Shown piece by piece: positions 1 to 38,358 of a stretch of DNA of 38,358 nt (the first letter of the stretch is position 1; every line of letters begins with the position of its first letter). The notes under the pieces are model-generated. The model had not been told where the DNA came from and searched no databases. It was given only the letters and a program-made list of their open reading frames with translations. The DNA is from a virus (lineage: Duplodnaviria; Caudoviricetes): positions 1-38,358 of IMG/VR virus record IMGVR_UViG_3300049924_000319; one strand, given 5' to 3'. Both the position numbers and the translations under genes were made by a program.

Positions 1-202
1 GACAGTGCCCACAGCGCCTGACAATGTGCCGATGGCCACATGGCCGGTGTTCACGCGCGTCACTTGGTAATAGATCACTTGCGTATCAGGCGGCGCAAAC
101 AGCGCCAGTTCGTAAAGATCGGTAGACAAATTCCCTGATGGGAAGTTGGCGCCAAGATCAATGGGTGTCTGCGCCGCTGAGCCGCCATAATAGATCTTGA
201 GA
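1..202 (+). repeat. Terminal direct repeat, left copy (circularisation overlap)
   Basis: Identical to 38157-38358 except G117 versus A38273. Confidence 0.95.
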
Positions 203-918
203 TTGCTGCCAGCCGAACACCCAACGCCGACGATATTGGTGAGAGTTGCGGGATCAACGGATGTGGCAGCCGCTACAGCATTGCGCTTCCCAACGAACAT
301 GTGTGCGCCCGCCACCGTTGCGGCATCAGACGGCACAAAACGCACAACCGTGAAGAAGCCACCGATGCCGCCCGTGGCGCCAATGGTGAATTGCGATACT
401 GTGTTGTAATGCCCGCAGATAGCTGCAGCTGTTGCAGCGCTCACATAGCCAAAGCGGCGCGCCCGCGTGGCCATGTTTGTGGTGGCAACACTGCGCACTG
501 TCGCGGTGCCAAGGGCCGTGGGCGCGGTAAAGCCGTCAACACCTGGCACCGTGTTGGAGTTTCCGGCCGGGTTCCAGCGGCCGACTTTGTTGGAAAACAA
601 GCCAGGCTGCAGTGATACATCAAGCCCGCTTGGTCCCATGAAGCGCGGCAACATGCGGTTGGCCTTGCGGCCGGCAAACAGGTTCAGCACGTCAGCAGCT
701 GGCGTTCCAGGCGTGGCCGCATAGGGCAGCAACAGTTCTCCGGCGTCTGACAGCAATGCGCCGCTGCTCTGGATCAGCTTGCCGGTTGTCGTGTCAAAGC
801 GCGCAAGGGCATTGTCCACGGCAACAGCCGGTCCCACCACATCACCAGATCCGCCGCCGCCTGCTGCAAAGGCTGATGTTGCGCCTTTGACGATATCGGC
901 AAGGGCAGGAATGGCCAT
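1..918 (-). CDS. Putative fibre/receptor-binding protein, 5' part (continues across the junction to 38046; about 342 aa in total)
   Basis: ATG at 918 overlaps the upstream TAA (TAATG); open frame MAIPALADIVKG...DNALARFDTTTGKLIQ...; absent from the ORF track because it wraps. Confidence 0.8.
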   Translation of the reverse strand, partial: MAIPALADIVKGATSAFAAGGGGSGDVVGPAVAVDNALARFDTTTGKLIQSSGALLSDAGELLLPYAATPGTPAADVLNLFAGRKANRMLPRFMGPSGLDVSLQPGLFSNKVGRWNPAGNSNTVPGVDGFTAPTALGTATVRSVATTNMATRARRFGYVSAATAAAICGHYNTVSQFTIGATGGIGGFFTVVRFVPSDAATVAGAHMFVGKRNAVAAATSVDPATLTNIVGVGCSAGSNLKIYYGGSAAQTPIDLGANFPSGNLSTDLYELALFAPPDTQVIYYQVTRVNTGHVAIGTLSGAVGTV

Positions 919-1706
919 TAATACTGCACCACGCAGCGCAGCGCATTCAGCGCCACGGCACTTTCCGTGTTGATGCGCACCACGTTGGCGCTGAACCGGC
1001 TGATTTCCACCAGCACTTCCTTGCCATCCGACACGCGATAGACGCCCACCTGCACATCCGTGCTGTTGAAATTGTGGGTCAGGTCATATTGCGTGGCCGT
1101 GCCATCCCCGAAGGTGGCGGCAAAGCGCCGGAAGCGCGAGGCTTGCGTGGCGAGTTTCAGGGGCGTGACAAAACGCAGGTCATCGGTGCCGGTATCGGTT
1201 TCGGCCTGGGTGGCAATTTCGGCGATGCCTGCCGTGGTTTCCGTGGCGGATGGGGCTGATGTGCCAAAGCTGGCCCACACCACGTTGGAAGATCCCAGCG
1301 TGCCGTTCACGGTTGTCTGGCGGAAGGTGGCACCGGCACTGGTGCCTTCCTCAACCGTCACCACGGCTTGTTCCAGTTCGGGGAAGGTGGAGCTGTCGGC
1401 CGTGCGCGTCATGGCAACGGCGGCACCGTTCCAGATATAGATGCCATTTTCAGATTGCGTGGTTTGCGAGCGCACCAGCACGCGGTCATTTGCCACCATG
1501 GCAATGCCGTCAATGGTGGCACCCGGCGAGGCAAGACCAAGGTTTGCCTGTGTGGCCACGCGGGCGCTGTCCTTCCAGGCCAGGCCTTCCACGGCCGCAT
1601 CCACATAGGCGCGGGTGGCGGGTTCTTGGGCGGTTGCAGGATCCGGCAGGTTGAGGATCTTGGCAATGTTTTCGAAGTCGAGGCTGATTTTAACCGGGCG
1701 TGCCAT
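918..1706 (-). CDS. Fibre-like virion protein
   Basis: Motifs DPATAQEPATRAYVD and ATETTAGIAEIATQAETDTGTDDLRFVTPLKL resemble phage fibre repeats; AGGAG RBS. Confidence 0.7.
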   Translation of the reverse strand: MARPVKISLDFENIAKILNLPDPATAQEPATRAYVDAAVEGLAWKDSARVATQANLGLASPGATIDGIAMVANDRVLVRSQTTQSENGIYIWNGAAVAMTRTADSSTFPELEQAVVTVEEGTSAGATFRQTTVNGTLGSSNVVWASFGTSAPSATETTAGIAEIATQAETDTGTDDLRFVTPLKLATQASRFRRFAATFGDGTATQYDLTHNFNSTDVQVGVYRVSDGKEVLVEISRFSANVVRINTESAVALNALRCVVQY

Positions 1707-1715
1707 GTGTGTCTC

Positions 1716-2114
1716 CTATTGTGCGCGCAGAAAGCCCGCCATGGGCGTGTCGAAATAGACCATCAGCTGGTTGAGGCTGGTATGCACCACATGCGCCTCA
1801 ACCTCCTGGCCGCCCGTGTCGTAAACCGTGGTCACCAGGCGCGTGCCCCGGTTGTGATTGACGGTCCAGGGATTGGCTGGCGTGGACTGGGTAAATTCAT
1901 AGGCCGCACTGGATCCCGGCAGGCCTTGCGGACCTGGCACGCCTTCGGCAAATTCAATGATGATGCCGGGCGCTTCCATCAACAGCACATCAACGGGCGC
2001 CGGATCCTGGGCATACAGCTGCACATTGGCGGGCACGCCATCCAGTGTCAGGTCCACCAGGGCCACAGCCAGTTCCAGCGGCTGCGCCGCCTGTATGGAA
2101 ATGCTGCCGGTCAA
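1716..2114 (-). CDS. Small structural/fibre-associated protein
   Basis: Short collagen-like GVPGPQGLPG, WTVNHN motif, coupled to neighbouring genes. Confidence 0.6.
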   Translation of the reverse strand: MTGSISIQAAQPLELAVALVDLTLDGVPANVQLYAQDPAPVDVLLMEAPGIIIEFAEGVPGPQGLPGSSAAYEFTQSTPANPWTVNHNRGTRLVTTVYDTGGQEVEAHVVHTSLNQLMVYFDTPMAGFLRAQ

Positions 2115-2437
2115 CGGCTCACCTCAAAGGCAAGTGATCCGCGCGCCGCCAGCGTGCCATCGGCATTGCGGATGGAGAGATAGCCCGTCGGCTTGGCACC
2201 GGCCGCATAGGCATTGGCTTCGGTGAGCGTGATATTGATCAGAAAGCGTCCCGCTGTGGCCAGGTCCAGCGTCACGCCAGAGCCGCTGATTTTCAGCAAT
2301 TCACTGGTGCCATCCACCAGCACAAAGCGGATGGTCTTGCCTGACAGGTCAAGCCCGGTGCCATTCGGATTGCGCACCGTCAACGGAATGTTTTGTGTCT
2401 CGCCGCGAATGATGGGGATGGCAGGCGTTGTGGTCAT
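2111..2437 (-). CDS. BppU-like Ig-fold adaptor protein
   Basis: IIRGETQNIPLTVRNPNGTGLDLSG pattern; ATGA overlaps. Confidence 0.55.
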   Translation of the reverse strand: MTTTPAIPIIRGETQNIPLTVRNPNGTGLDLSGKTIRFVLVDGTSELLKISGSGVTLDLATAGRFLINITLTEANAYAAGAKPTGYLSIRNADGTLAARGSLAFEVSR

Positions 2438-2784
2438 CCGCGTGTCCTCTTGTTGGTCTGGCCCATGAACACTTTGACGGCTTCCGAGATCTCGGCGCGC
2501 AAGCCATGGATCTCCGATACCACTTCCCCCACGCGCGCCAGCACGCGCTCTTCCACATCGCGGATATAGCCGTTGCGGGCATATTCCTTGGCCACCTCGG
2601 TCTTGAAGCTGCGCAAGTCGGCATCGACGGATTTCAGTTCCTTGCGTATGTCGGAAATATCGGCATCAACTTCCGTCTTGACGGCCTTGATCGCCTGCTC
2701 GATGCGCCACCACAGCGCACCCACGGCCGTCACAAGCCCCAGCAATGTCGTCAGGTCGGCAATGGTCAGGGCCTGCTCGTTCAT
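2434..2784 (-). CDS. Membrane-anchored coiled-coil protein (lysis-cassette associated)
   Basis: Start MNEQALT at an ATGA overlap; N-terminal TM segment followed by coiled coil. Confidence 0.6.
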   Translation of the reverse strand: MNEQALTIADLTTLLGLVTAVGALWWRIEQAIKAVKTEVDADISDIRKELKSVDADLRSFKTEVAKEYARNGYIRDVEERVLARVGEVVSEIHGLRAEISEAVKVFMGQTNKRTRG

Positions 2785-3152
2785 TTCTTCCATCCCGCCG
2801 CGATCGACATGCCACTGCCGCCAATGAACATGGCCCCCACAATCATGCCGGCCCATTCATCGAGCGGCTTGGGCAGCGCCGCCACGCTCCAGGTCTGCGG
2901 GAAAGCACAGGTGGAACACCACAGCACCGAATAGATGCAGACTGAGGAGAACCACACACCCAGCGGCACGATGAAGAACAGCGGAAACCACCAGCCAGGC
3001 CCGGTCAACACCGAAACCTTGGCAGCGGTGAAGGCCTTGACGGTATCAGCCTTGATGCGCTCGCGCTCGGTCGCATTGTCCATCGAATTGTCGACGGACT
3101 TCAAGATGCGGTCCAGCGGATTGCCGAGCAGCAGGGACAAAAGCCACTGCAT
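2781..3152 (-). CDS. Holin-like membrane protein
   Basis: Hydrophobic helices; located downstream of the endolysin. Confidence 0.6.
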   Translation of the reverse strand: MQWLLSLLLGNPLDRILKSVDNSMDNATERERIKADTVKAFTAAKVSVLTGPGWWFPLFFIVPLGVWFSSVCIYSVLWCSTCAFPQTWSVAALPKPLDEWAGMIVGAMFIGGSGMSIAAGWKK

Positions 3153-3154
3153 GA

Positions 3155-3430
3155 TCAGGGGCTTCCCACGGCTTTTTTGGCGCCCAGCAGCCGGATGATC
3201 TTGTTGCCAACGGCAACCGCAAACAGCACGGCGGCCGCCGTCTTGGCTTCAATCACCGTGGCCCAGGGCAGCGAGCCGATGGCATCCAGGATTTCACCGG
3301 CAAACACCGGAATGGACACCACCAGATTGGCAACAATCGTGCCGTAGGTTGGCCAGAAGCGCTTCACCAGAAAATAAATCACCAGCATGATGATCAGCAC
3401 CAGCGCGGCCGTGAGAAGGAATTGCATCAT
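3155..3430 (-). CDS. Holin-like membrane protein
   Basis: Three hydrophobic segments, basic C-terminus, AGGAG RBS before ATG 3430. Confidence 0.6.
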   Translation of the reverse strand: MMQFLLTAALVLIIMLVIYFLVKRFWPTYGTIVANLVVSIPVFAGEILDAIGSLPWATVIEAKTAAAVLFAVAVGNKIIRLLGAKKAVGSP

Positions 3431-3440
3431 GAATAGTCTC

Positions 3441-4211
3441 CTATGGGTTGTTTTGTCGGACAATGAAAATCACCACGCCCAGGATGATGACAGTCACCAT
3501 GCCGGCCAAAATCCACTTGGCATCAAAGCCCGCCGCCAGCAGCGCGCCGCCCGTGGCCACAGTGCCACCCGCCGTGGCACCGGCCGTGCCGGAACCCACG
3601 GGCTTGATCTCTTGTGCTGCAGGCGCTGCCGTTTCCTGCTGCGCCACCACGTCTGGTGCCTTGCGCCGTTGATCCAGACACCGCGCCAGCGCGGTGCGGA
3701 TCTGCGCCACATCCACCTTGCGCACCTTGCCGGGATACTTGTCATACACATCTATGGTCTTGACGGGCGGATAAGCCTGCTGGCTGATCAGCGTGGCTTC
3801 TTCCAGGCGGCGGGTTTCCAGTCCCTTCACCACCTTGCCATTGTCCTTCTTGTAGGATTTCAGCACGCGCAAGGCGCCCGTCACATCACCGGCATTCCAC
3901 CTGTCATCCACCGTGCCCTTGTCAATGGCGCCGGTGTTGAAATCGAAACTCACCAGCGCATCGAAGCTTTCCTGGTTCAGCGGCGTGCGGATGGCCTTGC
4001 CCACCCGCCGTTCAAACTTTTCCAGATCCTTGATGAACAGCGCCAGGGCGCGATCCAGCGAAATTGTCAGCCCGCGCACCGGAATGGGTTCACCGGCCGT
4101 GGCGGTGTGGCCAGCGCCAATCGTCAACACGCCACCCCTGTCCTTGTAAGTGGACAGCACAATGGCCTCGTGCTTGAGAATGGCAATCATGCCGTCAACA
4201 GAGGTTCTCAC
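3441..4211 (-). CDS. Endolysin, GH24 lysozyme with C-terminal hydrophobic tail
   Basis: HEAIVLSTYKDRGGVLTIGAGHT (E-x8-D-x5-T), FDALVSFDFNTG, GLETRRLEE; GTG start in a GTGA overlap. Confidence 0.9.
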   Translation of the reverse strand: MRTSVDGMIAILKHEAIVLSTYKDRGGVLTIGAGHTATAGEPIPVRGLTISLDRALALFIKDLEKFERRVGKAIRTPLNQESFDALVSFDFNTGAIDKGTVDDRWNAGDVTGALRVLKSYKKDNGKVVKGLETRRLEEATLISQQAYPPVKTIDVYDKYPGKVRKVDVAQIRTALARCLDQRRKAPDVVAQQETAAPAAQEIKPVGSGTAGATAGGTVATGGALLAAGFDAKWILAGMVTVIILGVVIFIVRQNNP

Positions 4212-5302
4212 TGTTTGATTTCCTTCACACAGATCCACGATTTGGGAATAGTTCCATATTTGCGCGCCGCCGTTTTGCCATTGACCGTCAAGGTCAGCGC
4301 CGATGCAGCGCCGGCCCGCACGCGGAAGGTGATGGGATTGATGGCGGTCACAACAAAATGCGCAAGAAACGGCGTGCTGTCGTTGTTGGAACCCGCGTCA
4401 TAATATCCCGCACTGCTGGCGGCCAGCGCATCCACCACGGCATCACGGAAAATCGCCACGGTGATGAGATCGTTGCTGGACAGCTGCATGCTGATCAGGC
4501 CTGAAATTTCCAGCACAGACCCCACATATTTGGGCGTATAGACCACCGTCATGAATTCGGCACCTTCGGTGATCTGCGGAATGGTGTCATCATAGGGAAT
4601 GGTGGCAGTGGTGGAGGACGCGGCCGAAAACGCCGCATAGGCATAGCCAACCTGGCCACCCGTGTTCACGGCATTCACCAGCGTCTTGTCGGCCGCACTC
4701 AAAAATCCGTCCACGGAGGGCGTGGCCACCGCATGGCCGTGGCCGGTGAAGGTGGCAAGCGGCGTCAGCGCTGCCAGCTGTGCGGCAAGCCCGGTGATCT
4801 CGCCAATGGTGTGGCCATGGGCGGGATAGGTGAGGCCCAGCAAATCATTCCATGTGGCGCTGCCGGTCTGCCGCCATTGAATGCCGCCCAGGATCGGCGC
4901 CACGCGCAATTCAATGGGCGCCACCTGCTGGGTGGCAATCAGGTGGCGCGTCACATCACGGCGCAATTCGGCCGCCATGCGGTGCAACAGGTTCAGGTCG
5001 GCATCAATCTGGTCACCTGATGGCACTTGGTCCGGATCATAGTCGGACAGCCGGTCGAGGCTGGTGTAGCCTTCAATCTCGTACACATCACCGGCCAGCG
5101 CTGCGGCCGTCAGCGTCACGGTGCCGCCGCCATCATTGTCAAAGCCAGCGGCGTTATAGTCGGTCAGCAGCACCAGCGGCGTGATCACACTGGCGCGCGT
5201 GCGCGTCACCTTCACTTCATCAGCCGCCTGGATGAGGAAGTCGAACGCCAGCGCGGTTTGCCCGGCTGTGGTGGTTATGGAAATGTAACGGTCGTTTGCC
5301 AT
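4208..5302 (-). CDS. Tail fibre protein (podovirus-type N-terminal attachment domain)
   Basis: N-terminus resembles T7-type fibre anchor (FDFLI...DY..AG...GGTVTL...LDRLSDY); HxH fibre motifs. Confidence 0.75.
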   Translation of the reverse strand: MANDRYISITTTAGQTALAFDFLIQAADEVKVTRTRASVITPLVLLTDYNAAGFDNDGGGTVTLTAAALAGDVYEIEGYTSLDRLSDYDPDQVPSGDQIDADLNLLHRMAAELRRDVTRHLIATQQVAPIELRVAPILGGIQWRQTGSATWNDLLGLTYPAHGHTIGEITGLAAQLAALTPLATFTGHGHAVATPSVDGFLSAADKTLVNAVNTGGQVGYAYAAFSAASSTTATIPYDDTIPQITEGAEFMTVVYTPKYVGSVLEISGLISMQLSSNDLITVAIFRDAVVDALAASSAGYYDAGSNNDSTPFLAHFVVTAINPITFRVRAGAASALTLTVNGKTAARKYGTIPKSWICVKEIKQ

Positions 5303-5308
5303 GGCGGC

Positions 5309-5342
5309 AACTTAAGCGCCACGGCCAGTCTGTTCCGACAAA
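5309..5342 (-). promoter_or_regulatory. Putative late promoter copy 1 (TTTGTCGGAACA-N16-TAAGTT)
   Basis: One of four identical 12-mers, each with a TAnnnT hexamer 16 bp downstream. Confidence 0.75.
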
Positions 5343-5345
5343 GAC

Positions 5346-7871
5346 CTAGCGGGCAGCGGCCGCCAGATCAGGCGCGCGGGCGGGCCGCAAATCGCCGGGT
5401 TGCCACCAGTAGTCCTGGCCGGTTTCGCGCTTCCACCATTGCCGCTTGGCCTTGAAGGCGGCATTGGCCTTGGGATCCACCAGATATTGCAGCTGGTCGA
5501 GGAAAATCCGTTCATAGGCCAGCTTGCCATACCACAGGCTGCCGCCCGGTGTGTTGGATCCAATGGCCTTCACCAGTTCACGGCCGAAATGGGTGTCCTT
5601 GCCCTGCAGCACTTCAATGCTGTTGCCGCCTGTCAGCGTCCACAAGTCCCACAGGTGTTGCACCATGGGGCCTGACAGGGTGCTGGGCAGGCCGCCGCCA
5701 TAGCGGTTCACATCCGAAAACAGGAAGTCGCCAAATATGCCAAGGCCGCCGCCCTGCAGCACGGCCGCGCCCCAGAACCTGCGGTCATTCATGCTGCGCG
5801 GATCACGTCCCGCCGCCACCTGTTTCAACTGTATCGACAAGGCACCGAACAGCGTGGTGGAGAGCAGCAGGCCACCGGCATATTTCGCCCCTCTGGCTTT
5901 CAGTGCGCCATCACCGGAGGCGATCAGCGGCATCACGCGCATCACGTTCAGCATCAGGAATGTGGTGGGGAAACTTTTGAACATGGATCCCGAACGGCTG
6001 ATTTCGCCCCACAGCGTGCCGCGCTTGTCGGCCGACTTGATGAACACGCTCGAGCGTGTCGATCCCGTGGGCACCGCATATTCCATTTCACCATTGATCA
6101 TGCCGAGATATTGATTGGCCAGCGTCTGGTCAATCGCGGCAATGTCTCGCGCCCGCACCAGCGGCAGGCCACCGGCATCATGCACGGGCACGCGGCGCAG
6201 TGTGTCCCAGTCATCTGATGAAAATCCCCAGCGGCTGAAGGTCTGCCGCCAGGCCGGGTCCAGATCCTGAAAGGCAATCTCCCTGGTGCGCGCCACGTGC
6301 CGCATGAAGTCAAGCCCGAAGGCATGGCGCCCGGCTTGCGTCCACGGCGTGAGGCCGCTCCACGTCAACACACGGTCAGCCAGATACTGGCTCCACTCCG
6401 GCCCTGAGAAGGTGCCCACATAGCGCGCCTGCTGGTGAAAGCTGTGCATGGCGGCATCCAGCACCAGGTCAGCCTCAACCGCTTCACGCTTGCCCAGCGT
6501 GGTGAAGCCATGGGCAATGCTCTGCACCAGATTGGCGGAGGGTATGCCCGCATGGTTGCGCGCCAGGATCTGCGTGCCCACGTCTGACACGGATGACAGC
6601 GTGGCAGCACCCATGACGGTTGACACAATGAAATTGCGCGTGGCGGCAAAGGTATCGGCAATCCAGCTGTTGACGGGCGTTTCCAGTTCACCCCGCATCG
6701 AGGCCCACATGCGTTCCAGCACGTCAATCTTGGTGCGGGCATAGTCAAGCCCTGCAGCACCATCATGCGGCAGCAGGTGCGGCTTGCCGCTGGCGGCCTT
6801 CTGGCCTTCCTTTTCGATCAGCTGCTTCATCCATTCAAGGGTGCCAGTGGGATTGGGCCCCAGGATCTGCATGGCGGCAATGTCGCGGCTCATGCGGTTC
6901 ACATAAGCCATCATGGCGGCAAAGGCATCGCCTTCGCCAAACGCCTGCTGATAGGCGCGCCAGCTGGCCCCATCCTTGAACACCAGAAAACGGTGTTCGG
7001 CATTCTGGTTGGCCAGTGCCCCCATGCCAAAGCGCTGGCGTGAGGCTTCGCGGCTGGCCCAGCCTTCCTGTGTCACGGCATCAAACACATGCTCCAGCAC
7101 CTGGTCCAGGTCTTCCGGTGTCACCCTGTTGCCGGTGAGCGGATGCACCATGCGGTTGCTGTCCAGCAAGGGTGCAATGGTTTTCTTCCACACGGCACGC
7201 CCGGCATTGCGCAGGGCTTCGGCACTGTGCAGCTGGGGCAGGCCCCAGTTGTCCAGCTTGGCAATATGGCCCCCCGCATCATTATACAGGCGGCGCAGCC
7301 ACTCGGCGGTTTCGGCCCAGGCCTGCGCCAGTCCCTTGGCGGCCTCATCGCCCGTGCCATGGCCAAAGGCCTCATCCACCACATTGTCAAGTCTGGCCTT
7401 GCCATGGCGGAACTTGTCACCGCCAACAGCCGAACGGCGGAACTCATGCAGCAAGCCTTCCATGCGGCCATGCGCCTGGCCCACCAGCGCCATCTTCAAG
7501 CCCTGCACGTTTTGAAAGCTGGCATTGCCCTGGTGTTCCAGTGTGCGGATGGCGGCCTCGGCAATGTCGGCCGTGGTCTTGCCTGCAATCTGCACGCCAT
7601 CGCGTGTCAGCCGGGCGGCGCGAAACTCTTTCAGGTCTTTCCAGCGCGCCAGGCTGGCCTTCAGCGTCAACAGGTGCTGGCGCTTGGCTTCCTGGCCTTC
7701 CGCCTCGATCATTTTCGCCAGGGCTTCACGCGCCGCATGCGGGGCTGATGCAGCGCCGTCCTGGGCGTGCTGGCGCAACAGGCTGTCATACAGGCCTTTC
7801 AGGCGTGCGGCGTCCTGATCGGTGATTTCTTTCTGGTCGAGCGCGCTTTTGATGCAGTCGGCAAAGGCCAT
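5346..7871 (-). CDS. Internal virion/DNA-ejection protein
   Basis: 841 aa, helical, Gly-rich hydrophobic C-terminal part; last of the ejection-gene cluster as in BPP-1/epsilon15-like phages. Confidence 0.7.
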   Translation of the reverse strand: MAFADCIKSALDQKEITDQDAARLKGLYDSLLRQHAQDGAASAPHAAREALAKMIEAEGQEAKRQHLLTLKASLARWKDLKEFRAARLTRDGVQIAGKTTADIAEAAIRTLEHQGNASFQNVQGLKMALVGQAHGRMEGLLHEFRRSAVGGDKFRHGKARLDNVVDEAFGHGTGDEAAKGLAQAWAETAEWLRRLYNDAGGHIAKLDNWGLPQLHSAEALRNAGRAVWKKTIAPLLDSNRMVHPLTGNRVTPEDLDQVLEHVFDAVTQEGWASREASRQRFGMGALANQNAEHRFLVFKDGASWRAYQQAFGEGDAFAAMMAYVNRMSRDIAAMQILGPNPTGTLEWMKQLIEKEGQKAASGKPHLLPHDGAAGLDYARTKIDVLERMWASMRGELETPVNSWIADTFAATRNFIVSTVMGAATLSSVSDVGTQILARNHAGIPSANLVQSIAHGFTTLGKREAVEADLVLDAAMHSFHQQARYVGTFSGPEWSQYLADRVLTWSGLTPWTQAGRHAFGLDFMRHVARTREIAFQDLDPAWRQTFSRWGFSSDDWDTLRRVPVHDAGGLPLVRARDIAAIDQTLANQYLGMINGEMEYAVPTGSTRSSVFIKSADKRGTLWGEISRSGSMFKSFPTTFLMLNVMRVMPLIASGDGALKARGAKYAGGLLLSTTLFGALSIQLKQVAAGRDPRSMNDRRFWGAAVLQGGGLGIFGDFLFSDVNRYGGGLPSTLSGPMVQHLWDLWTLTGGNSIEVLQGKDTHFGRELVKAIGSNTPGGSLWYGKLAYERIFLDQLQYLVDPKANAAFKAKRQWWKRETGQDYWWQPGDLRPARAPDLAAAAR

Positions 7872-7881
7872 GGGTTTTTCC

Positions 7882-9936
7882 TCACATCACTTTGCAGGAA
7901 CGGACAAGGGCGGACAGTGTGCTGATGCGTTCAGCCCGCGCGTCATAGTCGGCAGTGTCAAACATCCAGTTCAGGTCGGCCATGGACTGGTCGCGCTGCA
8001 AGGCCGCAATCTCGGCCTCAACGGCTTTCAGCTGGGCATCGGTTGCGGCCGCAACCTCCGGCGCTGTTATGTCGTCGGTGCCGCCTGTGGCTTTTGGCGT
8101 GACTGGTCTTTCGTCTGCAACGCGGCCCGCTGCTGCAACAGCTGCACGTTCTCCTGCAGCAATTCCTTGGCCTGTGGATCCTGTGTCGCCGCCGCTGCCG
8201 CGTTGTACTGGTCTGCCAGCTTGGTCCAGTCGTGCATTGTAGTCCTCCAGGTCGAAGGGTGGCGGTTCAGGCACATTCTGCAGCGCCGGATCCAGATCGC
8301 GCGCCGCATCGGCATTTCTCATTACACGCTGGATCAGGGCTTCATCAAGGGCCACGCGCGGCGTTTCCCGTGGATTGTCGGCCAGAAATTGCGCCGCGAA
8401 TTGCACGTCCTCATGGCTGATGTCAACGCCATCCGCCCGCATGGCCTGATATTCAGATGCAATATCCTCGCCATAGCGCGCCGCCATGTCGGCATCACTG
8501 CCCCAGCGTGCCTTGAAGGCGCTGTTGCTGGCCTTGGCATGGGCTTCGGCATCCAGTTGTGCCTGAATGTCGCGGTCATGCAGGGAGACGATTTTCTCAC
8601 CGGACAAGTGCCGGTCCACCAGGTCATAGAGATCCTGCTCGGTGAGCTGGCGCAAGCCATCGCCACCGGTTTCCACCAGATAACCGGCCTGCTGCAGTTT
8701 TTCCATCATCATGCCGGGTGGCACGCCCTTGCCAATGCGGGTGGAGCCGCTGCCGAACAATCCGCCGCCAGACACCTCCTCGCCTTTCCTGCGGAAGGCC
8801 GGTCCATAAAACGTCATGCTGTTGCGGGTGTTGACGCCGCGCGCCGCCAGTTCACCGGCATCATCGCGCAAGCCACCGGCCTTGGCCATGAATTCCATCA
8901 CGTTCAAGGGCCGGCTCAAACTGCCGCGCCGTTTGGATCCATGGCCGGTCAGGTCAATCTCAATGAGCGGCCCCTCATCTTCGGCCGCCTTGATGCTGGC
9001 GGCCACACGCAACTCATGTTCGGCTGCAGGAATATGGTCAGGCCGTGCCGCCGCAATGGCCGCGTTGGCTTCCGTCTCCTGCAGGGCACCGCGCGCTTCG
9101 GGTGATAGCGTGTCGGCAATCGGGGCGAGAACGGTAGCGGCATCTTGGTCACTCCCATTGATGGCTTTTTCAATCGGCGTGCCTGCTGGCACTTGCAACA
9201 TGCGTTGCAGCACTTCACCTGCAGCCCGCCCGCCTGCTCCCAAAATGCCTGCAAAGCCAGCGGCCGTCAGCGTGTTGCGCACGCCTTCATCAAAGCCGGA
9301 TGACAAGCCCACCTCGGCCCGCCAGGCCTGCACCTGGGGCTGCATCGCTGCTTCCACGGCACCATTGATCACCGCTTCCTTGAGGGCGGTTTTCAGAATG
9401 CGGGTGGCCGCCAGCTTGCCAGCACTTTCACCAGCCCCCAGCATCATGGTGCCCATCTGCACGGGATCACGCAGCGAGCCTGCAAAGCCGCCCCCCAGCA
9501 CCGTGGCCCATTTCGCGGCAAAGTCATCGCGTGACGCCAGGTTCATATCAAAGCGGGTGCCCGCCTCGCGCGCCTGGGCTTCGGCATCGGCCGTGATCGG
9601 CACTTGGGCGCGGATCTCGCGCGCCTTGTCCGGATATTGGTTCTGCAGGTTGCTGACAGAAGTGGTCCAGGTCTTCTGCGCATTGGGATCACGCACAATG
9701 GCCTTGCCGGCCGGAATGATGGCACGCAGCGGATTTTGCAGGCGAGTGCCCGTGGCCTTGAAAATTGCATCGTTGCGCGCGTCATAGGCGCGTTCCAGCG
9801 CCAGTTCGGAGGCATTGAAATTATCGGCAAACAGCGCCGCATCACGCGCCGATGCATAAAGGTCAGAGGTGCTGGCCTCGCCCCCGGCAAAACTTGGCCG
9901 GGAGGGGATCAGCGGCTGTTCGTAGATGAAACTCAC
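7882..9936 (-). CDS. Internal virion/DNA-ejection protein
   Basis: 684 aa, Ala-rich; position in the cluster. Confidence 0.65.
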   Translation of the reverse strand: MSFIYEQPLIPSRPSFAGGEASTSDLYASARDAALFADNFNASELALERAYDARNDAIFKATGTRLQNPLRAIIPAGKAIVRDPNAQKTWTTSVSNLQNQYPDKAREIRAQVPITADAEAQAREAGTRFDMNLASRDDFAAKWATVLGGGFAGSLRDPVQMGTMMLGAGESAGKLAATRILKTALKEAVINGAVEAAMQPQVQAWRAEVGLSSGFDEGVRNTLTAAGFAGILGAGGRAAGEVLQRMLQVPAGTPIEKAINGSDQDAATVLAPIADTLSPEARGALQETEANAAIAAARPDHIPAAEHELRVAASIKAAEDEGPLIEIDLTGHGSKRRGSLSRPLNVMEFMAKAGGLRDDAGELAARGVNTRNSMTFYGPAFRRKGEEVSGGGLFGSGSTRIGKGVPPGMMMEKLQQAGYLVETGGDGLRQLTEQDLYDLVDRHLSGEKIVSLHDRDIQAQLDAEAHAKASNSAFKARWGSDADMAARYGEDIASEYQAMRADGVDISHEDVQFAAQFLADNPRETPRVALDEALIQRVMRNADAARDLDPALQNVPEPPPFDLEDYNARLDQAGRPVQRGSGGDTGSTGQGIAAGERAAVAAAGRVADERPVTPKATGGTDDITAPEVAAATDAQLKAVEAEIAALQRDQSMADLNWMFDTADYDARAERISTLSALVRSCKVM

Positions 9937-12758
9937 CAGGCACCGCCACCGGCAGGATCCATGCCGTTCGCTGATGGTGCCACGCTGTAGCTGCCGGGAT
10001 CAGGAATGCGCGTCACATCCAAGAGCCAGAACCCGCCTTCCTTGTTCATCACATAGCGTGGGTTGTCGGAGGCGGGATCCCCCAGCGCCACGCGGTAGCG
10101 GCCGGGGGCCACGGCCACCAGATGCCCTTGCTGGATCTGGCTGGCGGAAATCGCAATGCCGTTGCTGCTGCCCAGCGGCGGCTGGAAGGAAAACAGGTCA
10201 CTGCTGAAACTGTGCAGCCGTGTCTGCACATCTTCGGCGCTCATCGCCGTGGGCAGCAGGGTTTGCAACCCGTTCACAAGGCCAAGGCCGCCAGCTTGCG
10301 TGCCGTCACCGCGCGTGGTGGCGCCCAGGGCATCATTCAGCGTGTCGGCCCACAGGGCGGCCGCCTGCAGCTGATCCTTGGCAGGGTCAACGCCTTCGGC
10401 ACGCGCCCGCATGTCAAACACCAGTTCCGCCGTCTTGACAGCAGCCGTTTCCGTGGCTGGCAGGGCGGCCAGGGCTGGCAGGTCCGCGCGGTCATTGGGC
10501 GGCATCTTGACGGGCGCATAGCCATCCACCTTGCGCACTTTCAGGGCCTGTGCCGTCTCGCGCAAAAAGCTGTCATTGCCGGTCGCCATGGCAAGGCCCG
10601 CCACATGCGCCAGCACCGGCGCATCCTTGGAGATCTCGGCAAGCGCCAGCGGCGTGTCCTGTTCACCCAGCGCCTTGCGCAAGGTGGGCGCAAACTCCAC
10701 CAGCATGTCCGGGTTGTCGGCAATGGCCTTGGTCAGCGCCTCTTTTTCTGCCGGGCGGAAAAACCGGGGCGTCTGGCCATAACTCTGCGCCACGGCATGG
10801 GCATCAGCGGCGCGGTTGACCAGGGATTTTGCAAACGTCTCGCCGGAGGTCATATCAAGCGGTTCAATGGTGATGCGGCCGCTTTGTTCAGCCCAGCCCA
10901 AGGGATCCTTGTCCAGCCCGTCCACGGCCGCCTTGTACAGGCCCTTCATGGTGTCAAGCGCCACCACGTCACGGTCGGTGGCACCGTGCGCATTCACCTG
11001 CACCTGATAGGCCTGGATCTGCTGTGCAATCTGTTCCGGCCGCTGGTGCCGGTTGGCCGCCTGCCAATTGGCCATGCCTTCAAAGAACTGCCATTGCTGC
11101 CCCAGCGCCGGATCCTGCAGGCCTGCCACCTCCGCCTTGAGGGCAGCACGTTCGGTTTCCGGCACGCCAAAGCCAGCCTTGAGGCGCGACAGCACACCAT
11201 CCACCTTGCGGTCGGCGGCCGCCACGTCACGCAGGCGTGTGGTTTCATCGCGCGCCAGCACCTGTGTCATCTGCGACTGGATGCGCGTGAAGGCTTCCGG
11301 CGTCACATCCTTGCTCAGGCCACTGCCGGATTGCCATTCCTGCTGCAGCTTGTCGGCATAGGCCTGGCGTTCACCAGCCGTGCGCAAGCCCTGAAACTGT
11401 GACAGCACGCGCGCTGACAGCACATCATCATGCAGTTCCGCTGCCAGCTTCACCCGGTCGGTGGGCTTCAAGTCCTGGCTGCCCTGAATGAAGCCTTCAA
11501 TCGAACGCAACTCGTCGGCCACGGCGGCATTGCCAAGTTCATCATCACCGGCCCGCGCCGCCAGCTGCACCAGCGCCGTGCGCTTGGCGCTGTAGGTCTG
11601 CAGGAACGTGGCTTGGCCTTCTTCTTCCAGCTTGCGCGCATGTTCACGCGAAGCATCGCGCACATAGGCAATCTGGTGGCGGCCCACCATCAGGTCAAAG
11701 GATGGCCGCAACTCGGCTGGCAGGCTGGCGCGTGTGGTCTTGCGGTAATCATCAATGCCCTTGCTCACCGCTTCCGGTGCGCCAGGATTGGCCGTGGCAA
11801 TCTGTTCGAGATCGGCCAGCGCCTTGGTTTCCAGCCGCTGGCCATAGATCTGCTGCGCGGCATTGTCATAGGCCTGGCCGCGAATGGTGAAGCTGTGTGT
11901 CAGCTGAAAGGGTGCAGCAGGCGGCGGAGCGTCGCCACCTGCTGCTGCTGCCGGTTGTGGCTTCGCCGGAACGGAAGCTGCAGCCGGAAGGCTTGGAGGA
12001 GAAATCGGCACGCCGCCCCGCGCCAGGCCGAACACCTGCTGCGCATAGGTCAGGCGGCCGGAAAAATTATGCCCGCCACGCGGGTTCTCAGGCGTCCAGC
12101 CTTGCGGCCGCTCATAGCCAATGGCAATGGCCGTGGCATCTTCCACCGTGGTGGCCCGGCGCAGTGCGGCACCGGTCTTGCCTTCACTGGTGTTGAGTTC
12201 ATGCGCCACGAATTCCAGCTGCGTGCGGAAATCGCGCCAGCTGGTGCCTTTGGCTTTGGCAAAAGCCATATAGGCGGCCTTGCGTTCACGGTTCCACTGG
12301 CCAATGCCAATGGATCCACCAGGATCCCTGGGATTGAAAGCCCCGGTGTTCAATCCGCTTTCGGCCAGCAGGTTGCCGGTGATGGCTGATGCACCGGCAT
12401 GGCCAAAGCCCTTGCTTTCAAAAAACGCGCGGGCCTCGCTGGCACGGTTGGGCACGCGGCCGCTTTTGCCCTTGGATGCAGCAGCCGGGGCGGCGGTGCC
12501 GGCAACAGCCGCGGCGGGTGAGGCGGCATTCACATCTGGCAGCGGCACCGCGGGCAAGGCGGCATCACCGGCTGCCAGCGCACCCGCCTGCTCGCCTTCC
12601 AGGGCAGCGGCCTTGTCGGCCATGTCATTCAGATGATTGGTGACCCGCGCCGAAACCTGCGCCAGCTGGCCCCACATGTCAGGCAGGCCGGTGCGGGTAT
12701 CGGGGGCGGCAATGTCACGAAAGCCAACCTGCCGGTCAAAGGTCTGGATCTTAGCCAC
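9933..12758 (-). CDS. Internal virion protein with phage-tail-lysozyme domain
   Basis: AITGNLLAESGLNTGA...GSIGIGQWNRER...QLEFVAHEL motif between Pro/Ala linkers. Confidence 0.8.
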   Translation of the reverse strand: MAKIQTFDRQVGFRDIAAPDTRTGLPDMWGQLAQVSARVTNHLNDMADKAAALEGEQAGALAAGDAALPAVPLPDVNAASPAAAVAGTAAPAAASKGKSGRVPNRASEARAFFESKGFGHAGASAITGNLLAESGLNTGAFNPRDPGGSIGIGQWNRERKAAYMAFAKAKGTSWRDFRTQLEFVAHELNTSEGKTGAALRRATTVEDATAIAIGYERPQGWTPENPRGGHNFSGRLTYAQQVFGLARGGVPISPPSLPAAASVPAKPQPAAAAGGDAPPPAAPFQLTHSFTIRGQAYDNAAQQIYGQRLETKALADLEQIATANPGAPEAVSKGIDDYRKTTRASLPAELRPSFDLMVGRHQIAYVRDASREHARKLEEEGQATFLQTYSAKRTALVQLAARAGDDELGNAAVADELRSIEGFIQGSQDLKPTDRVKLAAELHDDVLSARVLSQFQGLRTAGERQAYADKLQQEWQSGSGLSKDVTPEAFTRIQSQMTQVLARDETTRLRDVAAADRKVDGVLSRLKAGFGVPETERAALKAEVAGLQDPALGQQWQFFEGMANWQAANRHQRPEQIAQQIQAYQVQVNAHGATDRDVVALDTMKGLYKAAVDGLDKDPLGWAEQSGRITIEPLDMTSGETFAKSLVNRAADAHAVAQSYGQTPRFFRPAEKEALTKAIADNPDMLVEFAPTLRKALGEQDTPLALAEISKDAPVLAHVAGLAMATGNDSFLRETAQALKVRKVDGYAPVKMPPNDRADLPALAALPATETAAVKTAELVFDMRARAEGVDPAKDQLQAAALWADTLNDALGATTRGDGTQAGGLGLVNGLQTLLPTAMSAEDVQTRLHSFSSDLFSFQPPLGSSNGIAISASQIQQGHLVAVAPGRYRVALGDPASDNPRYVMNKEGGFWLLDVTRIPDPGSYSVAPSANGMDPAGGGAW

Positions 12759-13296
12759 GTTGCATTGCCCTCACTGCACCATCAAGCACCTGCCCACCCG
12801 CCTCAAACAGCGATGTGCGCATTTTCACCGTGGCGGCCGTGCGCAAGCGCCGCGCTTCGCTGTTGCGTGCGAGGGACGCTCGCAAGGTGTTGTTGTAGTT
12901 CATGCCCAGTTCACGCTCGGCATCCTGCGCCACCTGGGCCTGCGCCTTGACCACGGACACAGAGCCGAGATCCACATTGCCAGCCGCAAAGGCCACCTTG
13001 TTGCGCTGCAGGGTCAAGGCCATCTGCTTGGTCAGGTCGGCTGCTTCCATCTCGCCCTTGATTTTTTCATCCTGCGCCTTGAAGTCTTCATAGGCGGCGG
13101 CCGATTTCAATTCCTGCGCGGCGGCATAGCCGCTGCTCAAGGTGGCCAGCGCCGTGAAGCCGGTGCCAATCAGCGAGGCGGCCGTCAGGAAGGAACTGCC
13201 GCCTGCCGCTACAGCGCCGCCAGCTGCGGCGGCACCGCCCGCTGCTGCAGCGCCTCCACCCAGCGCCGTTGAGAACAATGTGGTGACAAGCATCAT
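12751..13296 (-). CDS. Small internal virion protein (T7 gp14-like position)
   Basis: Gly/Ala-rich N-terminus, AAGNVDLGS motif, follows the nozzle gene. Confidence 0.65.
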   Translation of the reverse strand: MMLVTTLFSTALGGGAAAAGGAAAAGGAVAAGGSSFLTAASLIGTGFTALATLSSGYAAAQELKSAAAYEDFKAQDEKIKGEMEAADLTKQMALTLQRNKVAFAAGNVDLGSVSVVKAQAQVAQDAERELGMNYNNTLRASLARNSEARRLRTAATVKMRTSLFEAGGQVLDGAVRAMQRG

Positions 13297-13308
13297 GGTG
13301 TCAGGTCC

Positions 13309-15744
13309 TCACGCTGCAATGCGTTTTTTGACCAGCCGCACCTTGAGGCGGCCGGGCTTGGTTTGCGTAATGGTGGCTTGCGCCTTGGCCGTGAAGCCCG
13401 GAAAGCCTTCAAGCGTGATCATGCCGGTTGTGGGTTCCGTCAACGGCACGGGATAGGTGTCGCCGTCATTCACCTGCACGGCCAGCGCTTCCGTATCGAC
13501 AACCGAAACATCAACACCAAACACCCGCTTGAGGCGCGCCATCGGCCGCTGCTGTTCTTCTTCGGGAAAGAAGGCCGGATCCGTGGCAAAGGGTGGCGTC
13601 CAGAAACCAGCACGGCCGCTCGACACATTGCGCGGCAGGCGGATGGCACCGCCCGCCACAACATAGGCCCCTTGCGCCTTGCCATCGGCCCACACATGCA
13701 GGGTCTGGCCTTCATAATCATCAAGGCCAGTGATTTCAGGTCCCGGCAGGGTGAAGGCAAATTCCGTGGCGCTGTCCAGCTGCAGGTCCTGGTCCATGCG
13801 CTCAAACACCATTTCATCTTGGCCGCGCACCGAACGCTGCACGATTTGCCACACAACCTGTTCCCCATCCACACACAGGCTTTTGTAAATGCCATCCGTC
13901 TCATGCGGCGCAAAGCCAGAGACTTCCTGGCTGCTCATCAGCGTCAGGGTCACCAGCTTGCCATCCTCATTGATGTACATGATCATGTCGGCATCATTGC
14001 CGCGCGTGGCCCGCTTCAAGTCCCAGTCAATCGGATTGTTCACCAGGAAGGCCGACAGCACCGAGGCATTGTCGCCCAGGAAGTTTTTTTCCAACTCGCT
14101 GTAGGTCATGCGGATCAGTGTCTGGCCGCCGTTCTGGATATAGAAGATGGCATTGGCCAATGAGAGGGCCGTCAGGTTTTCATCAATGCCCGGTGCATCC
14201 GAGCGAAAAAGTTCGGGCACATCTTCGGCGGAGATTGTCGGGCTGGCAAAATGCCAGGGCGCACTGTCGGTGAACAGGATCACCGTGCGGCTGACAAATA
14301 TATCGCGGATGGCGGCGGCACCGCCCGTCACGTCATAACTCAGCGCTGCGGCCGCCCCCTGCTGTTCGGTGTCCAGGTTGAACGGTTCGCCGGTCATGGT
14401 GGCGAGAAATGTGTTGGTGCGCGAGGCAAGCCCCGCCAGGATCAGGCGCTGCTGCGCATTGCGGCCAACGGCAGGCCAGCCGCGTGTGGCCGAGATAAAA
14501 GGCTCACCGGGTTTCTTGCCCTTGGTCGTGGTGCTGACGCCAATGAACCGGCTGGATTGCTTGAGAACCGGCACCAGTTCCAGCCAGTCAACGCCGGCAT
14601 TCTTGGCGCCGGAAAATTCAATGGTGTAGGCCGTGCCACTCAGCGATGTGACAGTCAATCCGGGTTCCACATTGGGCAGCGCTTCAAGCGCCGTCTTGAG
14701 GCGGGTTGCCGTTGTGGCTCCCGTCAGGTCATAGGTGATGCCTTCGGTACGGTGTCCTTCCAGGATCAGTTCAAATATGTCGCCCGTGGTGAAGCCGGTG
14801 AAGTCCAGGCGCTGCACCTCGTTCACGCCATTGCTGTAGGTTTCGCCAAAGTCCGCCAGAGGAATATTTTCAAATGGCACCAGATCCATGTTCCACTGGT
14901 CATCAGCACCCTGGCGCACCAGGCGGCGGCTTGGCGTGGCGGGCAGAAAAAACATGGCCGTGTCATAGTCCTTTTCCCATTTCAGGCCGCGCACCTGCAG
15001 ACTTGTCCAGGGCGCCGGAATGGCTGATTTCCAAACGCCATCGCGGAACACATCAATATTGAATTCGCTGATGACAAATTGATAGTTGATGCTTTTGGCA
15101 TAGTTCCAGGAGCGCACCACGGCATCCGAAATCCCGGTCGCCTGATAGAACACCTCAAGGCCAGACAACGTGATGGCGCCAGGGCCTGCGCCCCCCGTGA
15201 TGATGATGCGCACACGGTTTGTGGCAAGGTTTGCACTGCCGGGCGGCCGCGCAAAGCGGCGCGTGCGCGTGATGCGGCGCAGATGTGTGGCGGATGCAAA
15301 ATCCAGCCAGGTCACACCACTGAGATATTGCACCTTCACGCAACTGTCACGGTCAGCGGCAGACGCCGAAAAATCCAGAAGGTCAATGGCCATCAGGGAT
15401 CCAATGGTCGTGAGATCGATCTCCGCCACGATGAAGGGATCACCCGCAATCACCGCCGTTGTGGTGGTTGTGGCGCTGTTGCCATCCACCAGCAGCGTGT
15501 TGGTGCCGCCATTCGGCAGATACACATTGGCATCGGTGATTGTCCGTTTCTGCAGCTTGCGGCGGCACAGGCTTTTGCGGGTGGAGCCGCCACGGTCCAC
15601 ATAGCCGCCCTGCGGCAGCATCACCACATTGCGGCTGTCGGACAGCGAGGCTTGCACGAATTTTGTATCGCGCCGCTCGATCACCATGGGATCCAGTACG
15701 CCATAGGTGTGGCTCGCCTGTGTTGTCAGCACACGCACCATCAC
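13309..15744 (-). CDS. Tail tubular protein B / nozzle
   Basis: 811 aa beta-rich; NVVMLPQGGYVDRGG, GWPAVG..AQQRLILAG and QEVSGFAPHETDG motifs. Confidence 0.85.
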   Translation of the reverse strand: MMVRVLTTQASHTYGVLDPMVIERRDTKFVQASLSDSRNVVMLPQGGYVDRGGSTRKSLCRRKLQKRTITDANVYLPNGGTNTLLVDGNSATTTTTAVIAGDPFIVAEIDLTTIGSLMAIDLLDFSASAADRDSCVKVQYLSGVTWLDFASATHLRRITRTRRFARPPGSANLATNRVRIIITGGAGPGAITLSGLEVFYQATGISDAVVRSWNYAKSINYQFVISEFNIDVFRDGVWKSAIPAPWTSLQVRGLKWEKDYDTAMFFLPATPSRRLVRQGADDQWNMDLVPFENIPLADFGETYSNGVNEVQRLDFTGFTTGDIFELILEGHRTEGITYDLTGATTATRLKTALEALPNVEPGLTVTSLSGTAYTIEFSGAKNAGVDWLELVPVLKQSSRFIGVSTTTKGKKPGEPFISATRGWPAVGRNAQQRLILAGLASRTNTFLATMTGEPFNLDTEQQGAAAALSYDVTGGAAAIRDIFVSRTVILFTDSAPWHFASPTISAEDVPELFRSDAPGIDENLTALSLANAIFYIQNGGQTLIRMTYSELEKNFLGDNASVLSAFLVNNPIDWDLKRATRGNDADMIMYINEDGKLVTLTLMSSQEVSGFAPHETDGIYKSLCVDGEQVVWQIVQRSVRGQDEMVFERMDQDLQLDSATEFAFTLPGPEITGLDDYEGQTLHVWADGKAQGAYVVAGGAIRLPRNVSSGRAGFWTPPFATDPAFFPEEEQQRPMARLKRVFGVDVSVVDTEALAVQVNDGDTYPVPLTEPTTGMITLEGFPGFTAKAQATITQTKPGRLKVRLVKKRIAA

Positions 15745-16385
15745 CAGTCCTCATATCCGGAACGGGCATCACCCGGTCCATAGCGCACGGCGGTGATGGG
15801 GTTGCGGCCGCCATCAATTTCAGGGGCGGGCTGGGCCTGCGCATCAAGGGCTGTGGCCACGGCAAATTGCCCGCCTTCCCCCTGCATCTGTTCCGAGCCA
15901 TAGGCCTCAAGCCGCAACTTGGCGCGCAACGTCCAGTCCTCGCGCAAGGCACCGGCATATTCCGCCATCAGGCACAGGTTGGACAGTTCGCGGAAATAGG
16001 CCGGCCACCAATCAGGATCCGGCTTCCAGGGATATTCGCACCACAGGGCTTCCACATTGGCCAGAATGTGCTGGCCATTGGGTTCCCAGTTGGTGAAGGG
16101 CCGCGCATTGACGGCCGGACTGTCATAGATGGCGCGGGGCGGCCCCAGGCGGTCGGGCGGCAACAAGAATTTATAGGTCCAGCCAAACACCGGCGCATCC
16201 GTCTCGCGTGACAGGGCGGCTTTTTTCTTGGTGAAGTGCCAGGGGTATTTGCCCATCAGATCTTCAATGACGGACCAATAGAGATCAACGGCGTTCTTTC
16301 CGGCAGGTCCCGGCTGGTCGAAACTTTGCATCCTGATCCCGCCAATGCGGGAAATGGCACGGTTGGCAATCGTCACATGGTCCAT
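15741..16385 (-). CDS. Tail tubular protein A / adaptor
   Basis: IANRAISRIG, YPWHFT and FGWTYKFLLPPD motifs. Confidence 0.85.
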   Translation of the reverse strand: MDHVTIANRAISRIGGIRMQSFDQPGPAGKNAVDLYWSVIEDLMGKYPWHFTKKKAALSRETDAPVFGWTYKFLLPPDRLGPPRAIYDSPAVNARPFTNWEPNGQHILANVEALWCEYPWKPDPDWWPAYFRELSNLCLMAEYAGALREDWTLRAKLRLEAYGSEQMQGEGGQFAVATALDAQAQPAPEIDGGRNPITAVRYGPGDARSGYEDW

Positions 16386-16404
16386 GGAATGTCATCCGCT
16401 GCAT

Positions 16405-16437
16405 GAAAGGATCCGGCCGCAACCCGTGCGGCCGGAT
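16405..16437 (-). terminator. Terminator-like hairpin after the capsid-associated gene
   Basis: 11-bp stem ATCCGGCCGCA/TGCGGCCGGAT with a weak U tract. Confidence 0.55.
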
Positions 16438-16452
16438 GGGACGTGACGGCTG

Positions 16453-16761
16453 TTAACCGGCCGTGAGGTTGGCGAGCGCCACTGTGACGGCCGATCCGGT
16501 GTTGACGGTGACCATGTAGAGTTTGAGTTTCATGGTGCCGCCAATGGCCATCACAGCCATGATCACATCACCCACGGCAAGCTGTGCTGCCATGGAGTTG
16601 AAGTAACCCGCCGTTTCCACGGTGGCGGCCAGGTCGGTTGTGCGCAAATCCCACGTTGCAAGCGACTGGCTTGCAGCGCCTGCCACCTGGAAGGTGCCGG
16701 AATTGACGCGGCGGATATAACCGGGATAGATCCCGCTTGCTGGTGTACCAAGTCCACGCAT
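16453..16761 (-). CDS. Capsid-associated (decoration/cement-like) protein
   Basis: 102 aa directly after the capsid gene; AGGAG RBS; TVETAGYFN...LAVGDVI motif. Confidence 0.6.
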   Translation of the reverse strand: MRGLGTPASGIYPGYIRRVNSGTFQVAGAASQSLATWDLRTTDLAATVETAGYFNSMAAQLAVGDVIMAVMAIGGTMKLKLYMVTVNTGSAVTVALANLTAG

Positions 16762-16789
16762 GTTGAAAATCTCCTATGGCGTGAGAGGG

Positions 16790-16815
16790 AAAAGCAGGCG
16801 GATCAGTCCGCCTGC
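16790..16815 (-). terminator. Rho-independent terminator after the major capsid gene
   Basis: 9-bp GC-rich stem GCAGGCGGA/TCCGCCTGC followed by TTTT. Confidence 0.65.
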
Positions 16816-16826
16816 CGGTTGTTGCG

Positions 16827-17690
16827 TTAAGAGGTGATCACCACGTCAGCGGCGGCATATTTCACCTGCATCTTGACCACGCCTGGATCCAGCAACACCT
16901 TGGAGCCAATGCGCATGCGCAGATTGTGCGACCAGCAGTCCTTGGTGTTGTCCCACACCACGTTGCCGGTCAGCTGGCGGGTGTAGCCAAAGCCAAGGGC
17001 AGAACGCGCCCAGAACAGCGGTGTGGCTTGGGCAGCACTGTCAGCAGCACGCAGAATGCTGTCAGACAGTTGGAACACGTGAATGCCGTTCCATGTCTTG
17101 GCCAGGCCCTTCTTGACGAAGGGAATATCCGGCCCGTTGTAATCCTGGTTGTTGAAGTGCTTGAAGCCGATGGCACGGTTCCACGACACGCTGTCCAGCG
17201 CGCAGAAGAATTCATTGTCCATCCAGTCAACATCCTTGGCCTGCACGGTTTGTGCAGCCTGCAGGATCAGCGCCAGGTCAAAGGCCACGGCATAAGAGCC
17301 AATGGCAGTGGAAGCCGCACGCAGCGCCGTTACAATGGTCTTGTCATGCACGCGGCCCAGCGCGCGGGCGGAACGCCGCCCTTCAATCTGGTTTTGTTCA
17401 ACCGTCATCTGGTCCAGGTCGTCCTCATAGACTTCCGTGTAGCAGCGTGACTTTTTGGTGGTTACGATGACTTCCGTGTCGTTGGCATTCTGCACAACGG
17501 CCACATCGCCGGTCTGCACATCTTCTTCCGCGCCGACGATGCCGGCAATCGGGAAGTGCATTTGCTTGCCCTGAATTTTAACAGGTGGCGTCACGGTGTT
17601 GCGCAGCGCAAAGCCGTTGGCCTGGTACACGTCAAGTGCAGTGTCCTTCCACTGATCGACATACCAATTGGGTGCTGTAGGTCCAGACAT
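16827..17690 (-). CDS. Major capsid protein
   Basis: 287 aa after the scaffold gene; ARALGRVHDKTIV and C-terminal GSKVLLDPGVVK patterns typical of podovirus capsids. Confidence 0.85.
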   Translation of the reverse strand: MSGPTAPNWYVDQWKDTALDVYQANGFALRNTVTPPVKIQGKQMHFPIAGIVGAEEDVQTGDVAVVQNANDTEVIVTTKKSRCYTEVYEDDLDQMTVEQNQIEGRRSARALGRVHDKTIVTALRAASTAIGSYAVAFDLALILQAAQTVQAKDVDWMDNEFFCALDSVSWNRAIGFKHFNNQDYNGPDIPFVKKGLAKTWNGIHVFQLSDSILRAADSAAQATPLFWARSALGFGYTRQLTGNVVWDNTKDCWSHNLRMRIGSKVLLDPGVVKMQVKYAAADVVITS

Positions 17691-17813
17691 GTTCTGAATT
17701 TCCTTCGATGAATGATGGTTTTCCGTCGAAGGGCCGAGGGCCGCGTGGGGCGTCCAGGTCGCTGAAAGCGAGGGCCGGAAGCAGGTGGCGGGTCCATCCC
17801 TTGAGTGCGGCCG

Positions 17814-17847
17814 AAACTAAGGGACCTGCCGGGTCTGTTCCGACAAA
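17814..17847 (-). promoter_or_regulatory. Putative late promoter copy 2 (TTTGTCGGAACA-N16-TAGTTT)
   Basis: Upstream of the capsid gene and directly after a terminator. Confidence 0.75.
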
Positions 17848-17848
17848 C

Positions 17849-17874
17849 AAAAAAGGGCGGCCCTGCGGCCGCCC
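17849..17874 (-). terminator. Rho-independent terminator after the scaffold gene
   Basis: GGGCGGCC-N4-GGCCGCCC stem followed by T6. Confidence 0.8.
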
Positions 17875-17901
17875 AGTCTGGCTGGTGGTGGGGAAGAAGA
17901 A

Positions 17902-18782
<881 letters not shown>

Positions 18783-18786
<4 letters not shown>

Positions 18787-19214
18787 GTGTCGCTCCTTGG
18801 TTGCATGTCCTTGTTGTCCGCCATGGCAATGGCTTCAATGATCCCGGCCACCAGCTGGTTTTGGCCTTCCCGCCACATGCCAAACGCCATCAGCATTTTT
18901 GCATCGGTGATCACGTTGAAGGGATAGGCCGTCACGCGCAGCGTCTGGTTCAGCAGGATCTGCAACACCTCGCGGCCAGCCGGATTGTTCACAAAGCATT
19001 CACGGAATTTCAGTGCATCCCGGCGCAGGCGCTGGCGCTGATCATGCAGCTGCTTGGAAAGCAGCTTGCCAAGGTGGCCTTGGTCCAGCTGGTCCCATGT
19101 GCTGGGCTGGTTGGCACCGCCCCCCAGCATCTGCTCAAACAGGCCATCCAGCGACGGCTCGGCCTCGCTGCCTGTGTCCGTATCGTCGCTTTCGGTTGTA
19201 ACTCTTGCAGTCAT
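18783..19214 (-). CDS. Conserved protein downstream of portal (Bbp19-like)
   Basis: F..NPAGREVLQIL...REGQNQLV motif; GGAGAG RBS. Confidence 0.65.
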
Positions 19215-19247
19215 GGTCGCTCTCCATGTTTCGCTCAATGTGTGGGG

Positions 19248-20885
19248 TTAGGCCGCCAGGGCGGTGGGGGGTGCGGCTTGGGGTGGCGCGCCACCCTTTG
19301 CCTGCTGGGCCTGCATCTGCGCGGCGGCAATCAGTTGCGCCACCATCTTCTGCAGGCCTTCGCGTTCTTTCGGCGTGCGGATGAAGGCTGGCGACACGCC
19401 AAGCATCTTGCCAACAGCCGGATAGATTTCTTCGATCTTCGCCATCAGCATGGCCGGTTCCATGCCGGTCAGCGAAATCATCAGCTGCAGCCATTCGACA
19501 ATCGACGACACATCTTGCGCGGCTTGCGCGCGGGCAATGGGTGATGTGATCTGCACTTTCAGGATCAGCTGATCAATCGGCAGCTTTGCGCTGATGAGTT
19601 TGCGCCGGTACAAAACATCAATCACCCGCTTTACCAGCGGGATGACAATTTCCAGCAGCAGGCGCGGATAGGCACCGGCAAGGTCGCTCATCAGCCGTTT
19701 CATGCGCTCGACAATTTCAGTGGCAGAGCGCACGGCACCGCTGTCAGGCGGCAGCGCGTCATCAAAGGTGGTCTGCTTCACCTGCTCGCGCAGATCCTGC
19801 AACACGATATTCGACACGTCATAGCGGCCGGGCATTTCCTGCCGCTGCAGCGCCGGGCCCATGGTGCCGCCATTGGACGACACAGCCCACATGGCGCCGG
19901 GATACATGCGCGCGGTTTTCGGGTTGAAGGTCCGATCATTGCGATAGGTCCACAATCCCAGCACGGCAAAGGCCACGGCCTTCAAGGTCAGTTCCGTGAT
20001 CTTGTTCACGGTCTTGATGGTCGGCAAGGCGGCAAGTCCGGGGCCACGGCCCATGGCTTCACCCGGCACCTTCCAGAAGCGCGGCGTCAGCCACGGGCAT
20101 GTCAGCATGTCATCGGTTTTTTCAATCGGCTCGGCTTCGGTCTTGTCCTTCTCAAGGATCAGATGCACCCAGCGCTTGGCCTTGCAGTCGTATTCCGTGG
20201 CCTGCAGAATGCAAATATCGGCGTTGGCATCTTCCTTGATCTTCTTTTCGGTTTCGGCCGAGAACTTGCCCTTGGGCCAATGGATTTTCAGGGTGTCGGC
20301 CTTGAAAATCTTTTCCCAGTAAATGCCGTGAACCCGCCCCATGCCATCTTCACGCAGGGCAATCTCACCCACCGGCACCGCCGTGAAGCGCATCACCTCA
20401 TCTTCATCTTCCAGCATCAGCAGCGCGCCCTGGCCGCCAAACAGGTCGAGATACATTTCATCAGCGGCAAGCGCGAATTGCGCCGTCTCAAGCACGGCCG
20501 ACACCATGCCGGTGACCTGTTCCAGATCCTTTTCCGTCTGCTGAATGTTTTCCTTGGCCATCTGGTCATCGCCATTGGTGGCCCGGTAGATTTCGGATTT
20601 CAGCGCCGGTCCCACCTGCAGTTCAAAAAACCGTTGGAAGGGTGGCGTCACATCGCGGCTCATGCGCCCGGCAAAGCGGAAGGCGGCCTTTGTCGCCGTG
20701 GCGTCAAACACCTTTTCCATGCCGCTGCCGCCGCCAGACTGGTTGCTCTGCACGCCATTGACGCGCGCCGGCCTGCGGTTGGGAATGGCATAGTCATACA
20801 GCTGGTTGTACAGCTGCGCCCAGTTCTGGCGATCCGAATAGGCGCGGGCCGAACGGCCCGTCACTGATTTCGCGGCGAAGTCCAT
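19248..20885 (-). CDS. Portal (head-to-tail connector) protein
   Basis: 545 aa; PWLTPRFWKVPGEAMGRGPG, RSATEIVER and ITSPIARAQ motifs. Confidence 0.92.
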   Translation of the reverse strand: MDFAAKSVTGRSARAYSDRQNWAQLYNQLYDYAIPNRRPARVNGVQSNQSGGGSGMEKVFDATATKAAFRFAGRMSRDVTPPFQRFFELQVGPALKSEIYRATNGDDQMAKENIQQTEKDLEQVTGMVSAVLETAQFALAADEMYLDLFGGQGALLMLEDEDEVMRFTAVPVGEIALREDGMGRVHGIYWEKIFKADTLKIHWPKGKFSAETEKKIKEDANADICILQATEYDCKAKRWVHLILEKDKTEAEPIEKTDDMLTCPWLTPRFWKVPGEAMGRGPGLAALPTIKTVNKITELTLKAVAFAVLGLWTYRNDRTFNPKTARMYPGAMWAVSSNGGTMGPALQRQEMPGRYDVSNIVLQDLREQVKQTTFDDALPPDSGAVRSATEIVERMKRLMSDLAGAYPRLLLEIVIPLVKRVIDVLYRRKLISAKLPIDQLILKVQITSPIARAQAAQDVSSIVEWLQLMISLTGMEPAMLMAKIEEIYPAVGKMLGVSPAFIRTPKEREGLQKMVAQLIAAAQMQAQQAKGGAPPQAAPPTALAA

Positions 20886-21085
20886 CAGCCACCAAGCCGG
20901 TCACTGAACGACAAGGTGCTGCGCCGTGAAGACGCCCTGGCCGAGATGGCGGCCAGCATGTCGGCTTCCGCCTTTTGCTGCGAGGCCTTGTTGGCTGCAT
21001 CAACCTGTGCTGCGCGTTCGGCTGCACTTGGTCCCTGTTGCTGCTGCTGTGCGCCGCCGCCAAAAATTGATGCAACTGCTTTCAT
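20885..21085 (-). CDS. Small virion/assembly protein upstream of portal
   Basis: 66 aa, coupled start/stop codons, RRSTLS C-terminus. Confidence 0.65.
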   Translation of the reverse strand: MKAVASIFGGGAQQQQQGPSAAERAAQVDAANKASQQKAEADMLAAISARASSRRSTLSFSDRLGG

Positions 21086-21528
21086 GGATCATCCACCTTG
21101 CTGGTCGTTTCGCAAACCATAGGGGCAGCAGTCGCCCTGTTCCGACAAAGGTATAAAATGCGCTGCCCTGCCACGGCTTCCTCACGCCACTGGCCGAAGG
21201 CATTGGCCAGGCGCAATCCGGTTGCGTGTTCGGGCAGCACGCGCGCGAAGATCGGCAGGTCATCCGGCACCAGCGGCAACAGCCCGCGCAACAGGCGGAT
21301 GATCTGCAGGCCTTGGCGTGGCACCAGGCGGCCGCGTGTTGCAAACCACAGTTCACGGCTGTCAGCGTGCTGGTACAGGCCCACCATGGCCACTGGCCTG
21401 TCATCAGCGAGCAGCGTGGCGGCCGGTGAGAACATGACTTGCCCCACCACCATGGAAAGCTGGTAGGGATCCAACAAGCCAATCACGGCCGGAATGTCAG
21501 CAAGCGTGGCGGGCCGGCAGGTGATCAT
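21082..21528 (-). CDS. GNAT-fold acetyltransferase-like protein
   Basis: ITCRPATLADIPAV start; ELWF and ARV...TGLRLANAFG motifs. Confidence 0.6.
   Translation of the reverse strand: MITCRPATLADIPAVIGLLDPYQLSMVVGQVMFSPAATLLADDRPVAMVGLYQHADSRELWFATRGRLVPRQGLQIIRLLRGLLPLVPDDLPIFARVLPEHATGLRLANAFGQWREEAVAGQRILYLCRNRATAAPMVCETTSKVDDP
21116..21149 (-). promoter_or_regulatory. Putative late promoter copy 3 (TTTGTCGGAACA-N16-TATGGT)
   Basis: Inside the 3' end of the GNAT gene, upstream of the portal operon. Confidence 0.72.
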
Positions 21529-23081
21529 ACCTTGAAAACATCGAAGTCTGAACCGCCACGGGCTGGCACATCGTCGTCATCGTCATCATCGCGCCGTCTG
21601 GATCCAATCTTGTGGCGGCTGCGGCCACCCGCCGCCTCACCTTTCGACAATCCCACAACGCCGAAAATATCCAGCACGATGTACTGCAACGCATCATGCG
21701 GGTTGCTGTGCAAATTCTTCTTCGGCAGCGTGGCAGGCACGGCATTCTTGCCAACCCCAACCAGCTCGTATTTGTAATGGGAATTAAAACCCTTGCGCAA
21801 TACGCGGCAGCGCGGTGAGAGCAACAGCCCCTGTTCATCCAATGGCCCTGGGTTGTGCGTCAGCAATTGCCGCACGCCTTCAAGCCGGGCCAGCAATTCG
21901 TTTGTTGGCGCTGCCATCAGTTCAAGGCCCATCGCTTCGCTGACGATTTCCGCCCAACTCTGCACGCCCTGCTCTTTGTCGCCGCCTGAAAATCCGGCCG
22001 GGTCGCAAGTGGCGGCAATGATTTCGCAACTGGCATAGCGTTCCAGCAGGAATTGCTTGCACTGCAGGCCGAAGCTGCGCGAACCGATGCGGGCTTGTGG
22101 CACCAGTTCATCAATCACGCGCAGCTGGCCACGCCAGTCATATTGCGCCACCACCATGGCAGGCCCCAGCACGCCTTGGTCAAAGCCAAGGCGCAGGCCC
22201 ACACCGCGCAACGGCAGCAGGTCTTGTTCCGCCACATGCCGTTCATCCGAGTATTCGGCATAGACCGGCAGGCCATCGCGTGAATAGCCATACTGCCCGT
22301 CAATCATCCGGCGCACATAGTCGGGCCGGTGCGCGTTCAGCTTTGCCAGATCTTCATAGGATTGCCGCGACACGCCTGCCCGGTTCTCACCGCGCGGGCT
22401 GCGGCCGGATGGCTGTTTGTAGATCTGATAGCCATCAGGTTTTAATTCCTCAAACAGGTTGTAGGTGTAATTATCCACGTCTGGCGGGTTCATGTCGCCA
22501 ATCACGCCGGAGAAATAATTCGGCACCCGCTCGTTGTTGCTGTCAACCGTGAAGGCTGATGCAGGCAACAGCCGCTGTGGCGGATAGCGCCGCTGCAACA
22601 CACGGCCGAGAATGTTTGTCAGCACCGCTTCATTCAGCGTGTCGCCTTCATTCAGATAGGCCCAGGATCCTTCAAGGCCTTTCAGCGCATCTTCAATATC
22701 GGCATGTTCATCCAGCGCCCGGAAGTCCATCTGGAATTCCAGCACCACACCGTTCTCCTGCTCGAACCGCAACAGGTGCGAAGCCTGCCGGCCTTTCGAT
22801 CCCGTCCACTTGCCAATGCTTTCGGGGAACCACTGCCACCAGGACGGGATCACCGTGTCCCACAGCTTGGTGTAGGTATCGCGGAACACAAAGCCCTTGA
22901 AGCGCCGCACCTTGTCCACGCACACCGGCATGGCCGATGCCACGGTCAGCGCATCGAAGAAGCAGGCATTGGTCTTGCCGGAACCAATCGGCCCCATGAT
23001 CCAGCGCACCGGCTTGCGGCCGCGCAGAAAACTTTCTGCAACAGGCCCAGGCGGCCGGTAGGTCTGGACGTTGAAACTCAT
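21525..23081 (-). CDS. terL: Terminase large subunit
   Basis: Walker A GPIGSGKT, YLNEG Walker B, GDMNPP, nuclease motifs LGFD, CDPAG and HSNPHDALQY; start MSFNVQ preferred. Confidence 0.92.
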   Translation of the reverse strand: MSFNVQTYRPPGPVAESFLRGRKPVRWIMGPIGSGKTNACFFDALTVASAMPVCVDKVRRFKGFVFRDTYTKLWDTVIPSWWQWFPESIGKWTGSKGRQASHLLRFEQENGVVLEFQMDFRALDEHADIEDALKGLEGSWAYLNEGDTLNEAVLTNILGRVLQRRYPPQRLLPASAFTVDSNNERVPNYFSGVIGDMNPPDVDNYTYNLFEELKPDGYQIYKQPSGRSPRGENRAGVSRQSYEDLAKLNAHRPDYVRRMIDGQYGYSRDGLPVYAEYSDERHVAEQDLLPLRGVGLRLGFDQGVLGPAMVVAQYDWRGQLRVIDELVPQARIGSRSFGLQCKQFLLERYASCEIIAATCDPAGFSGGDKEQGVQSWAEIVSEAMGLELMAAPTNELLARLEGVRQLLTHNPGPLDEQGLLLSPRCRVLRKGFNSHYKYELVGVGKNAVPATLPKKNLHSNPHDALQYIVLDIFGVVGLSKGEAAGGRSRHKIGSRRRDDDDDDDVPARGGSDFDVFKV

Positions 23082-23289
23082 GGCCGGTCCCCAGCCCAAC
23101 CATGCGAGGCCCGCGCCCCGTGCCCGTCCCGCGCCCGGCATCTCAAATCGTTTTTTTTACGACTGGCAGCAGAAGGGCGGGAAGGATTTGAACCGGCAAA
23201 ACCCGCGCGCCAACTGGCCTCATAAGGGAGGGAACGCGATTTCGGGGACACCCCCCACATGGGCGCATGGGTGGAATTGAGGCCACCCC

Positions 23290-23441
23290 CCTCATGCGCG
23301 CCATGCAGGCCATGAGGCTTCGCAGCTGATTTTCTATCAGCTGCACCAGTGGCGCAAGTCATTGACTTGTCAACATATTCACCTTGCGTGAGACGGCTAC
23401 TCATGAGACGCGGCCTTTTCATCAGCGCTAAGTGATTGATT
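23290..23441. promoter_or_regulatory. att-like/IHF-containing DNA site in the terS-terL gap
   Basis: IHF consensus AATCAATCACTTA (minus strand, 23429-23441), TGAGACG x2, palindrome GCAGCTGAT-N5-ATCAGCTGC. Confidence 0.6.
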
Positions 23442-23933
23442 TTGTTCAACCGGCACAAGGTCAAGCGCAAAGGGGTTGGCCTCGCCCGTCTCACCCGCGC
23501 GCGGCGCATTGAGGTTGACCACGAACAGCTTGCCCACGGTGCCCATGTCCACCTGGACGGATTGCGGCATGGCCTGCAGCGTGTAGCGGGCCACAAACTC
23601 GCGGCACGATTGCTGGTATTTGGCAGCATCCAGCATGTCGCACCTAAGCGCATCGCGCAGCACGGCCAGCGGCATGTCGCAGATTTGCGCGGCCGCAATC
23701 ACCGGGTGCCGGTGATGGCTCAACACATAATCGGCCAGTTCCTTGGTGGCCTTGTTCATGGCGCCCTTTGGCCTGCCGGGCGTGGTGCGCTTGCCGTCGA
23801 TCACCACATCACCGAGCAAGGGCAGCTGCGCCACGGGATCCATCAGGTCCAGTTGCTCGGCATCAGCGCCCGGAATTTCAGCCGCCGCCACGCGCGCCCC
23901 AAGCGCGGCCTGCAGGCCGGTTTGATCAGCCAT
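23397..23933 (-). CDS. terS: Terminase small subunit (putative)
   Basis: GRPKGAMNKAT motif; upstream of terL. Confidence 0.7.
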   Translation of the reverse strand: MADQTGLQAALGARVAAAEIPGADAEQLDLMDPVAQLPLLGDVVIDGKRTTPGRPKGAMNKATKELADYVLSHHRHPVIAAAQICDMPLAVLRDALRCDMLDAAKYQQSCREFVARYTLQAMPQSVQVDMGTVGKLFVVNLNAPRAGETGEANPFALDLVPVEQNQSLSADEKAASHE

Positions 23934-23949
23934 ATCCGCCCCCTATTTT

Positions 23950-24190
23950 ATCCGGTTCCGGACGGTTCCGGTGCGGTTCCGGGCTAAGTGGCTGTTCTTG
24001 CCTCTTATTATATCCATCCGGAACGGTGGAACGATGGAACCACATATCTCCACATGCGCGCGCGCGCGTATGCACACATAAGGGCCTGTGCGGTTCCACC
24101 GTTCCACCGTTCCGTTTTGCCATTTTGTCTAGTGTTTCCCGGTCTTTGGTTCCGGAACCGCTGATCTGCTCCGGCGGTTCCACCGTTCCG
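23950..24190. repeat. Iteron array, putative replication origin
   Basis: About 13 GTTCC/GGAAC copies, including 8-bp-period triplets in opposite orientation (24020-24040, 24093-24113) and an AT-rich patch. Confidence 0.65.
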
Positions 24191-24232
24191 CCCCCAACCG
24201 CCAAGGCGCAGCTTAGAAGTTACTTGCAACGC

Positions 24233-24266
24233 ACCTTACGGGCCGGGGCCGGGGTGTTCCGACAAA
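24233..24266 (-). promoter_or_regulatory. Putative late promoter copy 4 (TTTGTCGGAACA-N16-TAAGGT)
   Basis: Upstream of terS and after a terminator. Confidence 0.72.
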
Positions 24267-24295
24267 CCCGGCCAATCGGGTTCGAGGGTTTGCAA

Positions 24296-24332
24296 GAAAA
24301 AACGCCCGGCGCAGCATGTGGCTGGCCGGGTG
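24296..24332 (-). terminator. Rho-independent terminator after the antirepressor gene
   Basis: CCCGGC-CAGC...GCTG-C-GCCGGG stem followed by T6. Confidence 0.6.
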
Positions 24333-24352
24333 CGGGGCGTGATGAGGATTGA

Positions 24353-25195
24353 TCAGATCAGCGGCGGATCATCGAGAAAGCGGGCTGGAATATAGGTTCC
24401 ACGCGCTTCCACGCTGCCATAGCGCTGCTTTGCGGCCACCGCTGCACCCCGCAGGCGGCGCAGCACCCGGCGCCAGCGGCCATAGTCCCATTTGCTGCCG
24501 GAGAACACACTTTCAAGCCAGTGGTGCGCATTGGCCACCAGAAAACCTTCCGCTGGTTCACGCGCAATCCTGAGGCCATGGGCCGCCAGCATGGCCTGCG
24601 CCTGTTCATCGTCGTTCAGGGCGGCTTCCAGCGCCTCGCGGATGAACCAGGACGAGCCTGCGGGCTTCTGCGCCAGGATTTCCTCCAGGCAGGCGCGGGC
24701 TTCCTCTTGGCCGCCGTCTGGCTGCATGTCAGGGATGGGCAGGCCGATTTCGGACCACAGCGAACGGGCCCTGGCATGGCCGAACAGATGCCGCGCCTCG
24801 CGCACCAGGGCCAGCTTGGCGGTGAGGATGGGCACTGCCTCGCCGGTGATGGGCTGGGGTTCGTCGGCCGCCGTTTCAAAGCGGCCACTGCGGCGCAGAC
24901 TGGGCAGCACCTCATGCGCCAGCCAGCGCTTGAACCGCTCAGCTTCCGGCTTGCGGGAGGTGAAAATGAGCCGGAATACACCCGGTTCGGAGACGATGAT
25001 TGCCTTTTTGCTGCCGCTGGGGTCGCTAATCGCGACCTCAGCTCTTTCGTCATCATCCAGCCGGGCAAGTGCATGGCTCTCGTTTTTGATGTCCAGCACA
25101 TGACAAACATCACGGCCAACAAACCACGGTGCATTTTCGCGCGACACGGTTCTGACCAACTGATCTTCAAAAATAAAGGGGGTAACAGCGTTCAT
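24353..25195 (-). CDS. BRO-N domain antirepressor
   Basis: PFIFEDQLVR...PWFVGRDVCHVL...LDDDE...VSEPGVFRLIFTSRKPEAERFKRWLAHEVLPSLRRSG. Confidence 0.9.
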   Translation of the reverse strand: MNAVTPFIFEDQLVRTVSRENAPWFVGRDVCHVLDIKNESHALARLDDDERAEVAISDPSGSKKAIIVSEPGVFRLIFTSRKPEAERFKRWLAHEVLPSLRRSGRFETAADEPQPITGEAVPILTAKLALVREARHLFGHARARSLWSEIGLPIPDMQPDGGQEEARACLEEILAQKPAGSSWFIREALEAALNDDEQAQAMLAAHGLRIAREPAEGFLVANAHHWLESVFSGSKWDYGRWRRVLRRLRGAAVAAKQRYGSVEARGTYIPARFLDDPPLI

Positions 25196-25198
25196 GGC

Positions 25199-25426
25199 TC
25201 AGCCCTCCAGCTTGATGAAAAAACTGTGGCCGCTGTCATCGGCATGGCCGCAATCATTGCAGCTGCAGTGGTCGTTCACATCCACCAGCACGAAGCGCTG
25301 CAGGCTGGCATCCCAGATGGCGCTGGCATCGTGGCAGACGCTGGCTGACCGGCATTTGGGGCAGCGGTAATCAAAGCGCAGGAAGTCCCTGCGCTGAGGG
25401 TGGGTTTGGGCAAGGGCATGGGTCAT
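25199..25426 (-). CDS. Small zinc-ribbon protein
   Basis: CPKC...CNDC; first gene after the C4-like RNA. Confidence 0.65.
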   Translation of the reverse strand: MTHALAQTHPQRRDFLRFDYRCPKCRSASVCHDASAIWDASLQRFVLVDVNDHCSCNDCGHADDSGHSFFIKLEG

Positions 25427-25487
25427 GGTGACACCTGTTCGTGAAGGTTGACGGGCACCACGCGCGGCACAATTCAGGTGCCGCTGG

Positions 25488-25562
25488 TGGCGGGGGTTGA
25501 AAACCTGCACGAACACAGGCGGACTTCTTGGGGCTTTCGCCTTATCCGTCGCACCCCCGCCA
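25488..25562 (-). ncRNA. C4/CI-type antisense RNA
   Basis: 10-bp closing stem TGGCGGGGGT/ACCCCCGCCA; internal hairpins; GTTCGTG and GGTTTTCA segments complementary to flanking sites; upstream of an antirepressor. Confidence 0.75.
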
Positions 25563-25640
25563 TAAATCGGCATAAAAAATACCGCATAACTTTCGGGGCG
25601 GGTGTCCGGTTCGTGATTGGTGGTTTTCAGCCACGCCGCC

Positions 25641-25670
25641 CTTATAGTACAAGATGGTTACCAAAGTCAA
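25641..25670 (-). promoter_or_regulatory. Sigma70-type promoter of the C4/antirepressor operon
   Basis: TTGACT-N17-CTATAA. Confidence 0.6.
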
Positions 25671-26193
25671 AACGGGTCGACACATGGCAGCGCCACAATC
25701 CTGCATATTGCCAAAGGATGCCTTTCTTCAAAAGCTCTGCGCAGAATTGGTTTCTGTTGAGACAGCTCAAGCTGCCATAGTTTGTACCTTTGACAATTGT
25801 CCCCAGGCTACGGCGGAAAGCAGCACGGAATTGGCAGTGCAGCAAACGGACCTGCTCCGCCAAATTTATGCGCGGGAACGCCAGATCACCCCCGATGGCG
25901 GCAGCTTCATCTATGAAACGCCACTCATGCCGTCCCGCGTCACCTTTGCCGGCGGCACCACAGTGCACGAACAGAACATCGAGCTGCTGCTTCTGATAGG
26001 CGGCTTCTTTGCCCTTCTCATCGCAGGGGTTGCCTTGTCGTGGCTCTGGCATCACCGCGGCAAAATCAAGGACCACAGTAGCTCTGCCTGGCAGCATCCA
26101 GTGCGGCCGCCTCTGGCTAAAGCGCTTGGCACGGCCGCCACCATAGCCCTTGGCGTTTTTGGTGGCCTCGCCTTGTGGTCGTGGTGGATCTGA
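25654..26193 (+). CDS. Hypothetical membrane protein (moron-like; start uncertain)
   Basis: Counter-oriented ORF filling a gap, with two C-terminal TM segments. Confidence 0.5.
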   Translation: MVTKVKTGRHMAAPQSCILPKDAFLQKLCAELVSVETAQAAIVCTFDNCPQATAESSTELAVQQTDLLRQIYARERQITPDGGSFIYETPLMPSRVTFAGGTTVHEQNIELLLLIGGFFALLIAGVALSWLWHHRGKIKDHSSSAWQHPVRPPLAKALGTAATIALGVFGGLALWSWWI

Positions 26194-26201
26194 CAGCGCC
26201 A

Positions 26202-26516
26202 TCAAAACAGCCAGCCCGCCCGCCGCCACTTTTGCCACAGGTCGATTGCATAGCTGTTGCAGCCTTCCGGATGGTCCCTGCTGCACGGTTTCACCAGCTG
26301 AAACTTTTGATAGCGCGTCACGGCCATCTGCAGCACGGCAAACTGGCGGCCGCGCTCATAAGCCCAGCGGCATCCTGTTTCCCTGGCAATGTGGTCCGGG
26401 TTGAACGGCAAACCCTGCCACACCTCGTCATAGCCACGCATGAAAACCGGATCGGTCAGCAGGGCGGCCGTTGTGGTGGTTTTCGGCTTTGAGTTGCCAA
26501 AGAAATGCTCTGCCAT
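26202..26516 (-). CDS. Hypothetical protein
   Basis: MAEHFF start overlapping the upstream stop; WAYERGRQFA motif. Confidence 0.65.
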   Translation of the reverse strand: MAEHFFGNSKPKTTTTAALLTDPVFMRGYDEVWQGLPFNPDHIARETGCRWAYERGRQFAVLQMAVTRYQKFQLVKPCSRDHPEGCNSYAIDLWQKWRRAGWLF

Positions 26517-26680
26517 CAGCGTGCCTGGTTGTCTGGCCACTCTTCTTTGCGTGCGGCAGGGCGCGATGGCGCATAGGTCAGCACCCACGCAACAGATCGG
26601 CTGAGAAGCGCCTCACGCATCAGCGCTTCCGCCTCCACCACGCGCCGCCATGCGGGTGGCAGTGTGATGTGATGGCTCAT
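26516..26680 (-). CDS. Hypothetical protein
   Basis: MSHHITLP start with ATGA coupling. Confidence 0.5.
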   Translation of the reverse strand: MSHHITLPPAWRRVVEAEALMREALLSRSVAWVLTYAPSRPAARKEEWPDNQAR

Positions 26681-26988
26681 GCAGTGTTCGCCAGTTCCAG
26701 CAGCACATCGGCATGGCAGGGCTGGTCCAGCGGGCACCAGCAGACCAGGTTCTTACCGCGTAGCCGCTTCAATTTTTTAAATTGCTTAACGCCGGCACAG
26801 GTTGGTTCCAACAGGTACTCACGAAATCTTTTCACGGCTTCAGGTGGGGACTGGCATGCAAACCAATCTGTCGATTTGGCATCGACAAAATAAGGATTTT
26901 CCCACGTGCTGCCGCGCCCCACATAGACCGTATCAGGCGGCATCTTCCAGCCTTTGCTGCGCTTGCGTTGAATGCGGATGGGCATCAT
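26677..26988 (-). CDS. DUF4326 family protein
   Basis: RIQRKRSKGWKMPPDTVYVGRGSTWENPY...LRGKNLVCWCPLDQPCHADVLLELAN. Confidence 0.85.
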   Translation of the reverse strand: MMPIRIQRKRSKGWKMPPDTVYVGRGSTWENPYFVDAKSTDWFACQSPPEAVKRFREYLLEPTCAGVKQFKKLKRLRGKNLVCWCPLDQPCHADVLLELANTA

Positions 26989-27206
26989 CAGAACTCCCAT
27001 TCCGCCACATCGGCCTCGGCGCACGCTTCCGGGCTTTCGCCGTTTTGGTGCTGTTCGTCCCAATAGGTTTTGGCAGCTGTGGCGGCATAGGCGCTCACGC
27101 TGCTGCCATCCTTGAACGTGGTGAAGCCCGCATAGGCAATTGCATGCGCCACAAAGCGGCGGGTGAACTCGTCAAGTGGCAGGCGTTCTTTTTCAGTCGT
27201 GGTCAT
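26988..27206 (-). CDS. Hypothetical protein
   Basis: 72 aa, AGGAG RBS, coupled. Confidence 0.65.
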   Translation of the reverse strand: MTTTEKERLPLDEFTRRFVAHAIAYAGFTTFKDGSSVSAYAATAAKTYWDEQHQNGESPEACAEADVAEWEF

Positions 27207-27622
27207 GTGTCAATCTCCTTTTGTGAGACGGTGGCGCGCTTCTTGAAGCCGTATGCCAAGACGCCATAACGCATGTCATCGTCAGTTTCGCCACGCTTGA
27301 AGGCGTAGAAGTCATTGCTGATGCCATGCACCATGAGGCCATCTGGAATGTGGTTGTACCACTGGTAAGGAAACAGCCAGAGTACATCACCATTCTGGTC
27401 TGGCTCATCCCACGCGCGGCAACCGATGGCCTTCAATGTTTCATCTGAAAATTCAGCAATGCGATTGAAATCGAGGAGCGGGACTGGAACCACAAGACCA
27501 TCTTCACGCTCAAACTGCGGCGTCATGATCTGCAGCGTTTCACCGGGTTTGACGCCAATGGCTTCGCGCAGATCGTCAGCGAAAGTCGGGCTGCTCATGT
27601 CGAGCAAAAAATCATAGGTCAT
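27203..27622 (-). CDS. Hypothetical protein
   Basis: MTYDFLL start with GGAGG RBS; LWLFPYQWY and DDDMRYGVLAYG motifs. Confidence 0.7.
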   Translation of the reverse strand: MTYDFLLDMSSPTFADDLREAIGVKPGETLQIMTPQFEREDGLVVPVPLLDFNRIAEFSDETLKAIGCRAWDEPDQNGDVLWLFPYQWYNHIPDGLMVHGISNDFYAFKRGETDDDMRYGVLAYGFKKRATVSQKEIDT

Positions 27623-27624
27623 CG

Positions 27625-27966
27625 TCAAACCTCCGGTGTGGGAATGAAGTGAAGGGGAATGCCGTGGGTGATGTGGGATTGCGTCTGGTCGGCCGACACA
27701 ACCCACATTTTCTTTGCATAGTCGTATACGTGAACGCCCAGCACCTGCTTGCCCCTGAAGCCCAGCACAGGTCCGTCTCGTGGGTCGATGGCAGCAATGG
27801 GCCGTGGCGTCATCAGCACGCATTCGATGGCTTTGATGAACATGGCATTGAACAGGTATGATGTGTCCCTCGACCAGGAAGACAAATTATGTTCTTCGGA
27901 AACCATCATCAGCCGTTGCACGGCGCTGTGGCATTTTACAAGCTGGGTCAGTGTCGGGTTATCCAT
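27625..27966 (-). CDS. Hypothetical protein
   Basis: 113 aa in operon; C-terminal RPIAAIDPRDGPVL...ITH pattern. Confidence 0.6.
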   Translation of the reverse strand: MDNPTLTQLVKCHSAVQRLMMVSEEHNLSSWSRDTSYLFNAMFIKAIECVLMTPRPIAAIDPRDGPVLGFRGKQVLGVHVYDYAKKMWVVSADQTQSHITHGIPLHFIPTPEV

Positions 27967-28060
27967 GGCGGCTCATCCAAATCGCAACTGCCACGTTGAT
28001 GAACAGGACAATGGCACCGCCCAGTAAAATAAGCAGCATTACATCTGGCAGCCTATCCAT
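27959..28060 (-). CDS. 33-aa single-TM protein
   Basis: MDRLPDVMLLILLGGAIVLFINVAVAIWMSRHG; overlaps both neighbours; below the ORF-track cutoff. Confidence 0.5.
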   Translation of the reverse strand: MDRLPDVMLLILLGGAIVLFINVAVAIWMSRHG

Positions 28061-28367
28061 GTGGAGCATCCAGCTGATCTGCGATGTGCGTGAGTATCAC
28101 CTCCGGCACTTTCACTTTTGCGTCATTGGCCTTCTTCTCATTCTTGCTGGCGGCAATATCATTCTCCACCTCACGGATGCGCCGTTCGAGGATCCACGCC
28201 ACATCCTCGCCGTAGCCCTGTGGCTGTTGCGGCACCAGCACGGCCAGCATTTTGCTCATGTCGTCATAGGCCCTGGCACGCGGCCGCAACGTCTCCACCT
28301 CTTGGCGCAGCTGTTTGATTTCCATCAGGCAGCGCCGTGCCATTTCAATGAATTCCTGTTCCATCAT
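28053..28367 (-). CDS. Hypothetical coiled-coil protein
   Basis: MMEQEFIEM start; LRPRARAYD motif. Confidence 0.65.
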   Translation of the reverse strand: MMEQEFIEMARRCLMEIKQLRQEVETLRPRARAYDDMSKMLAVLVPQQPQGYGEDVAWILERRIREVENDIAASKNEKKANDAKVKVPEVILTHIADQLDAPHG

Positions 28368-30229
28368 AGCCTCATGTCCTCTGCAGGCGTGGCCACCGGC
28401 AGCGGCGCCACGCGGTTCAGCACTGTTTCGAGTTTGAAGGCCGTGCCTTTTGCCTTCACGCCTGTCACCCAGCCTTGCGCCACGCGATAGGTGTCCTGTG
28501 GCGCCTGCCTGAGCGCGCCGCTCCATACACCTGCGCCCAGTTCGCCTTGCCATTTCGAGCCGAAGAACAGCTTGGTCAGCAGCGTGTGGTTGTTGGGAAT
28601 GAACAATTCCATGTGCTGCGCGGTGAGCGTGGGCTTGAGCAGCGTCAGCCCGGTTTTCTGTGACAGGGCACGCGCTTCATCGAAATCCATCTTGCCATGC
28701 CACAGGCGTTCCAGCACCTCGCCCATGGTTTGCTGGCCGCCACCCTTCCAGGCTTCAATCGGCGCTGACAGCACGTGATTGAGGCACAGGCGCCAGTTTT
28801 CTTCCGCATCCTCATATTCCACCATGTGGCGGGCTTCAAACAGGTCAGCCCAGTACTTGCCATCCTCGGCCAGCGCCTGCATGGGCAATTGCAATTCGCC
28901 GGCATCATTGCCGATCAGCAGGTCGGCACAGGCCAGAAGCGTGCCGAAGGTGTCCTGGCCACGGCTGTCATGGCCGGCGCGTGAGAGCGCCGCGCGATAG
29001 AAATTCCAGGTTGATGTGAAGCGCGGCCAGCCATCAATCATCTGCCGCATGATCATGCGCCCCATGCGGGCCAGTTTCGGCTGGTCGAGGTCGGGCGGCG
29101 TGGAGCCTTGCGGCAAGCGCCGCAAGCGCAGCAGCGCCATGCGTGACAGGTCCTGCGGTTCAAGCGGCGGTGAATTGATCGAGGAAAACGCAAAGCACGA
29201 GCGCGCATTGAATTGCGTGCCCTTGTGTTCACTGCCGCCGCGCAGCATCAGGTCACCAGAGGCCGCCAGCCGTGCCAGTTCCAGAATGGCCTTGGCCTTG
29301 CGGTTGTCGGCCTTGCCTTCCAGTTCATCCACGGCAACCGGCAGGCTGTCACTGCGCAGGTTCTGGTAAATGCCGGCCGCCGTTGTGTCGGCCGCCTTGA
29401 TCAGCATGTTGCCGAAAATCATTTTCATGATTTTCTGCAGGGTGGATTTGCCCGTGGCCTTGTCGCCGGTCATGTAGATGGCGGGCCGCCAGGGCAGCGC
29501 CCCGCCAATCATCGCAGCGCCAATCCAGCCCATGAACAGCACCGGGTCCATGTCCGGCCGTTCCCAGTTGAAGGTCTTGAGCAGCGCATGGAGTTTGACG
29601 GCGGGTCCACCGGACAGCCCCATGGGCTTCGGCCACGGGTGCATCACGGGCGGCCGCGTCATGTACACATCGCCATCATATTCGCCCAAGCCTTGCGTGT
29701 GCCCCTGCGCATAAAGCTGCGTGCCGCAATGCACGGCCAGCGAGCCATCACTCATCAGCCAGGCGCCACGCCCGCGTGCCCGTTCCACGGCATCCCAGGG
29801 CCCCTTGTGGGCACAGGCCGCCATCAGGGTTTCGCGCACTTTTTCGGCGCGCCAGGCCACCACGGCGCCATCCTTGTCTTTCCTCGGCCACGCCCAATAG
29901 AGATAGAGGTGCCGCCCCATGAACAGCGCGTTGATGTTGTTCTGCGAGAAATCTTTCGACGCCATGTCGTTCAGCTGGCCCAGCGTGTCGAGAAACCAAT
30001 AGGTCTTGCCGTCAACCCCCAGGGGGATGACAGGGCAATCGGGCGGCAGGCCAATGTCGTCGGCATCCCATTCACCGGCGCGCGTGCCTTCGCGCTCGTC
30101 GCCCGGCACGGGATCGCGCGCCGCCAGCTTTTTCAGCCAGGCGCTGTTGTCCTGTTCGGCTTCGGCAATGGCAGCGGCCAGGCCGTCTGCGCCTTCATCG
30201 GCCAGCGTGGTGTTGGGCTTGATCATCAA
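28364..30229 (-). CDS. P-loop ATPase, putative replicative helicase
   Basis: Walker A GDKATGKST, Walker B VAVDE, FAFSSIN, DLSR; downstream of primase. Confidence 0.8.
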   Translation of the reverse strand: MMIKPNTTLADEGADGLAAAIAEAEQDNSAWLKKLAARDPVPGDEREGTRAGEWDADDIGLPPDCPVIPLGVDGKTYWFLDTLGQLNDMASKDFSQNNINALFMGRHLYLYWAWPRKDKDGAVVAWRAEKVRETLMAACAHKGPWDAVERARGRGAWLMSDGSLAVHCGTQLYAQGHTQGLGEYDGDVYMTRPPVMHPWPKPMGLSGGPAVKLHALLKTFNWERPDMDPVLFMGWIGAAMIGGALPWRPAIYMTGDKATGKSTLQKIMKMIFGNMLIKAADTTAAGIYQNLRSDSLPVAVDELEGKADNRKAKAILELARLAASGDLMLRGGSEHKGTQFNARSCFAFSSINSPPLEPQDLSRMALLRLRRLPQGSTPPDLDQPKLARMGRMIMRQMIDGWPRFTSTWNFYRAALSRAGHDSRGQDTFGTLLACADLLIGNDAGELQLPMQALAEDGKYWADLFEARHMVEYEDAEENWRLCLNHVLSAPIEAWKGGGQQTMGEVLERLWHGKMDFDEARALSQKTGLTLLKPTLTAQHMELFIPNNHTLLTKLFFGSKWQGELGAGVWSGALRQAPQDTYRVAQGWVTGVKAKGTAFKLETVLNRVAPLPVATPAEDMRL

Positions 30230-30273
30230 TGGGCATGGGGCGGCCGGGGAGAAACGGCCGCCCTGCTCTCCTG

Positions 30274-31008
30274 CTATTTGCGGCGCTTGGATTTGCGGCT
30301 GTCAGTCACGGCGGGGTTTGCTTCATCGCCATCCACGCTGCCGCCTTCGCTGGCCTCCTCGTCTTCGTCCACCACATCCCCGCCTTCACCGGCCCGTTCC
30401 GTGTCGGGCCTGGCCAGGATCACCGGCTTGTCAGGCAGTGGGTTTTCTGGAACAGCGGCGTGGCCCGCAATATTTGCAGACACGTGACCGGGTTCATCAG
30501 CATCCAGTGCTCGAACGCTGCCATCTTCAGGACCATTTCCTCCTGCGTCTGTTCCGGGCTGGATGGGGTCCGCTGCCTGTTCAGCGCCTGCCTCGTCCGC
30601 AACCTGCGCCGCCCGGCCCCAGTCATGTGTGGCATAAATGGTTTTCTCATGGTCATCCTCTTCAATGAGTGTTTCATAGGATGATGCAGCAAGTGTAGGC
30701 GCGGCCGCTGCAGGCGCTTCGATCAGCGCATTGAGGATGGGCACCGATACAGTGAACAGCGTGAAGCACAGTTTCACATCAGCCGCACGTTCCGCATAGG
30801 GCAGATCAGGGTTGAAGGTGCCCTTGCCCTGCTGGTGCAGGTAAAAGCTTTCCGCACTGAGCCGGTGCTGCACCACTTCATCAAACAGCTCTTGCGCCTG
30901 GGGCGTGGCCCAGTCGTGGAACTGCAAGGCTTCCTCTGCATCATCCGCGAAGGCCTGCTGGGCAATGCGCACGGCGAGTTGCGCCGCATGGGTTTTGGAC
31001 GTGATCAT
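30274..31008 (-). CDS. Hypothetical protein with acidic disordered C-terminal half
   Basis: 244 aa, coupled to the primase stop. Confidence 0.65.
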   Translation of the reverse strand: MITSKTHAAQLAVRIAQQAFADDAEEALQFHDWATPQAQELFDEVVQHRLSAESFYLHQQGKGTFNPDLPYAERAADVKLCFTLFTVSVPILNALIEAPAAAAPTLAASSYETLIEEDDHEKTIYATHDWGRAAQVADEAGAEQAADPIQPGTDAGGNGPEDGSVRALDADEPGHVSANIAGHAAVPENPLPDKPVILARPDTERAGEGGDVVDEDEEASEGGSVDGDEANPAVTDSRKSKRRK

Positions 31009-32084
31009 GATATACCTCTCAAAAAATCATTGGCATCCTTGCCCGCAAAGCTGCGGGCCACGGTCACCGGGCGCTTGCAACGCAAAGCCGCCACGGCCTT
31101 GTCCAGCTGGCTGCGGGCATGTTCGCCCGCGTCATTGTCAGCAAAAACAATCACACGCGACACACAAGGGTGATCAACCGGCACTTGGGCAATGTTGCCC
31201 AGGGTGCCAGCCGCCCACACGCGATAGTCCGGGCAGGCCAGGGCCAGGCTCAAACCATTTTCAATGCCTTCGGCGATGAGCAGCGGCAGCGCCTCAACCG
31301 GATTGCGCTTCACTGCTTCTTCCGGCGCCAGCTTGCCTGCGCCCTTGGCCAGGCGGATCACGGCACCTTGCCAGCCATGCGGCCAGATTTTTTTCTGTGG
31401 CTCCACCGGGGCCTTGCCCCGTCCATCCGCCGCCAGAAAGGTGCGATGCACGGCAATGATCTGCCCTGCCGCATCGGTCATCGCCGCAATCAGGCAGGGC
31501 CAGTCGGTGATCACGCCATCCCTGTCGCGGTGTTCAGCCTTGGGCAGAAAGCGCAAGGCGCGCGGCGGGTGCGCAAGCCGCGCAATCTCCACGCCGCGAA
31601 AGCGCAGATAGGTTTCAGCCAGCGTGCCCTCAATGGTGGGCTGGGCCGCCAGCCACCAGGCCTTGGCCTTGCGCCGCTTCGTCGCCAGTTCCTCGCGCTG
31701 CAGGCGATCATCCTGGTCGGCCAGGTAACGGTCGTCCTTGCGTTTGGTTTCCAGCGTCTTGCGGTCAATCCCGGCGCGCCAGCCCAGCCAGTCCAGGCAC
31801 CAGTGCAGCGTGGCCTTGCGGTCAGAAAGCCCCATGCAATACGTCACGTAGTCAATCACATCGCCCTTGTCGCCGGTGGCGCGGTCTTCCCAGGCGCCCG
31901 TGGCATGGCCGGAGAGCTTGATATAGAACGAGCCGATGCGCTTGTCGGCGCGCGTGGGATTGAGCGCGAAATAATAGCCATTGTTCTTGTGGCCGCCCGG
32001 CGCGCATTCACGCGCCAGCCGTTCGATGCGGCGTAGGAGTTCCGCCTTCACTTCCTTGAAGTCGGGCACGCGCGTGTCAGCCAT
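31005..32084 (-). CDS. DNA primase (TOPRIM)
   Basis: AETYLRFRG, AVHRTFL, IAEGIENGLS, VFADND, GKDANDFL. Confidence 0.9.
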   Translation of the reverse strand: MADTRVPDFKEVKAELLRRIERLARECAPGGHKNNGYYFALNPTRADKRIGSFYIKLSGHATGAWEDRATGDKGDVIDYVTYCMGLSDRKATLHWCLDWLGWRAGIDRKTLETKRKDDRYLADQDDRLQREELATKRRKAKAWWLAAQPTIEGTLAETYLRFRGVEIARLAHPPRALRFLPKAEHRDRDGVITDWPCLIAAMTDAAGQIIAVHRTFLAADGRGKAPVEPQKKIWPHGWQGAVIRLAKGAGKLAPEEAVKRNPVEALPLLIAEGIENGLSLALACPDYRVWAAGTLGNIAQVPVDHPCVSRVIVFADNDAGEHARSQLDKAVAALRCKRPVTVARSFAGKDANDFLRGIS

Positions 32085-32475
32085 TGAGAATGCTTTCAAT
32101 CAGGCTGAGGTAGCGCTGGAAGCGCGGGTTCTCGCGTTCATCCTCCACCGTCTGCACAATGCGGCTGATGTGCCCGCGCTGAATGTCGGTCACCGCCTCA
32201 ATGTCGGCATAGGGCACGCAGAAATGCGTGTGCAGCAGATAAACCGCCATGTAGCGGCAGCCATTGGCCGTCTGCCAGGTCTTGCTGCGCGTGCGCTGGG
32301 TGTCGCGGCCTTTCAGGCTCAACACATAGGCGGGGGCCACGCCGGTGCGCTCGGCAAACAGCGTGGCCAGCATGTGATAGATATAGCGCACATGCGAATG
32401 CCGCTCGCGGTCAATGGCCAGCGTGGCCACCAGCCCGCTTTGATAGTTGCGCGGCTCAGCCAGCACGTTGGGCAT
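32077..32475 (-). CDS. DnaA C-terminal-like HTH DNA-binding protein
   Basis: RYMAVYLLHTHFCVPYADIE......HISRIVQTVEDERENPRF resembles DnaA domain IV. Confidence 0.65.
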   Translation of the reverse strand: MPNVLAEPRNYQSGLVATLAIDRERHSHVRYIYHMLATLFAERTGVAPAYVLSLKGRDTQRTRSKTWQTANGCRYMAVYLLHTHFCVPYADIEAVTDIQRGHISRIVQTVEDERENPRFQRYLSLIESILNG

Positions 32476-32638
32476 GCAATTGCCTCGCAATGTAACCGGA
32501 GAGTTTGGCCATCATCATCACCGCCTGGCGCTCATCCAGCCGCACCACGCGCAGGGTTCCGGCATCGTCCAGCGGCACCACCAGCTCAACAGCCTGCATG
32601 TCGGCACTGTCCCTGAGATAGGGGGCAAGCGGGTTCAT
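32456..32638 (-). CDS. Hypothetical protein
   Basis: 60 aa, ATGA coupling. Confidence 0.55.
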   Translation of the reverse strand: MNPLAPYLRDSADMQAVELVVPLDDAGTLRVVRLDERQAVMMMAKLSGYIARQLHAQRAG

Positions 32639-32856
32639 GTGGTCACCACCGGCAGGCGGATGCCCGCAAAGCGCAGGAACATCAGTTCGCGCAGGGCCGA
32701 ACGGCCATCATGCGTCAGGCTGTCCCACAGCTTGCACAGCGCCTCATAGGTCTGTTCGCGTGTCAGCGCCTTGTCGGCCACCAGCCTGTCCAGTTCGGCC
32801 TCGATCAGCCGCAGGTCTGGCAGCATGGCCTGAATGGTTTGGGCCGTGGGCTTCAT
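32635..32856 (-). CDS. Hypothetical protein
   Basis: MKPTAQ start, ATGA coupling. Confidence 0.55.
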   Translation of the reverse strand: MKPTAQTIQAMLPDLRLIEAELDRLVADKALTREQTYEALCKLWDSLTHDGRSALRELMFLRFAGIRLPVVTT

Positions 32857-33095
32857 CCGAATATCTCGACGCAAATAAACTGGATGGCAGCAAACGGAAT
32901 GATGGTGAGCTTGAGCCGTGGCACGCGCTCGCGCAGCACCACAAAGCCTTCAATATCATAGTCCACATCATCTTCATTGACAGTGATGATGCACATCTGC
33001 GCGTTGGTGAAGGCAATCGTATAGCGCACCACTTGCTCAGCTGACACGGGAATGCGCTGCGCGATCTCCCGCGCCTTTTTTAAAACATTATCCAT
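32853..33095 (-). CDS. Hypothetical protein
   Basis: MDNVLKK start with GGGAG RBS. Confidence 0.55.
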   Translation of the reverse strand: MDNVLKKAREIAQRIPVSAEQVVRYTIAFTNAQMCIITVNEDDVDYDIEGFVVLRERVPRLKLTIIPFAAIQFICVEIFG

Positions 33096-33270
33096 GGCGC
33101 GCACTCCCGTGCATCGCAAAGGCCGCAAGCGCATTGATCGCCACGGTGCTGCGCGCATAGCACTTGAAGCTGATCTGCAGCGGCGGAAACATCCGGGCGA
33201 TGATCCAGGCCGCACTTGCCGTGCTGGCGTCCTCTTGTGACTTGTCGAAATCATCCAGGCGTTGCATCAC
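33088..33270 (-). CDS. Hypothetical protein
   Basis: 60 aa, coupled to the cro-like gene, AGGAG RBS. Confidence 0.5.
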   Translation of the reverse strand: MMQRLDDFDKSQEDASTASAAWIIARMFPPLQISFKCYARSTVAINALAAFAMHGSARHG

Positions 33271-33524
33271 AGGCTCCTGCCCTCAAAGCTGCGCAGCGCA
33301 TTGACCAGCTTGTTGATGGTGCGGAAATTCGGCGTGCGCGCGGGGTCGGCCCGCAAGCGGTGCACGGCCGAGGCCGACACATCGGCCCGCCTGCACAATT
33401 GTTCCAGCGACACGCCAAGCCGCGCCCGCCGCTTCTCCATGTCCTCGAAAGTCTGCCGCGCCGGGGCCAGGGGCTTGCGCCGCTTGGCCCGCGCGGGCGT
33501 GATTTTGGCTTTCCGCTTGTCCAT
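33267..33524 (-). CDS. cro: Cro-like HTH (XRE) protein
   Basis: RRARLGVSLEQLCRRADVSASAVHRL...PNFRTINKL; divergent from the repressor. Confidence 0.8.
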   Translation of the reverse strand: MDKRKAKITPARAKRRKPLAPARQTFEDMEKRRARLGVSLEQLCRRADVSASAVHRLRADPARTPNFRTINKLVNALRSFEGRSL

Positions 33525-33655
33525 TGACTGTCACCGCATAATCATGTGATTGTCACCTTAGACAGGCGACATTGGTGATTTGTCAAGTGGTGAGTATCGC
33601 GGTTACACAGACAAGTGTCAGGGGCATGGTTGTGCCCACCATGACAATCGACACC
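33524..33655. promoter_or_regulatory. Immunity control region (OR-like)
   Basis: GTGATTGTCAC at 33546 and GAC-N4-GTC-type imperfect palindromes between divergent HTH genes. Confidence 0.6.
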
Positions 33656-34273
33656 GACCAGCGCGATTTCCTGCAACGCATCATTGATCGCACCGGCTGG
33701 ACCATCACCGAACTGGCCAACCGGGCTGGCCTCGATCACTCCACCCTCACACGCTTCATGGCGGGCGGCCGCGAGGGCCACGTGCTGCGCTTCTCCACCA
33801 TCCGCAAGCTGGAAAGCGTCTCCGGCCTGGGCTTCACCGGCCAGGGCAATTTTGCCAAACCGTTGGGCGAAGCCAAGGGCCACACAGGCGGCTTTGCCGA
33901 AAATGAGGCAGTCCCCTACCGGCCGGGGCAGGAAAGCGCGTCAGACGGCGTTATTGCGGCCGCAATCGGCCAAAAGAACACCGCTGATGCCTGGGTGCTG
34001 CGCTCACGCGCCCTGGAAGGCCTGGGCTACCGGCCGGGCGATGTGCTGATTGTCGATCTCGCCGCCCATCCGCAACCCGGTGATGTGGTCTGTGCGCAAG
34101 TGGTGGACTGGCAGAAGGGCGTGGCCGAAACCGTGTTCCGCTCCTACAGGCCGCCCTGCCTCGTCGCCGTCACCCCGGATGAAAGCCTGCTGCAGCCCCA
34201 CATCATAGATCACGCCGCTGTCACCATCAAAGGTGTGGTTACGCACCTCATCCGCAGGCGCGCCGCCGCCTGA
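33626..34273 (+). CDS. cI: CI-like repressor (XRE HTH plus S24-like domain); alternative start 33641
   Basis: GWTITELANRAGLDHSTLTRF HTH; GYRPGDVLIVD, PGDVVCA and IKGVV C-terminal motifs. Confidence 0.85.
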   Translation: MVVPTMTIDTDQRDFLQRIIDRTGWTITELANRAGLDHSTLTRFMAGGREGHVLRFSTIRKLESVSGLGFTGQGNFAKPLGEAKGHTGGFAENEAVPYRPGQESASDGVIAAAIGQKNTADAWVLRSRALEGLGYRPGDVLIVDLAAHPQPGDVVCAQVVDWQKGVAETVFRSYRPPCLVAVTPDESLLQPHIIDHAAVTIKGVVTHLIRRRAAA

Positions 34274-34292
34274 ACAACAACCTGCGCGCGAC

Positions 34293-34372
34293 CGTGAAAC
34301 ACCCCTGTCGTTTCACGTGTGACAAATGTCGCGTGATTGTCACTTGACTATGTGACGTTTGTCATTAACCTG
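34293..34372 (+). promoter_or_regulatory. OL/PL-like operators and promoter
   Basis: GTGACAAATGTCGC, GTGATTGTCAC (34333) and GTGACGTTTGTCAT around a TTGACT -35. Confidence 0.65.
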
Positions 34373-34404
34373 CACGCCACTGATTTGCAGTGGAGGGCAG
34401 GCCG

Positions 34405-34719
34405 GTGAAACTGGTTTTTTCCAAGCAGGAATTGATGACGGCACTCGCCTTCAACAGCGAGCGCGCCCTGGACACCGCCCTGCCGCGCCTGGTGCGGCTG
34501 GGCTTTCCCACCCGCGTGCCGGGCCTGGGCGCGCGCTGGTCTGTCGCCGCCGTCGAAGCCTGGATCAACAGCCACCACGCAACCCTGCAGCCGGTGCAGG
34601 CGCTACCCTGTGATGCACCGGCGCATGCGACGGATGCAGGTACGCCCCCACTGCCTGCATCCGTCTTCCAGATCCAGCAACACCTTGAACAGCGCATTGC
34701 CGAAAGGAGAAAAGTCTGA
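34405..34719 (+). CDS. Xis/AlpA-like winged-helix protein
   Basis: GFPTRVPGLGARWSVAAVEAWIN; GGAGG RBS before GTG. Confidence 0.65.
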   Translation: MKLVFSKQELMTALAFNSERALDTALPRLVRLGFPTRVPGLGARWSVAAVEAWINSHHATLQPVQALPCDAPAHATDAGTPPLPASVFQIQQHLEQRIAERRKV

Positions 34720-34940
34720 TGGCTATTCAGCACACGGATGATCTGCACGACATGGCCCTGGGCGAAGATGCGGAAACCATGCTGGCCGATGCCCTGGCAG
34801 GCATGGTGAGACTGCATCAGGCCATGATGCATCAGATCAATCATGCCACATCATTCTACAGTGCAGACACATTGCGCCAGATGAATGAGGCACCGGCCGC
34901 AGCACTTCGCGCACTGGCGCGTGTGGGGGTGGAGCCATGA
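34719..34940 (+). CDS. Hypothetical protein
   Basis: AGGAG RBS, coupled. Confidence 0.65.
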   Translation: MAIQHTDDLHDMALGEDAETMLADALAGMVRLHQAMMHQINHATSFYSADTLRQMNEAPAAALRALARVGVEP

Positions 34941-35176
34941 GGCCGCTCTCCACCAACCTGCTCAACGTCCTCACGCAAGCCAGCCACGGGCCATTGCGCC
35001 GCGTCAATGGTGGCTGGGCCAGCAAGACGCATCTGTTCGTCACCATGCGCCAGGCCAGGGCGCTGCAGGAACGCAAGCTGCTGGCGCCGGTCAACAGTTC
35101 CTGGGGTTCGCTGCTGGTTCTCACGGCCGCAGGCCGCGCCGTGTTCAGCGAGACACCGAAAAAGCGCAGCGCCTGA
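34937..35176 (+). CDS. Hypothetical small winged-helix-like protein
   Basis: ARALQERKLL...LVLTAAGRAV; ATGA coupling. Confidence 0.55.
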   Translation: MRPLSTNLLNVLTQASHGPLRRVNGGWASKTHLFVTMRQARALQERKLLAPVNSSWGSLLVLTAAGRAVFSETPKKRSA

Positions 35177-35294
35177 CATGCTGCAGGATCCCGCCACCAG
35201 GGCACTGTGGAGCGCCCATCAGGCCGCCATGGCGCGGGCACACATCATTGAAGAATTTGTACTGCGTAAACCAACCCCAACAGGAGAAGCACCT

Positions 35295-35579
35295 ATGTCA
35301 GACCAACTGAAACCCGTCATCGTGCGCACCCAATCTGCGGGCGCGCATTTTGGCTATCTGAAAGCCCGTGACGGCAAGGAAGTGCAGCTGGAAAAATCCC
35401 GCCGCCTCTGGCGCTGGTTCGGGGCCTGGACCTTGAGCGAGATTGCCACATCAGGCCTTGACGTGAAGAAAAGCAAGATCGGCGCACCCGTCTCCATCGT
35501 GCTGACGGAAGCCATCGAGATCATCGACTGCACGGCAGAAGCCGCTGGCATCATCGAGAGCGCCACATGGGCGGCGTAA
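35295..35579 (+). CDS. DUF6948-like phage protein
   Basis: VIVRTQSAGAHFGYL...V.L..SRRLWRW.GA.TLSEIA..G...LTEAIEIIDCT; AGGAG RBS. Confidence 0.8.
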   Translation: MSDQLKPVIVRTQSAGAHFGYLKARDGKEVQLEKSRRLWRWFGAWTLSEIATSGLDVKKSKIGAPVSIVLTEAIEIIDCTAEAAGIIESATWAA

Positions 35580-35824
35580 GCACCAAGACCGGCGACGGCT
35601 ACGGCTCCGGCTACGGCTACGGCTCCGGCGACGGCTCCGGCGACGGCTCCGGCGACGGCTACGGCTCCGGCGACGGCTCCGGCGACGGCTCCGGCGACGG
35701 CTACGGCTCCGGCTACAGCGACGGCTACGGCTCCGGCTACAGCGACGGCTACGGCGACGGCTACGGCTCCGGCTACGGCTACGGCTCCGGCTCCGGCGAC
35801 GGCTCCGGCGACGGCTCCGGCTGA
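35567..35824 (+). CDS. (Gly-Asp/Tyr/Ser)n repeat peptide (translation unproven)
   Basis: 85-aa ORF overlapping the upstream stop; TGA immediately after the last repeat. Confidence 0.5.
   Translation: MGGVSTKTGDGYGSGYGYGSGDGSGDGSGDGYGSGDGSGDGSGDGYGSGYSDGYGSGYSDGYGDGYGSGYGYGSGSGDGSGDGSG
35591..35821 (+). repeat. Hexamer tandem array GGC(GAC/TAC/TCC) x38
   Basis: Directly visible; two AGCGAC variant units. Confidence 0.97.
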
Positions 35825-35909
35825 ACAGGGGAATACTTCGGAATGGCATCGAGCCATTCCGAAGTCTGTCTATCGACACCAAAACCAACCTCACATGAGA
35901 GACGAAAAC

Positions 35910-36101
35910 ATGTCGCGCGAAACACGCCGCACACAATCACCAGCCATCCTGCCAGACCGGGCGCACCTGCCGCTGCTGCAGGCCTTGGCTGTCACCATCG
36001 GCAAGCTGTTGCCGCACCACATGCGCTTCACGCTTGTCACCTTCAATGCAGCGGGAATGGTGCAGGATTATATTTCCTCGCATCAACCCAAGCGCTCCTG
36101 A
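35910..36101 (+). CDS. Hypothetical protein
   Basis: Short ORF in the operon direction. Confidence 0.5.
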   Translation: MSRETRRTQSPAILPDRAHLPLLQALAVTIGKLLPHHMRFTLVTFNAAGMVQDYISSHQPKRS

Positions 36102-36115
36102 CAGGCCGCCCGCGC

Positions 36116-36343
36116 ATGATCATCCGGCTGTGCAATCACCTCAAGGTCTACAAGGATTTCGACACGCCTTTGACCGGCGCACCAGCCTTTGTGTCGTTTG
36201 ATTTCCGCTCCTGGCAGCGCCGCGCCGGGCAAGTGGCGGAACCCTTCATCTATGACCAGGTGGATTTCTTCCCGCTGGATGAGTGCGCGGTTGTCAACAG
36301 CGGCCGCGAAACGCCATTGCAGGCCGAAGCGGCAAGCGCCTAA
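36116..36343 (+). CDS. Hypothetical protein
   Basis: MIIRLCNH start; precedes the integrase. Confidence 0.5.
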   Translation: MIIRLCNHLKVYKDFDTPLTGAPAFVSFDFRSWQRRAGQVAEPFIYDQVDFFPLDECAVVNSGRETPLQAEAASA

Positions 36344-36375
36344 CCTTATAGTTTCCACCCACGGGAGAGCGACCC

Positions 36376-37551
36376 ATGGCAGCAGCCACCATCACCATCA
36401 AATTGCAGCATTGCGTCTGGCGTGACGGCCGCCCGCGCTTTGTGCCAGGCCCGCGCCTGCGCGCCCTGGGCTTCACCGGCCGGGATCTGAAAGCGCCGGA
36501 TGGCACATGGATGGATCTGGCTGATGTGCAGGCCTTCCAGACCGACCTGCAGGCCGACATTGCGCGGCGCGCCGCCCTGCAGGTGGCGGGCAAGCGCCTG
36601 CCGCGTGCAAAGCAGTCCTCCTTCTATCGCGTGGCGGATCTGATGCAGGACACTTTTGAGCGGCCCAAGTTCCAGAAACAGCAGGCCACCAATGTCAAGG
36701 TGCTGGCGCCCGCCACCATCACCTCTTACAAGAAAAGCGCCACCGCCCTGCAGAAGTTCGATGCCGATATCTGGGTGTCGCCGGTGCTGGCCATCAACAC
36801 GGTGATTGCCTTTGATCTCTATGAACGCCTCTATGCCGAAAAAGGCCTGCACCAGGCGCGCGCCGTCATGGCGCTGTTGCGCATGGCCTGGAACTGGGCG
36901 CGCAAGAAAGGCAAGGCGCATCAAAATCCCTTCCTCATGCTGGACATGGACATGCCGGAAGGCCGCGTGCGCCACCAGACGCCACAGCACATTCGCCACC
37001 TCATGGCCACCTGCGATGCCAACAGGCGCCCGGAACTGGGCGACATGGTGCTGCTCGCCGTGCTGTCCTGCCAGCGGCAGACGGAACGGCTGGCGCTGGA
37101 GGGCGGCCACATCAGCGGCGGCCGCATCCAGCTGCGCCAGTCGAAGCGCGGCAAGCATGTGTCGTTCGCCGTGGTGGCAGACCTTGCCGGCCGCTTGGCC
37201 GCTGCCCGCCAGCGCCGCGAGGCCCACACGGTGCAATGGCCGCATGTGGTGATAGATGAACAGCGGCAAGTGCCCTGGGCGGCCTCGGCCTACAGCCATG
37301 AGTTCACCCGCCTGGTCAAGCTGGCGGCCGTGGACTGCCCGGACTTGCAAGGCTTGCAGGACCGTGACCTGCGTGACGTGGGCCTGCACTGGGCCAAGCA
37401 GGGCGGCGCTGAATTCGACAAGCGCCGCAAACTCTCAGGCCACGCCGCCACAGCCGAAGCCATGGAAGAAAAACACTACACCGGCCCCACCGTCACAGAT
37501 GGCGATGCCGCTGTCTCCGCCATCGTCTCAACATGGGAGAAGGGAAAATGA
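36376..37551 (+). CDS. int: Tyrosine recombinase/integrase
   Basis: CQRQTE (R), QSKRG (K), RDLR, SGH, KHY (Y); adjacent to attP. Confidence 0.9.
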   Translation: MAAATITIKLQHCVWRDGRPRFVPGPRLRALGFTGRDLKAPDGTWMDLADVQAFQTDLQADIARRAALQVAGKRLPRAKQSSFYRVADLMQDTFERPKFQKQQATNVKVLAPATITSYKKSATALQKFDADIWVSPVLAINTVIAFDLYERLYAEKGLHQARAVMALLRMAWNWARKKGKAHQNPFLMLDMDMPEGRVRHQTPQHIRHLMATCDANRRPELGDMVLLAVLSCQRQTERLALEGGHISGGRIQLRQSKRGKHVSFAVVADLAGRLAAARQRREAHTVQWPHVVIDEQRQVPWAASAYSHEFTRLVKLAAVDCPDLQGLQDRDLRDVGLHWAKQGGAEFDKRRKLSGHAATAEAMEEKHYTGPTVTDGDAAVSAIVSTWEKGK

Positions 37552-37808
37552 TCATGAAGTTGGCAAATCCCATGGCCTATCCCTTGCACGAAATCGCTGA
37601 TCAGATTTTCAAGCTGAACCACACTTTGCAGCGTCATAATCTTCAACCCATCGCTGGCATAGTGATGGCCAACAAGGAAGAACTGACTAAGCTTCTGAGT
37701 CTTGCTGATGGACGTGGCTTGATCACATCGCAGGCCACGGGAAAGACAGAAATCAATGGCACCGCCATTTACACGCCATACAACATCAAGCGTGAATGGC
37801 CATTATGA
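37548..37808 (+). CDS. Hypothetical protein between int and attP
   Basis: ATGA-coupled to int; visibly lower GC. Confidence 0.55.
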   Translation: MIMKLANPMAYPLHEIADQIFKLNHTLQRHNLQPIAGIVMANKEELTKLLSLADGRGLITSQATGKTEINGTAIYTPYNIKREWPL

Positions 37809-37841
37809 GCGGCACGGCCGGAACAATCCCAAAACAGCCGC

Positions 37842-38042
37842 CGTCTCACATGAGACGTGAGACGCTCGGACTTCGTCTCATGTTCTCATTCTGTTTTGCG
37901 CAAGTCATTGAAAGGATGGTGGGCGATGCAGGATTCGAACCTGCGACCCGCTGATTAAGAGTTATCTTGAAGCATAATGCTTTCAATCACTTGGATAATC
38001 TCACCATGAGATATTCAGCAAAAATCAGCTGAAAGTCTCATG
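37842..38042. promoter_or_regulatory. attP arms with arm-type repeats and IHF-like sites
   Basis: CGTCTCA/TGAGACG at 37842, 37851, 37858 and 37874; related copies at 37998, 38007 and 38035; IHF-like sites at 37901-37913 and 37981-37993. Confidence 0.7.
37917..37962 (-). other. attP: attP core: 3' half of tRNA-Lys(CTT)
   Basis: Minus strand reads ACTCTTAATCAGCGGGTCGCAGGTTCGAATCCTGCATCGCCCACCA: anticodon loop, T-arm and CCA, with no 5' half. Confidence 0.93.
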
Positions 38043-38045
38043 CCC

Positions 38046-38358
38046 TCAATTGTCCGTTTCGACATACCACTGCACCACATCAAGCCCCACGGCCAGCGCT
38101 GTTGCGCCATTGGCGCGCCAGGCCACGGGGCCCAGGAATGTGGTTGCAGCGGGAATGACAGTGCCCACAGCGCCTGACAATGTGCCGATGGCCACATGGC
38201 CGGTGTTCACGCGCGTCACTTGGTAATAGATCACTTGCGTATCAGGCGGCGCAAACAGCGCCAGTTCGTAAAAATCGGTAGACAAATTCCCTGATGGGAA
38301 GTTGGCGCCAAGATCAATGGGTGTCTGCGCCGCTGAGCCGCCATAATAGATCTTGAGA
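38046..38358 (-). CDS. 3' part of the junction-spanning fibre/receptor-binding gene
   Basis: In frame with 1-918 via the terminal overlap; ends ...VVQWYVETDN*. Confidence 0.8.
   Translation of the reverse strand, partial: LKIYYGGSAAQTPIDLGANFPSGNLSTDFYELALFAPPDTQVIYYQVTRVNTGHVAIGTLSGAVGTVIPAATTFLGPVAWRANGATALAVGLDVVQWYVETDN
38157..38358 (+). repeat. Terminal direct repeat, right copy
   Basis: 202 bp matching 1-202 with one mismatch. Confidence 0.95.

Follow-up and report, generated by a model that had tools for sequence, protein, structure and literature searches.

A predicted integrase half-site conserved beside the terminase genes of uncultured phages and prophages

The window, the whole 38,358-nucleotide stretch of viral DNA analysed here (IMG/VR record IMGVR_UViG_3300049924_000319), is a complete circular phage genome with an end repeat of 202 bp. 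It encodes structural proteins of the podovirus type along with TerL, a primase, a repressor and a tyrosine integrase. The features that concern us lie around the terminase genes and beside the integrase gene:

21525-23081, minus strand: large terminase gene, terL (phrog_2, E 2.8e-9; 32% identity to BcepC6B TerL).
23243-23294, minus strand: two G-tracts, a putative pac or late-control module.
23323-23343, minus strand: symmetric core CAGCTGA-TAGAAAA-TCAGCTG, with its spacer at 23330-23336.
23355-23367, minus strand: IHF-2, between arms and core, placed by the consensus W at a fixed offset.
23388-23395, minus strand: arm-type repeat R2 (GTCTCAC), immediately beyond the stop codon of terS, matching the phage's own attP arms.
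23397-23933, minus strand: putative small terminase gene, terS, an open reading frame labelled by its position upstream of terL.
23403-23410, minus strand: arm-type repeat R1, GTCTCAT, also matching the attP arms.
23429-23441, minus strand: IHF-1, a distal site fitting the IHF consensus.
36376-37551, plus strand: heterobivalent tyrosine integrase gene (phrog_1), with an N-terminal beta-sheet/helix domain.
37840-37911, plus strand: attP left (P) arm, with GTCTCA repeats in both orientations and then an IHF site; relatives have the same layout.
37917-37961, minus strand: 3' half of tRNA-Lys(CTT), from a tRNA profile match, downstream of the integrase gene.
37962-38042, plus strand: attP right (P') arm, with an IHF site and inverted arm repeats around a core-like half site.

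The terS stop (23397) and the terL ATG (23081) leave a gap of 315 bp, and the acidic C-terminal tail of the putative TerS overlaps IHF-1 and R1. This protein matched no named family in PHROGs or Pfam; its nearest named Atlas cluster, DUF5681 at 0.87, is a lead only. A TerS homologue precedes terL in 44 records. Neither the integrase (Int) nor the putative TerS of the window had a match among 50,697 phage records, and single-protein searches gave one relative in viral contigs and none in genomes, so that an alignment was required. Three scans with a TerL alignment gave 134 loci, from which 51 relatives were taken whole or as prophage regions. They are uncultured phages and prophages, mostly of alphaproteobacteria as judged by their record titles. 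A quick Int tree and FastTree trees were built, with long-branch warnings.

A profile of the terS-end element was built from 25 seed elements and applied to 52 records, window included. It placed the element in 48 of them, with one strong match per record, indicating a single site per genome. Among the 27 non-seed records 23 were recovered, three of which were weak (7-11 bits) and accepted by position. Three of the records that were not placed (G022, G039 and G045) show the repeats by eye and one, G024, is without repeats. In de-duplicated terL loci, seeds included, the element scored at least 15 bits in 19 of 20 loci with TerL identity of at least 45%, in 36 of 46 at 36-45% and in 7 of 25 below 36%. 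Co-variation was counted in 38 records, the ten placed records that do not contain their att site being left out.

In the direction of terL the element reads IHF-1, R1, R2, IHF-2, core and G-tracts, with the arms flanking the core on one side only. IHF-1 fits 8-9 of 9 positions of the consensus in 40 of 48 records, and R1 and R2 are 15 bp apart in 42 of 48. Most records have both repeats in frame within the TerS tail; in 11 of 44, however, R2 is not part of the terS reading frame, so it is the DNA that is constrained. For IHF-2, 34 of 46 records have the consensus W at offset 80-81; the site has one orientation in 29 of these and the opposite one in five, including the window. The window site is thus flipped relative to that of most relatives about a shared base, which suggests that it is the bend centre that is conserved. 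In 46 of 48 records the core is followed, at a distance of up to 260 bp, by a run of G or C. No arm-like repeat lies within 15 nt after the core in any of 38 records; what comes after the core is the G-tracts.

Other repeats occur nearby and elsewhere in the late region. There are four exact copies of TGTTCCGACAAA (window 5331, 17836, 21138 and 24255), three of them located between genes or beside hairpins, in the late region and upstream of terS; this is a candidate late promoter or operator. Just upstream of terS, at 24019-24190, GGAAC-type direct and inverted repeats probably form a replication origin. The matching region of G021 (about 30158-30394, in window-like orientation) contains TGAGAC repeats, the hexamer of the Int arms of that phage.

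At the attachment site, the predicted 7-bp overlap is 37955-37961, and host tRNA contigs diverge at 37962. In the prophages inspected, tRNA-type att sites lie at both bounds and the terS-end site is intact. The integrase has residues R234, K257, R333, H356 and Y368, present in 40 of 40 sequences, and its predicted model (pLDDT 87.7) finds full-length lambda Int (1z1b, E 2.8e-11) as best fold match. As modelled, the cognate enzyme has an arm-binding domain and intact catalytic residues.

The P arms hold a further repeat. In the window (37876-37897) and in relatives, GTTC repeats about 11 bp apart lie between the arm repeats and the IHF site; they are missing from the terS-end site and are candidate excisionase sites. 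A search for Xis itself identified no candidate. Integrase-like second open reading frames occur near att in four relatives (joined-record coordinates: G001 9404-9916, G013 24464-25309, G015 1-705, G048 49881-50138), that of G001 resembling the N-terminal 50 residues of the integrase; these may possibly encode free arm-binding domains acting as regulators. Left of attR, G048 and G051 carry a further arm of the P type, which has another variant of the repeat and lies away from any integrase gene; it is left over from an earlier element that used this tRNA-Lys. Tandem 6/12-bp repeats at window 35536-35871 overlap the end of a DUF6948 reading frame and have length variants in public contigs.

A preliminary description of this locus, made from the sequence alone, had noted five motifs shared between the terS end and attP, or resembling the tRNA target, and had proposed a second attP-like site. 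The motifs are as described, with two qualifications. GCGCAAGTCATTGA occurs only at 23352-23365 and 37898-37911; it is an IHF-type site, the flipped IHF-2 of the window, and does not serve as an integrase-specific mark, reaching at least 11 of 14 positions at the corresponding place in only 3 of 48 records, window included. A single 14-mer is in any case weak, as the window has 189 repeated 14-mers and a match of 14 nt to attP also turns up in 10 of 2970 random windows. TCAATCACTT is confined to 23430-23439 (minus strand) and 37983-37992. TGAGACG is found 11 times, at 23389 and 23404, in four copies within 37842-37880 and at five other places. AAAATCAGCTG, part of the core, recurs only once (23323-23333, minus strand, and 38021-38031). 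The arm-like heptamer that had been aligned after it is not conserved: no record of 38 reaches 6 of 7 positions against its own repeat. The P'-arm half site matches the phage's own terS-end core at 10-11 of 11 positions in five of 38 records (G000, G001, G004, G012, G051). GCTGA-N7-TCAGC is present once, at 23325-23341. Taken as a set, the motifs go far beyond chance: the load of 7-mers shared by site and attP is 41, whereas 2970 random windows average 5.4 and go no higher than 20.

The arm repeats of the element follow the integrase. The 31-bp repeat zone has on average 12.0 7-mer matches to the phage's own att arms and 2.2 to those of other phages (38 records, each having the element and one att arm or more). 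The own-att count is non-zero in 38 of 38 and ranks first in 17, and its sum is reached by none of 20000 shuffles, which ignore kinship. Five records match their own arms weakly, with counts of 1-3 (G001, G002, G007, G041, G051). There are more than ten repeat forms, GTCTCAC, GTCGGAC, GTTGGAC, GTCTACC, GTCTTAT, GTCCCAC and GGCACAC among them. Because the shuffles ignore kinship, a comparison with protein identities was added (40 records, in which Int and TerL identities are themselves correlated, r 0.73). Likeness of repeats has a partial correlation of 0.30 with Int identity given TerL (0 of 5000) and of 0.07 with TerL given Int (p 0.19). One relative, G047, separates the two proteins. By TerL it is closest to the clade of the window (59% to G001), and its TerS falls in that clade as well, whereas its Int, att arms and site repeats are all of the GTCGGAC clade; judged by these sequences, it is a natural swap of integrase against terminase.

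The core follows the integration target. Its better palindrome half matches the phage's own att half in at least 5 of 6 positions in 32 of 38 records, a count that none of 20000 shuffles reaches; the six below that level are G023, G026, G047, G053, G056 and G057. With a single record per target half the figure is 10 of 14. Cores switch with their targets: GGCAGG occurs with a tRNA T-arm target (G004, G012), GGTGA with tRNA-Asn (G049), ACAGA with tRNA-Leu (G028) and TTAA with non-tRNA targets (G029, G036). The att cores of the last two have the form TTAA-N7-TTAA, the shape of a CtrA box.

The spacer does not follow the target. There are 34 different spacers in 38 records, T being first in 37 and A last in 35, and the outer three bases are palindromic in only two of 38, so the spacer is directional. 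Compared with the att overlap in either orientation, it agrees at five or fewer of seven positions in 38 of 38 records, none reaching six or seven. Lambda-type exchange requires identical 7-bp overlaps, as described in PMC4880445 and PMC1807965. A second tRNA target for the spacer was considered and rejected, as spacers are generally unlike anticodon loops. An exception is TTGAAAA, which is the spacer in G005, G008 and G051 and also the tRNA-Glu overlap in G026 and G056.

Arms and core thus co-vary with the phage's own att arms, tRNA target and integrase, the pattern that the preliminary description had offered as a check, and this supports Int, with IHF, as the cognate protein. On the sequence comparisons we consider Int to be very probably the protein that the terS-end site serves. 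The proposed second attP survives as an integrase/IHF site and not as an attP proper: the arms are one-sided, the overlap is unlike attB and the prophages are bounded elsewhere. Because its arms are one-sided and its spacer is unmatched to att, the element is read as a half-site resembling lambda attL, conserved and composed of predicted arm repeats, an IHF bend and a symmetric core with a 7-bp spacer.

Relatives with a moved module or another recombinase retain a similar arrangement. G061 has the family integrase; its terS abuts terL, and arms, core and G-tract lie upstream of terS and match its own att. G062 likewise has abutting terS and terL with the module upstream of terS, and its integrase is unrelated to the family. 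Its att is at a tRNA-Val, and the relevant pair in that genome is:

15945-16014 and about 39953-40021 (L273, L275): the two stretches that hold the right att arm of G062 and its copy.

The copy stands just before the G-tract and consists of a core, 15 bp, an IHF site and two CTCCACC repeats 11 bp apart. Core-to-IHF distance and the 11-bp repeat spacing are those of the att arm, the spacer agrees at 5 of 7 positions, and the order of arm and core is reversed relative to the family. G024 is without the family integrase and element; it encodes a short, unrelated XerC-like protein (L173 5619-6278, minus strand) and has a lone dif/lox-like 11-6-11 palindrome after the terS stop (378-405 of L172). 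No second copy of the palindrome and no tRNA-type att was seen in G024, and the palindrome could instead be an attachment site. L259 keeps this palindrome with another spacer (about 2070-2098), in a record not long enough to reveal any recombinase. The G-tracts are retained in G024, L259, G061 and G062. By sequence, then, three recombinase types carry a fitting site beside the G-tract module, in one or two records each.

We propose that Int recombines one copy of the terS-end site with another, closing a terminally redundant genome or interconverting monomers and multimers. We give this reading a probability of about 0.5. Within it, circularisation is a plausible role that falls somewhat short of even odds, and multimer conversion makes up the rest. 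IHF-2 would fold R1 and R2 back to the core, giving an Xis-independent complex like that of lambda attL. The mismatched spacer would bar exchange with attP, attB, attL and attR whilst permitting exchange with an identical second copy, and such copies would arise in terminally redundant DNA and in multimers. If packaging begins at the G-tracts, with its first cut made upstream of the site, first-headful DNA would have the site at both ends. Early-expressed Int could then circularise this DNA, doing the job of Cre in P1. Being reversible, the reaction would also join circles or separate them, precisely at the packaging origin. A cut between core and G-tract would leave one site copy per virion DNA, and circularisation by exchange of copies would fail.

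Besides the co-variation of arms and core, the varied spacers and the sites of G062 and G024, the evidence for copy-by-copy recombination can be summarised as (i) exchange with att is unlikely, given the unlike spacers, the inverted orientation of att with respect to the site in 13 of 38 records and the placing of int opposite to terL, facing it, in 44 of 44; (ii) the P22 pac lies in terS and P1 uses Cre; (iii) none of 35 records encodes RecT, ERF, AAA_24 (Sak4) or Rad52. In P22 and lambda the circularisation job is performed by Erf and Red. The absence of known annealing proteins is weak evidence, as host RecA could suffice. Among the joints listed for Logan contigs of six runs (contigs only) there was no junction between site and att. 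In the likely source run contig depth was 17.5 over 19.1-23.8 kb and 9.3 over 23.8-25.5 kb. A packaging start in terS would agree with such a step, but there is one figure per contig and the others range over 11-18, so the depths are not counted as evidence. Contig starts near terL had, by eye, no common position relative to the site.

In the main rival, Int and IHF are bound to the site but no strands are exchanged; the bound proteins would hold back or time the start of packaging, or late transcription, for as long as the prophage remains integrated. All the co-variation with att arms, target and Int fits binding alone, free drift of the spacer is predicted equally by binding without exchange, and the module is always found where the late genes begin. 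For P22, packaging in situ ahead of excision is described as lowering the titre (PMC8575938). Such a gate fits less well with G024, which showed no att and has a single lox-like site in this position, with the module lying upstream of terS in G061 and G062, and with the reversed arm and core of the latter. In addition no promoter or terminator consensus was found in 23000-24400, which is weak evidence for these hosts. We regard the gate as unlikely, at a level that still deserves attention. The preliminary description had suggested two roles; its self-by-self site fits these data better, and its checkpoint coupling excision to terL fits them less well, given the layout of G061 and G062 and the lone site of G024. 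A related proposal, that Int pairs two site copies on a concatemer, or nicks the core, and so signals mature DNA to the terminase, would account for the tight linkage to the G-tract module and is like the twin-ring pac synapsis model of T4 (PMC9611059). It is improbable: it supposes a contact between Int and terminase, and three unrelated recombinase types would have to signal to the same terminase family.

The remaining explanations differ in what they make of the likeness to attP. The site could recombine with attP or attL and so excise or invert the 14.5-kb segment between them as a PICI-like unit; site arms and P arm both point into this segment, which holds int, the repressor, the primase and terS. 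The spacer mismatch in every record and the orientations of att and int given above count against this, and no such junction is among the contig joints listed, which leaves the idea very little room. Much the same low probability attaches to a terminase site of the lambda cos type, in which TerS and IHF would bind the repeats, TerL would cut the palindrome and the likeness to attP would be incidental. IHF site, direct repeats and symmetric site do resemble cosB and cosN, but the repeats follow Int and not TerL (as in the partial correlations and in G047), the palindrome follows the tRNA target, and phages with other recombinases carry other sites. That the element is left over from an ancient att duplication, or is a side effect of coding for the TerS tail, is barely credible. 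In-frame R1 and R2 in most records would agree with it, whereas the repeat has more than ten variants, every one of them fitting the att of its own phage, R2 leaves the reading frame in a quarter of the records (11 of 44) and the spacing is fixed across TerL identities of 33-66%.

The terS-end element is therefore best described as real, selected and, in the literature searched, undescribed, with a function that its sequence only suggests. Titles and abstracts, among which older subscription journals are sparsely covered, contained no description of an integrase site at a packaging origin. Phage integrases are commonly treated as enzymes of lysogeny only, and a conserved second site at the packaging module, re-tuned when integrase or target changes, means a selected role outside integration. 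Copy-by-copy recombination, if it closes the genome, would explain how temperate headful phages circularise without annealing proteins. More tentatively, unrelated recombinase families may plant a private, spacer-coded second site at the packaging origin, one enzyme both integrating the genome and closing or concatenating it. Int would then be essential for lytic growth and replace recombination of the Red/Erf type. The phages would also offer natural pairs of mutually inert sites for one recombinase, and dozens of arm and core variants, each paired with the sequence of its enzyme.

Among known systems, lambda attL and its P' arm share with the element a core with a 7-bp overlap, an IHF site and tandem arm sites. 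Exchange between two attL sites is the 'bent-L' pathway of lambda. At attL the IHF bend alone lets Int bridge arm and core, as described in PMC4880445. In contrast to attL, the terS-end half-site is a permanent locus additional to attP, from which it is 14.5 kb distant. It lies in and after terS and has another, distal IHF site, and its spacer differs from the att overlap. In P1 a phage-coded tyrosine recombinase, Cre, is described as circularising injected DNA (PMC8198154), and Cre/loxP as also resolving multimers (PMC10999674). Like loxP, the terS-end site is single per genome and has a non-palindromic spacer. Cre differs in being the dedicated enzyme of a plasmid prophage, and loxP has neither arms nor IHF sites; in these phages both tasks would fall to the integrase, the sites being distinguished by their spacers. 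The sites of G024 and L259, which have no accessory arms, look closer to a true lox.

The layout of PICIs and SaPIs, with int, repressor, primase and terS bounded by integrase sites, is also recognisable, except that the bounding sites here have non-matching spacers and variable relative orientation, and no excised or inverted form was seen. The BcepC6B and BPP-1-like podoviruses have related TerL (32%) and gene order with unrelated TerS and Int, and no such element was seen by eye at the terS end of BcepC6B. The lambda cosB layout combines an IHF site with direct repeats, as at the terS end. Packaging origins of the pac and cos kind (P22, SPP1, T4, lambda cosB) resemble the element in lying in or beside terS, the P22 pac being within that gene (PMC9611059); unlike them, its repeats and palindrome follow integrase and tRNA target and not the terminase. 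The element is thus like a lambda attL half-site in build and, if the copy-by-copy reading holds, loxP-like in purpose.
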